The notes beneath the pieces are model-generated. The model had not been told where the DNA came from. It was given only the letters and a program-made list of their open reading frames with translations, and did no database searches. 64,000 bases of DNA, taken from positions 32,001 to 96,000 of the forward strand of contig JAWBKB010000001.1 in NCBI GenBank assembly GCA_038831915.1. Reading direction: 5' to 3'. The DNA is from Candidatus Caldarchaeum sp. GTDB taxonomy: Archaea > Thermoproteota > Nitrososphaeria_A > Caldarchaeales > Caldarchaeaceae. The position numbers and the translations under genes were made by a program. Shown here piece after piece: positions 1-64,000 of the stretch (positions are counted from its first letter, which is position 1; every line of letters starts with the position of its first letter).

Positions 1-855
1 CTCTTTCTCCCTGCCGGGCTTAAGGCCTGCCGCGATTTCACCGATTTCTGCGTAAATGTTTTCGAACTTCATCAACCCGAGCTCTATAGGTTTCAACACG
101 TCGCCAGCTTCTTCCTTAACTGCTTCACGCGAATCAACTACGAGTTTGGAACGAGCTGTCAGAACTGGGTCTATTTCAACCATTTCAGGTGTGTAGCCGC
201 CTATAGCGGAAATATGAATTCCCGATTTCACCCATCCATTAGAGACTACGGGTGTTTTGGAAGTCGTCACAGTCACGATGACGTCCGACCATTTTACCAG
301 CTCTTCGGCGGAAGCGGCTGGCTTAACATCGTATCCCATCCGACCTATTTCTGCGATGAATTCCTCCAACCGCCGCCGGTCGACATCATAGACCATGAAT
401 TTCGAGCCGGGATAGTTAGCGGCGACAACCTTGAGCTGCCATCGGGCCTGATAACCCGCGCCGATGATTCCCACTTTGGTGAAATGTCTGGGTGCGAGAT
501 GTTTTATGGACACAGCAGTTGCGGCAGCCGTTCGAAGGCCCGTGAGTGCTCGCGCTTCGGCGACGAACTTTGGAACACCTGTTTCAGCCTCGAGAACGAT
601 GACGGTTGCGTTGATTGTTGGGATGCCTTTGTCGACGTTTCCGGGGTAAACCGTCACAAGCTTCAAGCTGAAGATTTTCATGTCGGGAACGAGGCACGGC
701 ATCATCAAAATGTCCCCGTCTTTTGCTGGAATCCTTGACCGAACAGGCATCACGACCTTGCCCAAGCTATATAGGATGTAAGCACGTTCAACGGCTTCAA
801 CAACTTTCAAAGGGTCAACGAGCTCCGCAACATCCGCATCTGTCAAAACTTTCAT
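1..855 (-). CDS. Ornithine cyclodeaminase/mu-crystallin family protein (archaeal alanine dehydrogenase-like), 3' end outside window
   Basis: Not in ORF track. Manual translation from ATG at 855: MKVLTDADVAELVDPLKVVEAVERAY...MPVRSRI...MMPCLVPDMKIFSLKLVTVYPGN; further on RTAAATAV and GSGIIGAGYQA motifs typical of the family. Confidence 0.9.
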   Translation of the reverse strand, partial: MKVLTDADVAELVDPLKVVEAVERAYILYSLGKVVMPVRSRIPAKDGDILMMPCLVPDMKIFSLKLVTVYPGNVDKGIPTINATVIVLEAETGVPKFVAEARALTGLRTAAATAVSIKHLAPRHFTKVGIIGAGYQARWQLKVVAANYPGSKFMVYDVDRRRLEEFIAEIGRMGYDVKPAASAEELVKWSDVIVTVTTSKTPVVSNGWVKSGIHISAIGGYTPEMVEIDPVLTARSKLVVDSREAVKEEAGDVLKPIELGLMKFENIYAEIGEIAAGLKPGREKE

Positions 856-930
856 ACGAGAAAACGGCTGAGGCTGTTTATATTTGTGTGGAAAGCACAT
901 GTATAAAAGCGGTTTCAGCAACTGGATGAT

Positions 931-3243
931 GTGGTGTTTCGCCCCGCGGCTGCCGCGCTGTTACTGGCCATGTTACTACTCTACGTGCCAGCGGAGCCGA
1001 AGGAAAAATGGGTCGAAATAATCAGCGAACAGCCGCTATATTTCCCGAGTTATTCTCCTGTCGAGGTCGTGGACGGTGTTTTTACGGCCAAAGTGCCTGA
1101 ATCAGTTTATCGAAGGCTGAGAGAGGCCGGGGCGCCTGTTAACCGACCGAGAATGTTTTATCCTCTCCTCGATGTCAGCACGGTTGAAATCGGGTTAGAC
1201 CATCTTGCGAACTTGAGCGGCGTAAACGCTGAAGCGGTGGACGGCAGAGGTGTTCTCATAGCCGTCATCGACACAGGTGTGGACTACACTCATCCAGCGT
1301 TCAAATCCAGCGATGGGCGGCCGCGAATTCTCTACATCTGGGACCAAACAATCGGCGGAAGACCGCCGGTTGAATTCGGCTACGGTTACGAATGCACATC
1401 ACAGGAAATAGCTTCGGATACCTGTCCCCAGAAGGACACGGTCGGACATGGCACTCTCGTTGCATCAGTTGCGGCTGGTGGTGCATACGGCGAATGGACC
1501 TTGAAAGGTGTCGCACCAGGAGCCGAGTTAATTGTCGTGAAGTCGGGCGGGCCCGCATGCGATGGACGGAGATGGTTTTTCAGCGAAAAAGGACTGCTTG
1601 ACGGAATTTCCTACGCGGTTCAGAAAGCGTCAAGCCTCGGTCGAAGGCTCGTAGTGGCTCTCAGCCTCGGCACCGACATCGGCCCACATGATGGAAGCAC
1701 GCCACTGGAAAAAGCACTCGACAGATGGGCTGAGCAGGGAATTGTTTTCGTGGTAGCGGCGGGAAACAGCGCAAACGACTCAAGACATGCGGAAGGAACG
1801 CTGAAAAAGGGAACACCATTGACGCTTCGATGGACCGTCCCCACAGAAACAAAAACAATCAGCATATCCTTCGTAACGTTCCATTCGAATCAACTCGAAA
1901 TGACAGTAGTTACTCCGACCGGTGGTGTCATAGGTGTGAAAGTTAACGGGTCAAACGAGGCTGAGGGGGTTTTGGTCGAGTCAACGTCGACAAGAAGCGG
2001 AAGAATCCGTGAAATACTCGTGGATGTTTCTTCGAACCCGTTAAGACCCGGGATATGGAGCCTAACCGTTGCGCCGACCGAGGTCATCGAAGACCGATGG
2101 CATGCATGGATACAGTCAGACACATGCGACTACGAATCCGAAACTTTCATCTCTTCGCCAGACTACGAAATCACCCCAACGTCGACCGTGACAATTCCAG
2201 GCACTGCGAAAAACGTGTTAACGGTGGGCGCTTACACAAGCAAGACGACTTGGACAGCGTCGGGACGAACTTGGACAGTCTACGGAGAAATTGGAAACAT
2301 CGAGTTTTACAGCGGAAGAGGCCCGACAATCGATGGAAGAACGAAACCCGACATCGTTGCTCCGGGTGGAATAATTATCGCAGCAGGCTCGAAAGACATG
2401 CCGAGTCAAAGCTTCAGCCCAGGACCGCGATACGCCGTCAGTAGGGGAACGAGCATGGCCGCGCCACATGCGGCCGGCGTCGCTGCCTTAATGCTCCAGC
2501 TCGCTCCAGACCTCGCGCCCGACGAGCTGTTTCTCGCAATCAAAAGAAATGCCCGAACAGATTTCTTTACAGGAGAACGGGTCTCAGAAGGTTCGAATAT
2601 CTGGGGATGGGGGAAGATAAACGCCGCAATTGCTTATGTTTTTGAAGCAGAATTTTCTGGAAGAGTTGCCGAGGCGCAGCCGACCCTTTACCTGAACGGC
2701 ACACCTCTCGCGAACATTACTTCAGCAGGGGTATCGAAAATCGTTCTTCTCAAAAACACTATCGCCAACATAACTGTGGCATCCAGCGTCTCAGACCAAT
2801 TCACAAAATACGTGGTCGAGCCATCAACCGCGATGGTGTCAACACCGACTGGCCGAAACGAATTCAAAGCCGTGGCCCAGCACAAAATAACTGTGTTGCA
2901 TCCCAACGGCTCGATTTTGGGAACAAGTTGGCAGAAGGAAGGAGAAATACTTGATGTCAACAGGCTTGCTTCACTTTTCAGCTTAAGAGAGCGTGTAATC
3001 GGCTACGTAGACGAAAACGGGATAACGCAGAGAACGGTCTTCGTTGAGGTGGACCGCCCCAGAACAATTACGCTTCTTTTTGAGCGGCGAAACATCCTGA
3101 TTCCGGTTTTGGGATTGTTGGCTGCCCTGATTTTAGCAGGTGTTTTGGCTTGGCTTCTGTTGTTTCTCTACAGGAGCTCTGGAAAGAAAAGACACGACGA
3201 GGCCTTCGTCGACGACGCATTTGCCGTTTTCATCGACCGCTGA
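931..3243 (+). CDS. Secreted, membrane-anchored S8 subtilase (CspA-like subfamily)
   Basis: Catalytic motifs IDTG, HGTLVAS, GTSMAAPH; RILYIWDQT motif; N-terminal signal peptide; C-terminal TM helix followed by basic residues. Confidence 0.9.
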   Translation: MVFRPAAAALLLAMLLLYVPAEPKEKWVEIISEQPLYFPSYSPVEVVDGVFTAKVPESVYRRLREAGAPVNRPRMFYPLLDVSTVEIGLDHLANLSGVNAEAVDGRGVLIAVIDTGVDYTHPAFKSSDGRPRILYIWDQTIGGRPPVEFGYGYECTSQEIASDTCPQKDTVGHGTLVASVAAGGAYGEWTLKGVAPGAELIVVKSGGPACDGRRWFFSEKGLLDGISYAVQKASSLGRRLVVALSLGTDIGPHDGSTPLEKALDRWAEQGIVFVVAAGNSANDSRHAEGTLKKGTPLTLRWTVPTETKTISISFVTFHSNQLEMTVVTPTGGVIGVKVNGSNEAEGVLVESTSTRSGRIREILVDVSSNPLRPGIWSLTVAPTEVIEDRWHAWIQSDTCDYESETFISSPDYEITPTSTVTIPGTAKNVLTVGAYTSKTTWTASGRTWTVYGEIGNIEFYSGRGPTIDGRTKPDIVAPGGIIIAAGSKDMPSQSFSPGPRYAVSRGTSMAAPHAAGVAALMLQLAPDLAPDELFLAIKRNARTDFFTGERVSEGSNIWGWGKINAAIAYVFEAEFSGRVAEAQPTLYLNGTPLANITSAGVSKIVLLKNTIANITVASSVSDQFTKYVVEPSTAMVSTPTGRNEFKAVAQHKITVLHPNGSILGTSWQKEGEILDVNRLASLFSLRERVIGYVDENGITQRTVFVEVDRPRTITLLFERRNILIPVLGLLAALILAGVLAWLLLFLYRSSGKKRHDEAFVDDAFAVFIDR

Positions 3244-3819
3244 AACGGTGAACAAGGGATGATATCTGTTTGCGGGAATGTTGCGAGGCCTTGGATAGCC
3301 TGCGAACGCGAGGTCAAGAATAACATAGCAAGCGACCACGGTTGTTCCACATCGCTCGAGAAGGTCGACGGCGGTTTGTATGGTCGTCGAAGTTCTTCTC
3401 ACGTCATCAACCAAAAGAACTTTGCCAAACTGTGAAGCAACCGGCCGGTCAACATGAAGAGTGACGGGCCTGCCCTCGGTGAAGGAAATTCCTTCAGCGG
3501 TTATTGGCGTTTCGAAGATGAGCTTTGAGGTTTTGTGGATTGAGAAATAGGGTTTTCCCAATTCGTAGGATATGGCGAACCCATATTTTGCTCCGGATGT
3601 TTCGATGGAGGCCACCGCGTCAACTTGGTAACCGTTTTCAACGCTGTGTATTTTGATGAGTTTCGCCAACGCCTGGTAAATTTCAGGCTGGTGAACGATG
3701 TTGAGCCAGCTTATGCGGAGTATGCGTTTCCCTGCCACGGGAATTACGTGAACGGAACTTCCTGTCCGCAACCCGTCTAATACGTTTGAAAGAACTTGGA
3801 TGTATCGTGGTTGCTCCAC
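3133..3819 (-). CDS. Type I phosphoribosyltransferase (adenine/purine PRT-like)
   Basis: IETSG motif and PRPP-loop VLLVDDVRRTSTT. Confidence 0.8.
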   Translation of the reverse strand: MEQPRYIQVLSNVLDGLRTGSSVHVIPVAGKRILRISWLNIVHQPEIYQALAKLIKIHSVENGYQVDAVASIETSGAKYGFAISYELGKPYFSIHKTSKLIFETPITAEGISFTEGRPVTLHVDRPVASQFGKVLLVDDVRRTSTTIQTAVDLLERCGTTVVACYVILDLAFAGYPRPRNIPANRYHPLFTVSAVDENGKCVVDEGLVVSFLSRAPVEKQQKPSQNTC

Positions 3820-3840
3820 GTTTCCAACTCTGTGACGCGG

Positions 3841-4971
3841 TTAATTAATTGTGCGTTTCTCAGGCGGCAACTTAACCGTAGCAATCAGAGCTGCAGCGGT
3901 GAGGGGAAGCGCGGCAAGTGTCAGAAACGTTGATTGGTAACTGAATGCGTCGATTCCAAGCCCTATGAACGGGACGGCGATGTTGGCAACCCCGAACGTG
4001 AAGCCGTAGATAAGTGCTGATGCCATTCCGAGACGCGACGGCGACAAATCGTGCGACACCGCGACCAACACAGGATGCGATGCAAAGAGGCTGAAACCAA
4101 TCAGAGGAAATGTCAGCCATGCAAACTCGACAGGGCTTAGAACCGCGACGGGAATCAAGACAGCGGCTATAATTAGGAAAATCTTCACCGTGTTTATCTT
4201 GCCTATTCTGTCGCCGAGAAACCCGGCTGAAATCATCCCAAACGCTCCTGCTAGAATGGTCGTGGTCAACACTCCACCTGAATATGTAAGTGACTGGCCT
4301 TTCGACGCCAGATACAGCGGTAGATACGTCATGATGGTAAGGTTTGCAGAGGCTCTGAGAAACGATACGCTGATGATTTTCGACAACAATTTCACAACAT
4401 TAGTTAATGGTTCAGGCTTCGTTAAGGGCTGTGGGTTTGAATGTGTTTTGACGACTTTTATGGTGACTATTGCCGCGGCTATTGGGAGGAACAGTAAAGC
4501 TGCTGTTCCATTTAGTCCGAAGAACGCGATGGCCGCCGTAGAGATGAACGAACCGGCTGCCAAGCCAAGGTCTCCGCCCGTCATGAAAAACGAAATTGAT
4601 GAAGACCGTTTGGACGCTATGGAGCTTAACGCAGTGGCGATGGGATGGAATAACGCGGAACCAACGCCGCCGCCAAAAGCCAGAACCAGAAACAACCAAT
4701 AGTTTCCCACGAATCCAATAGATGCGACTGCAACACCTCCCATGACCAAGCCTAACGGAACAAGCAGACCCAAGTTTTTTCTGTCATGAAAATGTCCCAC
4801 GATTATCTGGAGAAATGAAGCGGTCATCATGTAAACGGCTGGAATCAATCCGAGAGCCGCGGTGGAAAGACCGTAATGTGCCGCTAGAACGGGAAGAAGC
4901 GGCGGAAGGCTTGTGTAGAGGCTGTCATTGGCGAAATGGGCGAAAAACAGCCTATTTGTCTGACGGAACAA
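3841..4971 (-). CDS. MFS transporter (Fsr-like)
   Basis: HFANDSLY, ALFHP motifs and many TM helices. Start moved to TTG 4971 to avoid overlap with the divergent gene; start uncertain. Confidence 0.85.
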   Translation of the reverse strand: MFRQTNRLFFAHFANDSLYTSLPPLLPVLAAHYGLSTAALGLIPAVYMMTASFLQIIVGHFHDRKNLGLLVPLGLVMGGVAVASIGFVGNYWLFLVLAFGGGVGSALFHPIATALSSIASKRSSSISFFMTGGDLGLAAGSFISTAAIAFFGLNGTAALLFLPIAAAIVTIKVVKTHSNPQPLTKPEPLTNVVKLLSKIISVSFLRASANLTIMTYLPLYLASKGQSLTYSGGVLTTTILAGAFGMISAGFLGDRIGKINTVKIFLIIAAVLIPVAVLSPVEFAWLTFPLIGFSLFASHPVLVAVSHDLSPSRLGMASALIYGFTFGVANIAVPFIGLGIDAFSYQSTFLTLAALPLTAAALIATVKLPPEKRTIN

Positions 4972-5054
4972 TTCCGCCGCAAACGCCTGAAAGCCGTATT
5001 TGATGTTTACGGACGTCGATGAAGATAAAAACTCGTCAACCAAACCCAATTTTC

Positions 5055-6182
5055 ATGAAAGAAGTGGAAGACCTGCAGGTGCTCTTTCCAGTAGACTATT
5101 GGAATCGGAAAAGTGACGAAGCTGCCTTTCCCGAAGAGTTTTGGAGCGAAGCTAGCCGGCGTAAACTTCCAGGCTTTCTCATACCTCAGCGCTACGGCGG
5201 CTTGGGCAAAACATTGACGGAGCTTGTCGAGACAGTTATCTACCTCGCCTCGCATGGCTGTGGAACAGGTCTTTACCCGTTGCTCAGCAACAACATGTCA
5301 TCACTCGTCATCATGAATTCAGCAAGCGAAAAACTACGCGAAGAATTCCTGCCAAAACTCGCGTCAGGCGACTACGTCATGGGTCTCGCGGTCACAGAGA
5401 AGGAATCAGGCTCCGATGTTCTTTCGATAAAGACGTCGGCGGAGAAGATTAGAGGGAAATATGTTGTCAAGGGCGAGAAAATGTACGTCAACAACGTCGA
5501 CCGCGCGACGCACATGCTTCTCGCCGTCAGAACGACTCCGGCTGAGCGTGTTGCGAAAAAAAGCGATGGAATATCGCTGTTCATCGTCGAGTTTGACCGA
5601 AGGCGGCTGAAGGTTGAGCCGCTTGAAAAGATGGGTACGAATTATTTTCGGACTGCGGCGGTGGTTTTTGATGGCGTTGAAGTTGATGAAGATTTTGTGG
5701 TCGGAGAACTGGACAAGGGCTGGAAAGCTTTGACATACGCCTTGAACCCGGATAGAATCGTGTACGCGGCTCTCGCGGTTGGCTCTGCGTTCTTCGCAAT
5801 CAAAACAGCGTCAAATTATGCTCGAAGCCGATTGGTTTTCGGAAAACCCATCGGCTCTTATCAAGGCATACAGCTGCCCCTTGCAGCACATTACTCTGAA
5901 GCGGAGGCAGCTAAGCTCTTGACGTTGGAGGCCGCTCGAAAATTTGACCGAAGAGAGAGAACAGACGTAGACGCTTGCCTCGCCAAATATCTCGCTTCGG
6001 AGGTGGCGTTCAAAGCTGTTTCGGTTGCTTTGCAGGTGTTGGGCGGATATGGATACTTGAGGGAAAGCGGTTTGGAAAGAGTTCTACGCGACGTTTACCT
6101 GCTCAAATCCGGGCCCATAACGCAGGAGCTCGCCCTCGCCTATATAGCTGAAAAAGGACTCGGCCTTCCCCGCTCATATTAA
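5055..6182 (+). CDS. Acyl-CoA dehydrogenase family protein
   Basis: TEKESGSD, GEKMYVNN, R..FGKPIG.YQG, LGGYGY motifs. Start set at ATG 5055. Confidence 0.92.
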   Translation: MKEVEDLQVLFPVDYWNRKSDEAAFPEEFWSEASRRKLPGFLIPQRYGGLGKTLTELVETVIYLASHGCGTGLYPLLSNNMSSLVIMNSASEKLREEFLPKLASGDYVMGLAVTEKESGSDVLSIKTSAEKIRGKYVVKGEKMYVNNVDRATHMLLAVRTTPAERVAKKSDGISLFIVEFDRRRLKVEPLEKMGTNYFRTAAVVFDGVEVDEDFVVGELDKGWKALTYALNPDRIVYAALAVGSAFFAIKTASNYARSRLVFGKPIGSYQGIQLPLAAHYSEAEAAKLLTLEAARKFDRRERTDVDACLAKYLASEVAFKAVSVALQVLGGYGYLRESGLERVLRDVYLLKSGPITQELALAYIAEKGLGLPRSY

Positions 6183-7156
6183 AAGTCAAATTCAAAACCG
6201 ACCTTTTCCTTTTCGGCTTTTCTCAAAACCGCCGCGGAGAAATACAGGTCTAACGCCGCGAACCCGACTGACTTGAGAATTGTCATGGATTTGCCGGACG
6301 GCCTTTTGACACCGTTCTTGACTACGTAATGTAGTTCAAGGATTTTTTCCGGGTCGACGACTCCTTGTTCAACGGCCCTCATGATGTCTCCCGCTTCTCT
6401 TAACACCGCTTTCTTCAAGTCGGCTGCGATTAGGTTCGCGCGACGGAAAGTTTCAACGTCGAGCTCACGTCGGGTTGGCAGAGCACCGATACTCGTGACG
6501 TGAACGTTTTCACCAAGCCATCCACCGTTCAAGACCGGCTCAGCGGCGTTCGTAGCGGTCAAGACAACATCCGCTTTTTCGATAGCGGTTTTCGCCGAAT
6601 CGACAGCAACAGCGTCGATGCCGAGGATTTTCGATGCCTTTTCCGCAAAAGTTTCCCTATGTGAACGTGTTGGGCTGTAAACCCGCAGCTTTTCGATATT
6701 GCGAACGGTGGCTAATGCGGTTAACTGTGTCCAGGCTGTTCGACCGCTTCCAATCAAAGCAGCCGACCTACTATCGGTGGGAGCGAGATATTTTGCTCCG
6801 ACGCCGCCAATCGCCCCGGTACGCAGAGCTGTAACCGACACCGCATCCAACATCCCGATAAGAACACCTGTTTCGACATCGTAATACATGATTATCCCTC
6901 CCGCGGCTTCTAAACCATGGCGAGCAGGGTTTTGACGATATTCGTTGATAAGTTTGAGGACGAATCCTCCTACGGATAAGCTGTAGGCTGGCATGTTGAG
7001 CCAGACCGCGTCTTTTTCATCGACGTGTATCACCGTTCGCGGCGGTCCGACATATTTCGCGTCATCGTAGTCGCGGTAAAACTCCTCTATGATCGCTACA
7101 GAATCTTTGATGGAAACGAGTTGCTCTATGTGGCTGCGGCTGAGAAACCTAACCAC
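6179..7156 (-). CDS. Ornithine cyclodeaminase/mu-crystallin family protein (second paralogue)
   Basis: RTGAIGG, IGSGRTA, KSVGFAALD motifs. Confidence 0.9.
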   Translation of the reverse strand: MVRFLSRSHIEQLVSIKDSVAIIEEFYRDYDDAKYVGPPRTVIHVDEKDAVWLNMPAYSLSVGGFVLKLINEYRQNPARHGLEAAGGIIMYYDVETGVLIGMLDAVSVTALRTGAIGGVGAKYLAPTDSRSAALIGSGRTAWTQLTALATVRNIEKLRVYSPTRSHRETFAEKASKILGIDAVAVDSAKTAIEKADVVLTATNAAEPVLNGGWLGENVHVTSIGALPTRRELDVETFRRANLIAADLKKAVLREAGDIMRAVEQGVVDPEKILELHYVVKNGVKRPSGKSMTILKSVGFAALDLYFSAAVLRKAEKEKVGFEFDF

Positions 7157-7158
7157 AT

Positions 7159-8469
7159 TTATTCAGCTCGTTTGTCGACTAATCTCCTTGCTTTGCCTAT
7201 TTCTTGTCGCGGAAGGGTCATGGGTTCGACCAGCTCGACTTCGGGAGCAATGAACAGGGTTTCGCGAAGCTCTTCAACTAGTTTCATTCGAAGTTGTTCA
7301 GCGTCTTCAGGCTTCAGTTCCCGGGCCAGTTCAGCTACAATCTTGAGTCTGTCAAGGCCCTTTTCACGCCAAACAACAATCTGATATTCGGAGCCTAGTT
7401 CCCCGTGTTTCAGCAACACTGCTTCGACGGCGCTCGGCCAAACCGCTACACCGGAGACTTTAATCATGTCGTCAACCCTGCCCGTGATGTATCCAAGCTT
7501 CCGATGAGTTCTACCGCAGTCGCAGGAATCAGCGTCCATGAGAAAGGACATGTCCCGGGACCGATATCTTATCACCGGAGCCGCTTCTTTCGTCAAAGTC
7601 GTGAATACTAATTCCCCTTTCTCCTCCGGCTCGACCGGCTCACCCGTCTTGGGGTCGATGACCTCGACGTAGAAATGGTCTTCCCAGAGATGAAGTCCGT
7701 CGTGGACATAACAATCGTTTGCTGCTCCGGGGCCGCAAAGCTCTGTAAACCCGTAAATATCATAAACATCCATGTCCCATGTTTCCGCGATACGTTTCTT
7801 CATTTCCGCCGTCCACATCTCTGAGCCGAAAACACCCTTACGCACCAAGGTGTCCCTTGCAGGGTCGACGCCCATCTCAAAAGCCGTCTCAGTAAGCCGT
7901 AGAACGTAGGAAACGACGGCGCTAATCATCGTGGTGCCGAAATCCATCATGTATTGGATCTGGCGTTTACTGAATCCGGCACCCGTCGGCACAATCATGG
8001 CTCCGACTTTACGGGCGCCGTAGTAGAACCCGAATCCGCCCGTAAACATGCCAAAGCTCGGTGTTATCTGGAAGACATCTTCTTTCGTCAATCCTGACAT
8101 GACGAGGCTTCTCGCGGAAACTTCAGCCCATACTTCGATGTCGCTTTTTGTATAGAATCCAAGTGTAGGAACTCCTGTTGTGCCAGAGGTTGCGTGAACT
8201 TCCAAAACATCGGTTCGGGGAACAGCGAGGCCGCCGTATGGATAAAGCGAGCGAAGCTCGTCCTTGGTGGTGAAGGGGATAATATGCAGGTCGGCCGCGG
8301 TTTTTATGTCGTCGGGCTTGACACCTGCGGAATCCATTTTTCGCCGATAAAATGCGTTGTTTTCATAAGCGTGTCGAACAACCCATTGAAGTTGTTTATC
8401 CCTTATTGCTTCAATTTCTCGGCGGCTCATGGTTTCAGCTGGCTTGTTGTAAAATTGGTTACGCTGCAC
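7159..8469 (-). CDS. paaK: Phenylacetate-CoA ligase family protein
   Basis: HATSGTTG, YGFTE, RYRSRD, GRVDDMIKV motifs. Confidence 0.88.
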   Translation of the reverse strand: MQRNQFYNKPAETMSRREIEAIRDKQLQWVVRHAYENNAFYRRKMDSAGVKPDDIKTAADLHIIPFTTKDELRSLYPYGGLAVPRTDVLEVHATSGTTGVPTLGFYTKSDIEVWAEVSARSLVMSGLTKEDVFQITPSFGMFTGGFGFYYGARKVGAMIVPTGAGFSKRQIQYMMDFGTTMISAVVSYVLRLTETAFEMGVDPARDTLVRKGVFGSEMWTAEMKKRIAETWDMDVYDIYGFTELCGPGAANDCYVHDGLHLWEDHFYVEVIDPKTGEPVEPEEKGELVFTTLTKEAAPVIRYRSRDMSFLMDADSCDCGRTHRKLGYITGRVDDMIKVSGVAVWPSAVEAVLLKHGELGSEYQIVVWREKGLDRLKIVAELARELKPEDAEQLRMKLVEELRETLFIAPEVELVEPMTLPRQEIGKARRLVDKRAE

Positions 8470-8559
8470 GAATTGACACAGTGAACGGCTCTGCTAAAAA
8501 TGTTTCCAGAAAAATGCTCCGGGAAAGTATTTAACAACCCGGCTTGCCGCAAATATAGC

Positions 8560-9525
8560 ATGAAGCTCGTCACTTTTCACAACCCATATCTTCAATCGCC
8601 TCGTTTCGGAATAGTGTTCAGCGAATTCGTGCTCGACGGAAACCTCGCTTACACGGCTCTGCTTCAAGAAGAAGGTGAAGAAGACGCCGACATCCTTGCT
8701 TCAGCACTTTTACCATCAACTATGATTGGATTTCTCAGACGGGGCCGGAGGGCATTTGAAGCGGCTGAAAAAGTTCTCTACAGGGCAAGGGCGTTCGTGA
8801 ACAACGAATATGGGCCCGGTATAGTTTTCAAACTGAATGACGTGCATCTATATGCGCCGGTTCCGCGGCCGGGCAAAATCATTCACACCGCTGGAAACTT
8901 CCGTGAGCACGCGAAAGAAGCTGAAATAGCAAAATGGGAATTTCCCATACCTCAGTGGATTTCTTTCCTGAAAAGCCCGTCAGCCGTTATCGGGCCTTTC
9001 GACAACATTGTGTATCCGCGGTTCACGAAAGAGCTTGACTACGAATTGGAAATGGTAATGGTGATAGGTAGACGGGGTAAATATATTCCCAAGGAACGGG
9101 CTTTTGAACACGTGGCCGGATTCATGGTATTCAACGACATAACCGCGCGTGACATCCAGAGAGAAGAAATGAAGAATGGATTGCTTAATTTTGGGAAGAA
9201 CCTCGACACATTCGGCCCCATGGGCCCCTACCTTGTCACTAAAGACGAGATAAGCAACCCGCACAACCTCAAAATGGAGCTAAGGGTTAATGGCGAAGTC
9301 CGTCAATCAGGCAACACAAACAGGCTGTCCGTCACGCTTCAAGAAATCATCGAACATTATTCATGGGTGATGCTTGAGCCCGGAGACATTATCTCCACGG
9401 GCACTATTTCAGGCGTCGCGGCGTTCAGAGAAAACCCGGAAAAATACTACCTCAAGCCTGGAGACGTGGTCGAGTCGGAAATAGAAGGGCTCGGCACGAT
9501 GCGTAACAAAGTGGTGGCTGAATAA
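8560..9525 (+). CDS. Fumarylacetoacetate hydrolase family protein
   Basis: LDYELE, NDITARD, GKNLDTFGPMGP, GDIISTGT motifs. Start at ATG 8560, about 25 nt after TATTTAA. Confidence 0.9.
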   Translation: MKLVTFHNPYLQSPRFGIVFSEFVLDGNLAYTALLQEEGEEDADILASALLPSTMIGFLRRGRRAFEAAEKVLYRARAFVNNEYGPGIVFKLNDVHLYAPVPRPGKIIHTAGNFREHAKEAEIAKWEFPIPQWISFLKSPSAVIGPFDNIVYPRFTKELDYELEMVMVIGRRGKYIPKERAFEHVAGFMVFNDITARDIQREEMKNGLLNFGKNLDTFGPMGPYLVTKDEISNPHNLKMELRVNGEVRQSGNTNRLSVTLQEIIEHYSWVMLEPGDIISTGTISGVAAFRENPEKYYLKPGDVVESEIEGLGTMRNKVVAE

Positions 9526-9526
9526 A

Positions 9527-10732
9527 ATGTCTTCAGAGCCTTGGCGTGGAACCAGCCACTGGGTCAGCCCATACAACTTCAGCCCCGACGTCGTCAAACA
9601 GTTTAGCTTTCCAGAAAAAATCGAAATTTACGACGTAACTCTTCGGGATGGTGAGCAGGCTCCGGGTGTTGTGTTAAGGGCTGAAGAAAAGCTCGAAATT
9701 GCAAAGGCCCTTGACGAAGTGGGTGTTCATCGTCTCGAAGCGGGAATGCCGATTGTTTCTCGGGAAGATTTTAACGCAGTTCGGATGATAGCCAGTGAAG
9801 GACTGCGGACGAAAGTTTTCGGATTCGCTCGGCTTGTGAAAGAAGACATCGACGCCGCCATAGAAGCCGGTGTATCCGGAATAGTCACCGAAGGCCCCGT
9901 GGGCGTTCCGAAGCTGATGCAGTTTGGGTGGAAGCCCGAAGACGTTGTCAATAAAGCTATCACCCATGTTGATTACGCCCGGGACCACGGTCTCTACACC
10001 GTCTTCTTCGGAGTGGACGGCACACGCGCCGACCTAAACTTCCTCAAACACATCTATTCACGTGTGGTTCAAGAAGCTAAACCCAACTCTGTCGCGGTCG
10101 TCGACACCATGGGATGTGCATCTCCCGAAGGATTCCGCTACCTCGTGGGAGAAATAGTCAAAATTGTAAAAATCCCTGTTGAAGTTCACTGTCACAACGA
10201 CTTCGGCATGGGTGTGGCAGTCAGTATAGCTGGTCTTTCAGCCGGTGCGAGCGTCGTCCACGTATCCGTAAATGGAATAGGTGAAAGAGCAGGCAACGCA
10301 AGCCTCGAGGAAGTCGCGGTCAGCCTCGAACTTCTATATGGCATTAAGCTCGGGCTCAAATATGAAAAACTTGTGGAGCTGTCGCGGCTTGTGGAAAGGC
10401 TGACTGGGTTCCGTTTAGCAGCTAACAAGCCCGTTGTCGGAGAACGTGTTTTCACGCGTGAATCCGGTATATCGGTTGCAGGATGGATGAAATATCATCT
10501 CGGTTCAGAAGCGTTTCTCCCCGAACTAGTTGGAAACTGTCACGGCGTATTGATTGGAAAGAAAAGCGGCAAACATTCGATTGAATGGAAGCTCGAGCAA
10601 TTAGGAATAAAAGCGTCGGCTGAAGAGATTCAAAAGTTAGTTGAGAAAGTCAAGGAGAAATCGTTGGTTAAGAAAGGACCGTTGACAGATGAGGAGCTGT
10701 TGGAATGTCTTCAGGAAGTGAGGCAGAGTTAG
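9527..10732 (+). CDS. DRE-TIM acyltransferase (homocitrate/isopropylmalate/citramalate synthase family)
   Basis: DVTLRDGEQ, HCHNDFG, GIGERAGNA, GKKSG motifs; no LeuA regulatory domain. Confidence 0.88.
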   Translation: MSSEPWRGTSHWVSPYNFSPDVVKQFSFPEKIEIYDVTLRDGEQAPGVVLRAEEKLEIAKALDEVGVHRLEAGMPIVSREDFNAVRMIASEGLRTKVFGFARLVKEDIDAAIEAGVSGIVTEGPVGVPKLMQFGWKPEDVVNKAITHVDYARDHGLYTVFFGVDGTRADLNFLKHIYSRVVQEAKPNSVAVVDTMGCASPEGFRYLVGEIVKIVKIPVEVHCHNDFGMGVAVSIAGLSAGASVVHVSVNGIGERAGNASLEEVAVSLELLYGIKLGLKYEKLVELSRLVERLTGFRLAANKPVVGERVFTRESGISVAGWMKYHLGSEAFLPELVGNCHGVLIGKKSGKHSIEWKLEQLGIKASAEEIQKLVEKVKEKSLVKKGPLTDEELLECLQEVRQS

Positions 10733-11781
10733 GCCTTTTCCAGGTCGTCAACCCCGCCGGAGAAATTGTGGGCGAGCCAGACCCATCCATCACCGACGAC
10801 TTGATGAGGAAAATGATGCGTGAAATGGTGATGCTCCGGACTTTCGACCTCTGGATGATGAAAATCCATCCCCTTGGCAAAGCATCGCGTTACGCTCCGA
10901 TTGAAGGACAGGAAGCAGCAGTTGTTGGAAGCGTTAAAAGTCTATCGGATAGAGACTGGACATTTCCAACATACCGCGAGCTAACCATAGGGCTTTTACG
11001 GAACCTGCCACTATCAACCCTTCTCCATCGCCTGTTTGCCACTGGGCTCGACCCCTTGAAAGGCCATGAAATCACGCTTTTCGGAGACAGAGACCACCGA
11101 ATCGTTGTTGGGCCCGGCGCGGTTTCTCTGATGTGCCCCATCGCGGTCGGAATGGCCATGGCTGCGATGAGAAGACGCGAAAGAGAAGTTTTCATGGTTT
11201 ACATCGGCGACGGGGCGACGTCAAAAGGCGATTTCCATGAAGCGATTAACTGGGCCGGGGTCTTCAAAACGCCGGTGATTTTCTTCGTTCAGAACAACCA
11301 GTGGGCTATTTCGCTGCCGGTGACAAAGCAGACCGCCTCGAAAACCATCGCGGTCAAAGCAAGAGCCTACGGCATTCCAGGATTCCGTGTAGATGGAAAC
11401 GATGTTCTCGCAGTTTACACCGCCTGCAGAAAATTCGTCGAAAAAGCACGGAACGGCGAAGGCCCCGCCTTGATCGAAGCTGTAACATATCGGTTGGGGC
11501 CTCATACAACCGCCGACGACCCCTCGAAATACCGTTCAGAGCATGAAGTGGAGCAGATGCGGTTGCTCGACCCCTTAGCTAGGTTTCGGAAACTTCTTCA
11601 AAGAAGAAATCTGTGGTCGATTGAAGAGGAAAAAAAGTTCGTGGAGGATTTCAAGGACAAGCTTCGGGCCGCTACAGAGGAAGCGGAAAAAGCACCGCCG
11701 CTGACTGTTAAAGCGGTTTTCGAAGATGTATACGCCCAACCGCCGTGGCATCTTTTAGAGGAAATGGATGAAGCGGTTTGA
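10705..11781 (+). CDS. pdhA: 2-oxoacid (pyruvate/branched-chain) dehydrogenase E1 alpha subunit
   Basis: GQEA, GDGATS...NNQWAIS TPP motif, YRLGPHTTADD. Confidence 0.9.
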   Translation: MSSGSEAELGLFQVVNPAGEIVGEPDPSITDDLMRKMMREMVMLRTFDLWMMKIHPLGKASRYAPIEGQEAAVVGSVKSLSDRDWTFPTYRELTIGLLRNLPLSTLLHRLFATGLDPLKGHEITLFGDRDHRIVVGPGAVSLMCPIAVGMAMAAMRRREREVFMVYIGDGATSKGDFHEAINWAGVFKTPVIFFVQNNQWAISLPVTKQTASKTIAVKARAYGIPGFRVDGNDVLAVYTACRKFVEKARNGEGPALIEAVTYRLGPHTTADDPSKYRSEHEVEQMRLLDPLARFRKLLQRRNLWSIEEEKKFVEDFKDKLRAATEEAEKAPPLTVKAVFEDVYAQPPWHLLEEMDEAV

Positions 11782-12644
11782 CCCTGAAAGCTTGGAAGAT
11801 ATGTCTTGCCCAAACCGAGACGCTGAAACCTCATGAACAATCTCTTCCCTATTTCGTCTCTAAACTCAGGGAAGAAATTAAGAAAGACAAATGCGTGATT
11901 CATCCAGTTATAGTCGATGCGGCAACAGGTTTAGTGGTTGATGGAACACATCGTGTCGAAGCCGCGTTAAAGCTCAGAATCCCCCGCATCCCCGTCTACA
12001 CCGTCGACTATTTTTCGGAAAAGGTTGAACTCCATGGCTGGGGTAGGGCGGTTACTAAAAAAATCACGATGGAAACGCTTACAAGCTTAATCAAATCTTT
12101 CGGTTTTAGTTTTGAAAATATTTCCTCTCAGCCGTATGCCGTGAAGTTTCTCTGGAGCGACGGCGTTTCCAAACAAATCTACGTCGAAGATTCTGACATA
12201 CCTGCTACGTATTCGAAAATCAATCTCCTCGAAAAACAGCTTCAGCAGCTCGGAATCAAATACGTACGCGACAAAGACCTCGAACAATTGGTTTTGACAG
12301 CGGAATATCCTTTCGGATACGTGATCAGGCAGTTGACGAAAAAGGAAGTCCTTGAATCTGTTTTGGATGACTACAGACTTCCACCTAAATCAACCCGTCA
12401 TGTTGTCGAAGACCGGCCCATGTTCATTTTCTGTCCCGTTGATATTTTGTACAGCGACGATGCTGATGAAAGGTTCGCCGAATGGCTTGATGAAGGAACG
12501 TGGATAGATGTTCCTCCGGGCGTTGAGCTGGATAGGAAATACGACGAAAAAACCAAGGTTTTCTTCAGGGAAGAACTCAGAAGCAGGTATCCCACCAGTT
12601 TGATGGATTACTTTAAGGCTGCGTCGGAGCAAAAAATTCGATGA
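11778..12644 (+). CDS. ParB/Srx-fold protein, SerK/SbnI/DUF1015-like
   Basis: LKPHE...HPVIVD...VVDGTHR and LPPKSTRH motifs. Confidence 0.7.
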   Translation: MTLKAWKICLAQTETLKPHEQSLPYFVSKLREEIKKDKCVIHPVIVDAATGLVVDGTHRVEAALKLRIPRIPVYTVDYFSEKVELHGWGRAVTKKITMETLTSLIKSFGFSFENISSQPYAVKFLWSDGVSKQIYVEDSDIPATYSKINLLEKQLQQLGIKYVRDKDLEQLVLTAEYPFGYVIRQLTKKEVLESVLDDYRLPPKSTRHVVEDRPMFIFCPVDILYSDDADERFAEWLDEGTWIDVPPGVELDRKYDEKTKVFFREELRSRYPTSLMDYFKAASEQKIR

Positions 12645-13548
12645 TTTTTTTGGCGAGCATCGTGGCTGCAGCCTCTTGAGCTTCTGCAGTCTGTGCTCCG
12701 ATGTGTGGAGTCAATACGATGTTGTCGAGTTCGAGTAGTTTACTGCCGGTTGGAGGCTCTTTTTCATAAACATCGAGGCCAGCTCCAGCTATCCGCCGCG
12801 TAGTCAGGGCTTGAATTAGAGCCTCTTCGTCTATTACTTCTCCGCGAGAAGCGTTGATGAGGATGGCGGTTGGCTTCATCATGGCGATTTTTTCAGCGTT
12901 GATGAAATGGCGTGTTTCAGACGTGAGAGGTATGTGCAGTGTAATTACGTCGGAGCTGCGTAACAGTTCTTCGAGCGAAGTAAGCTTGGTGTTGGTTTTC
13001 GCAAGAACTTCTTCAGGAATGGGTATGACGTCGTGAGCAATTATCTTCATTCCCATCGCATAAGCTATTTCTGCAACCCTTCGTCCGATACGGCCAAAAC
13101 CCACTACACCCAGAGTTTTTCCGCAAAGCTCCATACCCATGGCTTCGCTTTTAGGCCATTTTCCAGCCCTCATCACACGGTCGCTCCAAGCGATCTTCCT
13201 AGCGACTGCAATCATTAAACCAATCACCAACTCAGCCACACTGTTGGTTGAAGATTCTGGTGTGTTCAACACTTTTACACCGTGCTTCGAAGCCGCTTCG
13301 AGGTCGACGTTGTCAAGCCCAACACCCGCCCTGCCCACAACCTTAAGCCTTGGAACACCTTTCTCGATAACTTTCGCAGTGACCTTAGTCCTTCCACGAA
13401 CCATCAAAACATCAAACCCACCTATCACTGATTCAAGCTCATTCGCGGAAATACCGGGACGTTGGTCAACATCAAACCCTGCGCTAGAAAGAATCTGCAC
13501 AGCAGAAAAATCAATTGGGTCCGCGATCAGGACTTTCGGCTTCATCAC
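12613..13548 (-). CDS. serA: D-3-phosphoglycerate dehydrogenase (short type)
   Basis: RAGVGLDNVD, GFGRIG, NASRG, TPHIGAQT motifs. Confidence 0.88.
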   Translation of the reverse strand: MMKPKVLIADPIDFSAVQILSSAGFDVDQRPGISANELESVIGGFDVLMVRGRTKVTAKVIEKGVPRLKVVGRAGVGLDNVDLEAASKHGVKVLNTPESSTNSVAELVIGLMIAVARKIAWSDRVMRAGKWPKSEAMGMELCGKTLGVVGFGRIGRRVAEIAYAMGMKIIAHDVIPIPEEVLAKTNTKLTSLEELLRSSDVITLHIPLTSETRHFINAEKIAMMKPTAILINASRGEVIDEEALIQALTTRRIAGAGLDVYEKEPPTGSKLLELDNIVLTPHIGAQTAEAQEAAATMLAKKIIEFFAPTQP

Positions 13549-13616
13549 ATCTGGATAGGCCGCGGATTATTTAAGCCGATAACATTTTATAGGTCGGTCT
13601 ATCGCTCTATGCAGGG

Positions 13617-13901
13617 ATGCCGTTCAAGAGGAAAAGCCGAGGAAGAACGAAAGGAGCTAAAGGAAAGGAGCCTACAGTTCAGTGCGATAACTGCGGTGCA
13701 TATGTTCCGAGAAGCAAAGTGCAGAGAGTTACACGCCGTGTTTCACTAGTTCGTGGAGACCTCGCCCGTGAGCTGAAACAAGCTGGAGCATATCTCGCTG
13801 AAAACATCGTGGTGAAAAATCTCTGCATAAGCTGCGCCATCCACTACGGCGTATTGAAAGTCAGGGCTCGTGAAGAAAGAAAACCAGAACAATTTATCTG
13901 A
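13617..13901 (+). CDS. rps26e: 30S ribosomal protein S26e
   Basis: KRKSRGR, CDNCG, CISCAIH zinc motifs. Confidence 0.95.
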   Translation: MPFKRKSRGRTKGAKGKEPTVQCDNCGAYVPRSKVQRVTRRVSLVRGDLARELKQAGAYLAENIVVKNLCISCAIHYGVLKVRAREERKPEQFI

Positions 13902-13956
13902 AAGTTGGGACATGGTTTATTAGTGACTAGCTCCTGAACTGAGTTAGGTGAGTTAG

Positions 13957-14925
13957 ATGACTTACTCATTTGAAAAGGCACGGCTCTCTCTGTTCAAGCT
14001 CCGCGTTGCGATGCTCGGGACATGGGCCCTCATTACCGCAGTTGCATCGCTGCTTTTCGTCGCCGTGCTTTCGTTCCTGCGGATTCCGCTGCTTAACTTC
14101 TACACCATCATCGCGTTCGTGGTTTTCTTCCACGTGTTTCAGTGGCTGATCGGGCCTTACATGATAGCAGCGATTTACAGAACAAGGCCTGCGGCTGAAG
14201 CCGGGATGGGCTGGGTCGAGGAGGCTGTAAATAGGTTGAGCGTCGCAGCTGGAATGGAAAAGCCTCCCAAAACATACATCGCAGAAATTGATATTCCCAA
14301 CGCCTTTGCATATGGAAGCCCGTTGACGGGCCCAATTGTGGCCGTGACTCGAAGGCTTGCCGAAGGTATCCCGCGTGAAGAAGTTGAAGCTGTCATCGGA
14401 CACGAGCTTGGACACATCAAGCACCGCGACGTTGCCTTCATGATGGCGGTCAGCATCATCCCAGCAATTATCTACTACTTGGGATACACCTTGTTCGTTT
14501 CAGGTGCCTACGGCGGAAGACGCGAAGGAGGTGCCTACGTCTTCCTCATAGGAATTGTTCTAATGGCTTTCAGCTTCGTTTTCAACCTCTTTGTTTTCTA
14601 CATGAGCAGACTACGTGAATACTACGCCGACTACTTCGCGGCGAAAACAGTCCGCAACGGCGCCCGAAACCTTCAGAGAGCTCTTGTCAGAATCATGATG
14701 ATGGCAGGACGTATGAGACGTGAAGAAGTGGCTCACGCCGACCAGTTCAAAGCCTTCTTCATCGCTGACCCGGATATGCGAATTCAAGGATTCGGTGACG
14801 TAGACAGCTTGATTGAACGCATCAAAAACCAGAAGCCAAATGCGGTTGCGGAGCTTTTCAGCACTCATCCGGACCCTGCGAAAAGACTGCGGGCACTCGA
14901 CAACTACATATCAATCCAGCCATAG
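13957..14925 (+). CDS. htpX: Zinc metalloprotease HtpX (M48)
   Basis: PNAFAYG, HELGH, SRLREYYAD, STHP motifs; SD AGGTGA upstream. Confidence 0.93.
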   Translation: MTYSFEKARLSLFKLRVAMLGTWALITAVASLLFVAVLSFLRIPLLNFYTIIAFVVFFHVFQWLIGPYMIAAIYRTRPAAEAGMGWVEEAVNRLSVAAGMEKPPKTYIAEIDIPNAFAYGSPLTGPIVAVTRRLAEGIPREEVEAVIGHELGHIKHRDVAFMMAVSIIPAIIYYLGYTLFVSGAYGGRREGGAYVFLIGIVLMAFSFVFNLFVFYMSRLREYYADYFAAKTVRNGARNLQRALVRIMMMAGRMRREEVAHADQFKAFFIADPDMRIQGFGDVDSLIERIKNQKPNAVAELFSTHPDPAKRLRALDNYISIQP

Positions 14926-14927
14926 CG

Positions 14928-16370
14928 TCAGTAAGCTCTGGCGAAATACGCAACCTCTGTCGCTGTTTTTCCACATATGATGCAGGGCCCTGAAGGAGCT
15001 TCGACTTCGTCAAACTTTGTTCCACGTAGTTCACCGCCAGCTTCTTCCTTCAGCTTCATCGCGCATTCTTCTGACCCGCACCAGTTTATCCGAGCGATTC
15101 TTCTCTCCGAAATCGCTTTCGCAGCCTCCTCAACTGTATTTGTGTCGATGACCATTTGACGCATTATACGATTGCTTCTTTCGGCTAGGTTTTGGTCGAT
15201 GGCTTTCAAAAGCTCGTTCAAAGTTTTTTCCAAATCATCAACAGGCACCAGCATCTTCTCCAACGTGTCTCTGCGGAAAACTGTTACGCGGTTTTCAGCG
15301 ACTTCACGTGGACCGACTTCGATTCTCGTTGGAACTCCCATTTTTTCCCAGTAGTAGAACTTTTCACCTGGAGTAACGTCTTCGCGGTCGTCAAGCTTCA
15401 CCAAAAAGCCTGTCAGCCTGCTGGCAAGCTGTCGACAATAATTGAGAATAATCTCTTCCTGTCCTTTGAAAACAATTGGCACTATGACAACTTGAACAGG
15501 TGCTACAATCGATGGAAGTACAAGACCCCGGTCGTCGCCGTGCTGGCTTATCAAGGCGGCGAGAACACGGCTGTATCCAAATCCATAGCAGAGCTGATAC
15601 GGGTTCTCCCGCTCGCCCGTCCGTGTTTCAAACTCGATTTCAAAAACTTTTGAAAAGTTTTTACCGAGGTTGTGAACCGTGGCAACTTGGTTTACGCGTC
15701 CGTCTGGATTCCATGCATCGAAAGCCACGGAATACTTTGCTCCCGCGAATTTGTCAAAATCCGGTCTTTTTAAAATAAGATACGCTATCCCCAACTTGTC
15801 CAAAACCTTTCGGTAGATTTCAACTGCTTTGCGGACTTGTTGTTCAGCTTCTGCGGCTGTAGCGTGAACTGTGTGAGCCTCGTTCCACGGAATTTCCCTC
15901 ACCCTGAGCAGAGGCCGGGTTGCCTTGGTTTCATGCCTGTAAACCATGTTACTTTGATGAACCATCAGGGGCAAGTCGGCGTGGCTGCGAATCCACAGCT
16001 TGAACATGGGGTACATGATTGTTTCGCTCGTGGGCCGCACGATGAGCTTGACATCGAGAGGCTTGCCGCCAGCGGTCTCTATTACAAACACCTCCGTACT
16101 GAAGCCTTTAATATGCTGAGCTTCCTTGCCGAAAAGCTCGTCGGTTGTGATGAGTGGGAAAATCATCTCTTTGTGACCCGAGTGGTTTAACTCCTTTTCC
16201 AACATCTCCTTCACACGCCGCAAAACATAAGTTCCGTTCTCCAGATATACGGCGAACCCTTTCACGGGAAACCTGTCGTCCACGATTCTCGCTTCCAACA
16301 ACAGATTGTCAAACCATTCAGTAAAGTTTCGATATTTGTTTAAGGCTGTTGCTGTGGTCATCTGAATCAT
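14928..16370 (-). CDS. proS: Proline--tRNA ligase (archaeal/eukaryotic type)
   Basis: RPTSET, RHETKATRPLLRVRE, HGDDRGLVLP, C-terminal ARAY. Confidence 0.96.
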   Translation of the reverse strand: MIQMTTATALNKYRNFTEWFDNLLLEARIVDDRFPVKGFAVYLENGTYVLRRVKEMLEKELNHSGHKEMIFPLITTDELFGKEAQHIKGFSTEVFVIETAGGKPLDVKLIVRPTSETIMYPMFKLWIRSHADLPLMVHQSNMVYRHETKATRPLLRVREIPWNEAHTVHATAAEAEQQVRKAVEIYRKVLDKLGIAYLILKRPDFDKFAGAKYSVAFDAWNPDGRVNQVATVHNLGKNFSKVFEIEFETRTGERENPYQLCYGFGYSRVLAALISQHGDDRGLVLPSIVAPVQVVIVPIVFKGQEEIILNYCRQLASRLTGFLVKLDDREDVTPGEKFYYWEKMGVPTRIEVGPREVAENRVTVFRRDTLEKMLVPVDDLEKTLNELLKAIDQNLAERSNRIMRQMVIDTNTVEEAAKAISERRIARINWCGSEECAMKLKEEAGGELRGTKFDEVEAPSGPCIICGKTATEVAYFARAY

Positions 16371-16410
16371 CGCAGACCTGAATCCTATTTAAATCTCTCC
16401 GTTCGACTGG

Positions 16411-17205
16411 TCAAGTCTGTGCCGTTGCCAACGGCTCAACCACATGGTCGGTGGCAAGCTTTTGTTCATAATCTTTAAGCAGGAATAAGCTTACGTCGTC
16501 CTGTGTTCTTTCACCTTGTCGGAAAGGCGTGTCAAGGGCGTAGGACAGATATCTGAGATAGACGATGAAGTATGTGATGATGCCAAACTGTACGAGTGAT
16601 TCAATTACTCCACTTATTTGCACGAAGAGAAGCAGACCAACAGCCCCTATCATCAACACTTCGGCGAGAAACCTGGCCGAAGGAAGATACACCGTCCGCT
16701 GTATGTAGTAAATTCTCAGCACGTTTCTCAGAAGGTTTTCACGTCCGTCTTTCACGCGGCCTAAAAGAAACGGGGGAGCTCCCTGCTTTTCCATTTCTGC
16801 CACCAGCGACGATAGATTGTCGATGGATTCGATGCATGACCGCAAATCGCCATACCCTCTTGTTTTCTCAACACCTACGAGGAAAGACCTAAGGATGGCA
16901 AGGAGTTGCCTTCTAACATGCTCGATGTCGAAATCACGCTTTGATAGATGAAAAAGCTTCGTTTCGGTCCAGATTCTGTCGAGTGCAGCCCGTATTTCGC
17001 TGGGCATTCGCTCGGCCTCCTTGTAATCCGCTATAAGCCCACCCAGCACAAACCCCATGACGAATATAGCTCCCGCTATTACGCTTCCGATTAGAGGGTT
17101 GAGCGGCATAAATTCCAATCCCAGCACGATGACTAACGCCTTCAAAGCAATAGCCGGAACAGCAATTCTGAAAGCTTTCAGAGCGACGCTTGGACGTAGC
17201 ATCAT
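16411..17205 (-). CDS. Membrane protein, possibly bestrophin-like/DUF4239 family
   Basis: Two TM helices, soluble helical region, two TM helices, then LDTPF. Family assignment is tentative. Confidence 0.55.
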   Translation of the reverse strand: MMLRPSVALKAFRIAVPAIALKALVIVLGLEFMPLNPLIGSVIAGAIFVMGFVLGGLIADYKEAERMPSEIRAALDRIWTETKLFHLSKRDFDIEHVRRQLLAILRSFLVGVEKTRGYGDLRSCIESIDNLSSLVAEMEKQGAPPFLLGRVKDGRENLLRNVLRIYYIQRTVYLPSARFLAEVLMIGAVGLLLFVQISGVIESLVQFGIITYFIVYLRYLSYALDTPFRQGERTQDDVSLFLLKDYEQKLATDHVVEPLATAQT

Positions 17206-17294
17206 CAGCGCCTCACCGATGCTATTTGGTTTAAAAATTTTTTCCGCGATATCTTTTTAGAGCAGCTTTTAGACGATGTGCAGGGTGCGCGGTT

Positions 17295-17957
17295 CTGTCC
17301 GTCAGCTTCGGCGGCCGGTTTTTACCCACTAAGCTTGAGTTGATAAGGGCGCGGAGGTCTCTACAAGTAGCGAAAAGCATCTACCGTATTCTCGAGGACA
17401 AACGCGACGTTTTGGTTAGAAGGCTGAATGACTTGGTCGACGTGGCTGAAGAAGAAAGGGAGAAGATGGAAAAACCACTCCGCCAAGCCTACATGTCACT
17501 TTTCAAAGCCTACGCTGAAATGGGCTCGATGAAAGTTGAATCAATTGCTTCGACGACGCCGCCGTCAATCACGGTGAACGTCAGCGAAAAAACTATACTC
17601 GGAATCCGAATACCGACCCTTGAAATCGCGAGCACAAAAATCCCGCTGAACTATGGATTCCTCGACACCACGGCGTCCTTCGACGAAGCTGTCAGAAACT
17701 TCCGCGAAATCCTCGAAACCATGTGTAAGGTGGCTGAAATCGAGAACACTATCTTCAGGCTCGCGGAGGAGCTCAAAAAGACTCAAAGGCTACTAAACGC
17801 GCTCGAACATCTCATCATCCCGCGGTATCAGGAAGCCATCAAATTCATCAGCGCGAGCTTAGAGGAAAGGGAAAGAGAAGACTTCGTCAAGCTTAAACAC
17901 GTGAAGAGAATTCTTGAAAGAAGAAAGGAGGCGGAAATAGTTGGAAGAACAAATTAG
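17295..17957 (+). CDS. atpD: A/V-type ATP synthase subunit D
   Basis: LEDKRDVL, KTQRLLNALEH..IP, LEERERE motifs. Open frame upstream of TTG 17340 adds the conserved PTKLEL motif; proposed start CTG 17295. Confidence 0.9.
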   Translation: MSVSFGGRFLPTKLELIRARRSLQVAKSIYRILEDKRDVLVRRLNDLVDVAEEEREKMEKPLRQAYMSLFKAYAEMGSMKVESIASTTPPSITVNVSEKTILGIRIPTLEIASTKIPLNYGFLDTTASFDEAVRNFREILETMCKVAEIENTIFRLAEELKKTQRLLNALEHLIIPRYQEAIKFISASLEEREREDFVKLKHVKRILERRKEAEIVGRTN

Positions 17958-18051
17958 GAAAGAGTTTGAACAGCTTCGTGAATTGGTTAAGAAACGTAAG
18001 CAGGAGCTTGTGGAAGAGCTGATGAAAAAAGCAGAGCAGGCGATGACGTAG
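17941..18051 (+). CDS. Small charged coiled-coil protein (36 aa) coupled to atpD
   Basis: TTG start preceded by GGAGG SD, overlapping the atpD stop; MEEQIRKEFEQLRELVKKRKQELVEELMKKAEQAMT. Confidence 0.6.
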   Translation: MEEQIRKEFEQLRELVKKRKQELVEELMKKAEQAMT

Positions 18052-18099
18052 TTTTTGGAGAAAGCCGCGTCCTTAAATAAGCCCCAGCCAAAATTTTGT

Positions 18100-18816
18100 A
18101 TGTTGAACATCAAGCAGGCCGCGGCAGCGCTTATCCTAATCACGTTCGGCTATGTAACGGTGTTCCACTATGGGATAGTCCGCGGCCTTGAGCTGACCAA
18201 CTTATTGTTCTACATGGATGTATGGCCCACGGTCATAGCGGCTGCCGGATTTTCAGCCGCATATCTTATCGCGACAAGTTTCAAACTCAACGTGAAAGGC
18301 AAAGTGATCACAGTTACTGGTCTCATGTTTTCAGCCGTTCTGATAACATATTGGCATATCCCGGTTAACTCGGCATTTGGGTTTGGAGTTTGTCCCGCAG
18401 ATTTGAACGACCCTTTCTTATACCAGCTTAAACGTTTATCCTATTTCGTCGTCGGTGTGATATTGTATTTCTCAATACGTGATGTCTCGAAGCCTTGGCG
18501 TGAAGCCTTGGCAATTGCTTTTGGAAAGGTTATGGGATGGTATGGATTTTACCTCACGCTTGTCCAGACGCCGTTGTATGTGTCGCCGCCCGTAATTTTC
18601 AGTGTTCAGCTTCACCATGAAGCAGGTTTCGCGATGCTCGTCTCCATGATAGCTCTCGACTTCGCCGCCGTAGTATCACTTGTCAATCATCATTTCAAAG
18701 GCAAACAGACTGGGCCCTATCCATTAATAACGGAAAAAAATCTGAACACGCGGTATTTCCGGTCCCACGGTTGGAGAAGAATAATTTTACTCTGTTGCTT
18801 TAGAAGCCGGTGTTAA
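18100..18816 (+). CDS. DUF1404/CtaG-like integral membrane protein
   Basis: Multiple TM helices, YWHIP motif, late HEAGFAM helix; TTAAATA box upstream of ATG 18100. Confidence 0.6.
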   Translation: MLNIKQAAAALILITFGYVTVFHYGIVRGLELTNLLFYMDVWPTVIAAAGFSAAYLIATSFKLNVKGKVITVTGLMFSAVLITYWHIPVNSAFGFGVCPADLNDPFLYQLKRLSYFVVGVILYFSIRDVSKPWREALAIAFGKVMGWYGFYLTLVQTPLYVSPPVIFSVQLHHEAGFAMLVSMIALDFAAVVSLVNHHFKGKQTGPYPLITEKNLNTRYFRSHGWRRIILLCCFRSRC

Positions 18817-18942
18817 AACACGTTTGACGTAGTTGAAGCGGTTTCTCTGCCGCGGAGAAGGTGATTTCCTCGGCTTTGCTTCGAGCTTCGGCGTCTGGCT
18901 TCTCACTTTACCAGCTTTAGTTATGCTTCCGTGCGAAGGCAT
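18787..18942 (-). CDS. rps30e: 30S ribosomal protein S30e
   Basis: Below ORF cutoff. Manual translation MPSHGSITKAGKVRSQTPKLEAKPRKSPSPRQRNRFNYVKRVLTPASKATE matches the S30e signature HGS..KAGKVR.QTPK. Confidence 0.95.
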   Translation of the reverse strand: MPSHGSITKAGKVRSQTPKLEAKPRKSPSPRQRNRFNYVKRVLTPASKATE

Positions 18943-19083
18943 ACCAGTTAATCGTTGATTTTCTTATATTTAGGGCTATCTCGTTTTTCCAACTTGACGC
19001 TAACTCGGCCTTCACAACCTCTACGACAAACTAACAGCATCGTCCAACGGTTTGCTCCGCCCACCTTTCCCTTCCTCCAATTC

Positions 19084-19090
19084 TTATATA
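19084..19090 (+). promoter_or_regulatory. TATA box of tRNA-Arg gene
   Basis: TTATATA ending about 23 nt upstream of tRNA position 1. Confidence 0.6.
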
Positions 19091-19112
19091 CGAGCACAAC
19101 CCTACGAAGTTC

Positions 19113-19246
19113 GGGCCCGTAGCTTAGCATGGACAGAGAAGATATTGTTGATAGAATATCTCTGGTTCGCTGGCCTCCGGAGCCAGAGGTCGTGAGCACA
19201 TTCACGAATGTGATGTGCCGGCAGGGTTCAAGTCCCACCGGGCCCG
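19113..19246 (+). tRNA. tRNA-Arg(CCG) with two introns (19139-19167 at 24/25; 19195-19224 at 51/52)
   Basis: Acceptor GGGCCCG/CGGGCCC; D-stem GCTT/GAG^C; anticodon arm CTGGC-CT-CCG-GA-GCCAG; T-arm GTG^GG-TTCAAGT-CCCAC. Both inserts fold into hairpins with BHB-like junctions. CCA not encoded. Confidence 0.93.
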
Positions 19247-19467
19247 CACATTTTATATTAAGATGCCTAGTTGGTTTTCAACCGTGATGAAGATTGGTCA
19301 AGGGTTGTCTATGGTACGTGTGGATTCAGGCTCGACGTTTGCGGCGTGGTCCTGCAGAAGGATGTTGAAAAGAGAAGCTTACGCGATGTGTTGAAGCGAA
19401 TATTGTTGTTGTTTCGTCGGTCGGGTTTGACAGTTAAGTTTTTTGACCAGACGAGCGTTTAGTTTTC

Positions 19468-20664
19468 ATGTTTTCCGACTTGGACGCTTTGATGGAAAAA
19501 TTTGAATGCGACACCTTGGTTGTTTACGGCGAATCGCCTTCCGCTTCTCCGGAGCTGGCTTATCTTGTCCGTGCTGCGATACCGCGCGGCGGTGTCTATG
19601 TGAAGAAAAGAGGCGTCGAGCCGTTGCTTGTTGTCGGCGGCCTCGACGTAGAATGCGCGAGAAAAGGCGTGGTAAAAACCGTCAAAACATACGCTGACTA
19701 CGGTTTGCGGGAGCTTCAACGAAGGTTTGGACCTGGACGGGCCTGGGCTGAGTTTATCGTAGCCGTGCTACGAACCGAAAAAGTAAGTGGAAATGTGATG
19801 CTGGCGGGGCGTAGCGACATGGCTCAAACGGTTTATCTCGTCGACTTCCTACGGCGCCGCGGTTTTCGCGTCATCGGCACACCAAAACCGTCAATACTCG
19901 ACCTTTGCCGCAGAACCAAAGATGAATGGGAAATCAAACGGATAAAAGAAGTGGGAAGAAAAACAGTTTCTGTCACGAGACGGCTGGAGCAAGTGTTTGA
20001 ACAGTCGAAAACCGTCGGCGGAAAAGTCTTGTATGATGGAAAGCCTCTGACAGAAACGGTTCTGAGGAAAATGATTCGCGCTTGGTGTGCGGAAGAGGGC
20101 CTCAACCTCGTCGAAGGGTTCATTCTCGCAGTTGGACAAGAATCAGCCGACCCACATTACGTAGATGAAAAAGATACACCGATTACAGAGGGAGTGCCGG
20201 TGATGTTCGACATTTATCCAGCCGATTCAACGGGATACCGCTACGACTTCACTCGAACCTACTGCGTCGGCACGCCCAAACCACTCCTCAGAAAAATGTT
20301 CCGGGACGTCTACGACGCCCAGCAAACTGCCTTCGATTTCATCCGAGAAAATATCCCATGTGAAACTCCGTTCATAAAGGTCTGCCAGCTACTGCGGTCT
20401 CGTGGATGGCCAACGCCTCTCGACAGAAAAGTGGGCAACCGAGGCTTTGTTCACGGCCTCGGTCACGGAATCGGGTTGACCATCGGTGAAGAGCCTTACC
20501 TCACACGCTATAACCGTGGCACGCTCACTTCGGGAGACGTGGTCACCGTCGAGCCCGGCCTATATGAGCCGGGTTTCGGCGGTGTCAGGCTCGAAGACGT
20601 TGTCGTTGTTTCGGGAAACAAATGCGAAATACTGGCGGAACATCGCAAACAGCTCGAATTCTAA
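19468..20664 (+). CDS. Xaa-Pro aminopeptidase family protein (M24B)
   Basis: All five metal ligands present: FDIYP, YDFTRT, GHGIG, EPG, RLED. Confidence 0.9.
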   Translation: MFSDLDALMEKFECDTLVVYGESPSASPELAYLVRAAIPRGGVYVKKRGVEPLLVVGGLDVECARKGVVKTVKTYADYGLRELQRRFGPGRAWAEFIVAVLRTEKVSGNVMLAGRSDMAQTVYLVDFLRRRGFRVIGTPKPSILDLCRRTKDEWEIKRIKEVGRKTVSVTRRLEQVFEQSKTVGGKVLYDGKPLTETVLRKMIRAWCAEEGLNLVEGFILAVGQESADPHYVDEKDTPITEGVPVMFDIYPADSTGYRYDFTRTYCVGTPKPLLRKMFRDVYDAQQTAFDFIRENIPCETPFIKVCQLLRSRGWPTPLDRKVGNRGFVHGLGHGIGLTIGEEPYLTRYNRGTLTSGDVVTVEPGLYEPGFGGVRLEDVVVVSGNKCEILAEHRKQLEF

Positions 20665-21461
20665 GAGATGTAAAGCCAGAGAGAGAAAGCTGCAAAAGCT
20701 CCGTAAAACGAGGCCAGTAAGTTGACCAAATCGTTGTTCACGTGTTTACTTCCCGAAATATACACTGTCGGCTGTCCGCAGTGTTTCTTGACTTCAACAC
20801 TTCTTCCACAAACCTTGCATACATACCGTGATTGAAACAAAGCACCGACAACGCTGTCAAACAAACTACCCGTAAAACCTGCAAAAACACACAGAGCAAC
20901 CAGCTCAACATTCCACAACGAACTTCCAAATATGAAGTCATACATTAGTACGGCAGCGGCCACGACAAACCCTGTCAAAAAACCAGCCAACAACCCAGGA
21001 ACGCTGACCGCCCCCGGAGTACCTGGCTTAGCAACTTTAAGCGAGTTAATCATCCGAGGCGGCTTCTTCGACAGAAGACCGATTTCAGTCGACATAGTGT
21101 CGGCGAAAACAGACGAAATTGCTCCGACGAACATCACGAAGAAGACAGTCGGTTCGTTGAGCAGGTAGCCGGCAGTTGCGAAAAACGCCGCAGCAGATCC
21201 ATTTGACAATACATTCGACCAAGTTCTAACACCACGACCAAATTCTCCATATTTTTCACGGTATCGGTAACGCGTGGTGACTCCGCCTACTATGAAGAAG
21301 ATCAATAGAAGAAGAAAATGAACCCGGCCACCCATGAGATAGATTACATATCCCACCGTTACCGCGGCCAAAACTCCTTTAACATCGAGAAAACGACCGA
21401 CCACGGCCACTAAACCAGCCAACCCGATGACAAACGTCGCCTCCAAAAAAAGCGAAAACAA
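20661..21461 (-). CDS. DUF92/TMEM19 membrane protein
   Basis: RTWSNVLSNG, ADTMSTEIG, GSLFDSVVGA, NDLVN motifs, plus CxxC..HCG insert. Confidence 0.88.
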   Translation of the reverse strand: MFSLFLEATFVIGLAGLVAVVGRFLDVKGVLAAVTVGYVIYLMGGRVHFLLLLIFFIVGGVTTRYRYREKYGEFGRGVRTWSNVLSNGSAAAFFATAGYLLNEPTVFFVMFVGAISSVFADTMSTEIGLLSKKPPRMINSLKVAKPGTPGAVSVPGLLAGFLTGFVVAAAVLMYDFIFGSSLWNVELVALCVFAGFTGSLFDSVVGALFQSRYVCKVCGRSVEVKKHCGQPTVYISGSKHVNNDLVNLLASFYGAFAAFSLWLYIS

Positions 21462-21467
21462 AGGTTG

Positions 21468-22733
21468 TCACTTCAGAAACTCTAATACTTTTTGAAGCGA
21501 ATCCGTTATCTGGGTTCTTGTCGTCAAATCGCGGACTGTGACCGTGCCGGTGTTTAACTCGTTTTCACCAACAACCGCAAGATACCTCACCCCTTTGATC
21601 ACAGCCGTTTCTATCGCGTCCGAAAGCCTTTTTCTCGAAACATCAACCCAAACACCGTAACCTTTTCGACGGAGTTCGTCAGCGACCTTCAAACCATACA
21701 CAGCAGCTCTATCGCTGACAATCGATAAAAAGACCGAAGGAGCGGCGAGATAATTAACTGGTTTAATCTTCATCAAATACATCTGGATACGCGTGATTCC
21801 TATCGAGCATCCAACCGCTGGAGTGCTCTGTCCGCCGAATAATTCGACCAAACCATCATACCGTCCTCCTCCGTTAAACGACAACGGCTCATCAGCTATC
21901 TTCTGCTCGAAAATCATGCCGGTGTAATATTCGAGCCCTCGTGCAAAGCCGAGGTCGACTTCCATCCTAAGCTGGTGATCTGTTTCGAAAATGTGTTCGA
22001 CAATTTGTTTAAGGTTTTCCAGCGACTCCGAAGCTTCGCGCCACGGAGAAACAACGTCGAAGGCTCGGTCGACAACTTTGAGATCGCCTCTTAACTCCAT
22101 TACCTCGCTGACCGCCTTCAAAGCCTCTGGTTCAAGATGATTCGACGCCAGTTCTAACGCCTCGGAAACAAGCTTACGGTCGATGTAGGACAAAATCATG
22201 TCTTGTGTTAGTTGGTCGGCTTTTCTCATTAAACCTCGTAGAACACCGACGTGACCAATCTTGAACTGAAAATCTTTTATCCCCAGCTTTTGAAACACGT
22301 CTCTACTGGCGAGAATGATTTCAACGTCGCTCAGTGGGTCTCTGCTGCCGAGAAGCTCTAAACCGCCCTGCCAAAACCTTCTCCTCCGCCCCCACTGTGG
22401 CTCGTCGTAACGGTAGCAGTCTGAGATGTATCCCAGACGGAGTGGAAGTGGTTTTCTCGAAAGCTTGGAAGCAACCAGCCGCGCTATCGAAGCGGTAACT
22501 TCGGGCCTGAGAACGAGTTTGCGGCCATGTGGGTCGTCGAACACAAACATCCTATGTCGAATTTCTTCACCGGACTTTGCTTCGAATAGTTCGAGATATT
22601 CGAGGGTGGGTGTTTCAACTTCCTCGTAGCCGTAAAGCCGGTAAACTTCGCGTATTACATCGACTATTTTCTGCTTGACCGCGAATTCTTCGGGAAGAAG
22701 GTCGTCCATTCCCCTCGGCGACTCAAACTTCAT
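21468..22733 (-). CDS. hisS: Histidine--tRNA ligase
   Basis: PRGMDD, LRPEVT, RGLEYYTG, GGGRYDGL and anticodon-binding domain. Confidence 0.95.
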   Translation of the reverse strand: MKFESPRGMDDLLPEEFAVKQKIVDVIREVYRLYGYEEVETPTLEYLELFEAKSGEEIRHRMFVFDDPHGRKLVLRPEVTASIARLVASKLSRKPLPLRLGYISDCYRYDEPQWGRRRRFWQGGLELLGSRDPLSDVEIILASRDVFQKLGIKDFQFKIGHVGVLRGLMRKADQLTQDMILSYIDRKLVSEALELASNHLEPEALKAVSEVMELRGDLKVVDRAFDVVSPWREASESLENLKQIVEHIFETDHQLRMEVDLGFARGLEYYTGMIFEQKIADEPLSFNGGGRYDGLVELFGGQSTPAVGCSIGITRIQMYLMKIKPVNYLAAPSVFLSIVSDRAAVYGLKVADELRRKGYGVWVDVSRKRLSDAIETAVIKGVRYLAVVGENELNTGTVTVRDLTTRTQITDSLQKVLEFLK

Positions 22734-22828
22734 CCACTACACCGCATCGACTTCAGCAGGCACTCTATTTAGCCGTTAATAACCAAGATGAATCATCCAT
22801 CAAATATATTATCGAGGATGGGGAAAAG

Positions 22829-23977
22829 ATGGTCATGGCTAATCGTTTCGGCCTCGCTGCAATCATGGTTGTTTTGGTTCTGCTGGCCGGGCTGAACGTC
22901 TATTTCGTCAACACAATCAGAGAAGAAAGTCTACGAATACGTGAAGCAGTGCAAATGGTTCACACAATAACGGTTGAGAAAACCGTTACACAGGTAGTGC
23001 AGGTGACCACAGCTGTGACGTTGACGGCCGGCAAAGCAAGCTACGCCGACATCTATGAAATGGTTAAGGATTCAGTTGTGCTTATCCGGGTTTCAGGTCC
23101 TGGCTTGCCTTCCCTCGGCTCCGGGTTTGTTTACGACACAGAAGGTCACATCGTCACAAACCATCACGTGGTTCGAGGAGCGGCCACGATTAGAGTTGTC
23201 TTCGCAAATGGAGACATGTACGCCGCTCGGATGGTCGGCACCGACGTTGACAGCGACCTCGCAGTCATTAAAATCGAAAATCCACCACCCAACCTAAAAC
23301 CTTTGAAGCTTGGTAATTCTTCTGCTCTCCGCATTGGCGAAGAAGTGTTAGCAATAGGCAATCCTTTCGGTCTCGAAGGCACAGTGACAGCGGGAATCGT
23401 CAGCCAGAAAGGCCGACTTCTACCAACCGGTAGAGGATACTCGATACCAGGAGTAATTCAAACCGACGCGGCGATCAACCCCGGCAATTCGGGAGGCCCT
23501 CTGCTGAACCTTTTAGGTGAAGTCGTCGGGGTCAACACAGCCATTGAGCCATCTGGAGTGGGAATAGGCTATGCGGTTCCATCATCCATAGTTAGCCGTG
23601 TCGTACCGTCGTTGATTGAAAAAGGCGTTTACAGGCGGAGCTGGATGGGCATCAACGGCATGACGCTTGACATGGACATAGCGGCTGCGGGAGGTTACGC
23701 TGTGAAGAAAGGTGTCCTGATCATTGAGGTCGTGGCGAACAGTCCTGCTCAAAAGGCTGGTCTCCGTGGAGGCGACCGAACCGTGGTGGTAAACGGTGTC
23801 CAAATCAGAGTCGGCGGAGATGTAATCATCAAGGTCAACGATTTCCCGATAAACAGCATCGACGACCTACTAACCTACATGGAGGAAAAAACAAGCCCAG
23901 GCCAAACCATCACGCTGACAATCGTCCGAAACACCCAGACACTCGAAATTCCGCTAACCCTCGAAACAAGGCCTTAA
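22829..23977 (+). CDS. htrA: Membrane-anchored HtrA/DegP-like serine protease with PDZ domain
   Basis: TNHHV, DLAVIK, DAAINPGNSGG motifs; N-terminal TM helix. Confidence 0.92.
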   Translation: MVMANRFGLAAIMVVLVLLAGLNVYFVNTIREESLRIREAVQMVHTITVEKTVTQVVQVTTAVTLTAGKASYADIYEMVKDSVVLIRVSGPGLPSLGSGFVYDTEGHIVTNHHVVRGAATIRVVFANGDMYAARMVGTDVDSDLAVIKIENPPPNLKPLKLGNSSALRIGEEVLAIGNPFGLEGTVTAGIVSQKGRLLPTGRGYSIPGVIQTDAAINPGNSGGPLLNLLGEVVGVNTAIEPSGVGIGYAVPSSIVSRVVPSLIEKGVYRRSWMGINGMTLDMDIAAAGGYAVKKGVLIIEVVANSPAQKAGLRGGDRTVVVNGVQIRVGGDVIIKVNDFPINSIDDLLTYMEEKTSPGQTITLTIVRNTQTLEIPLTLETRP

Positions 23978-24127
23978 ATACAGCAGGAAAAATCGTTTTC
24001 ACTCCGATTTATCAACGACTGCATAGCCATCTGTTGGCCAAGTTAGTGTAGTTTTGACACAGATGTATACGTGGCTTGGACGCGGCGAACCGTCAACGTC
24101 GAATATAGGAGGCTTCGTTGCAAAAAC

Positions 24128-24160
24128 TGCTTACAAACAAAGTTTTATACGTTGTAAGCA
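24128..24160 (+). promoter_or_regulatory. Inverted repeat TGCTTACAA-N15-TTGTAAGCA enclosing the TATA box of mmsA
   Basis: Perfect 9-bp arms at 24128-24136 and 24152-24160; TTTTATA at 24143-24149; ATG at 24173. Confidence 0.65.
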
Positions 24161-24172
24161 CCGCTTAGTCCT

Positions 24173-25657
24173 ATGTCTCATGGCGAGTTATGGAATGTTT
24201 TCTATGGCCGTCTCCAAAACTTCGTCAACGGCGAAATGATTGCTTCCCGTTCGGAGACGTGGCGTCCGGTTTACGACCCGGGGGCTGGCAGAGTGATCGG
24301 CGAAGTACCATATTCGACTCAGGAAGAAGTCGACGCGGCGGTTGAATCGGCGGCTGCTGCATTCGAGGAATGGAGCAGAAGACCGTTTCTGGAAAGAGTT
24401 CGTTATCTGTTTGAGATGAAACGGGTTATGGAGAACAGGTTTGAGGAAATCGTGGCTTTAAACACGTTGAACCATGGCAAAACTTTGGAAGAAAGCCGTG
24501 GAGATCTTCGGCGAGCTATTGAGAACATAGACGCAGCCATCGCGGCCGCATACACGCTTGCGAAAGGCGAAGTGATACATGAAATCGCCCCGAACATAGA
24601 TGAGCAAAGTGTCAGAGAGCCGTTGGGTGTTTTCGCAGTAATTACGCCGTTCAACTTCCCTGTGATGATTCCCTTCTGGTTTCTACCATATGCTATCGCG
24701 TTGGGCAACACCGTGGTTATCAAGCCCAGCGACATCACCCCCCTGCCGATGACAATGGTCGTCGACATACTGCATCGAGAGGTTAAGCTTCCCCCGGGAG
24801 TGGTCAACCTCGTTCACGGCGGAAAAGAAACAGCTGAAGCCTTGGTCAAACATCCAGAAGTAAAGGGAGTTTGCTTCGTCGGCTCGACACCCGTTGCTCA
24901 AAACATCTACAAACTGGCTGGAGAATACGGGAAAAGATGCATTGCGCAGGGCGGCGCCAAAAACTACATCGTGGTCATGCCGGACGCTGACATGGATGTA
25001 ACAATTCCCGCGGTCGTCTCCTCGTTCTTCGGAAACACGGGCCAAAGATGTCTGGCGGGAAGCAACCTACTCGTCGTAAACCAATCCTTTAAGGAAAAGT
25101 TTCTCACGAAATTCGCGACAAGGAGTAAACAGCTCGTTGTCGGCCACGGGTTGAGACAGGGTGTTGAAATGGGGCCGCTGGTCAGCTCCGCCGCGGTCAA
25201 AAGAGTCCGGTCATACGTGGATAAAGGTTTGGAAGAGGGCGCGGAGCTTGTGATCGACGGCCGAGAGGTTGCCGTCAAAGAATTTCCAAACGGGTTCTAC
25301 CTCGGGCCAAACATATTCGACGACGTAAGCCCTGACATGGTGATCGCCCAAGAGGAGATATTCGGGCCAGTAGCCTCCGTCATCACGTCAACCACACTCG
25401 ACGAAGCAATTGAAATCATCAACACCAAAACAGGGTACGGCAACATGGCCTGCATATTCACAACCAATGGCTCAAAAGCTTCAAAGTTCGCGAAAAGGGT
25501 GAACGCCGGAAATATCGGAATAAACATCGGCGTCGCGGCTCCAGCCGCGTACTTCCCGTTCGGCGGTAGACGAAACTCGTTCTACGGCGTCTTACACGGC
25601 CAAATAGATTCTGTCGATTTCTTCACAGACAAGAAAGTAATAATTTCGAGGTGGTAG
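24173..25657 (+). CDS. mmsA: CoA-acylating (methyl)malonate-semialdehyde dehydrogenase
   Basis: TPFNFP, FVGST, GGAKN, GQRCLA, EEIFGPV motifs and C-terminal SRW. Confidence 0.88.
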   Translation: MSHGELWNVFYGRLQNFVNGEMIASRSETWRPVYDPGAGRVIGEVPYSTQEEVDAAVESAAAAFEEWSRRPFLERVRYLFEMKRVMENRFEEIVALNTLNHGKTLEESRGDLRRAIENIDAAIAAAYTLAKGEVIHEIAPNIDEQSVREPLGVFAVITPFNFPVMIPFWFLPYAIALGNTVVIKPSDITPLPMTMVVDILHREVKLPPGVVNLVHGGKETAEALVKHPEVKGVCFVGSTPVAQNIYKLAGEYGKRCIAQGGAKNYIVVMPDADMDVTIPAVVSSFFGNTGQRCLAGSNLLVVNQSFKEKFLTKFATRSKQLVVGHGLRQGVEMGPLVSSAAVKRVRSYVDKGLEEGAELVIDGREVAVKEFPNGFYLGPNIFDDVSPDMVIAQEEIFGPVASVITSTTLDEAIEIINTKTGYGNMACIFTTNGSKASKFAKRVNAGNIGINIGVAAPAAYFPFGGRRNSFYGVLHGQIDSVDFFTDKKVIISRW

Positions 25658-25737
25658 CTGTCCCCCATCACTAACTCACCGCTTCATCGACGGGTGATGC
25701 ACCGTGTCTGCAGCGGAGCTTAAGGCATGATGGGGGC
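25656..25737 (-). ncRNA. Candidate H/ACA box pseudouridylation guide sRNA
   Basis: Minus strand: G-CCCCCAUCA-UGCCUUAAG-CUCCGCU-GCA-GA-C-hairpin-U-GA-AGCGGUGAG-UUAG-UGAUGGGGG-ACA. This gives a 9-bp basal stem, internal pocket, K-turn and ACA box. Confidence 0.8.
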
Positions 25738-25762
25738 ATACATAATAAATGCAAAGGTTGAT

Positions 25763-27421
25763 TTATTGTTGACGCTCGAAAAACTGCTGTAAAAATATCT
25801 CGAAGCAGGCGACTGGCATAGACAGTCCAATGTTCTCGAGAACTTTGGGTGAAACTTCGCCTGCGAAGCCAACCATTACGCCGTCGACGTTAATTGACGC
25901 ACAGCGGCCCGGTATGAAGATGCTTAACGAATACGGCGTGTACTCGGCTGTGTGGCCTATCATGTGTACAAGCTCGTCCACCGTGCTTTTCATCTCTGAG
26001 TATGATGCGTCGCTGTGGCATGTTGCCGCGGCAAGATGTTTTCTTCTAAATGTTTTTTCCGGTAGTGAGGGTTCGACGTGTATTACGTCGCCGATTTCGA
26101 AGATTTTCTGTGGATAGAGGTTGTCTTTGTTGAACGCGAGCGTTGACAGAACCGAGGGGGTGAGCAGAGTTCGAACCATGGTGTATTCGCGGGTCGCTGG
26201 GTTCGCCAGAGATACGTGGGGCTGTTCCTCCAGTTCCATGTGCTTGTAGTGCTGTGTCTCGTTCGTCAGCATGAGGTTGTGGACCTCTGTATAGCCTAGA
26301 CCGGTCATGATCTCGGCGGCTAATTCATAAAACTGCGTAGAGGGTAGAAGCTTTCCATAGGTGTTTGACTCTGGTTTTTGCGGAACCATGTTGTTGTAGC
26401 CGTATGCGATCGAAATGTCTTCGACGAGGTCGACTGGATGCATGATGTCGACGCGATACGCGGGATATCTTACCACGATTTTCCCATCCTTCACCCACCC
26501 ATCCAACCCCATTCTTCTCAGAAGCGAAACAGCCTGCCTGGCTGAAAGCGCGATACCTACAAGCTTCGAAGCAAGCCTGACATCAAGCTTGATCACGCCC
26601 TCCCTGAAATCAGGAGTGTAAACAGCTTTTCTTCCATAGACCACTTTTACATGCTGGACAGTTCCACCATGGTCGGCTAAAGCCGCCACAAGGATGTTCA
26701 GCGCTTGGTTGACTTTTTCCCATTCCGTCCCCGTTACGTCGATGAATATGTTTCTCCTGCCGGGGGTTAGCTCAGTTATGGCGGCGTTGACTATTGGCGG
26801 CATCGAAAAAACTTGGCCCTGTGAATCCACAATGACCGGTGCTTTTGGCTTATCTTTCAGGAGCCATGCGTGTTTGCGGCCGATTTCGCTTTTCTCCAAC
26901 ACCTCACCCGGCGTCATCGCTCTGTAATCTTTCAAAGGCACGAACTTCAGCTCGTCGAACCCAACGGCTTTATAGGTGAAAGGCGGCCTTATCGCTGCCA
27001 TGTCATGCAACCCAATCGCGGTTTTCCGCCTATTTCTTCCAATAATCCAGTGAAGGTCTTCCTGCATGGAAATGATGTCGATGAGGTCTTCTTCATCCAG
27101 CTTAACGTCCGAGACCACGGCGCAGGCGATGTAGGGCCTTATCGTCTGAACACTTGGGTCCACGAACATCGTTATTCTTGACTTGGTGAAAGAATACTTT
27201 GGTAGGCCGGTTTTGATTCCTAAGTAACTTCGTAGAGCCCGTGCAACTCCGTAAACGCTTGAGAAATCTGGTCTGTTGGGGTTGTATTCAACTCGGAGTA
27301 CGGAGTCCGTTTCTTCGACGCTCATACCGAGTTCGGCGATTTTTTCCGCGATTGTTTTGACGGGCATGTCTACGCCGAGAAGGCGTTTCATCTTTTCAAC
27401 ACGGATGTTTACAACCGGCAT
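25763..27421 (-). CDS. pheT: Phenylalanine--tRNA ligase beta subunit
   Basis: PNRPD, GRNRRKTAIGLHD, PAYRVDIMHPVDLVED motifs. Confidence 0.95.
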   Translation of the reverse strand: MPVVNIRVEKMKRLLGVDMPVKTIAEKIAELGMSVEETDSVLRVEYNPNRPDFSSVYGVARALRSYLGIKTGLPKYSFTKSRITMFVDPSVQTIRPYIACAVVSDVKLDEEDLIDIISMQEDLHWIIGRNRRKTAIGLHDMAAIRPPFTYKAVGFDELKFVPLKDYRAMTPGEVLEKSEIGRKHAWLLKDKPKAPVIVDSQGQVFSMPPIVNAAITELTPGRRNIFIDVTGTEWEKVNQALNILVAALADHGGTVQHVKVVYGRKAVYTPDFREGVIKLDVRLASKLVGIALSARQAVSLLRRMGLDGWVKDGKIVVRYPAYRVDIMHPVDLVEDISIAYGYNNMVPQKPESNTYGKLLPSTQFYELAAEIMTGLGYTEVHNLMLTNETQHYKHMELEEQPHVSLANPATREYTMVRTLLTPSVLSTLAFNKDNLYPQKIFEIGDVIHVEPSLPEKTFRRKHLAAATCHSDASYSEMKSTVDELVHMIGHTAEYTPYSLSIFIPGRCASINVDGVMVGFAGEVSPKVLENIGLSMPVACFEIFLQQFFERQQ

Positions 27422-27422
27422 C

Positions 27423-28994
27423 TCAAAGACCCCTCACAGCTTTGAACACTGTTAGCGGAGATGCTTTTCGAAGCCATGAAAGGTCGTTCAAATGAAAAGC
27501 TCTAATGTCATCCAAGCCGTAAATCACCATCGCGAGCCTTTCGAGCCCAAGCCCCCACGCCAGAACCGGGTCACGCACTCCGAAAGGATAAGTAGTTTCA
27601 GGCCTAAATATCCCAGAGCCTCCCAGCTCAAGCCATCGACCGCCAAGCTTAACCTCAACTTCCATCGAAGGCTCCGTGTACGGAAAATAGCTCGGCCTAA
27701 ACCGCACTTCCTTCAAACCCAGCCGCGCGTAGAAATCTTTCAAAACACCCATCAACATCCGTAGGTTTGCGTTCTTCTCGACGACGATCCCCTCTATTTG
27801 ATGAAATTCGGCTAAATGTTTCCAGTCGACTTTCTCGTTGCGGAAAATTCGGTCGACACAAAAGACTTTCACAGGATGTTTTTTGACTTTAGCGAGATGC
27901 CTGATCGTGGTAGCCGTAGTATGTGTACGGAGAAGAAGCTTCCGAGATTCTTCCACAGACCACTTGTACCTCCAGCCTCGCGAACCCGTATCACCGCCGT
28001 TTTCATGAACAGCTTTAACAGCGTCGACGAATTCCGCCGGCACATCCCCGACCCTTGGCTCCAACAGATAGAACGTGTCCTGCATCTCGCGGGCTGGATG
28101 GTCCTGCGGCTGGAAAAGAGCGTCGAAATTCCAGAACGCCAACTCCACTATAGGGCCTTCAATTTCTTCAAAACCCATCTCGACGTAAGCTTGCTTCACC
28201 ATCCGGATGACCGTGTTGAGCGGGTGCCGTTTCGCCGCAAAGACCGGTGGTGTCGGGGCTCTGACATCGTAAGCGCTTAGAACCACTTCACGCCACGCAC
28301 CAGTTTTAAGAAGCTCTGGACTGAGACGCGTCACCTCCGGAACAACCACAGCTGATAACTGTTCAGAAACACGACGCCCCTCTTCGGTCAAAAACACGTT
28401 TTTCACAGTCTTTTCAACAAGCTTAACAACCCGTTGCCTCCGCAACAGCTCGTCAACCAACTGCTTAACCGCGCCTGATTCAGGAATTTCCAACCCTTCC
28501 ACCTTGCTCAAAGATTTAAGAAAATCTTCCATGTCAGTTTTTTCAGGAACATCGTGTTTCAACACAACCAGCGTCGCTGAATTTTTCCTTACGAAATCAA
28601 TCCAGCCTCTTCGACGGGCCCACATCAATCCGATGTCATGCTTGTCCAACGCCTTCAACTCATCAACCGAAGCCGTGCCGCCTTTTTGACGGAGAAACTC
28701 GACAAGCCGTCTTTCCGGAAGCCCCGTCGTCAAATATTCGCGGCCTTCGAGGTCCAAGACAACGAACTTCTTCGGCTTGCTTTCCGTAATTTTGACAAGG
28801 TTTTTGTCGCTAAGCCATCCGCAAGCCTTCGCTACGGAGGAGATGCGGGCTTCTCTGTCATGATGCCAGTCTATTCTTTCTGATGGGACTATTTCTTTCA
28901 CTTTGTCGGCGACTTCCTCGAAAGTAGCTTCGCCCCCAAGCTCTCTTAAAGCGACCAAAACCGCTTTCTCAATCCAGTGAAGAACCGATGCCAT
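27423..28994 (-). CDS. pheS: Phenylalanine--tRNA ligase alpha subunit
   Basis: WNFDALFQPQDHPAREMQDTF, LRTHTT, YFPYTEPS, WGLGLERLAM. Start set at ATG 28994. Confidence 0.95.
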   Translation of the reverse strand: MASVLHWIEKAVLVALRELGGEATFEEVADKVKEIVPSERIDWHHDREARISSVAKACGWLSDKNLVKITESKPKKFVVLDLEGREYLTTGLPERRLVEFLRQKGGTASVDELKALDKHDIGLMWARRRGWIDFVRKNSATLVVLKHDVPEKTDMEDFLKSLSKVEGLEIPESGAVKQLVDELLRRQRVVKLVEKTVKNVFLTEEGRRVSEQLSAVVVPEVTRLSPELLKTGAWREVVLSAYDVRAPTPPVFAAKRHPLNTVIRMVKQAYVEMGFEEIEGPIVELAFWNFDALFQPQDHPAREMQDTFYLLEPRVGDVPAEFVDAVKAVHENGGDTGSRGWRYKWSVEESRKLLLRTHTTATTIRHLAKVKKHPVKVFCVDRIFRNEKVDWKHLAEFHQIEGIVVEKNANLRMLMGVLKDFYARLGLKEVRFRPSYFPYTEPSMEVEVKLGGRWLELGGSGIFRPETTYPFGVRDPVLAWGLGLERLAMVIYGLDDIRAFHLNDLSWLRKASPLTVFKAVRGL

Positions 28995-29039
28995 GTCCCG
29001 GTTTTTTGACAAAAAACTCGGTAAAAAATACAAACGAAG

Positions 29040-29654
29040 TTATTCGGGTGCGGTCAAAAAAGCGACAGCCGAAAAGATATTGCTCAATAGGGCGCCGATT
29101 TGGAGCGGTAGTAATAGCAGGAAATAAGTTCCGCCCAAAGATCCGAAGTCGGCTAAAGCCATTGGGCTCGCCACAAACAGAGCAATAAACACAGCCACGA
29201 ACACCACAATCAAAAGGATGACGATAATTCTCATCCAGCCAGCTCTCCTAAACCATGCCGATCGGAAAACCGTGCCCGCGCGGAAATGAGAAGCCACTTC
29301 GAGGACGAAAGAAGCCATGCCGAGAGCCGCAAGCATGATAGCCCCAAGTATAAACGCGGCGAAGATGCCTACGATGTCCGGCATTATGGTGAAGAAGACG
29401 TCTGGGGTGATTTCCTTGAAGCCGTTCACAACCGGCAGCGCCAACAAAATAGAGAATATGGAGCCGAAGAAAAAAGCGAGAACTCCCATCAACGCCACAA
29501 AAGTCACAATCATAAGGACACCAGTTGCTTTGAAAAGGCTTTGGCCTGTATTTCTGCCGGCTTGAAACCACGCGATTCCAATCAATACGGGGGCGACAAT
29601 GTTTACAACCGGGATGATAGAGAGAATATATCCAATTCCACCCAGTATCTTCAA
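29040..29654 (-). CDS. DUF996-like membrane protein
   Basis: KILGGIG.ILS.IP start, TGQSLFKATG motif, multiple TM helices. Confidence 0.65.
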   Translation of the reverse strand: MKILGGIGYILSIIPVVNIVAPVLIGIAWFQAGRNTGQSLFKATGVLMIVTFVALMGVLAFFFGSIFSILLALPVVNGFKEITPDVFFTIMPDIVGIFAAFILGAIMLAALGMASFVLEVASHFRAGTVFRSAWFRRAGWMRIIVILLIVVFVAVFIALFVASPMALADFGSLGGTYFLLLLPLQIGALLSNIFSAVAFLTAPE

Positions 29655-29743
29655 GGTGTGTCTCGGTATTTTTCGACTGATATAAGGATTGCATTCGACT
29701 GTTTAAGATTATATTGATTCCGTGCTGTTCTTTTTTTGAGTAA

Positions 29744-30925
29744 ATGGCTGAAGAAGGTAGAGGTCTGCTTATACTGGTGGTCGACCGCGATGACGACCTC
29801 GGTCAGAAAGCAGAGGTCAGGGGGCCTGTTATAGGTAGACAGGAGAACCTCGATGCGGCGGTGAAGCTCGCATTAGCCGACCCCGAAGACCCCGACGCCA
29901 ACACAATCTTCTACGCGGTAAAACTTTATGATGACATGAGTCAGAAATTTGCCGGCGAGAAAATCGAAGTCGCCACCGTGACGGGTTCGCGGAAAGAAGG
30001 CATCGAAGCGGACATGAATGTTTTCAACCAGCTGCGGGAAGTTTTAGAAAAATTTCCCGCACAAAGATGTGTTTTCGTCAGCGACGGCGAAACTGACGCC
30101 GTCGTAACACCGATCATATCGTCCCAGCTCTCCATTGTATCTGTTCAAAGAGTGACAGTTCGACAAAGTCAGACCGTTGAACAGTCTTGGCTGATCCTTG
30201 GAAAATATCTCCGTCTTGGGTTAACAGACCCTCGTTATGCGAAATTTCTCGTCGGAATACCCGGCGGCTTCATCGCTCTCTCCGCTTTACTTAGCACTTT
30301 CGGTCTTGCCCAGCCTTCAATATTTCTCCTATTTCTCGGCTTGTTGCTGTTCTTTTGGGGTTTCAGGTTTGACATTCATCTTTCCAAACTATTCACGGGA
30401 TTTTACAGGATATCTCAGATGCCGGCAATTGGTCAAATAAGAGCCTTCGCCTACTTAAGCGCGGGAGCATCCCTACTCGTCGCCCTCTACCTCGGAATAT
30501 CCTCGGCTTACAGCACTTTCGTATCCCTCGGACTTTCGCAAGAACAACTCAGCGACCCCAGCGTAGTTCTCGCAACAACAGTTAGGCTAGCTGGTGTTTT
30601 CATCGGCCAAAGCATCGACTTGATAGCGGTAAGCGCCCTTATAGTCGTGCTATCCAACATGATATACTACTACATCATCCGCTACTACGGATTCTGGCGA
30701 ACCATTCACGCAGGAGTGCTCGCGATATGGCTTTGGGCGCTGTTGAAGAGAGCCGGCGTCATACTGCAACAGCCTCAAGCAATCTCGATAACCGATAGCT
30801 CGATATTTCTGTTCATTTTGACGGCGGTAATGGGCGTAATAACCCTCGGAATAACCTTCGCCATGACACGTATACTACGTTCAACCTTCGGGAAGCACTT
30901 CAAGAAAGGGACATCCAAACGTTAG
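29744..30925 (+). CDS. DUF373 family membrane protein
   Basis: LVVDRDDDLG.K, DPEDPDAN, VSDG, VRQS motifs followed by TM helices. Confidence 0.88.
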   Translation: MAEEGRGLLILVVDRDDDLGQKAEVRGPVIGRQENLDAAVKLALADPEDPDANTIFYAVKLYDDMSQKFAGEKIEVATVTGSRKEGIEADMNVFNQLREVLEKFPAQRCVFVSDGETDAVVTPIISSQLSIVSVQRVTVRQSQTVEQSWLILGKYLRLGLTDPRYAKFLVGIPGGFIALSALLSTFGLAQPSIFLLFLGLLLFFWGFRFDIHLSKLFTGFYRISQMPAIGQIRAFAYLSAGASLLVALYLGISSAYSTFVSLGLSQEQLSDPSVVLATTVRLAGVFIGQSIDLIAVSALIVVLSNMIYYYIIRYYGFWRTIHAGVLAIWLWALLKRAGVILQQPQAISITDSSIFLFILTAVMGVITLGITFAMTRILRSTFGKHFKKGTSKR

Positions 30926-30936
30926 GGGCTGAAAAA

Positions 30937-31719
30937 TTGTTACGAACTATCTTTCAAATGTTCGGCGTCTACTGGATGTATGAAAGATGGCTTCAGCACA
31001 CGGTTTCTTCCAAACCCATGCCGCAGCATATCGCTCTAATCCTAGATGGAAACCGGAGGTGGGCGAGAAGTAGGGGATGGCCGCCTTGGCGGGGCCACAT
31101 CGCCGGCGCGGACAAGGTTGAGGAAATTTTGGACTGGCTTCTCGACCTCGGAATCAAAACTGTTACACTGTATGTTCTATCGACGGAGAATTTGAGAAGA
31201 CCACCTGAAGAAGTCAACGAAATATTCCGATTGATAAAGGAAAAGGCTGAAAAACTTCTCAAAAGCCAGAAAATCCACCGCAACAAGGTGAAGGTCAAGG
31301 TTATCGGAAGCAAGGAGCTTTTACTCCGTGACGTTGCGGAAGCTCTTGAAAAGCTCGAGGAGGCGACGAAAAATTATGACAGGTATTTTCTCAACCTTGC
31401 AGTTGCGTATGGCGGCCGCAGGGAAATACTCGATGCTGTTAGAGCAGTGGCTGCCGAGGTGGAACGCGGCAATTTGTCCGTAGACCAGATTAACGAGGAA
31501 GTTTTCGAAGCGCATCTTTACACTAACGGTGTTCCGAACCCCGAGCCCGACCTCATCATCAGAACTTCAGGCGAATCGCGTATAAGCAATTTTCTACTCT
31601 GGCAGTCTGCTTACAGCGAATACGTTTTCCAAGACGTAAACCTCCCCGACTTTAGATACATCGACCTTTTACGCGCCATTCGAACTTATCAGAACCGTGA
31701 AAGAAGATATGGACTTTAA
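30937..31719 (+). CDS. uppS: cis-prenyltransferase (undecaprenyl diphosphate synthase family)
   Basis: ILDGNRRWA, STEN, YGGRREI, RTSGESRISNFLLWQ motifs. Confidence 0.95.
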   Translation: MLRTIFQMFGVYWMYERWLQHTVSSKPMPQHIALILDGNRRWARSRGWPPWRGHIAGADKVEEILDWLLDLGIKTVTLYVLSTENLRRPPEEVNEIFRLIKEKAEKLLKSQKIHRNKVKVKVIGSKELLLRDVAEALEKLEEATKNYDRYFLNLAVAYGGRREILDAVRAVAAEVERGNLSVDQINEEVFEAHLYTNGVPNPEPDLIIRTSGESRISNFLLWQSAYSEYVFQDVNLPDFRYIDLLRAIRTYQNRERRYGL

Positions 31720-32807
31720 CCTATTTCGAGAGACGAATCCGAGTCGGTCAGCTGCGTTATCTGTCGCGATGTAACGTGATAAATGTCGGAAACTGACAGC
31801 CCGTATCGGCCCGGAAGAAGCAGCTCGGGCCCTATCGACATGACGGTTGATTCGCGGATGATGTCGGCGCTTCCCGCCTGAATAAACGGCGGTTCTTCTT
31901 CCTCTATTCCAATTCCTTTCCCGAAAAGCGTCAGAGTCGACGGCTCGAAACCCATTTCGAGAGCATACGCTCTACCTCGGTCGTATATCGACACGGCTGA
32001 AGACCAAACTCCGAGAAGAGATTTTATGTATTCGTTGAGTTTGAGAAGCTGTTGGTGGTGTTTTACGATTTTTTCAGGTGCTTTTCCGCCGAAATAAAAC
32101 GTTCGAGAAACATGTGAAACATATCCCTCGTACGAGACGTAGACGGTGATTTTGACAAGTTCCTTCTGCCTTATCCCTCGCGTCATCATGCTGTTTGCTT
32201 TCAGAAAGGTGTCGTCGCCGAATGAAATCTGTGGGCTTCTCGCCAAATCAGCACCGGCACGGTAAACGGTATCCGCTATCGCTCGGCGAATGTCCGACGG
32301 AGTAGTACCGTCTGTCAGAATTTCTCGTGAAATGTCTAAAGCCAGACACGCGATCGACGAAGCTTTTTTCAATAGCTCGATTTCAAGCTCTGACTTGGTC
32401 TGCCGCTGCTCATAAACTATGTCCTTGACTGACGTCAAAGAAAGAGACGGATAAGTTTTGATGATGGATTGGTAGGTTTCAACAGGCATCGTGTCATAAC
32501 CCAACGTCATTCTTTTGTCGCCAATGTATTCGAGGGCGATTGGAATGAGGTCTCTTCGGCCGAATTTTTCAAGTATGGAGATTCTGCCCTCCAGAGGCGT
32601 GCTGACTGGCACGTTTGAGAAAATGTTGACGTCTCCGTCGCCTGAAACCACGAGAACACCGTTGCTGTAACCAGTGTAGTAGAAAACGTTCGCAGGGGAA
32701 GACAGCATGACGACTTCGATGGAGGACGACCTTAGGCGTGTCACCAGCTTCTCAAGCCTGTCTTCGTATATTTGCGGGTTCAACCGTTTTGACTCCATAA
32801 TTTCCAT
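31716..32807 (-). CDS. M24/creatinase-fold protein lacking metal ligands (probable pseudo-peptidase)
   Basis: NVFYYTG and RQTKSELEI scaffold motifs retained; catalytic motifs degenerate (SHVSRT, GKGIG, GPE, SVSD). Confidence 0.75.
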   Translation of the reverse strand: MEIMESKRLNPQIYEDRLEKLVTRLRSSSIEVVMLSSPANVFYYTGYSNGVLVVSGDGDVNIFSNVPVSTPLEGRISILEKFGRRDLIPIALEYIGDKRMTLGYDTMPVETYQSIIKTYPSLSLTSVKDIVYEQRQTKSELEIELLKKASSIACLALDISREILTDGTTPSDIRRAIADTVYRAGADLARSPQISFGDDTFLKANSMMTRGIRQKELVKITVYVSYEGYVSHVSRTFYFGGKAPEKIVKHHQQLLKLNEYIKSLLGVWSSAVSIYDRGRAYALEMGFEPSTLTLFGKGIGIEEEEPPFIQAGSADIIRESTVMSIGPELLLPGRYGLSVSDIYHVTSRQITQLTDSDSSLEIG

Positions 32808-32916
32808 ATTTATGCATAGAAGAGGCCCTGAGTTTTACCTCGAAAATTCCACAATATCACCGGTGTAGAAGAGCCGCGGCATGTTGATAAACATCCAAAT
32901 AACTCATTTTAGCCGA

Positions 32917-35900
32917 ATGGTTTGGATAAAATCCATCACGATTCAGGGTTTTAAATCGTTTGGAAACAAACGTACAACTATTAAGATGCCGCTTGGGCTT
33001 GTCGTGATTACAGGCCCCAACGGCGGCGGGAAATCAACCGTTCTTGACGCGGTGAAGTTCGCGTTGGGGGAGTTGAGCGCCCATAACTTGCGAGTCGACC
33101 GGTTCTCCAAGCTTTTACACGAATCAAGCAAGGGTATTGATAACTCGGCTTACGTCACCATTTCTCTCGATAATTCAGACCACAGCCTACCGGTGGATTC
33201 CGAAGAAGTCGTCATCACGAGAAAACTGTATGCCACGGGCGAAAGCGAATACATTCTAAATGGTAGAACAGTTTCCCGAAACGAGATACTCACAATTCTT
33301 GCTGCCGCAAACATCAAGCCTGACGGCCTCAACCTCGTAACACAGGGCTCCGTGGTTGGAATAGCGGAAATGACGAGCAAGGAAATCCGCCAAGTTTTAG
33401 AGGATGCCGCTGGGATATCGGGGTATAGGAAGCGGAGAGACGAAGCCTACAAAGAGCTTGAGGTCGCGCAGAAAAACATTGACATCGCCAAGGCCGCTAC
33501 ATCAGAGGTTAGAGCCCGTGTCAAACAGTTGGAAATAGAACGAAACCAGCTTCTCCGCAAAAACCTTCTCGAAAAAGCCATCAACTCTTTGAAATCAGTT
33601 TCACTAATAAACGAGGCGAAATCTCTCAGAGAATCTTTGACTGCGCTGGAAAACCGAGACATAGAAATCGTGGCCTCCATGTCATCTAAACAGAAAGAGG
33701 CTGATGAAATTCGACAAACCTTAGCGGCTGCGAAGAACGAAGTTGAACAGCTTACAACAAGAATGGATGAAATAATAAACCAGCTTCGCGAAACAGACCG
33801 ACAAATCTATTCGCTCGACTCACAGAAAACCAGGAAACACGTCGAAAAAAATTCTGCGCAGAATGCGTTGCAACGATCAACCCTACAGCAGAAAATCCTC
33901 CGCGAAAGAATTGAAAAATGGCGAGAAAGAACTGCTCAGCTTCAACAACTTTTTGAAAAGAAGAAAGCCGAAGCGGAGAAAACTCTTTCCGAATACACAG
34001 CCCTGGAACAATACATCAGCACATTGCGTAACGAAGTTGAAGAACAGAGGTCAGCAGTCAACGAAGTAGAAAACCGATACACAGCTATTCTTGAAGAATT
34101 AAGGTTTCTCAAAATAAGCGATGATGGAAAATCGCTTCTCATCGAAAATCTTGAAAAACAAATAAGTAGAAAGCAGGCGGAGAAAGCAGAAGCCGAGAAA
34201 CAGGTCATCGAAAACCAAAACCGTATAAACAGTGTACAATCCAAGCTAAACCAGGTCACGAAGGATATCGAATTGAGTTCCTCCCAAATTGCCGAAGCAT
34301 CAGCCCACCTCGAGGAGCTTGAAAAAAACATACTTGATGAGACGGAGAAAATCAGCCGCATCGAAAAGACACTGGAAGAAGCACGGATGCTGAAGACCTC
34401 CATCCAACAAATGGTGGATACTTTGCGAACTGAAGAAAACGGTGAAGTTTCCAACGGGGGCGTTAAGACGGTTCGCTCTGTTTTGGGAAATAAGATGACT
34501 GATTGGCACAAAGCCGTCGTTGGCGATTGGCTAAACGCCGTCGTAGTGGATGATTTTCAGACAGCTCATATGCTGGCGTCAACGGCGGCTGAAAATCGAA
34601 TTCCGTTAAAAATCGTCTTCGAGCCGCTTGATGTAGACGAGCTGGTCGGGGCGCTGGCTCACGGCTCCAATCCGAGAGCCCTCGATTCTGTCAAGAAGCT
34701 TACCGTTATGGACAGAAATGTCGCTACGGCGGACGGTGTCTACGTTGGGCCGCGAGGTCTTATCAGCGTCTTCGCCGAGAAAAACAGAGAACAGATAGTC
34801 GAACACCTAGTCCAAAACCTACAAAAAATACAGACGATCGAAGAAAAACTTTCGAAAGCCCGAGAGGCTAAAAATTTGAAGCTGGCAGATCTCAGAAAAC
34901 AGAGTTCAGACATTCGTTCCCAACTATCGGGTCTGCGGGAAAAAGTGCAGGCGAAAAGCCTCGAGAAAGCTAAGCTCGAAACCGAATTCGAAACCCTGAT
35001 GAAAACACATGAAACATTGAACCAGAGGATTCGTACAGCTGACGATGAGCGCTCACGGCTTGAAGCTGAAAAACGAAAACTTCTGCAACTTGTTCAAGAG
35101 AAAACGGACGACCTTTCAAAAATCCAAGCGTTGAAAACGGAGCTTGAAACACAGCGGGCCGCGCTTAAACGTTTGGAAGAGCTTCTTCGTCAGAAATCGC
35201 TTCAGTCATCCAATCTTTACCGAGCTCATGTAAACGTTGAACGCGAAATCGACGCGCTGAACATCGAGCTGGGAAAACTCGCCGAACTAATTTCCCAGGC
35301 CGAAAAAGAGCTCGAATCAAATCTTGCTCTCGACGAAAAACTTAGCCAAGACCTTGAAAAAATTACGGTCGAAATCGAAAACATCGATAATCAGCTGTCG
35401 GAAATCAATCGCCGAAAAAACGAGCTTGAAGAGACGCGAAAACAACTGTCTTCTCAGATAAACGAGAAAAACATGTTGGTTCGGCAGCTCGAGCAGAAGC
35501 TTTCCTCTATTTTGGTGGAATTGGATGAATTGGAGAAACAGCACAACGTCTTGGCTGTTGAAAGAGTTCGGATTGAAGCTATGCTCAAGACTCTGAATGA
35601 CCGGCTGCAGTCTTTCACCGACCCAAACCAAGAGGAATCAGTGCTTCCAACATCGCTATTCCAGCTGCTGGAAAACGAGTACGCCGAAATTCCAGTCGTC
35701 AACCAGCTCGCCGCTATGCAATACGACTCTATCATCGAGAACTATAGGCTGCGGTCCAGCCGGATTAACGAACTCGAACTTGAGAGAAAACGGATTCTTG
35801 ACTTGATAGAATCCATCAACCGAGAGGAGGCTGAAGCTTTCTCAAAAGCTTTGAAATCGGTTTCGGATTCGTTTGGCTTTTATTTCAACCAGTTGACGGG

Positions 35901-36297
35901 GGGAGAAGGTTTTCTCCGGCTTGAAAATCCAGAAGACCCTTTGGCCTCAGGGGTTGAAATGGTGGTCAAATTCATCGGCAAGCAGGCCCGTAGCACCGTA
36001 TCAATAAGCGGTGGTGAAAAATCTGTTTCGGCGGTGGCGTTAATTCTCGCACTGCAGGACTTAACACCAGCTCAGTTCTACATTTTCGACGAAATAGACG
36101 CACATCTTGACAACGTTTACGTGAAAAACCTCGTCAACCTATTGAAGAAAATGTCGTCGAAGAAACAGATAATAATCATCACTTTGAAGGACATCATTGC
36201 TGAGCATGCGGATGCCTTGTTCGGAGTTTACATGGTTAACGAGTCTTCACACGTTGTGAGGACGAAGTTGGCCGAGGTGGTTGATGTTGGAAAATGA
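32917..36297 (+). CDS. smc: Chromosome segregation protein SMC
   Basis: GFKSF, Walker A GPNGGGKS, long coiled coils, ISGGEKS signature, FDEIDAHLD Walker B. Confidence 0.95.
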   Translation: MVWIKSITIQGFKSFGNKRTTIKMPLGLVVITGPNGGGKSTVLDAVKFALGELSAHNLRVDRFSKLLHESSKGIDNSAYVTISLDNSDHSLPVDSEEVVITRKLYATGESEYILNGRTVSRNEILTILAAANIKPDGLNLVTQGSVVGIAEMTSKEIRQVLEDAAGISGYRKRRDEAYKELEVAQKNIDIAKAATSEVRARVKQLEIERNQLLRKNLLEKAINSLKSVSLINEAKSLRESLTALENRDIEIVASMSSKQKEADEIRQTLAAAKNEVEQLTTRMDEIINQLRETDRQIYSLDSQKTRKHVEKNSAQNALQRSTLQQKILRERIEKWRERTAQLQQLFEKKKAEAEKTLSEYTALEQYISTLRNEVEEQRSAVNEVENRYTAILEELRFLKISDDGKSLLIENLEKQISRKQAEKAEAEKQVIENQNRINSVQSKLNQVTKDIELSSSQIAEASAHLEELEKNILDETEKISRIEKTLEEARMLKTSIQQMVDTLRTEENGEVSNGGVKTVRSVLGNKMTDWHKAVVGDWLNAVVVDDFQTAHMLASTAAENRIPLKIVFEPLDVDELVGALAHGSNPRALDSVKKLTVMDRNVATADGVYVGPRGLISVFAEKNREQIVEHLVQNLQKIQTIEEKLSKAREAKNLKLADLRKQSSDIRSQLSGLREKVQAKSLEKAKLETEFETLMKTHETLNQRIRTADDERSRLEAEKRKLLQLVQEKTDDLSKIQALKTELETQRAALKRLEELLRQKSLQSSNLYRAHVNVEREIDALNIELGKLAELISQAEKELESNLALDEKLSQDLEKITVEIENIDNQLSEINRRKNELEETRKQLSSQINEKNMLVRQLEQKLSSILVELDELEKQHNVLAVERVRIEAMLKTLNDRLQSFTDPNQEESVLPTSLFQLLENEYAEIPVVNQLAAMQYDSIIENYRLRSSRINELELERKRILDLIESINREEAEAFSKALKSVSDSFGFYFNQLTGGEGFLRLENPEDPLASGVEMVVKFIGKQARSTVSISGGEKSVSAVALILALQDLTPAQFYIFDEIDAHLDNVYVKNLVNLLKKMSSKKQIIIITLKDIIAEHADALFGVYMVNESSHVVRTKLAEVVDVGK

Positions 36298-36958
36298 TTT
36301 AGCGGAACAGTTGATGACAGCCCCATGGAGGATACTTTTCGACGTAACGCGAATCGACAGGATAAAAGTCTGGGAAATACAGCTGGCTGAAATACTTTAC
36401 GAATTTTCGCGGACTCTCCGTAGTCAAGGCTATATCGACTTCAACCTATGCGGCATAGCTGTCCATTCCGCCGCTGTCATCCATCGAATCAAGTCGGAAA
36501 AATTATTGCAGGGGGATGTGCCGCCCAAACCAAAGCCCAAACCAGAAATAACCGTTCTACCCCCCATCGAGCTTCCGTTCAAACCTGAATTGATGACAGC
36601 GACGATACAAGAAATAGTCACGGCGTTGCAGAAAGCTTTGTCACAGTCGACGCGCAAAAAGGCTGATTCAGTTCCGCCACAAATTCAGGAAAACAGAATA
36701 ATCCTCAACGAATTTATTGTCAAAATAGAAGAAGAATTGGACAAATTCATCGAAAAGTTAAGAATTTTATTTGGACAGCGGAATTCTGTTTCTTTTTCCG
36801 AGCTTGTTTATGGATGCAGTCGTCTGGAGGCCGCGCAGACGTTCATATTGTTGTTGTTTGCGGCGGTCCGTCGGTATGTTTTGCTCTTTCAACCCGAAGA
36901 CGCCGGCGATTTGGTGGTCATAAGAGGTGAAATGATTGGACAAACTTCAGGAAGGTAA
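36281..36958 (+). CDS. scpA: Kleisin ScpA
   Basis: WEIQL, GIAVHSAA..HRIKS and TFILLLF motifs; directly downstream of smc. Confidence 0.85.
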   Translation: MMLENDLAEQLMTAPWRILFDVTRIDRIKVWEIQLAEILYEFSRTLRSQGYIDFNLCGIAVHSAAVIHRIKSEKLLQGDVPPKPKPKPEITVLPPIELPFKPELMTATIQEIVTALQKALSQSTRKKADSVPPQIQENRIILNEFIVKIEEELDKFIEKLRILFGQRNSVSFSELVYGCSRLEAAQTFILLLFAAVRRYVLLFQPEDAGDLVVIRGEMIGQTSGR

Positions 36959-37538
36959 GGTGCTTGCCGAGGCAGTGTTGTTTGCTAGCGATAAACCTGT
37001 GCCGCTTAAAACCCTTCAAAGAGCTATAGGCACTCGTTCACCTGATAAAGTCAGGAAAATTGTTGAGATGCTGAAGCAGGAATATAGCGGACGAGCTGTG
37101 GAAATCGTCGAACTCGAGGGCGACAGGTTTTTCATGAGGCTGAGGCCCGACCTCATGAACATAGTCAAGAGATACACCCGCCGCAAAGTTCTTCCACACG
37201 GTGTTCTTAAAACGTTAGCCACTATCGCGTATTATCAACCGCTCCCGCTATCAACTCTCGCAGCGATACGGGGTAAGGACGCCTATCGCCAGCTCAAAAT
37301 TCTCGTCGAAAGGGGGTTGGTTGAAACCGAGAAAAAAGGCAGGACTTCTCTGCTTCGGACGACATCCCTTTTCGCAGACTTTTTCGGAATCGAAAACAAC
37401 CCAAACGCAGTAAAGTCCTTGATTGAGAAGATGATTGCTTCTCAGGATGAATCAAGTATAAAACATGCCTTAAAACCTGTGAAAAGCGATGGTTCAGTGG
37501 CACACCGACATTCACAAGAGAAAGAAGACGGGCGCTAA
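36936..37538 (+). CDS. scpB: SMC-Scp complex subunit ScpB
   Basis: EAVLFAS, KTLATIAYYQP, IRG, FADFFG motifs. Confidence 0.92.
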   Translation: MDKLQEGKVLAEAVLFASDKPVPLKTLQRAIGTRSPDKVRKIVEMLKQEYSGRAVEIVELEGDRFFMRLRPDLMNIVKRYTRRKVLPHGVLKTLATIAYYQPLPLSTLAAIRGKDAYRQLKILVERGLVETEKKGRTSLLRTTSLFADFFGIENNPNAVKSLIEKMIASQDESSIKHALKPVKSDGSVAHRHSQEKEDGR

Positions 37539-37878
37539 GGCTCATCCAAGCTCGGGCAAGCGTAAAAGGGAGCGAGGCGGGGAAATTCATCTTGTTTCAC
37601 TCGGTAATCCGGAAACGGTTGTTAGGCGAGCGCGGGGCGGGAACTTGAAAACCGCAGTTATTTCGACCAATTTCGCAAACGTGGCCATCGGGCCCGTTGT
37701 CAAAAGGCTTGAAATTCTCCGCGTGATTTCCAACCCCAGCAACAGAGACTACGACCGCAGAAAGGTGATCACTAGGGGTGCGTTGATAGAAACGGCGGAG
37801 GGAATCGCCCGAGTTACTTCTTCCCCGGGCCAAGATGGAACGGTTAACGCCGTTCTCGTCAAACAGGGACAGGCTTGA
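37489..37878 (+). CDS. rps8e: 30S ribosomal protein S8e
   Basis: KRKKTG, RARGGNLK, TSSPGQDGTVNAV motifs. Confidence 0.96.
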   Translation: MVQWHTDIHKRKKTGAKAHPSSGKRKRERGGEIHLVSLGNPETVVRRARGGNLKTAVISTNFANVAIGPVVKRLEILRVISNPSNRDYDRRKVITRGALIETAEGIARVTSSPGQDGTVNAVLVKQGQA

Positions 37879-38162
37879 TTAGACGTGACGGCTTGATTTT
37901 ATGGCCTGTGTATTTTGACGTTAAAGTTTCAAGGAATGAAGGCAGGCGTGTTCCGCAAAAGCTTGCCGTGAATAAAGTTTCTGTCGACGACTTGGCCAAG
38001 GTTTGTAAAAAGCTTGAGCTTGACGTTGAGAAGGTTGACGGAAGCCATCCACGGTTTTGGTTTCGAAAAACCGGATACGTAATTGTCAAACCACGTTCAA
38101 AGTTGTCGAAGCAGAGGTTGGTCAGAATAGTCGCCGAGGAGCTGGGAAAGCTTGGTGAATAA
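37875..38162 (+). CDS. srp19: Signal recognition particle protein SRP19
   Basis: LWPVYFD...SRNEGRRVP and HPRFW motifs. Confidence 0.93.
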   Translation: MIRRDGLILWPVYFDVKVSRNEGRRVPQKLAVNKVSVDDLAKVCKKLELDVEKVDGSHPRFWFRKTGYVIVKPRSKLSKQRLVRIVAEELGKLGE

Positions 38163-38403
38163 ACAGTCGTCGCTTCGGAGGCTGAAGCTTCTCGGCGAGG
38201 TTTTCCGCGTCGGGAGAACACGTGTCGTCGTAAAAGCATATCTGGTTCCAAAGCTCGCGGCCCGTGTTTACGATGGGAAGGGCAGGGAACTGGGTTATGT
38301 TTCGAACGTTTTTGGCCCCGTAACTTCACCATTTGTTTCGCTTAAGCTTTTGGAAGACCGGGAAGTGCGGGAAGGTGATGACATATATATAGAGAAAACA
38401 TGA
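38152..38403 (+). CDS. gar1: H/ACA RNP protein Gar1
   Basis: LGYVSNVFGPVTSPF motif; srp19-gar1-tfb gene context. Confidence 0.9.
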   Translation: MVNKQSSLRRLKLLGEVFRVGRTRVVVKAYLVPKLAARVYDGKGRELGYVSNVFGPVTSPFVSLKLLEDREVREGDDIYIEKT

Positions 38404-39218
38404 ACTGCCCGGTCTGCGGAGCTACCTCGCATGTTTTAGATAGTTTGACAGGTGAGGTTGTATGCAGTTTTTGCGGTGCAGTCATCGAGGAAAAAACCGT
38501 TTCTACAAAAGCCACACAAAAAATGTTGGCCAATTCAAGAGGTGGCGTCGGGCCTCCTGTAACAGAGCTTCTGCATGATAAAGGGATTGGCACGATAAGG
38601 TCGGGAAGGTTTTCGCCGCGCGATGAGAAGCTATTGGTCCGGCTTCTCGGCGATGTTTTCTGGGTGGCTGACAAAATTTGTGTGCCCAGAGAGGTGGCTG
38701 AAACGGCGGGCGAGCTCGCCAGAAAGGCTGTAGCAACCAAAGCGGTTAAAAAGGCACGGAAAACAACAGCCGCTGCTCTCGTCTACATTTCATGCAGTCA
38801 TCACGGTTTCTGCAGAACCCTTGAAGATATAGCTTCAAACACCGACATACCTGTAAACCAGCTCAACCGTGAAGTGGGACGAATGGTTTTCGGGCTCAAA
38901 ATCAAGGTTAAGCCCCTTGACGTGTCTTCTTTGATTGAAAGGATTTCGAGAAGTTTAGAGCTGAGCCATGAAACAACCGCAGCAGCGTGTGAAATTTACA
39001 GAATTTCGACCTTTTCGAGAAAGCTCGCGGGGCGGAAGCCATCGGCGATTTCTGCAGCGGCTGTTTACATCGCTTGCCGCAAACACGGCGTCAAAACCAC
39101 TATGACACAATTGGCCGAAGCGGGTAAAATTAGCCTCCTGACGCTCCGGAAAACCATAACACTGCTGGAATCGATACTTGAAGAACTCAGAAACAAGGGA
39201 GAAAACAACCAAAAATGA
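38400..39218 (+). CDS. tfb: Transcription initiation factor B (atypical, short)
   Basis: CPVCG...GEVVCSFCG Zn ribbon, LHDKGIGT, two cyclin repeats (AAALVYISC; GRKPSAISAAAVYIAC). Confidence 0.85.
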   Translation: MNCPVCGATSHVLDSLTGEVVCSFCGAVIEEKTVSTKATQKMLANSRGGVGPPVTELLHDKGIGTIRSGRFSPRDEKLLVRLLGDVFWVADKICVPREVAETAGELARKAVATKAVKKARKTTAAALVYISCSHHGFCRTLEDIASNTDIPVNQLNREVGRMVFGLKIKVKPLDVSSLIERISRSLELSHETTAAACEIYRISTFSRKLAGRKPSAISAAAVYIACRKHGVKTTMTQLAEAGKISLLTLRKTITLLESILEELRNKGENNQK

Positions 39219-39275
39219 ATAAACATCCATCAGCTTTAAGTTGGAGCTATATAGTTATAATATATTGGATAAACT

Positions 39276-39623
39276 TTGCCAGCTAAGCTTTCGAAACTCG
39301 AAGAAAAGGCTCTCACTCTGTTGATGCAGCACGAAGAAGGAATGCTGCAGTCCGAGCTTTGGCACAAGCTCGGCGTAACCAGTCGGGAAGGCTCTCGTAT
39401 CGGCATTAAGCTTGAACGGAAAGGATACATTAAACGCGTCAAAGCTTTTTCAAACGACCGCTGGACAAGACGTCTCGTCCCCCTTATAAAGCAGATCAAT
39501 ATCACACCTTTGATCGGTGTTCCCTGTCCTTCATGTGTGTATGATCAGGTATGCGGGCCTCGCGGCGAGCCACACTATAAAACATGTATACTGCTAGATG
39601 AATGGCTGAACAGTTCGAAATGA
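39276..39623 (+). CDS. TFE-beta / RNA polymerase III C34(C39)-like winged-helix protein with Fe-S motif
   Basis: wHTH (QSELWHKLG...SRI..KLERKGYI) plus C-terminal PCxxCx5Cx10CxxLxEWL; adjacent to tfb. Confidence 0.85.
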   Translation: MPAKLSKLEEKALTLLMQHEEGMLQSELWHKLGVTSREGSRIGIKLERKGYIKRVKAFSNDRWTRRLVPLIKQINITPLIGVPCPSCVYDQVCGPRGEPHYKTCILLDEWLNSSK

Positions 39624-40267
39624 CGAAGGAGCAGTGGCTTCAGCGGAGGAGTGAAGACCCGTTTTGGCGAAAGGCTAAGGAGTTTGGCTACCCCTCGAGG
39701 GCGGCGTTTAAGCTTCTCGAAATTCAGAAGCGTTGGCGTGTCATCCGTGAAGGAGACAAGGTTCTCGACCTCGGCGCCGCTCCTGGTGGAATGACGGCTG
39801 TCGAGTCTGACATCGTCGGCGATAAAGGACTCGTGGTCGCTGTTGATGTCGAGGAATTGAAGTTGCAAAGGCCGAACGTGATTTTCGTCAAAGCGGACGT
39901 GTTTGAAACCCGGTTTGTCCGCGAGCTGGAAAACATTCTCCAAAGTGAATTTTTCGACACCGTCATTTCAGACCTTTCACCACATCATTCCGGAGACTAT
40001 GACCTGCTTGTTGAACAACAGCTCGAACTTCTTGACGCTGTTTTGGATATTTGCCGACGGTTTCTCAGACCTGGTGGAACCGTTGTCTTGAAAGCGTTTG
40101 AACATCCCTCTCTGCGGGTCTTCGAGCAGAGGATGGTGAGAAGCTTTCGAAAAATTGAAAGATACGTGCCCCGCGCCTCTAAGAAAGGCAGTAGCGAAAT
40201 CTTTCTTCTCGGCTTCGGATACAGAGGTATGCGTCGGCTGCAACACGTCGAGCCTACCCGAGCTTAA
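39620..40267 (+). CDS. rlmE: 23S rRNA 2'-O-methyltransferase RlmE/FtsJ
   Basis: YPSRAAFKLLEI, DLGAAPGG, SDLSP, ASKKGSSE motifs; ATGA overlap at 39620. Confidence 0.92.
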   Translation: MTKEQWLQRRSEDPFWRKAKEFGYPSRAAFKLLEIQKRWRVIREGDKVLDLGAAPGGMTAVESDIVGDKGLVVAVDVEELKLQRPNVIFVKADVFETRFVRELENILQSEFFDTVISDLSPHHSGDYDLLVEQQLELLDAVLDICRRFLRPGGTVVLKAFEHPSLRVFEQRMVRSFRKIERYVPRASKKGSSEIFLLGFGYRGMRRLQHVEPTRA

Positions 40268-41430
40268 CCGAAAGCTAATTCGAAAATTTTCTCGATGGGA
40301 GCGTTTGTTTTCACAGCCGTTGGGTCGATGTGTGTCTGCGACGCCAAATACCCCGACTGCCTGAGCTTCTGAACGAGCTTCAAAGGCGAGGGGGGATGTG
40401 TCTTCGCTACTTGAGCGATTCGGTCAACAGGATAGAACCCCACAGTGTCTATTTCCTCCGCGATGGTTGAGAGGATTTTGGCTGCGTGGGTTAGGTCATC
40501 CGAATTCTTTAACATCTTGTCCACGATCTCGGGTTCGTGTAAGGGTCCTGTCCAAGCAGGTCCGGAGACAGACATCTGTTTTCCGCATTTTGGACACGTC
40601 GGGTTTGGGAGGGTTAGAGCGGGATGCTGGCTGTGGTATAGGCATGTGCAGGCCAGTATCCATCCCAGTTGTTCGACGAGTTTGATGGTTTTCGAGCGTC
40701 TTCGTGTTACGTGGAAAAAAATACGGATGAAATGCCGGTGATAAACGCTGAGAACAGGTTTCGCAGCGATGTTGTTGGCCGCCGCACGCAAGATGACGTT
40801 GCCGGCGAGAACACGGACCCCAGTCTCTTTCGCGAAAAAATTTTTCCCCACCAACAGGCCGTATTTTCGAAGACACGCGGATGGCTTGTTTCCCACTAAA
40901 GTCGACACATCTGTGGCCGAAACACCGATAAAACCATCATTCTTCACCGCGCGCAAACTGTTTTCCAGAAACTTGACCGGTGAACCAACCGGGTCCACGT
41001 CCACGTAGTCAACTCGTTTCTCCTTAGCAGCCAATTCGGAAAGAAGCACGGCCGCGTCGCCTTCGTAAAAGTCGCATCTATCAATAACACCGTTTATCTC
41101 CGCGTTGTGTTTAGCTGTTTTGACTGCGTTAGGGTTGATGTCGTTTATCAAAGCTTTCGACACGGTGTCGGTTTCGACGAGCAGCCGGATACTTCGGACA
41201 CCGGAGCCGCCGAGTGGCTCAGCGACGACCACGCCGCGGTTGAATGCTCTTGCCAGGACAACTGTCAAATCACGGGATAGGCTGGAAAACGGGTTGTAGA
41301 AAACGGGCCATTTTCTTGGTGCGGCTGGCTCCCCTATCGGCGTTGTCGGAAACGCTGGTGCAAGAAACTTTACACGTCCTTCGCTGTACCATTTGACCGG
41401 AAACCCGAATTCGTTCAGCTTTTCAACCAA
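40264..41430 (-). CDS. trm1: tRNA (guanine26-N2)-dimethyltransferase
   Basis: VFYNP, SGVRSIR, DVDPVGSP, SATD, Zn finger, GPAWTGPL motifs. Confidence 0.93.
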   Translation of the reverse strand: MVEKLNEFGFPVKWYSEGRVKFLAPAFPTTPIGEPAAPRKWPVFYNPFSSLSRDLTVVLARAFNRGVVVAEPLGGSGVRSIRLLVETDTVSKALINDINPNAVKTAKHNAEINGVIDRCDFYEGDAAVLLSELAAKEKRVDYVDVDPVGSPVKFLENSLRAVKNDGFIGVSATDVSTLVGNKPSACLRKYGLLVGKNFFAKETGVRVLAGNVILRAAANNIAAKPVLSVYHRHFIRIFFHVTRRRSKTIKLVEQLGWILACTCLYHSQHPALTLPNPTCPKCGKQMSVSGPAWTGPLHEPEIVDKMLKNSDDLTHAAKILSTIAEEIDTVGFYPVDRIAQVAKTHPPSPLKLVQKLRQSGYLASQTHIDPTAVKTNAPIEKIFELAFG

Positions 41431-41963
41431 TCTTTCATCACCGTGTAGACTTTCTCAGGAATGATGGCTCGGTTTTCCAGCGTCAACTCGTAGAGATGAC
41501 TTCCGGCGTGTCTCTTCACGGCCTCCACGACGGCGTGCTTTGCCGCGTAATGAACCGTGAACAGGCTTAATTTGTCGGCATTTAAGATTTCAAACACAGT
41601 TTCTACGAATTGCGGGGCGGTTAACTCCATGGGCCCTATTTCGTCCACCGCTATAACCTCTACATCAGTTTCCAACTGTTCCCGCATATGTTTCGACATA
41701 TTCCCCACGTTGAATACATTGACAACGTATTTGCCGACACGCGGTCCCCGGCCTTCACCAACCCATGCAAGCGTCGAAACATTTCCGGAAACGAGGTCAA
41801 CCATTTCAAAACCAACTCTGAGACCTCTTTCACGTACTTCACGCGAATAAAACCCAGCCACGTTTACTCCGTCTTTTCGAAGCAATTCGACTATTTTGAC
41901 GAACGCGGTTGTTTTCCCGATTCCTGGCCTGCCCGTCAAAGCTGCAATCCTAGAACTGGTCAA
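41415..41963 (-). CDS. THEP1-family nucleoside triphosphatase
   Basis: TGRPGIGKTT, RVGKYVV, DEIGPME motifs. Confidence 0.92.
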   Translation of the reverse strand: MTSSRIAALTGRPGIGKTTAFVKIVELLRKDGVNVAGFYSREVRERGLRVGFEMVDLVSGNVSTLAWVGEGRGPRVGKYVVNVFNVGNMSKHMREQLETDVEVIAVDEIGPMELTAPQFVETVFEILNADKLSLFTVHYAAKHAVVEAVKRHAGSHLYELTLENRAIIPEKVYTVMKDWLKS

Positions 41964-42600
41964 GAGTAGTCTGCCTCAGCCTGTCTAAAGTTTTCCATCC
42001 ATGCCGCACATATTTTCCGTATTCGGGCTTGCTGCTGTTTTCCATCAACCATTTGCGTGTCAAGGGGTCCGATGGATAGCCTGAGCCAAAATCGCCCAAA
42101 ATTTTTCTAAGCTGCTCGATTTTCTTATCCCGCATGACTTTTGCCACAATAGAAGCAGCGGCAATCAAAACATTTCTACTATCGCCGTGAACCATGCAAC
42201 GCACCTCGACATCATGTCTGACGTGGCTGACTATTCGGCTCCTGGCTTTCCGCACGTCTCTATCGGGTGAATCAACGTAGACAACATCAGGCCTGAATCG
42301 TTTGACGAGCTCGGCGATGGACATGTATTCGACCTCGTTCAACCCCATGCCGCCGTGAACACGGAGGCTCTCCGAAACTTTCCGCGGCTTTATCACCACG
42401 TATTCGAACCGGTAATGCTGTTTGAAAATCTGGAATAGCTCGAGCCTCCGACGCGGCGACAAAACCTTCGAATCCGCCACACCGTAATCTTTCAACTTCC
42501 TCAAATCACGCGGAGCCGCTGCAAAAGCGGCAATAACCAAAGGCCCGATTACACAGCCTCTACCTGCTTCATCTATGCCGCAAACCAGTTTACCGGCCAT
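41950..42600 (-). CDS. rnhB: Ribonuclease HII
   Basis: GIDEAGRG, DSK, AASIVAKV, GSGYPSDP motifs. Confidence 0.95.
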   Translation of the reverse strand: MAGKLVCGIDEAGRGCVIGPLVIAAFAAAPRDLRKLKDYGVADSKVLSPRRRLELFQIFKQHYRFEYVVIKPRKVSESLRVHGGMGLNEVEYMSIAELVKRFRPDVVYVDSPDRDVRKARSRIVSHVRHDVEVRCMVHGDSRNVLIAAASIVAKVMRDKKIEQLRKILGDFGSGYPSDPLTRKWLMENSSKPEYGKYVRHGWKTLDRLRQTTLDQF

Positions 42601-43288
42601 GGTAAACCGCTACAACCATAACGTGGTCCTTTTCATAAGGCTCAAGGTTCAGCTTCTGGATGATTTCGAATTTGTTTTCTGCGAGTATTTTCACCTCTTT
42701 ATCGACGACTTTTTCCGGGTCTTCGACGCTGTCTATGCTTCGGGCTTTAACCGCGACCAACACACCTCCACCACGTTTCAGCATCAGCCGGCAGTTCGAC
42801 GCCACCAGCCTCGCCTGTTCAGGCTGGGCGACATCCGCGTAAACAACATCAACAGCGCCAACTAGGTGGCTGTAGTTTTCAGGCCGAGTCGCATCCGCCA
42901 AAATAGGGACCACGTTCTTCCTTTTTTCAACGACGTTGCGGATAAACTGCTGCATCACCTTAGCTGAAAAATCGACGCCGTAAACCATCCCTATGTTACC
43001 GACGATATCCGACACATGGGAGACAGTGGTGCCGGAGGCTGAGCCAAGATACAATACTCTGGCTCCGGGCTTGATGAAAATTTCATCGACATCTTTGACT
43101 ATGGCTGCGGCAAGCTTGCTTCGGAAAGGATTCCAAACACGGTATTCTACGCCTTCGAACCGAATTAAATCCTCCCCATACACCTGAAAACCTTCAGCCA
43201 AGTTGATTGTTGCGGGACGTGTGCCTTCATATCCTTCAACCATGAAAACACCTTCAAATCGTGGATGCTTCTTCATAATAGGCTTCAT
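42590..43288 (-). CDS. flpA: Fibrillarin (box C/D methyltransferase)
   Basis: WNPFRSKLAA, LYLGSASGTTVSHVSD, DVAQPEQ motifs. Confidence 0.96.
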   Translation of the reverse strand: MKPIMKKHPRFEGVFMVEGYEGTRPATINLAEGFQVYGEDLIRFEGVEYRVWNPFRSKLAAAIVKDVDEIFIKPGARVLYLGSASGTTVSHVSDIVGNIGMVYGVDFSAKVMQQFIRNVVEKRKNVVPILADATRPENYSHLVGAVDVVYADVAQPEQARLVASNCRLMLKRGGGVLVAVKARSIDSVEDPEKVVDKEVKILAENKFEIIQKLNLEPYEKDHVMVVAVYHGR

Positions 43289-44463
43289 CGCCTTCTCCTT
43301 CTCCTTTCAACAGGCTTGGTCACAGCTTTTTTCACCGGTGGCGAAGCATATTTGCGGCGGATTTCCTCCACCCGTTTCTCAAGCGATTCACGAAGAACTG
43401 CACTACGGTCCTCTTTGCTGAAATAGTCGATGCGAGCGGCGATGCTAATCTTAGTTGCAAGAGCTCTGGCGATTTTACCCCTCTGCCATTTCGGCGCGCT
43501 GTGAACAAGCGGGTGCTGGAAGATAACTCCGTGTTTCGGTGCTCCACGCCCAGTCTTTAGGAAGCGGAACAGTGCTTTTTCAGCTCCCAAAACCTGCACC
43601 GTGCTCGCCGGAAGACGGGCCAATTTTTCCAAACTACCGGCAAGAGAAATCAACCGACTGCCCAACACGGGGCCCGCGACAGCGGAAAGATTAGGCGCCT
43701 CGGACGCCATCAATTCTCGAACGTATTCTGACATCTTTTCTGCAAGCCTGCTCACCTCAACTCCGAGCGCGGCGAGCGATGAAAGAGCTGACGCGTCTTT
43801 TTTAAACAACGGTCCACCTATGGATTTCCGGGCTGCGTCAGCCACTTTGGCAACGTCTTCGCTTTTCAAAAGCTTCGACAGCATTTTCTCTTCAACCTCG
43901 TCCCGTAAAAGAGGCTGCGAAACAAGTTGCAGAAAATCGTCAATGTCCGAAACTATGCTTGAAAGTTCAGGAAAATGAACGTCATACCATTCTTTCACCC
44001 TGACGTAGATTTGGTTTTTCATTTTTTCGAGGTCGTCTAAAGCCCTAACTGAATGCACTATGTGAAGGTCTCTTCTTCCCGCTACGGTCGCGATTGCTTG
44101 ACGAGCCATTTCCGTCAAAACATCTCTGACAAGGCTTCGGTAACGTTCCACTTCTTCACCAGAGAGAAGAGATTCCAAATCAATTACAGAGGGTTCAGCA
44201 TATTCGACTACGAGGCCGAATCTTCCAGCAAAATTTTTCAAGAACTCGCCGATTCTTTCATCCCAGTAAGCCAAAACGCCGAAACCTTTTTCACGTGCTG
44301 ATGTGAGAAAACTTTCGACATAGCTTTCTGGAACATATCCTGATTGGAGATTTTTAGCGATTTCAGCAGGAGTTTGGGCGAAAGGCTTCAACTCCACCCG
44401 TCCAAGGCTTTCGTCCAACAAAGCCCAACCGACCGCCGTCAAAACAACAACAGCCCGCGACAT
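43285..44463 (-). CDS. nop5: Box C/D RNP protein Nop5 (Nop56/58)
   Basis: EWYDVHFPEL, PASTVQVLGAEKALF, PKHGVIFQ motifs. Confidence 0.96.
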   Translation of the reverse strand: MSRAVVVLTAVGWALLDESLGRVELKPFAQTPAEIAKNLQSGYVPESYVESFLTSAREKGFGVLAYWDERIGEFLKNFAGRFGLVVEYAEPSVIDLESLLSGEEVERYRSLVRDVLTEMARQAIATVAGRRDLHIVHSVRALDDLEKMKNQIYVRVKEWYDVHFPELSSIVSDIDDFLQLVSQPLLRDEVEEKMLSKLLKSEDVAKVADAARKSIGGPLFKKDASALSSLAALGVEVSRLAEKMSEYVRELMASEAPNLSAVAGPVLGSRLISLAGSLEKLARLPASTVQVLGAEKALFRFLKTGRGAPKHGVIFQHPLVHSAPKWQRGKIARALATKISIAARIDYFSKEDRSAVLRESLEKRVEEIRRKYASPPVKKAVTKPVERRRRRR

Positions 44464-44854
44464 CCTTCACTCAAACTGTTAACGCGACATTTAAAAAATA
44501 TGAACACAGCTATCGACACGCGTTACACATCGACTCTGTGAACCAGGGTTTAAACAAACAGGTTCTCTTTAAAGAGTTGCGACAAAGACAGAGGCTATCC
44601 CCTTGACCTTCTTATTAGCAGCCCTTCCACACACTCCCCGCTTTTATGCTCGAAGACAGTTACATCCAAGCTAACTCCAACACCTTTTTTCATCTCAAAC
44701 GCTCATAAGGATTTTACCGCCATTCGTTTGAGCACATGTCTATCAAATGCTAATCAGTCCATAACCATGCCTTCAAACCAGTTGTCGAGATAAGGTTCCG
44801 GTCAGGTTTTATCCGTAGGTCGTTGATAAGGTAAAAAGGTTTTTCGCCGACTTG

Positions 44855-45271
44855 TTATTCGCCGATTACTTGGATGAGGATTTTACGGGTTCTAGGGCCG
44901 TCGAATTCGGCGGCGATGATTGACTGCCATGTGCCGCGGACTGTTTTTCCGTCCTGCACTGCGAGAGTGACCACGGGCGACAGAAGTATCGACCGTAGGT
45001 GTGAAAATGTGTTTGCTGTTGGGTCGATGGTGTCGTGGTGATAGCCTTTCTGCGGCGGTGCGAGTTTTTCGAGAAATTCGAGAACATCCTGCCGAAGGTT
45101 CGACTCGTTTTCGTTGAGATAAAGAGCCATCGTCGTATGCATCGAAAAAACGTTGACAACTCCGTTTTTGATTCCCGAAGCTTGAACAGATTTTTCAACT
45201 CTGTCGGAAACATCATTGAGCTCGATTCGGGATTTCGTGTTCAAAACAATTGTGTCGAAAAAGACCTTCAT
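44855..45271 (-). CDS. YjbQ/UPF0047 family protein
   Basis: HTT..NE, SHLRS, GTWQSI..EFDGPR motifs. Confidence 0.9.
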   Translation of the reverse strand: MKVFFDTIVLNTKSRIELNDVSDRVEKSVQASGIKNGVVNVFSMHTTMALYLNENESNLRQDVLEFLEKLAPPQKGYHHDTIDPTANTFSHLRSILLSPVVTLAVQDGKTVRGTWQSIIAAEFDGPRTRKILIQVIGE

Positions 45272-45303
45272 CAGTTACTTTACTAGCGCGCGGTTAATAA
45301 GAG

Positions 45304-46224
45304 TTAGCTGAAGCTGGGTAACACTTCGCGGGCGAACGACCTGACGTTCGATGAATCGGGGTCCATGTCCCGTAAAATTATTAACCCGGCACCTAGGTTT
45401 TTGAGTTCTTCAACTTGCTTGATGACTTTGTCAGGTGTTCCGTGTAGGATGGTGAATGTTTTCCGTAACGCGCCTTCCTCGGATTCGAAGGGCCCGAAAT
45501 GTTTGAGCCTCTCAGCTTTTTCAGCGTCGTTCGAGTAAATTAACGTGTTGGTGAAAACTGATTTGGATGGTTTGCGGCCGAAGTTTTTTACGGCTTCGTC
45601 GTAAACAGCCACTGCGTTACGGTATTCCTCCAATGTCTCGCCGTAGAAGTTCCATCCGTCTCCAAGCTCCGCGGCAATTTGTATCATTTTTCTCTTCCGC
45701 GCCCCTATCCAGATGAATGTTGTGGGCCGTTGAACGGATGGCGTGTTGCAAACCGCTTTCGAAAGACGGTAAAACTTGCCGTCAAAATCAACCGCTCCAG
45801 AATCTTTGAGCAAAAGCCTCAGAACAGTCACGTATTCCCTGAATCTGTTCGACGTTTCTTTAGGGGGCCATTTTTCCATTCCGAGTGATTCAAGCTCTTC
45901 GGCCTGCGGCTCGGATCCTGTGCCGATTCCAAGTTCAAGGCGGCCGTTGCTAATGACGTCGAGTGTTCCGGCCATTTTCGCGAGAAGAGATGGATGACGA
46001 TAGCAGGAACAGAGCACGACCGTGCCAAGCCTCGCATCGGTCAGCGGAGCAAGAGCCGACAGAAGAGTCCACGATTCTAAAATTCTTGACGCCCGCCGCG
46101 GCTGAAGATGGTCGGTGACCCATAAAGACGAAAATCCAAGGTCTTCAAACATCACCGCGGAATCAACGACCTTGCGGAAATCCACGTCGTATCGTGGAAG
46201 AACCGCTCCAAAGAAAACAACCAT
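45304..46224 (-). CDS. LLM-class (luciferase-like) flavin/F420-dependent oxidoreductase
   Basis: LWVTDH, YRHPSLLAKM..TLD.ISNGRLELGIG, DGWN motifs. Start set at ATG 46224. Confidence 0.88.
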   Translation of the reverse strand: MVVFFGAVLPRYDVDFRKVVDSAVMFEDLGFSSLWVTDHLQPRRASRILESWTLLSALAPLTDARLGTVVLCSCYRHPSLLAKMAGTLDVISNGRLELGIGTGSEPQAEELESLGMEKWPPKETSNRFREYVTVLRLLLKDSGAVDFDGKFYRLSKAVCNTPSVQRPTTFIWIGARKRKMIQIAAELGDGWNFYGETLEEYRNAVAVYDEAVKNFGRKPSKSVFTNTLIYSNDAEKAERLKHFGPFESEEGALRKTFTILHGTPDKVIKQVEELKNLGAGLIILRDMDPDSSNVRSFAREVLPSFS

Positions 46225-46311
46225 GACCAATTTTCCACATGATGCAATATTAAACGTTGCATTTTCAAGCAACTCTCTCATGATAAATTCTGGAACACGT
46301 TTTCATCTGTT

Positions 46312-48435
46312 GTGGAAGGCCGTTTACTCGACGTTGTCTGCCGTAATGACGGAGTAGTGATATGGGTTCGAAACGAGAAAACCGTGTTCAAAGATTTTGT
46401 GAAATGGATGCCGTCACTCTACTTCGCGGGCCCTCGCGATGTTTTAGATGAGCTGGGGAAGGCTTTGGAGGAAAGATACGTTGTTAGAAATAGGTTGAAA
46501 CGAGTTCTTGGAATCGGTTGGGTTGATGTTCTCGAAGTGGAAACACCCGTTTCCGAGAAGAGGTTTCTCGCCGACTTTGTGACGTCTCGCTGGGGTTCGC
46601 GCGGAATCCAAGTCTTCAACGTAGACCTGCCGGCTTCTCAGGAATTTCTCTACAGGTTTGATTTAGCTCCCATCGTCACGGTGGAAAAAAGGGACGGAAT
46701 GTTCAGAGCGGTCGAGTCTGTTGAAAACCCCTTTTACGACGTTTCTTTTCTCCGCGTGTGCTTTCTCAAAGCGGTCGTCGGCTCTGGGCCTTTGCCCTCT
46801 TTCACGGATGTTCTCCGCATGGTTCAGCTCGAAATTGACGGAGAGAAAATCGTTCTCGAAGGCGGTGAAGAAACAATTCTCATGGATTTTGCCAAGGTTT
46901 TGAATGATTTTGACGTCGACGTTGTCATCACGGAGGGCGGCGATTCTTTTTTGATGCGATATCTTCGTTACAGGGCGAAGCTTCATGGAATTGTTCTTCG
47001 GCTCGGCCGAGAAGAAGACCCGCGAAGCCGTGGCAAAAGTTTTTCCTACATGAGCTACGGCAGAGTTTACCATAGCTTTTCAGCGTTCAAGCTACGTGGA
47101 AGGCTTCACATCGACGCCGACAACTCCATGCTCTACAGAGAAACAGGTCTTCACGGTGTTTTAGAGGTAGCCCGAGTGGTCCGGGTTCCTGTTCAAGACG
47201 CGGCGCGGTACACCATAGGCCGCTGCATGACATCTCTTCAGTATCATCAAGCTTTTCTCAACGATGTTTTGATTCCCGCCGATGGTGGAAGGCCTTTCTA
47301 CGCCACAGGTGCGGAGTTGATGCATGTCGATAGAGGCGGATGGATTCTCGACCATAGGCCCGGCGTGTACTGGAACGTCGGCGAACTTGACTTCCACAGC
47401 CTTTACCCCATGTTGATGGTGAAAAACAACATCAGCGGTGAAACGGTTAACTGCCGCTGCTGCGGCGGCGACGACATACCGGAAATCGGCTACCACGTCT
47501 GCCGAAAATGGCGGGGAATTGTGCCGCGAGCCGTCGAAAAGCCTTTGAAAAGAAGACTCGAATACAAAAAACTTTTCCAAGAAACGGGAAACAAGATTTT
47601 CAAAGCGAGGTCGGACGCGCTCAAATGGATTTTAGTGACTTCTTTCGGATATCTCGGATACAAGAAAGCGAAGTTCGGTAGCAGAGAAGCACATCTCGCC
47701 GTCTGCGCTCTCGCCCGTGATACGTTGCTGAAAAGCGTGCGGCTCGCCGAAGAACATGGATTCAAAGTTTTACACGGCATCGTCGACTGTCTCTGGATTT
47801 GGAAGGAAAATGCTTCGGAAGACGACTACAGAAAGTTTGGAGAAATCCTGGAAAAGGAAGTCAACCTACCGGTCGGATACGAAGGAACTTTTCAATGGAT
47901 AGTTTTCCTCGAATCGAGAAAAACTCCTGAAAGACCTGTTAACAACAGGTATTTCGGCGTCTACACCGACGGCCGGATAAAATGCAGGGGAATAGAGGCG
48001 CGGCGAAGAGACACGCCTCAACTGGTTAAGAAGATGCAACTGGAGATGATCGGGAAGCTTGCTGAAATTCGTTCACGTGATGAAGTGGATGAAAAAATAC
48101 GTGAATGCGAAAAAATCTATCGGGCATATTTGAAAACGCTTTATCTCGGTGGTTTCGACGTCGAGGAGCTGGCGGTTAAGCGGAGCATTTCAGCTCCGGT
48201 AAACAGCTACTGTAAAAAACTCAAACACGTCGAGGCGGCGAAGATGCTTGAAGAGATGGGTGCCGTGGTTGCTCCCGGCGAATCTGTGAAATACGTGGTG
48301 AAAAAAACCCGCGGCATCCCGGTTCAGCTTCTACAGAGCAGGGACTACGACCCAGACTACTACGCCGATTTTCTCCGAAGAAGCTACGAAACTGTTGTAT
48401 CGCCTTTTCTACTCTATCTCGGCGGCGGTCGGTAG
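46312..48435 (+). CDS. polB2: Family B DNA polymerase, PolB2 (Dpo2) group
   Basis: DFHSLYP (motif A); KWILVTSFGY in place of KxxxNSxYG; HGIVDC in place of YGDTDS; GIEARRRD; exonuclease motifs not recognisable. Confidence 0.85.
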   Translation: MEGRLLDVVCRNDGVVIWVRNEKTVFKDFVKWMPSLYFAGPRDVLDELGKALEERYVVRNRLKRVLGIGWVDVLEVETPVSEKRFLADFVTSRWGSRGIQVFNVDLPASQEFLYRFDLAPIVTVEKRDGMFRAVESVENPFYDVSFLRVCFLKAVVGSGPLPSFTDVLRMVQLEIDGEKIVLEGGEETILMDFAKVLNDFDVDVVITEGGDSFLMRYLRYRAKLHGIVLRLGREEDPRSRGKSFSYMSYGRVYHSFSAFKLRGRLHIDADNSMLYRETGLHGVLEVARVVRVPVQDAARYTIGRCMTSLQYHQAFLNDVLIPADGGRPFYATGAELMHVDRGGWILDHRPGVYWNVGELDFHSLYPMLMVKNNISGETVNCRCCGGDDIPEIGYHVCRKWRGIVPRAVEKPLKRRLEYKKLFQETGNKIFKARSDALKWILVTSFGYLGYKKAKFGSREAHLAVCALARDTLLKSVRLAEEHGFKVLHGIVDCLWIWKENASEDDYRKFGEILEKEVNLPVGYEGTFQWIVFLESRKTPERPVNNRYFGVYTDGRIKCRGIEARRRDTPQLVKKMQLEMIGKLAEIRSRDEVDEKIRECEKIYRAYLKTLYLGGFDVEELAVKRSISAPVNSYCKKLKHVEAAKMLEEMGAVVAPGESVKYVVKKTRGIPVQLLQSRDYDPDYYADFLRRSYETVVSPFLLYLGGGR

Positions 48436-49035
48436 CGCCATGAAGTCTTCCGGCTTTACGATGGCGTCGAAATCCGGTGTAAGCTGCCCCCTTTCTTCAA
48501 GTACACGCCTAGTCAAATACCAGAACGCGTAGGGGAGAGATGTTCGGCTTCTGTTGTTCATCGGGATTACAAGGTCAACGTTCGAACATGTGTTGTCGGT
48601 GCTGCACATCGCTATGACAGGTATCCTCGCTATCGCAGCTTCTTCAAGTGCTTGAACATCGTAACGAGGGTCTGATATGATTACCAACGATGGCTCCATG
48701 TAGTTTTTCAGCGTCCTGTTAGTGAGCACGCCTGCCATCATCTTTCCAGCCACCGCCACCGCGCCCGTGAGCTCAGCGAACTTCGTTACAGCCCTCATCC
48801 CGAAAACATGTGTCGAAACAGCAACCACTTCGTTCGCCGGATAATATGAGATGAGTTTGGCGGCGAGGTTTAGCCTTTCCAGAATTTTTTTGACGTCGAA
48901 GAGATAAACACCGTCATACCTCATGCGGAATATGAAGGACTCCATATGTTTGACTTTGATGCGTGAGCCGATGTGGACGTTGTATTTGACGAGTTGTTCC
49001 AGAATTTCAGCTTCTTGTTCAGCGGACAAGGTCAT
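48409..49035 (-). CDS. rps2: 30S ribosomal protein S2
   Basis: VHIG, DPRYDVQA..EA, DLVIPMNN motifs. Confidence 0.95.
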   Translation of the reverse strand: MTLSAEQEAEILEQLVKYNVHIGSRIKVKHMESFIFRMRYDGVYLFDVKKILERLNLAAKLISYYPANEVVAVSTHVFGMRAVTKFAELTGAVAVAGKMMAGVLTNRTLKNYMEPSLVIISDPRYDVQALEEAAIARIPVIAMCSTDNTCSNVDLVIPMNNRSRTSLPYAFWYLTRRVLEERGQLTPDFDAIVKPEDFMALPTAAEIE

Positions 49036-50282
49036 CGCGCCTCACCTGTTTGCATGGGGATGGAATTACCCCAGCGATACCAGATACGTAGAAGCTCATT
49101 AGCCTTAGCCATCCTTTCACCTCCGACTACGCCTGCCTTAATAAATTTGCCGCCCAGACCAACGGCGAGATGGGCGAGAAAGTCGTCACATGTTTCGCCT
49201 GACCTATGTGAAACCACGCGGATAATTCCATGTTTCTCAGCTTCCTTCGCCGCATTAACCGTGTCGGAAATCGTGCCCACCTGGTTCGGCTTAATTATGA
49301 CTGCTCTAACAGCTTTCATTTCCGCTGCTCTGCGTATGATTTCGGCCCGTGTCACGACGAGGTCGTCCCCGCACACGAGAATATTCGGAAAAGCTCTGCA
49401 AAGCTCCGCGAAAGAGTCGAAATCCGATTCGTGGAACGGGTCTTCCACGTATTTGAGGGCATACTTTTCGACGAGGCTTGAAATGAATTCCGCGTGTCTT
49501 TCCTTGGTCATTTTGATTTTCCTATTCCGGTATTGATATTGGTTTGACGACATGTCATATAGGCTTGACGCCGCGACATCGAGCCCAAGGCCCGACGAAG
49601 TTCCCTCCACCGCTTCTTTCACGGCTTCAAGAGCTTTTTCATCGTCGATGGGAGGAGCGTATGCGCCTTCGTCTCCCTTACCACCGCCGAACCTCCCAAC
49701 TTTTCTTGACAAAATATTGCCCAGCCGTCTGTGAACAGCGATGTTGTTTTTCAAGGCATCTTCGACTGTAGAGGGTTTGATTGGAAATACGAGGAATTCC
49801 TGTATGTCTGGAGCTCCTGCACCAGCATGTGAGCCTCCGCCTAAAACATTGCCTAAAGGTAGTGGATATGTGGGCTGGAGGCCTGATTGGTCGGCGATTC
49901 GACGCCACGCAGGGATTTGTTTAAGTTTTGCTGTGAGCAGCGTGGTGCAGGCGGATATGGCGTAGGCTAGGTTTCCGCCGATCTTGGAAAAGAGCGGTGT
50001 GCCGTCGACTTGTTTGAGCAGTTCATCTACCCCTGTTTGGTCTGTTGGGTCGAAGCCTATTAGCTTCGGCTTGATGTCGCGTCTAAAGATGGTTAATGAC
50101 TCTGTCACTCCGCCGTTTGGAAAAGGCATGACTTCCCTACTTCCCCTGCTTTTACCTGAAGGAGCTGAAACTCGGGCCTGTACGTTCCGTGAAGTCAGCT
50201 CAACTTCGACCGTTTCAGAGCCGCGGCTGTCGAAAATCATCCATGCATCCGCATCAGAAATTGTGAATGATTCTGAATTCAT
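49032..50282 (-). CDS. eno: Enolase
   Basis: FDSRG, PSGKS, GDEG, DVAAS, KPNQVGT, SHRSGET motifs. Confidence 0.95.
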   Translation of the reverse strand: MNSESFTISDADAWMIFDSRGSETVEVELTSRNVQARVSAPSGKSRGSREVMPFPNGGVTESLTIFRRDIKPKLIGFDPTDQTGVDELLKQVDGTPLFSKIGGNLAYAISACTTLLTAKLKQIPAWRRIADQSGLQPTYPLPLGNVLGGGSHAGAGAPDIQEFLVFPIKPSTVEDALKNNIAVHRRLGNILSRKVGRFGGGKGDEGAYAPPIDDEKALEAVKEAVEGTSSGLGLDVAASSLYDMSSNQYQYRNRKIKMTKERHAEFISSLVEKYALKYVEDPFHESDFDSFAELCRAFPNILVCGDDLVVTRAEIIRRAAEMKAVRAVIIKPNQVGTISDTVNAAKEAEKHGIIRVVSHRSGETCDDFLAHLAVGLGGKFIKAGVVGGERMAKANELLRIWYRWGNSIPMQTGEAR

Positions 50283-50503
50283 ATCTGGCTCCTTCCAGCC
50301 TCGCTGTACTTTGTGTAAAACTCTAAAACTTCATCCATCACATTTACCGCGGATATGAACATTCGTTTGCAGCAATAGCGTTTAAAACCGAGGCTTTCCA
50401 GAACATCTTTCGGGTTTTCCCCGGCGTTGACTCGGTTACGGTATTCATCCCATTTATGGGCTATGACTCGGCCACAGCTAAAACATCTTACAGGAAACAT
50501 CAT
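50279..50503 (-). CDS. rpoN: RNA polymerase subunit Rpo10 (N)
   Basis: MMFPVRCFSCG...RYCCKRM; true start 50503 with AGGTGA SD. Confidence 0.96.
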   Translation of the reverse strand: MMFPVRCFSCGRVIAHKWDEYRNRVNAGENPKDVLESLGFKRYCCKRMFISAVNVMDEVLEFYTKYSEAGRSQI

Positions 50504-50513
50504 GGACGCATAA

Positions 50514-50909
50514 TCACCTGTAGCTCTTTTGACGGAACCTTCTGGCGCTGCGGCGGTTAGGTTTCTTAGGCTCCGTTCTCCGCGGGTCGTCGACCAGCAA
50601 GTGACGATCATAGCTGAGCAGGGTCTGCTTGTTTTCAGGTGAAACGGACGCAGCGGCTTTAGACAACGCTATCGCGATGGCTTCCGCTGATGACATGATT
50701 CCTCCGCCTTTTACCGAAACTATGAAATCATGTTTGCTCCTGAACTCGGGAAGAAGCCTAAGCGGTGTCAGAACTTTGTTTTTGAAGAATTCGTTGAAAA
50801 GGTCGATGGGCGTTTTGTTGACGATCACGTTTCCTTTACCGGGCCTCATGAAAACTTTAGCAACCGATGTTTTCCTTTTTCCAACGAAAATGGTGTCGGT
50901 CTTTCTCAT
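50514..50909 (-). CDS. rps9: 30S ribosomal protein S9
   Basis: GKRKTSVA, GGG, RRTEPKK...QKSYR motifs. Confidence 0.96.
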   Translation of the reverse strand: MRKTDTIFVGKRKTSVAKVFMRPGKGNVIVNKTPIDLFNEFFKNKVLTPLRLLPEFRSKHDFIVSVKGGGIMSSAEAIAIALSKAAASVSPENKQTLLSYDRHLLVDDPRRTEPKKPNRRSARRFRQKSYR

Positions 50910-51361
50910 TCACGTCCACCTCGTAGAAGAGACGATAACTCCTTAAGTGTGATGTATCTGATGATTTTTCCCGACCTGCTGACCGGTGTTCTAAGTTTCG
51001 CATCCTCAAATTCGATGGCTTCGCCGACCACGTTGGCCTGTCCTGTGACAACTTTGAGCTTTTTGATAGCTTCTCGTCCACGAGCTTTTTTCCTCGGCAA
51101 CATTCTAATAATAGCAAGCCGGAGAAGCGCGTCTGGCTTCGTAGGATACCAAACAGTTATTTTTTTATGAGAGCTAAATTGTTTTCGCCGCCGAAGTTTC
51201 AAATAGTGTTCCAGTACGGCTGATTTTTTACCCGTGATGACCGCTTTTTCAGCGTTGTAAATGGTGACCCGATGTCCCTTCAACAGCAACTTAGCAACGT
51301 AGGACGCGAGCCGTCCCAGCCGATAGCCTTCCGCGTTCATGACGTAGCTTTTCTCAGCCAA
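50906..51361 (-). CDS. rpl13: 50S ribosomal protein L13
   Basis: LGRLAS.VAK, NAEKAVITG, RMLP motifs. Confidence 0.95.
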   Translation of the reverse strand: MAEKSYVMNAEGYRLGRLASYVAKLLLKGHRVTIYNAEKAVITGKKSAVLEHYLKLRRRKQFSSHKKITVWYPTKPDALLRLAIIRMLPRKKARGREAIKKLKVVTGQANVVGEAIEFEDAKLRTPVSRSGKIIRYITLKELSSLLRGGRE

Positions 51362-51689
51362 TAATTGTCACCTCTGACCCACGTGGAAATTCTTTCAGGA
51401 AATCTTGGACAAGAAGAGCTCGTCCACCAGCGGCCGTTATTTTCTTAATAGCTGATTCTGAAAAGCTGAACGCGCCGACCGTTATTTTCTTTGTGAAAAC
51501 GCCGCTGCCCAAAACCTTGCCGGGAACAAACACAACATCATTATCCTCAGCGTGACGTTGAATGCGTGAAAGGTTAACCACTCTTCTATTTCTTTTACTC
51601 CTTTTAATTTCCCGTAGCAACCTTTCTCTAAAAGCCGTCTTCGGAGCGTTTCGTCTGATGGCGATCTCGATTTCAGTTCGAGGCCTCAT
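51354..51689 (-). CDS. rpl18e: 50S ribosomal protein L18e
   Basis: VNLSRI, VPGKVLGSG, FSESA..KI..AGG motifs. Confidence 0.95.
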   Translation of the reverse strand: MRPRTEIEIAIRRNAPKTAFRERLLREIKRSKRNRRVVNLSRIQRHAEDNDVVFVPGKVLGSGVFTKKITVGAFSFSESAIKKITAAGGRALLVQDFLKEFPRGSEVTIIG

Positions 51690-52329
51690 ATTTCATCAAC
51701 TCTTTTAGGCTGGAGTCGATTTGTAACAGCCTTGTCTTAACTGTTTTGGCCGCTTCGAGAATCATGCGGCGAGGGGGCAGAAAACCGAAGCTTTCCACGT
51801 AGAGAAACCGCTTATTATCCTCCTCGTACAAGGTCGCTATTCCTGACTGCCATTTCGAATGCCTCTTCCCTCTACCAAGCCGAACATAGAGCTCGAGCTC
51901 GACTTTCTGGCCTGGGGCCAGAGCGACGACTGGTATGTCGCCGCTAAAAGGCACAACAATTGAACCGTGTTTTTCTGGTTTTATATCACGTGAATAAACC
52001 GTCACAGGTTCCGTTATAGCTTCAGCTCTTAACACAAACCTTACAACGCATTTTTCACAACCCAGCCTGCTTTTACAGGCACATTCTTCGGCCACGTTAT
52101 AGTTGTCTAAATCAGTTATAAACGGAATGAGCGAAATTCGATGAGAGAGAACTTCGTTGGTCATCACGGACGAATTTTCGATAATTAGAACTTCTTCGAC
52201 CGCCATGACGGGGACCTCCCTCATGATTACCCTCCGTAACGCATTTGCATATGGCTGAGGCAGGTCTGTCACGTCCAAAGTAATCGAGTCGGCGTCTTCC
52301 TTGACGATTTTCAACCCGTTTCGCTGCAT
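51673..52329 (-). CDS. rpoD: RNA polymerase subunit Rpo3 (D)
   Basis: ANALRR...EVP.MA, ENSS...E.LSHRISLIP, HSKWQ motifs. Confidence 0.95.
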   Translation of the reverse strand: MQRNGLKIVKEDADSITLDVTDLPQPYANALRRVIMREVPVMAVEEVLIIENSSVMTNEVLSHRISLIPFITDLDNYNVAEECACKSRLGCEKCVVRFVLRAEAITEPVTVYSRDIKPEKHGSIVVPFSGDIPVVALAPGQKVELELYVRLGRGKRHSKWQSGIATLYEEDNKRFLYVESFGFLPPRRMILEAAKTVKTRLLQIDSSLKELMKYEASN

Positions 52330-52401
52330 TCACACGTAATACGTTATTTAAATGTGTAGCCGAAAAAGATTTTAATCCAACCGTAAGCTGCTACCGACAT
52401 C

Positions 52402-52755
52402 ATGGAAACGATTCACCAGACGTTTGACCTAAAGGTCACAGAAAGAGCGGCTAAGAAAATTGCGCAACTCATCAAGGAAGAAGGCGGAAGCGAAAAGATG
52501 GCTCTCCGGATATACATTACGGGTGGAGGATGTTCAGGCTATCGGTACGGCATGGCCTTGGATGAAAACGTTTACGACGACGATGTCGTGGTTGAAACGG
52601 GCGGAGTAAGAATAGTTATAGACTCGTTTAGCGCGCCCTTCATCGAAGGTTCTGAAATCGACTACATCGAAGACGTGATGGGGTCTGGTTTCGCCATCAA
52701 CAACCCCAACGTAACATCCACATGCGGCTGCGGCCATTCCTTCAACCTGAAATGA
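52402..52755 (+). CDS. erpA: A-type Fe-S carrier (ErpA/IscA/HesB)
   Basis: GGGCSG and NPN...TCGCGHSF motifs. Confidence 0.93.
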   Translation: METIHQTFDLKVTERAAKKIAQLIKEEGGSEKMALRIYITGGGCSGYRYGMALDENVYDDDVVVETGGVRIVIDSFSAPFIEGSEIDYIEDVMGSGFAINNPNVTSTCGCGHSFNLK

Positions 52756-53210
52756 AGCCTGAAAAAGGAGACAAAGCCCCAGATTTCGAGCTCATAGACT
52801 CGGAAGGAAGAAAAGTAACATTATCGGACCTGCTGAAAGGATACAAGGCTTTAGTTCTGTATTTCTATCCAAAGGATGACACGCCGGGATGCACGACGGA
52901 GGCCTGCGGGTTCAGGGATTCGATGCAGCAGCTCAAACCACTAAACGTAAACGTGGTCGGAGTCAGCGTCGACACGCCTGAATCACATCGAAAATTCATC
53001 AAAAAATACGGCCTCAACTTCAACTTGCTGTCCGACGTAGACGGTAAAGTCGCTTCGCTATACAATTCCTACAGCGAAGAAAAAGGACGCGCCCTACGGA
53101 AAACCTTCATCATAGATTCCTCGGGCACAATCATTGAAGCTTTTCACAAAGTTTCGGCCGACGGCCACGCAAAAGAAGTTCTCGAAACTATCAAGAAGCT
53201 GGGGCTGTGA
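52752..53210 (+). CDS. bcp: Peroxiredoxin Q/BCP
   Basis: YFYPKDDTPGCTTEAC motif; ATGA overlap at 52752. Confidence 0.93.
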   Translation: MKPEKGDKAPDFELIDSEGRKVTLSDLLKGYKALVLYFYPKDDTPGCTTEACGFRDSMQQLKPLNVNVVGVSVDTPESHRKFIKKYGLNFNLLSDVDGKVASLYNSYSEEKGRALRKTFIIDSSGTIIEAFHKVSADGHAKEVLETIKKLGL

Positions 53211-53859
53211 ATTTTTCAGCATAATATCTGCATTTATGCGATATTGGGCAGATTTGGCATCGAGGTTTCTGCTTGCGGCAGATATCGCGGCCAAACCTGA
53301 CAAATAACATGTTTACGTAGGGAGCGTCGGCGACTGAAACCATTTCAGTCAAAGCTTTTTTCACTTCTTCGTACCCGGCTTTTTCGGATGCGATTCCCAG
53401 CCTTTTCGCAACCGTGTCAACATGAGTGTCGACGGCGATTTCAGGCCTTCCGAACGCAAACGACAAAACGATGTCAGCGGACTTCGGCCCCACGCCGGGA
53501 AGCTTCATCAACTCTTCACGGTCATCTGGAACATGGCCGCCTTTTTCTCCGTAGATAATTTGGGCGATTTTTTTTATTCGTTTGGCTTTCTGCCTGTAAA
53601 ACCCTACTGGCTTGATAAGGTGGGCGATTTCTCGGACATCTGCGTTGGCAAGCTCGTGACCATCTTTGAACTTGGAAAAAAGCCGGTGGTAGGCTTCGTC
53701 GGTTTTCTCATCCTTGGTTCGATGAGAAAGAACAGCTCCTATCAAGACTCTGAAAGGCATCTGGTCAGAAACGTGAAGAGTACCGTTCCCATGTTGATAA
53801 CGTTCTTTCAAAATTTTCAGGATTTCAGCGAAATCTTCGGGCTTCAACCCGTGGACCAT
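53191..53859 (-). CDS. nth: Endonuclease III
   Basis: LPGVGPKSA HhH, VDTHV, Cx6Cx2Cx5C Fe-S motif. Start uncertain. Confidence 0.92.
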   Translation of the reverse strand: MVHGLKPEDFAEILKILKERYQHGNGTLHVSDQMPFRVLIGAVLSHRTKDEKTDEAYHRLFSKFKDGHELANADVREIAHLIKPVGFYRQKAKRIKKIAQIIYGEKGGHVPDDREELMKLPGVGPKSADIVLSFAFGRPEIAVDTHVDTVAKRLGIASEKAGYEEVKKALTEMVSVADAPYVNMLFVRFGRDICRKQKPRCQICPISHKCRYYAEKFTAPAS

Positions 53860-53944
53860 GAAAACGCCGCCTTGATAAAGACGTTCTGCAATTACGTGTT
53901 GAGATGATAGATTTTTTATATTCCCGTCATCCAAATTCTATACC

Positions 53945-54550
53945 ATGAAGAAATACACTCTTCCACCGCTCCCTTATGCGTACAACGCTTTGGAGCCCGT
54001 GATTTCCGCCGAAATCATGACGCTTCACCACACCAAACATCATCAAGCATACGTGAACGGCGCCAACGCTGCTTTGGAACGGCTTGAAAAACAGCGGAAA
54101 GGCGAAAACCCCGAAAACGTCCGAGGCATTCTCCGCGACCTCAGCTTCAACCTTAGCGGCCACAAGCTTCACGCAGTGTTTTGGCCTAACATGGCTCCGC
54201 CGGGCAAAGGCGGCGGCAAACCCGGAGGAAGCATAGCTGACCAGATCAACAAAGATTTCGGCGATTTCGAATCCTTCAAAAAACAGTTCAGCGACGCGGC
54301 GAAAAATGTCGAAGCAGTCGGCTGGGCCATTCTTACCTACGACGCAGAATCCGAATCCCTCATCATCTACCAAGTCGAGAAGCAGAACTTCATGCACCCG
54401 CCCGACCTACCGCTCATCCTAACGCTTGACGTATGGGAACACGCCTACTACCTACAGTACAAAAACGATCGAGCCTCATACGTCGATAACTGGTGGAACG
54501 TGGTCAACTGGGACGACGTCGAAAAACGATTTTCCAAAGTAAAGGTTTAG
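53945..54550 (+). CDS. sod: Fe/Mn superoxide dismutase
   Basis: LHHTKHHQAYV and DVWEHAYY motifs. Confidence 0.97.
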   Translation: MKKYTLPPLPYAYNALEPVISAEIMTLHHTKHHQAYVNGANAALERLEKQRKGENPENVRGILRDLSFNLSGHKLHAVFWPNMAPPGKGGGKPGGSIADQINKDFGDFESFKKQFSDAAKNVEAVGWAILTYDAESESLIIYQVEKQNFMHPPDLPLILTLDVWEHAYYLQYKNDRASYVDNWWNVVNWDDVEKRFSKVKV

Positions 54551-55617
54551 CTTTTCTCCTCCTCTTTTTCTTGTTTGCTAGTTTTACGCATAGCCATTTT
54601 CCGGTAGTATTGCATGGGGTTTTTGACACCGCCGCAGAGCTTCCCATCCTCTATGCATAGACCGTGTGTCTGCATCGTCACACATTTAGGAACGGAATAT
54701 TTTGTCCGGCTTCCCTTTAGCCCAGCGATATGTTCAACTTGGTAGCGGGCGATTTTCGGGTCGAAATCACCCCTCTGCATGTAAACGCTCATCACCTCCT
54801 CAACCGTCATGCCGATTCGAAGCATGAAGGCCGCGATGGCAAAATTTCCAAAATGGCTGACCGATTCGCCGCTAAGCAATCTGTTCCGTAAAGCCTGCAT
54901 ACAGGGCGGCCATCTTTCAGGCTCAAGCCTAACATTAGCTGTCGACTCTCTCTGTCGAGATGCTTCGAGCTTTTTCCTCAACTGCTCAACGTATTCCGCG
55001 AGAAAAGGCGGTGGAGCAATGCGGCCCATTTTTTCCAAACGTTGATGTATGAGTTTTTCCATCCCGTTTTTGACGAGTGTAAGAGCTTCGGCTCTCGTCA
55101 CCGCGACATAGCCTTTATCGAGAAGCCTGTTGACGAGACGAAACCGCGGCTCGTTCAAATCAACAGCGACCTTCAGATAATCTGCGAAATGAATCCAGAA
55201 CTCGTAGGGAGGATTGTCTTCCCGGATGCGGAAACCGAGAACCTCTCGAGCAACGTATGCGATGACTTTTTTCTGTTCTTCACGAATGTTTTTCAGCATG
55301 GACACGTATCGTTCAGCTTCGTAAGCTGCGAACCGCCTCTTCGCAAACGGGCTTTCCAGCATCGCAATCAACGCCATGGCCAAGGGATGGCTGAAAATCT
55401 CAACCTCACTGGTGCGAAACCGGGTGACAGGCTTCGAAGGCCATTTTAGCAAAGCTTCTTCAACCTTTTCCACTGCAGCGGCAATGTATTCGTTGTTTCC
55501 TTCAAAATCTTCGAGACGAAGCCCCCGCTGAGCGACGTAGTCTCTTATTTCGCGGAGGAATGGAAAATCCGCCAGCAATGCTTTCACTATGTAGTCATCG
55601 TCAGCCAATCCTACCAT
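54547..55617 (-). CDS. priL: DNA primase large subunit
   Basis: WPPCM, YQVEHIAG, PKC..M...GLC, NPMQYY motifs. Confidence 0.93.
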   Translation of the reverse strand: MVGLADDDYIVKALLADFPFLREIRDYVAQRGLRLEDFEGNNEYIAAAVEKVEEALLKWPSKPVTRFRTSEVEIFSHPLAMALIAMLESPFAKRRFAAYEAERYVSMLKNIREEQKKVIAYVAREVLGFRIREDNPPYEFWIHFADYLKVAVDLNEPRFRLVNRLLDKGYVAVTRAEALTLVKNGMEKLIHQRLEKMGRIAPPPFLAEYVEQLRKKLEASRQRESTANVRLEPERWPPCMQALRNRLLSGESVSHFGNFAIAAFMLRIGMTVEEVMSVYMQRGDFDPKIARYQVEHIAGLKGSRTKYSVPKCVTMQTHGLCIEDGKLCGGVKNPMQYYRKMAMRKTSKQEKEEEKS

Positions 55618-56113
55618 ATATCCCTCCGCGTCTAATAAAACCGCTTCCGCGAATTCCGAATCTTTTTAGATTGATTTTCTGGCGAGCCGCAATCCACAAG
55701 GCTTCGTTCACAAGCTCTTCCCGGTCGAGCTTGTGGACCAAACGTGCTTCAGACGAGGATTTTTCCAGGTATTCAACGTAAAGGTTATAGTATTGTTCAG
55801 CTTGTCTCGGCGGCAGTTCTGAAAATAGCTCGTGGAAAATCGCTTTTTCTACTGTTTCGAGAATTTTTCTTGGAATTTTCTTTTTCATTCTTGGGGTGAG
55901 GTCTCCGAGAAAGCTTTCAGGAATGTCGTGGACAAGTGCCATTTTTACGGCTTTTTCCGCGTCGAGGCCGAGCTTATCGGCTGAGATGAAAGCCATGACT
56001 GCGAGGGCGTAGGAATGGTCTGCAACTGACTCGGGGCTCTTGACGCCTACTTCAACCCATCCAGTTCTTCGAAGTCTCTTTAACAGAAGAAGGGCGTTGG
56101 TTATTCTGTTCAA
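55601..56113 (-). CDS. HD-domain hydrolase (HDDC2/YfbR-like)
   Basis: RTGW...ESVADHS, HDIPES..GD motifs. Confidence 0.9.
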   Translation of the reverse strand: MNRITNALLLLKRLRRTGWVEVGVKSPESVADHSYALAVMAFISADKLGLDAEKAVKMALVHDIPESFLGDLTPRMKKKIPRKILETVEKAIFHELFSELPPRQAEQYYNLYVEYLEKSSSEARLVHKLDREELVNEALWIAARQKINLKRFGIRGSGFIRRGGIYGRIG

Positions 56114-57321
56114 CGCAGCCGTTTCACCAACTTCTCTATGCCTGACCCGTATTGAAGAGCTTTCTTCCCGACATCGACGTATTCAAGCAAACCCAGCTCT
56201 CTGCAGACAAGCCTGAGAAAATGTTTGCGGACAATTCTGCCGTCTATTATCGTCAATTTCGATGTTACCGGTAAGTTCAAACCCAGGCTCAACACGGTTT
56301 TGGTCAAGTATAGTGGTAGGGGATATGCACCGCCCAACCTGACAGCTGTGAAATCGCGAACAAGCCCTTCTAACCCGAGCATCGAAAAATCATGCATCAA
56401 AGAGCGATGCAACCCATCGTATCCCTCCCTCTGCAAAACATTCTCGTATTTCTTATAGCCGCCGAAAACCTCGTCAGCACCTTGGCCTATAACCGCACAG
56501 TAATACCCTTGCTCTGAAGCCATAGTTGAGAGAATATGCATAGCGGCCCCGATGGCTGCGTCCATCGGCTTCAGAGGCCCCAAAACTTTTTCAAGCTCCG
56601 CAACACTCCGTTGTACATCGTTGCTGTCAACCACGATTTTCACCGCGTCTAACCCAATGGTTTTCGCGGCTTTTTCCACGCTTCTCAAATCCGTGCTTTG
56701 AGCCGTTCCGACGGTGAGTAGCAGAGGTGAAAGACCAGCGTCTACTATTATCTTCGCCAAAATGAGGCTATCAATTCCGCCTGAAAAGAAAACAGCCGTT
56801 TTAGGTGGACAAAATTTCCTCACGGCACCCCTCAATGCATCGATGAAATTGTTAACATCTGTTCTGACATGTGGCTGATGATGGTAATTTTTCTTTTCGC
56901 CTGTTTTCACGTCATAGATTGTGCCGGGTTCGAGAGGGACGAGCCCATGGATGATGGCTTCTCTTTTGACGTTGGTTATGGTGAAAGGATGGCCGCCGGC
57001 GAAAACGGGAATCAAGCCGACAAAATCCCTGAACAAAACAACATCATTGAAAAGCACGCCGGAGCAAAAATCCTCCGACTCCGCGAGAAAATGCGTCAAC
57101 TCATTTACTTTTGAGAAAAATGGTTCGAACGGGCTTTTGACAGAGTGCACGGCTTGAAGAAAGGCTTTTTCGGCTTCGACCCGTTCCAGATAACCGTCGA
57201 ATTTGACAGGCGCTCCTTCGACATAGGCTACCGCGTTATATATGCCGAGTTCGATTTTGGTCGGTGAAGCGAATGTCTGCGGCTTTACGTCAGTTCCAAA
57301 CGTAAGAAAATATTTCAGCAT
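56110..57321 (-). CDS. Asparagine synthase-like N-type ATP pyrophosphatase with degenerate glutaminase domain
   Basis: FSGGIDS, GQGADEVFGGY, KKALQYGSG motifs; no N-terminal Cys. Confidence 0.8.
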   Translation of the reverse strand: MLKYFLTFGTDVKPQTFASPTKIELGIYNAVAYVEGAPVKFDGYLERVEAEKAFLQAVHSVKSPFEPFFSKVNELTHFLAESEDFCSGVLFNDVVLFRDFVGLIPVFAGGHPFTITNVKREAIIHGLVPLEPGTIYDVKTGEKKNYHHQPHVRTDVNNFIDALRGAVRKFCPPKTAVFFSGGIDSLILAKIIVDAGLSPLLLTVGTAQSTDLRSVEKAAKTIGLDAVKIVVDSNDVQRSVAELEKVLGPLKPMDAAIGAAMHILSTMASEQGYYCAVIGQGADEVFGGYKKYENVLQREGYDGLHRSLMHDFSMLGLEGLVRDFTAVRLGGAYPLPLYLTKTVLSLGLNLPVTSKLTIIDGRIVRKHFLRLVCRELGLLEYVDVGKKALQYGSGIEKLVKRLR

Positions 57322-57451
57322 CCGGCAAATAAGTTGACGCGCTGGTCAAAAGATATTTCGTGACGCCGCATCATGGTGAAATGCTCGCAGTACGGGTTTC
57401 TGTAATCATTTGACCAACAAGGTTATAAACCCTTATCTGACGAATTCGGTT

Positions 57452-57607
57452 GTGAACGAATCCTGCGAGCACAGCCTCGAATACCTGGGGGATCAGAAAG
57501 GCGAAAAAGGAGTTAACAAATATTATCGATGCGTCAAATGTGGAGACGTTTTCGTCTACACCGACGAAGAGATGATAATTTACCGGATTCCCGGGATTAA
57601 GAAATAA
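57452..57607 (+). CDS. Small putative zinc-ribbon protein (51 aa)
   Basis: CEH...CVKC; GTG start about 23 nt after TTATAAA (57423-57429). Confidence 0.7.
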   Translation: MNESCEHSLEYLGDQKGEKGVNKYYRCVKCGDVFVYTDEEMIIYRIPGIKK

Positions 57608-57610
57608 AAG

Positions 57611-58084
57611 TCAGACTCCGAGATGAAGTTCGTCGGCTGTCAACCCGACGGCGTGAAACAGCTCTTCCCCAACTTTCGTCACAGGTGCTTTCTCCTTTTC
57701 CTTAAGCTTGTTGTAGACGGTGTAGAAAGCCCTTCGGACCTTCTCGACTCTGTTGAAAAGGTCTTCTGCATCCCGGTATTCCGCGGTCTTTCTTTTCAAG
57801 GTTTTTCCCGAAGCCGTTTGGACACTAAGTGTGTAGACAACTTTTCCCGGTGAGCTGAGGAAATCCTGCACAAAATCCGAGGAAACAGATGCCTCGGCCT
57901 CAACTAGGACAGAGTGAATTGTCCTGACTCCGCGAACCATTTTGACCACGTCGATGGCGAACCCGCATCTACCGAAGCGGCTGTATATCATTCTTTCACG
58001 AGGATAATGACGGTGGGTTGCTAAGCCGACAACGTCATCAGACATAATCAATTCAACAATTTCTTTCGTAATTTCGTCTTCCAA
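57611..58084 (-). CDS. Hypothetical protein
   Basis: 157-aa ORF filling the gap, protein-like composition; no family recognised. Confidence 0.7.
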   Translation of the reverse strand: MEDEITKEIVELIMSDDVVGLATHRHYPRERMIYSRFGRCGFAIDVVKMVRGVRTIHSVLVEAEASVSSDFVQDFLSSPGKVVYTLSVQTASGKTLKRKTAEYRDAEDLFNRVEKVRRAFYTVYNKLKEKEKAPVTKVGEELFHAVGLTADELHLGV

Positions 58085-58185
58085 GGCATCAAATGGTTGA
58101 ACGGGCTGACAAATAAGCCTTGACCAGTCGACAGCGTATTAAGGTTTTTATGATGCATCCCTTGTAGAGAAGCAGGTTATCAAAA

Positions 58186-59151
58186 TTGGGCAGAAGAAAA
58201 TATTCTAGGCCGCGGCATGGGTCGTTGGCTTTCCTACCACGTGGAAGAGCAAAAAGTCTTCTTCCGCGGGTGAAACACTGGCCCGACGGAAAAGAAGGGC
58301 CGCTTGGTTTCGTTGGCTACAAAGTAGGGATGACATCTATCCATTTCATCGACAACACTCCGGGTTCGCCCACCCAAGGTAGCGAAATTACCAAATCATG
58401 CACCGTCGTAGCTGCTCCACCTCTCAAAGTCATCGGCTTAGTTGTCTACGGACAAGAAAACGGAAGGCTAAAAGATTTGGGTAGGTTTTGGGTTTCAAAT
58501 GTTCCAGAAGAAATAAAGAGAAGAAACCCAACTTTCAGACCAACTCCAGGTCCCGAGAACATCAATAGGTTGAAGGACCAAATCGCTGAAGTTAGGTTGA
58601 TAGTTGCGACGCAGCCCAACCTGGTTGGTGCTGGAAAAACTCCGAACATTTTGGAAATCAAGGTCGGAGGCTCGGTGTCGTCCGCGCTGGAAAAAGCACA
58701 ACAACTTCTCGGCTCGGAAATCCGTGTTTCCGATGTCTTCAAGGAAGGGGAATACGTAGACATCATCGGCGTAACTAAAGGCAAAGGGTTTCAAGGAGTA
58801 GTGAAACGATACGGTGTATCGATTCTCCAGCGAAAATCGAGAAAAACAAGAAGAGGCGTCGCGGCCATAGGGCCGTGGAATCCTCATTATGTCATGTACA
58901 CCGTTCCACGGTCGGGCCAGATGGGATATCACAGAAGAACCGAATACAACAAACGTATTCTCCGAATTTCCCAAGACCCTTCAACCATAAACCCATCGTC
59001 CGGATGGTATCGCTTCGGGCTGGTAAAAACGGACTACTTAGTTCTCGAAGGTTCTGTAGCAGGAACTCCTCTGAGACCTCTCATCTTAAGGGCACCAGCA
59101 CGTCCTCCCAAACATCAGGAACCACCCGAAATAACGCTGTTGGAGGTTTAG
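58186..59151 (+). CDS. rpl3: 50S ribosomal protein L3
   Basis: PRHGSL.FLPR, GYKVGMT, TKGKGFQG, GQMGYHRRTEYNK motifs. Confidence 0.97.
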   Translation: MGRRKYSRPRHGSLAFLPRGRAKSLLPRVKHWPDGKEGPLGFVGYKVGMTSIHFIDNTPGSPTQGSEITKSCTVVAAPPLKVIGLVVYGQENGRLKDLGRFWVSNVPEEIKRRNPTFRPTPGPENINRLKDQIAEVRLIVATQPNLVGAGKTPNILEIKVGGSVSSALEKAQQLLGSEIRVSDVFKEGEYVDIIGVTKGKGFQGVVKRYGVSILQRKSRKTRRGVAAIGPWNPHYVMYTVPRSGQMGYHRRTEYNKRILRISQDPSTINPSSGWYRFGLVKTDYLVLEGSVAGTPLRPLILRAPARPPKHQEPPEITLLEV

Positions 59152-59154
59152 GAT

Positions 59155-59973
59155 ATGAACTTCACATCTCTGCTTATACTTCAGAGAAAAGAACATCATG
59201 AAAGAAACGTCTACGACACCGAGGGCAACATTACTGAAACAATCACGCTTCCCTGGTTCTTCAACGCACCTTTACGAGAAGACCTCGTCGCAAGAGCCTA
59301 CATCCACCTATTCACTCATAGGCTACAGCCGAAAGGCACGTCGAAGCTTTCGGGTCACAAACATTCGGTCGAGTCATGGGGCCCCGGTTTCGGAATGGCG
59401 AGAATTTCACGCGTCAAGGGTAGGGGGACACCGAAATACGGCGCGGGAGGAATGGTTCCTTCAGCCGTCGGTGGAAGGCCCACGCATCCACCTACCACAG
59501 AGAAGAAAATCCACAAGAAAATCAACGCAAAAGAACTTCGCAACGCGTTTCTTTCAGCACTTGCCTTCACCGCAGCTCCGGAATACGTGAAAAAACGTGG
59601 GCACAGAATACCTGACGACATAAAAACACCAATACTGTTGGAAGACTCGGTGGAATCTCTGACCAAGACATCCGACGTGAAGAAGTTACTCGAAAAACTC
59701 GGTTTGAAGCAGGAGCTTGAAAGATGCGATGAGAAGAAGATTCGCGCGGGTAAGGGCAAGATGCGGGGCAGACGATACAAGAAAAGACGCGGCCCCTTAA
59801 TCATTGTGGGAGAGGATAGAGGATTGGGAAAGTCGGCCTCTAACATCCCAGGCGTCGAAGTGGTTTTAGCGCGTGACCTCAGCGTTCTACATCTCGCCCC
59901 CGGCGCTAAGCCAAGCAGGCTCACCCTATTTTCCAAGAGCGCATTGAAGGTTTTGGAGGAGAGGTTGAAATGA
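59155..59973 (+). CDS. rpl4: 50S ribosomal protein L4
   Basis: [25 protein letters not shown] motifs. Confidence 0.96.
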
Positions 59974-60230
59974 ATTTACAAGACGTGGTTAAAAGGGTTC
60001 TGATCACGCAGGACGCGGTGGCCTTGATAGAGAAGGAGAACAAACTTGTCTTCATCGTGGATATCAAAGCGGACAAACGAACAATCAAGCGCGCGGTTGA
60101 ACAGCTCTACGACGTCAAGGTTGATAAAGTGAACACGATGATTACGGCGAAAGGTGAGAAAAAGGCATACGTCCGGCTCAAGCCCGAATATAAGGCGTCT
60201 GAGCTCGCCGTCAAGCTCGGAATCTTCTGA
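59970..60230 (+). CDS. rpl23: 50S ribosomal protein L23
   Basis: [20 protein letters not shown] motifs. Confidence 0.96.
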
Positions 60231-60242
60231 TGGTGATGAAAG

Positions 60243-60965
60243 ATGGGACGTAACATCCGTGCTCAAAGAATTGGCAGGGGTTCGCCACGATTCATAGCTT
60301 CCAAACACCGGAGATTCATGGTCGGCTACCCCTCAGCAATCATCGGCGAGAAAGGCTTGGTCACCGGAGTCGTCAGCGACATCGTTCACGACCCTGGGAG
60401 AGGTGCACCGGTAGCAATCATCAAACACGACGGAAGTGAATTCTACATTCCCGCAGTCGAGGGCATGTATGTCGGACAAGTTATCGAGATGGGTTCATCA
60501 GCATCTCCTGCCACCGGGAACATCTTGCCCGTCGGAAAACTTCCCGAAGGAACCATCGTTTCCGTCGTTGAAAGGATACCAGGTGACGGTGGAAAGCTAG
60601 TCCGAAGCTCCGGCGGCTACGGTATCGTTGCGGCACAGCTTGGAGATACGACGGTCATCAAGCTACCATCTAAAAAAGACATAGAAGTTCCGTCGAAGTC
60701 ACTTGCTGTACTCGGGGTTGTGGCTGGCGGAGGAAGACAGGAAAAACCATTCCTCAAAGCGGGAGCAAAATACCACCTAATGAAAGCACGACACCGCTAC
60801 TGGCCGAAATCAAGAGGCGTCGCCATGGTTCCAGCCGTTCATCCCTTCGGCGGTGGCAGCCACAAACGAATCGGAAGGCCAGAAACCGTGAAACGCACGA
60901 CACCGCCTGGAAGAAAAGTCGGGCTGATCGCGGCCCGCAGAACAGGAAGGAAGAAGAAAGCGTGA
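60243..60965 (+). CDS. rpl2: 50S ribosomal protein L2
   Basis: HDPGRGAP, RGVAM...HPFGGG, PPGRKVG motifs. Confidence 0.97.
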   Translation: MGRNIRAQRIGRGSPRFIASKHRRFMVGYPSAIIGEKGLVTGVVSDIVHDPGRGAPVAIIKHDGSEFYIPAVEGMYVGQVIEMGSSASPATGNILPVGKLPEGTIVSVVERIPGDGGKLVRSSGGYGIVAAQLGDTTVIKLPSKKDIEVPSKSLAVLGVVAGGGRQEKPFLKAGAKYHLMKARHRYWPKSRGVAMVPAVHPFGGGSHKRIGRPETVKRTTPPGRKVGLIAARRTGRKKKA

Positions 60966-61019
60966 CGACTGCTTTTCGACGTAAATTTATAAACAGCCGC
61001 GAAATCATGGGGTTGGAAA

Positions 61020-61433
61020 ATGGTTCGTGAACTGACTTACAGAGGATACACGATAGAACAACTAAAGTCCATGAGCATGGATGCTGTCATCAAACTTTTG
61101 CCCAGCAGAGCCCGCCGCAGCCTCTACAAAAGAGGATTAACTCCCGCGCAGTCCAAACTATTGCTCAAAATCAGAAAGGCCAGAAAACTTCTCGAGTCAG
61201 GTAAGAAGCTTGAAAAACCCATCAAAACTCACTGCCGAGACATGTTCATACTGCCTGAAATGGTCGGCCTAACCATACACGTTCACAACGGCAAGGAATT
61301 CCAACCGGTTGAGATAACGCCAGAAATGATTGGACACAGGCTGGGAGAATACGCCATAACCAACAAAAAAGTCGTACATGGCCGAGCTGGCATAGGAGCA
61401 ACACGAAGTAGCATGTACGTCCCCCTCAAGTAA
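61020..61433 (+). CDS. rps19: 30S ribosomal protein S19
   Basis: [32 protein letters not shown] motifs; own TTTATAAA box upstream. Confidence 0.96.
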
Positions 61434-61530
61434 ACTCAACCTACAGCTTTGCAGATATGCATCATGAAAACCATAACAACTCATATATATCGACGCGCTC
61501 ACGTATAGATTTCTGCAGAGGCTTCATGTC

Positions 61531-62700
61531 ATGGTCGTTTCAGATGGACGTATCATTGAGTTGAATCTAGACGGTGTTGAAGGTTGGCTCGTCATAGACA
61601 CTTTCATCATGGGTCGATGCTGGGGCGGAATAAGAATCTCCCCATACGTGACGGTGTCGGAAACAAAGTTGCTGGCAAGGGCGATAACTTTGAAGTCTGC
61701 CTTAGCCGGAATCCCTATCGGAGGAGCGAAAATCGGAATAAAAGCAGAGCCATCAGACATCAAAAGACTAAAAATTATTGAAAAACTCGCCACTAACATC
61801 CGCAAGCTCGTCTATGCGAGACGTTACACACCTGGCACCGACATAGGGTTCAGCGAAGAAAACCTCAAACAGCTATACGCACACATCGGGCTCCGACCGA
61901 CTCACACACTTCATAAAATGAGTGAAAATCTTTCTCTAACGGGTCTGGCCGTTGCTGAAAGCCTTCACGCAGCCATACAAGAAACGGTGAATTTGTTTGG
62001 AATGCATGACTGTGAAACAGTCGCAATACAGGGTTTCGGCAACATGGGCTCAGCGGCGGCCTACGTGTTAAGCAGGCGAGGATACCGTATCGTGGCGGTG
62101 GGGGACCGGTACTACACTCTAGTCGACCGTGAAGGAATTAACATCGATGACTTGTTAGAACAAAAGAAAACTTTCGGCGAGGACTGCTTGCGTGAATACA
62201 GTCGTAAGAATCCGAACTCGAAAATCTATCCACCTCAAGAGTTTCTCAACCTAGAATCTGACATACACGTGCCAGGTGCCGGAATTCTAAGTATAGTGAA
62301 AAAACCGAACTGCAGGATAATAGCTCCAATAGCTAATTATCCGGTGTCCATACAGTTTGCGAAAAATCTCGAACAACACGGTATAAAGACCATTCCGGAC
62401 ATCATCTCTAACGCAGGCGGCGCCATAGGCAGCGCTCTATCAATCCTTCAAAGGGAATTTGATGCCGACACAAGAATCATAGCTCAACTAACACGAAACA
62501 ACTTGAAACAAACTGTATTAGACGCGTCGAAAAAAGGCATCACACCGATTGAGGAGGCATATGCACGTGCTTGGCGGAGGTTGAAAAGACTGCGTATGCT
62601 CGGTCCATTAGGGCTGCCAGGCTACTTGAACCCTATGGTCAAGCTAGTCGGTTGGCATATCTTCTCGAAGTACGCAGTGTTGCAACAGAATTTGAAATAG
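61531..62700 (+). CDS. Glu/Leu/Phe/Val dehydrogenase family protein
   Basis: GGIR, GGAK, PGTDIG, QGFGNMG, PDIISNAGG motifs. Confidence 0.85.
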   Translation: MVVSDGRIIELNLDGVEGWLVIDTFIMGRCWGGIRISPYVTVSETKLLARAITLKSALAGIPIGGAKIGIKAEPSDIKRLKIIEKLATNIRKLVYARRYTPGTDIGFSEENLKQLYAHIGLRPTHTLHKMSENLSLTGLAVAESLHAAIQETVNLFGMHDCETVAIQGFGNMGSAAAYVLSRRGYRIVAVGDRYYTLVDREGINIDDLLEQKKTFGEDCLREYSRKNPNSKIYPPQEFLNLESDIHVPGAGILSIVKKPNCRIIAPIANYPVSIQFAKNLEQHGIKTIPDIISNAGGAIGSALSILQREFDADTRIIAQLTRNNLKQTVLDASKKGITPIEEAYARAWRRLKRLRMLGPLGLPGYLNPMVKLVGWHIFSKYAVLQQNLK

Positions 62701-62716
62701 ATTTGAAAATATCGAT

Positions 62717-63991
62717 TCACTTGGCCACCTTTGATTCAACTAAGCGAAACTTCGGCCAGACATCCTGCTCAAGAGTTTCAACAATTTTCACCCGGACTTG
62801 AAGTCCGTTGAGAATGTTTACTACGCCCGATGTCAAAGTGTCGATGAGACGTTCATGGTCTGATTCGGGTTTCGGAACTGTGATGATTTCAACCGAGTAG
62901 TCAGCGTCTTGTACTACACGGAATTCAACCACACCGTCGACTTTTTCGATGCGAGAAATAACAGCGTAGCGCGAAATCATGTCGCCGTTTTTCTTGTAAA
63001 TGCAGTCCACGGTTCTGCCTTCAACGCTTCTCAAAAGTGGAAGGTCTCGACCACAAGGACATTCATCATCTACTAACTCAACTAATTCTCCCGCCCTATA
63101 CCTGATGAAAGGAGTTGCGTACCTATACAGACACATAACGACCGCTTCTCCTTGCACATACTTTGAGCCGACTATTTTTGGATTGAGTAGTTCCAACACC
63201 ACGGCCTCACTGTTGATATGATATGCTGTATGAGTAGGGCACTCCCAAGGGATGTTCCCCATTTCGATGGTGGAATATCTGTCAAACACCTCTGTGGAGA
63301 AAAAATTTTGCACAGCCTTTCGCGTTGATGGTGTTAAAGTTTCACCGGTAGTTATGATGGTTTTTACAGAAATTGTCGCCCCGTGTCTTTCAGAGTATTC
63401 CATCAAGCGGCGTAAAGTTTACGGCTGAGCGATCAATACGTCGGGCTTGATTTCAGACATCCTCACTATATTGCTGCGAACATCTCCTGAAAGATCGATA
63501 AAAGCAGGTTTTGTAGTAGCTATTCTAAATAGCATATCCCCGAAAAAACTTATACTTTGAGGCGACGGATTCTGCAGAAATCTCACGACCTTCATTCCGG
63601 GCCTAACACCGTATGCCCACAGGCTCCGTAGATATAAAGCCGTCCAAAATGCCGCTTACTTTTTGGTCTCGAGCATGACTAACGGCTCACCCGTAGAGCC
63701 GGACGTCCCCGCTTAAGTATCAGGTCTAATAGACGAAGCCCTGCGTTCGTCGAGCGGAATTCTGACCAGTTCAGACCTCGAGACCACAGGAAGGCCGTCG
63801 AGAGCAGATTTTCCCAGAACTTTCAACCGGTCGACCATAGCTTTTTCATACAGTCTCCTGTAGAGGGGAACATCTTCGTATGACTTGACAACCAGTTTCT
63901 TGAGCTTTTCCGACTGAAGACGGATGAGTTTCTCAGTGTTGAACCACTGTGAATGTTGTAGGTTCGCCCAGTAAAACAACGTGTCAAACAT
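62717..63991 (-). pseudogene. PaaK/CapK-like acyl-CoA ligase pseudogene with three in-frame TAA stops
   Basis: Single reading frame of 425 codons with TSGSTGEP, TTGE, YSTIE, IRYRAGE and EGR motifs, interrupted by TAA at 63715-63713, 63658-63656 and 63421-63419. Confidence 0.85.
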
Positions 63992-64000
63992 CTAACCTCA

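What the first reader, a model, noticed from the sequence alone, without database searches (positions are those of the whole stretch)
25656..25737. Unannotated H/ACA guide RNA apparently targeting LSU rRNA helix 69, at eukaryote-like pseudouridine sites
Seen in sequence: the ~105-nt gap between the convergent mmsA and pheT genes folds on the minus strand into a complete archaeal H/ACA hairpin. It has a basal stem CCCCCAUCA/UGAUGGGGG followed immediately by ACA (25661-25659), an internal pocket, an upper stem CCGCU/AGCGG, a consensus K-turn (3-nt bulge GCA, tandem GA/GA) for L7Ae, and an apical hairpin. The pocket strands are UGCCUUAAG (25727-25719) and (GA)GUUAG (25677-25671). From recalled consensus (the rRNA is not in this window), the TACK/eukaryotic LSU segment reads about GUAACUCUGAC-UCU-CUUAAGGUAGC. 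The 5' guide pairs 9 nt with CUUAAGGUA and the 3' guide pairs with CUGAC(UC), placing a U 14-16 nt from the ACA box. Inference: it guides pseudouridylation at the positions equivalent to yeast 25S Psi2264/Psi2266 (E. coli about 1921/1923), on the 3' strand of H69. gar1 lies in the same window.
Basis: partly seen in the sequence, partly recalled or inferred. Interest (0 to 1): 0.85.

Follow-up and report, generated by a model that had tools for sequence, protein, structure and literature searches.

The report
Archaeal H/ACA guide RNA for helix 69
A small conserved RNA hairpin just downstream of pheT in a hot-spring archaeon is a classic pseudouridine guide RNA aimed at helix 69 of the large ribosomal RNA, which makes it a new member of a well-known class rather than a new kind of system.

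Summary
The hairpin is real and lies at the stated coordinates (minus strand, 25737-25659). It is a classic single-hairpin archaeal H/ACA sRNA with a 9-bp lower stem directly followed by ACA, a pocket, a 6-bp upper stem, a K-turn and an apical hairpin. A covariance model finds one full-length copy per genome in 57 of 76 genomes of its class (named relatives are Ca. Caldarchaeum and Terraquivivens). Stems covary while both pocket strands stay conserved. The best rRNA target by far is the 3' strand of 23S helix 69, at U1921 and/or U1923 (E. coli numbering; yeast 2264/2266). In one genus whose 23S has C1921, the guide pocket is reshaped so that U1923 sits 14 nt from ACA, which is guide-target co-variation. 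It is not new in kind: Sulfolobus islandicus sR148 already guides the yeast-2266-equivalent pseudouridine, and orthologues in other classes resemble Pab40/HgcG motif 3. The host's own 23S is not assembled, and neither expression nor pseudouridine formation has been shown. In several relatives a homing-endonuclease intron splits the target exactly at the predicted site.

The parts
25659..25737 (-). Whole H/ACA sRNA hairpin, from G before the lower stem to the ACA box. The mature 3' end probably lies a few nt beyond ACA, which would be antisense to the stop codon of the convergent mmsA ORF.
   Evidence: CM R1 scores it 99.1 bits and R2 86.2 bits.
25761..25766 (-). TATA-like A/T box (ATAAAT) about 27 nt upstream of the hairpin. 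It overlaps the pheT stop codon (25765-25763) and is inferred to be the sRNA's own promoter.
   Evidence: An A/T-rich box lies at the same distance in 27 of 27 homologues printed. Promoter function is inferred, not shown.
25728..25736 (-). Lower stem H1, 5' strand (CCCCCAUCA).
   Evidence: In the 29-sequence alignment, 6 of 9 H1 pairs change on both sides and 98.5% of cells are paired.
25719..25727 (-). 5' guide (UGCCUUAAG). It pairs with 23S CUUAAGGUA, E. coli 1924-1932.
   Evidence: CCUUAAGC is invariant in 14 of 14 family-f1 sequences. Pairing was scored.
25713..25718 (-). Upper stem H2, 5' strand (CUCCGC). It pairs with 25682-25677; the second pair is U.U in this genome.
   Evidence: All 6 H2 pairs show changes on both sides in alignment A3. 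Position 29/68 reads U.U, A-U, U-A or C-G across relatives.
25709..25712 (-). K-turn, non-bulged strand (UGCA; relatives have N-C-G-A).
   Evidence: This genome has C where relatives have the G of the second G.A pair.
25689..25708 (-). K-turn canonical stem GAC/GUC plus apical stem GGUG/CACC and a triloop.
   Evidence: MFE. The apical pairs covary (U-A, U.G, C-G; G-C, U-A).
25683..25688 (-). K-turn bulged strand (GAU bulge, then G-A, then A).
   Evidence: A59 U60 G61 A62 are invariant in 14 of 14. The orientation matches the HgcG motif 3 consensus.
25677..25682 (-). Upper stem H2, 3' strand (GCGGUG). Its last G (25677) could alternatively pair with rRNA C1922.
25671..25676 (-). 3' guide pocket strand (A-GUUAG). 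GUUAG pairs with 23S CUGAC, E. coli 1916-1920.
   Evidence: Relatives carry GUCGG or GUCAG, which keep pairing with CUGAC.
25662..25670 (-). Lower stem H1, 3' strand (UGAUGGGGG).
25659..25661 (-). ACA box (ANA), directly after H1 and 14 nt from the top paired nucleotide of the 3' guide.
   Evidence: ANA (ACA, AUA or AAA) is present in all 29 aligned homologues.
38152..38403 (+). gar1, one of the four H/ACA RNP protein genes. It is machinery in the same window, not part of the RNA gene.
   Evidence: Nop10 and Cbf5 (TruB_N) are found elsewhere in the genome.

Best explanation
This is the gene of a classic single-hairpin archaeal box H/ACA guide sRNA. It is transcribed from the minus strand, probably from its own TATA-like promoter that overlaps the pheT stop codon. 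Shown from sequence: the architecture is a 9-bp H1 followed by ACA, a pocket, a 6-bp H2, a K-turn and an apical hairpin. It is conserved with covariation, and it has bipartite complementarity to the 3' strand of 23S helix 69. Inferred: L7Ae binds the K-turn, and Cbf5-Nop10-Gar1 bind H1 and ACA. The 3' guide GUUAG pairs with CUGAC (E. coli 1916-1920) and the 5' guide UGCCUUAAG pairs with CUUAAGGUA (1924-1932). That leaves U1921-C1922-U1923 in the pocket. U1921 sits at the canonical ruler position, 14 nt from ACA, in a UNN configuration. U1923 is the alternative or second target; it would use 7+8 bp and lie 16 nt from ACA if the H2-closing C-G opens. My preferred mechanism is sequential modification of both alternate U's from one pocket, giving the equivalents of yeast Psi2264 and Psi2266. 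I put U1923 being modified at about 0.6, U1921 at about 0.55, and at least one of them at about 0.8.
For: (1) Fold: z -3.26, with 0 of 200 shuffles as stable.

(2) Conservation: blastn finds the element in 14 of 17 relatives of family f1. CM R1 finds it in 38 of 76 genomes of the class, and R2 in 57 of 76, as one full-length hit each.

(3) Covariation: on the MAFFT alignment A2 (14 sequences), 12 of 22 pairs change on both sides and 88.3% of cells pair, against 41.7-50.2% when partners are slid; 0 of 500 shuffles reach this. On the model-fitted A3 (29 sequences) the figures are 16 of 22 pairs and 94.5%. The pocket strands stay conserved while the stems vary.

(4) Target scan of a relative's 16S and 23S: the H69 site scores 14.0 (U1923, 7+8 bp) and 13.0 (U1921, 5+9 bp). 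The next best site scores 10.0. Only 3 of 1000 shuffled guide pairs reach 14.0 anywhere.

(5) The target segment is identical in 4 of 4 same-genus 23S genes that cover it.

(6) Guide changes keep the pairing: GUUAG, GUCGG and GUCAG all pair with CUGAC, and CCUUGAG still pairs by G.U.

(7) Ruler: in 29 of 34 class RNAs the nucleotide at -14 from ANA pairs with C1920, followed by 3-6 contiguous pairs. In the 2 RNAs examined from genus g8, whose 23S has C1921, the pocket is 8 nt and H1 is 7 bp. There GGGUCAG pairs with CUGACCC, which puts U1923 at -14 with a canonical UN.

(8) Genus g5 also has C1921 and shows no orthologue in 0 of 8 genomes.

(9) The machinery is present: Gar1, Nop10 and Cbf5.

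(10) Precedents in print. H2 of 5-6 bp, an ANA-to-U distance of 14-15 nt and a functional UNN are reported in PMC2377435 (abstract passage; section 22 passages read). One pocket modifying two alternate U's of an unpaired UNUN is reported in PMC7075261 (abstract, sections 8 and 18 read). S. islandicus sR148 guides 23S U2060 and U2066, noted as yeast 2260 and 2266, in PMC11077068 (sections 17 and 19 read).
Against: The host assembly has no 23S (0 matches at 95.6% completeness), so the target is taken from relatives.

There is no Rfam match at gathering score, nor at E<=10 on this strand.

Neither candidate U gives the textbook geometry. U1921 needs three unpaired nucleotides. U1923 lies 16 nt from ACA and needs the invariant C28-G69 pair to open.

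The K-turn of this particular copy has A.C in place of one G.A pair.

In genus g7 the 3' guide GUUCG gives only 3 contiguous pairs.

The 3' guide of this copy also pairs perfectly (6 Watson-Crick pairs) with UAACUC (1911-1916), so a loop target is not excluded.

Three of 1000 shuffles matched the target score.

A3 is fitted to the model, R2 was built from R1's hits, and E-values are rough.

In 6 relatives examined an intron splits the target between the two guide arms, so only spliced rRNA can be a full substrate.
Confidence: 0.8

Rival explanations
1. It is an H/ACA guide, but its working target is the helix 69 loop (U1915/U1917), as for its orthologues in other classes and for Pab40 motif 3. 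It would use mainly the 3' guide, and the 5' guide match to 1924-1932 would be secondary.
For: GAGUUA pairs with UAACUC (1911-1916) by 6 Watson-Crick pairs (read). Orthologues in other classes keep the same 3' pocket: 21 of 21 have GU[UC][AG]G. Eleven of 20 loci scanned give sub-threshold HgcG/Pab40 matches over motif 3, whose validated target is U2016 in the H69 loop (PMC2377435, Table 1 and section 26 read). S. islandicus sR148 uses a single 3' guide for both U2060 and U2066 (PMC11077068, section 19 read). Pairing to the 3' guide matters more than pairing to the 5' guide (PMC2377435 abstract passage; PMC7075261 section heading seen).
Against: The 5' guide CCUUAAGC is invariant in 14 of 14 f1 sequences and matches 1924-1932 by 9 pairs, but gives only 2 pairs in the loop register. 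GUCGG and GUCAG in families f4 and f2 cannot pair with UAAC. The g8 guide co-varies with C1921. The scan, which required at least 3 pairs on the 5' side, did not list a loop site.
Confidence: 0.08
2. It assembles an H/ACA RNP that acts mainly as an RNA chaperone, or as an exon tether, at the helix 69 / intron-insertion site during 23S maturation. Pseudouridylation would be absent or incidental.
For: The two guide arms pair with the last nucleotides of exon 1 and the first of exon 2 of an intron found at UCU(C)|(C)UUAAGG in G009, G010, G004, G014, G031 and G036. The non-canonical UNN geometry could reduce catalysis.
Against: G012 (same genus) and all 4 g7 genomes with an assembled 23S have the guide but no intron at this site. 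The ACA ruler and pocket dimensions are held as in catalytic guides, and they were re-tuned in g8 to present a U. No test of tethering was possible.
Confidence: 0.04
3. It is not a guide RNA at all. It is a structured 3' end element, such as a terminator or stability hairpin, shared by the convergent pheT and mmsA genes.
For: It fills the 105-nt gap between two convergent ORFs. T-runs follow it in several relatives. There is no Rfam hit.
Against: A terminator hairpin would not keep single-stranded pocket sequences invariant while its stems covary. It would not keep an ANA box, a K-turn and fixed 15-nt spacing. It would not match rRNA better than 997 of 1000 shuffles. mmsA is the neighbour in only 4 of 31 related genomes. 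A TATA-like box precedes the hairpin at a fixed distance in 27 of 27.
Confidence: 0.03

Closest known systems
Sulfolobus islandicus sR148 (atypical H/ACA RNA; PMC11077068, sections 17 and 19 read)
   Same: A Cbf5-associated guide for the 3' strand of helix 69. Its deletion removes 23S Psi2066 (listed as yeast Psi2266, which is U1923 here) and Psi2060 (E. coli 1917). It relies on a short 3' guide duplex with the ...GACUC tract.
   Different: [quoted passage not shown] The RNA here is a classic hairpin with H1, ACA and a strong, invariant 9-nt 5' guide. I did not see the sR148 sequence (figures are not held), so homology was not tested.
Pab40 / HgcG motif 3 (Pf7), Rfam RF00064
   Same: It shares the 3' pocket U-GUUA, the same 15-nt span from H2 to ACA and the same K-turn orientation. 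Orthologues of this RNA in other classes hit the motif 3 part of the model, and it is a helix 69 guide (U2016, in vitro +++; PMC2377435 Table 1).
   Different: HgcG is a three-hairpin RNA of Thermococcales that targets the H69 loop. This copy gives no HgcG match even at E<=10. Orthologue scores are 14.6-29.3 bits against a gathering score of 77. The 5' guide differs.
Haloferax volcanii sR-h45 stem-loop 2 (PMC7075261; abstract, sections 8 and 18 read)
   Same: One pocket holds an unpaired U-N-U(-N) of helix 69 and converts both alternate U's sequentially, and it needs the ACA box. This is the mechanistic precedent for U1921 plus U1923.
   Different: It acts on the loop U's (1940/1942, E. coli 1915/1917) and is part of a two-hairpin RNA. 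No sequence relation was tested.
Yeast snR3 and snR84 (guides for 25S Psi2264 and Psi2266; assignment recalled, from no call)
   Same: The same two rRNA positions.
   Different: They are eukaryotic two-hairpin snoRNAs without a K-turn, using two separate guides. No homology is claimed.

Membership tests
Archaeal box H/ACA guide sRNA (classic hairpin) | Lower stem directly followed by an ANA (usually ACA) box | tested here: met
   A 9-bp H1 followed by ACA at 25661-25659. ANA is present in 29 of 29 aligned homologues.
Archaeal box H/ACA guide sRNA (classic hairpin) | Internal pocket whose two strands pair with an rRNA on either side of an unpaired U | tested here: met
   The H69 site scores 14.0 and 13.0 against a next best of 10.0, and 3 of 1000 shuffles reach 14.0. 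The unpaired stretch is UN (U1923) or UNN (U1921), so it is not the textbook case for both.
Archaeal box H/ACA guide sRNA (classic hairpin) | Upper stem of 5-6 bp between pocket and K-turn (rule from PMC2377435) | tested here: met
   Six pairs (one is U.U in this genome) plus one non-Watson-Crick pair before the G.A pairs. All 6 pairs covary.
Archaeal box H/ACA guide sRNA (classic hairpin) | K-turn or K-loop with tandem sheared G.A pairs for L7Ae | tested here: inconclusive
   The consensus K-turn (C-G-A|GAC / GUC-NAU-G-A) is present in relatives. This copy has C instead of the G of the second pair. That L7Ae tolerates this is recalled, not tested.
Archaeal box H/ACA guide sRNA (classic hairpin) | Target U 14-16 nt from ANA | tested here: met
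   14 nt for U1921 and 16 nt for U1923. In genus g8 it is 14 nt for U1923.
Archaeal box H/ACA guide sRNA (classic hairpin) | Cbf5, Nop10, Gar1 and L7Ae encoded by the organism and bound to the RNA | tested here: inconclusive
   Gar1, Nop10 and TruB_N/Cbf5 genes were found. L7Ae was not searched. Binding is not testable here.
Archaeal box H/ACA guide sRNA (classic hairpin) | Expressed as a discrete small RNA, with pseudouridine formed at the target | not testable with these tools
   Only contigs of one metatranscriptome were available. No modification data exist for this lineage in the papers searched.
Rfam RF00064 HgcG (Pab40) | Score at or above the gathering threshold (77 bits) | tested here: not met
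   This copy gives no match. Orthologues in other classes score 14.6-29.3 bits. It works like motif 3 but is not a member by Rfam's criterion.

The most novel reading that the evidence does not exclude
The guide's two arms pair with the two exons that flank a LAGLIDADG homing-endonuclease intron inserted exactly at the predicted Psi-N dinucleotide of helix 69. The most novel reading is that the RNP therefore reads out, or promotes, correct exon ligation of 23S rRNA. It would tether the exon ends, or mark only spliced molecules, and then write two eukaryote-type pseudouridines (1921 and 1923) from one pocket. On this reading the guide, the rRNA and the intron homing site co-evolve. The g8 retuning after U1921C is the visible trace of that.
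Probability: 0.07. Interest if true: 0.75.

Novelty: new member of a known kind. Interest (0 to 1): 0.45.

Why it matters
It gives this hot-spring lineage (named relatives Ca. Caldarchaeum and Terraquivivens, the 'Aigarchaeota') a concrete, testable H/ACA guide. My literature searches found no H/ACA RNA or pseudouridine map described for the group.

It extends the evidence that pseudouridines on the 3' strand of helix 69, long viewed as eukaryotic, are widespread in this archaeal phylum and are made by classic as well as atypical guides.

It shows a pheT-linked guide gene kept across classes while its 5' guide was replaced.

It offers a clean natural example of guide-rRNA co-variation (U1921C with a re-dimensioned pocket). 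That example can be used to test the 14-nt ruler and the one-pocket, two-site mechanism.

It does not change the picture of how H/ACA RNPs work.

Tried and rejected
Rfam gave nothing. At gathering score there were 0 matches in the whole window. At E<=10 on 25500-25900 the only match was a plus-strand plant C/D family (snoR71, E 0.66, 17.5 bits against 40), which I reject as chance.

The host's own 23S was not found in the assembly, so the target could not be checked in the host itself.

My descriptor scan for further H/ACA hairpins in the genome was too strict. It missed even this RNA, and its yield (3 hits in C1-C6) matched the shuffled control (2 hits), so I discarded it.

A relaxed R2 search of the host genome gave one extra partial hit (C12, E 0.32). 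It lies in what reads as coding sequence, and I rejected it.

A relaxed R2 search of 5 family-f2 genomes gave only weak hits. The best two (L124, L125) are a different H/ACA-like hairpin, not next to pheT.

For expression, one metatranscriptome (X11, kept as contigs) holds parts of the neighbouring ORFs but has no contig over the hairpin. Contigs cannot show absence, so this counts neither for nor against.

It is not conserved in relatives that lack the extra nucleotide, and it would invert the K-turn relative to HgcG.

Supplements of PMC11077068 (Table S4, conservation of sites across archaea) and the figures of all papers were not available. They may show whether a 1921-equivalent pseudouridine has been seen elsewhere, and what the sR148 sequence is.

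The Pyrobaculum H/ACA-like paper in the journal RNA (2012; recalled) was not in the library (listing), so its target list was not seen.
Full report
**Observation.** On the minus strand, 25737-25659 reads G-CCCCCAUCA-UGCCUUAAG-CUCCGC-UGCA-GAC-AC-GGUG-CAU-CACC-C-GUC-GAUGAA-GCGGUG-AGUUAG-UGAUGGGGG-ACA. It fills the 105-nt gap between a plus-strand ORF ending at 25657 and a minus-strand ORF ending at 25763. The plus-strand ORF is a methylmalonate-semialdehyde dehydrogenase (TIGR01722, 473.7 bits against a cut-off of 448.5). The minus-strand ORF is PheT, with PheS behind it. The RNA is on the same strand as pheT and starts about 25 nt after its stop codon. The 96-nt stretch folds at -36.1 kcal/mol, with z = -3.26 and 0 of 200 dinucleotide shuffles as stable.

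**What Rfam and the host genome say.** No Rfam family matches the window at gathering score, and none matches this strand at E<=10. The host assembly has 34 contigs, 1.59 Mb and 95.6% completeness. It holds a 16S but no 23S, so the rRNA target had to be read from relatives. Gar1 (window 38152-38403), Nop10 and Cbf5 are encoded. L7Ae was not searched.

**Conservation and structure.** blastn finds the element in 14 of 17 other genomes of family f1. On a plain MAFFT alignment of 14 sequences, my structure (H1 9 bp, H2 6 bp, K-turn stem 3 bp, apical stem 4 bp) has 88.3% of cells paired. Slid partners give 41.7-50.2%. Twelve of 22 pairs change on both sides, and 0 of 500 shuffles reach this. CM R1 built from that alignment finds one full-length hit in 38 of 76 genomes of the class. 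R2 was built from 29 of those hits (fitted alignment: 94.5% paired, 16 of 22 pairs with changes on both sides). It finds one hit in 57 of 76 genomes: f1 14/17 plus the host, f2 8/19, f3 3/4 and f4 31/35. While the stems covary, CCUUAAGC, the GA/AUGA K-turn letters and G-GUU of the 3' pocket are invariant in family f1.

The span from H2 to ANA is 15 nt in most copies (16 in a few, such as L063, L064 and L066), while the 5' pocket strand varies from 8 to 11 nt. This is what a ruler from the ACA box predicts. Covariation at positions 29/68 (U.U, A-U, U-A, C-G) shows that H2 has six pairs closed by an invariant C-G.

The conserved K-turn has its G.A pairs next to H2 and its canonical stem (GAC/GUC) on the apical side, with the bulge N-A-U on the 3' strand. 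This genome alone has C for the G of the second G.A pair.

**Lineage, promoter and synteny.** A pattern scan of species-representative genomes returned 16 places. Thirteen are archaeal records titled Candidatus Caldarchaeum, Candidatus Terraquivivens, Nitrososphaerota archaeon, Archaeon HR01 or uncultured archaeon. All 13, and none of the 3 bacterial places, are confirmed by R2. Public runs that hold the DNA are hot-spring metagenomes.

An A/T-rich box sits about 27 nt upstream of the hairpin in 27 of 27 homologues printed. In the window it is ATAAAT at 25766-25761, overlapping the pheT stop codon. I infer that the RNA has its own archaeal promoter.

A PheT match lies upstream on the same strand in 28 of 31 class genomes. 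It lies within about 75 nt in 26 of them, at 234 nt in G001 and at about 1.1 kb in G068. It is absent in G003, G008 and G019. It also lies about 200 nt upstream in 3 of 5 loci from other classes, but in none of 7 further f2/f3 loci. mmsA is the other neighbour in only 4 genomes.

**Target.** Mature 23S of relatives reads GGGAGUAACUCUGACUCUCUUAAGGUAGCC. The segment is identical in the exons of all 4 same-genus genes that cover it. I number it by my own alignment to recalled E. coli and yeast sequences. I cross-checked the numbering against Table 1 of PMC11077068, where two S. islandicus sites 6 nt apart are noted as E. coli 1917/yeast 2260 and yeast 2266. On that numbering the U's are 1915, 1917, 1921 and 1923.

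I scanned every U of a relative's 16S and 23S, plus a same-genus 16S, with the bipartite guide. The H69 site scores 14.0 (CUGACUC-UC-UUAAGGUA, U1923) and 13.0 (CUGAC-UCU-CUUAAGGUA, U1921). The next site scores 10.0, and 3 of 1000 shuffled guides reach 14.0 anywhere.

Guide variants in other genera keep the pairing. GUCGG and GUCAG pair with CUGAC, and CCUUGAG pairs by G.U. GUUCG in genus g7 has one mismatch.

**Which U.** Muller et al. (PMC2377435; abstract passage, passages of sections 22 and 31, and sections 18 and 26 read) found H2 of 5-6 bp and an ANA-to-U distance of 14-15 nt, and showed that a UNN trinucleotide works. Here, in 29 of 34 class RNAs, the nucleotide 14 nt before ANA pairs with C1920. 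U1921 is therefore the first unpaired residue, U1921-C1922-U1923 lie in the pocket, and the 5' guide starts at C1924.

Genus g8 is the informative exception. Its 23S has C1921 in G027, G034 and G036. In its guide, H1 is shortened to 7 bp and the 3' pocket lengthened to 8 nt. GGGUCAG pairs with CUGACCC by seven Watson-Crick pairs, U1923-C1924 are left unpaired, and GCCUUAG pairs with UUAAGGU. That places U1923 exactly 14 nt from ACA.

Genus g5 also has C1921. It shows no orthologue in 0 of 8 genomes, nor in a relaxed search of 3.

This co-variation ties the RNA to this rRNA segment. It also suggests that U1923 was already a substrate before the retuning.

Two published cases bear on this. In H. 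volcanii, one pocket converts both alternate U's of an unpaired UNUN in order and needs the ACA box (PMC7075261; abstract, sections 8 and 18 read). In S. islandicus, deletion of sR148 removes Psi2066, the yeast-2266 equivalent (PMC11077068, sections 17 and 19 read).

Taking these together, I favour sequential modification of U1921 and then U1923. The data cannot separate this from either single site.

**Relatives outside the class.** R2 also finds one full-length hit in 45 of 132 sampled genomes of other classes of the phylum. All 21 that I aligned keep the 3' pocket GU[UC][AG]G. However, 18 of 21 have a 5' pocket ending in GAG, such as GAGAGAG or UUAAGAG. That pairs with the CUCUCUU tract (1920-1926 or 1922-1928).

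Eleven of 20 loci scanned give sub-threshold matches (14.6-29.3 bits against 77) to the motif 3 part of HgcG/Pab40. The validated target of that motif is U2016 in the H69 loop (PMC2377435, Table 1).

Helix 69 carries a quasi-repeat, UAACUC-U and UGACUC-U, and the 3' guide G(A/U)GUUA fits both copies. I read the family as an old, often pheT-linked helix 69 guide. Its 5' guide was replaced in this class (f3 keeps an AAGAG-type 5' guide), and that replacement fixed the register on the 3' strand. A residual loop activity of this copy is the main rival reading.

**Intron at the target.** In G009, G010, G004, G014, G031 and G036 the 23S gene is interrupted at UCU(C)|(C)UUAAGG, which is exactly the predicted Psi-N position. 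The insert is about 0.76-1.14 kb. In the four analysed it holds an ORF of 210-372 codons with a LAGLIDADG-like motif (read by eye; no Pfam scan was run). Its first roughly 30 nt pair with the H69 strand and co-vary with C1921 in G036. A second intron site, after CUCUUAA, occurs in G013, G200, G116 and G123.

The guide can therefore bind both arms only on spliced rRNA. Whether that is more than a coincidence of two systems homing on a conserved site is open.

**Verdict.** This is a real, conserved, previously undescribed classic H/ACA guide sRNA, as far as Rfam and the searched papers show. Its target on the 3' strand of helix 69 is well supported. It is a new member of a known kind. The eukaryote-like site is already documented in Sulfolobus, so the surprise is moderate. 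Expression, protein binding and pseudouridine formation are inferred, not shown.

Noticed in passing
L031 (G009), L032 (G010), L034 (G004), L035 (G014), L140 (G031), L142 (G036): 23S genes of relatives: An intron of about 0.76-1.14 kb is inserted in helix 69 at UCU(C)|(C)UUAAGG, exactly between the two rRNA segments that the guide arms pair with. In the four analysed it holds a 210-372 codon ORF with a LAGLIDADG-like motif (by eye; no Pfam scan). The first ~30 nt of the intron pair with the H69 3' strand and co-vary with it (GACCCUC with GGGGGUC in G036).
   Followed up: partly
L010 (G013), L100 (G200), L102 (G116), L103 (G123): A second intron site lies a few nt downstream (after CUCUUAA, before GGUAGCC), with inserts of about 60-580 nt. 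It occurs in this class and in other classes of the phylum.
   Followed up: no
G000:C4:958-2850 (L040), outside the window: The host's 16S match spans 1893 nt for a 1478-position model and scores only 474 bits, which suggests one or more insertions (introns?). The 23S is missing from the assembly altogether.
   Followed up: no
L124 (G021:C8:4603-4691) and L125 (G018:C1:442981-443069): Genus g5 has a different H/ACA-like hairpin: an 8-9 bp lower stem followed by AUA, an upper stem UCACCGCC/GGCGGUGA, an AUGA K-turn strand and a 3' pocket UAUCCG. It is not next to pheT, and its target was not sought.
   Followed up: partly
window 25727: Contigs of two other hot-spring metagenome runs (X5, X6) read G instead of A on the plus strand here. 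This changes the first nucleotide of the 5' guide (U to C on the RNA), as in relative G001. That is the outermost guide-target pair, so the effect is minor.
   Followed up: no
window 25761-25766 and the same offset in L041-L070: A TATA-like A/T box at a fixed distance upstream of the hairpin overlaps the pheT stop codon, so the promoter of the sRNA would be embedded in the end of the coding gene.
   Followed up: partly
L041 (G001): The end of the PheT match lies 234 nt upstream of the RNA. Yet the 50 nt just upstream of the RNA resemble the end of the host's pheT. This may be a small duplication or rearrangement.
   Followed up: no
L141 (G034), L009 (G027), L142 (G036): 23S of genus g8: The helix 69 loop reads GUAAUCCUGAC instead of GUAACUCUGAC, so the U at E. 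coli position 1915 is also replaced (by my numbering). The rRNA of this genus has lost two of the four helix 69 U's discussed here.
   Followed up: no
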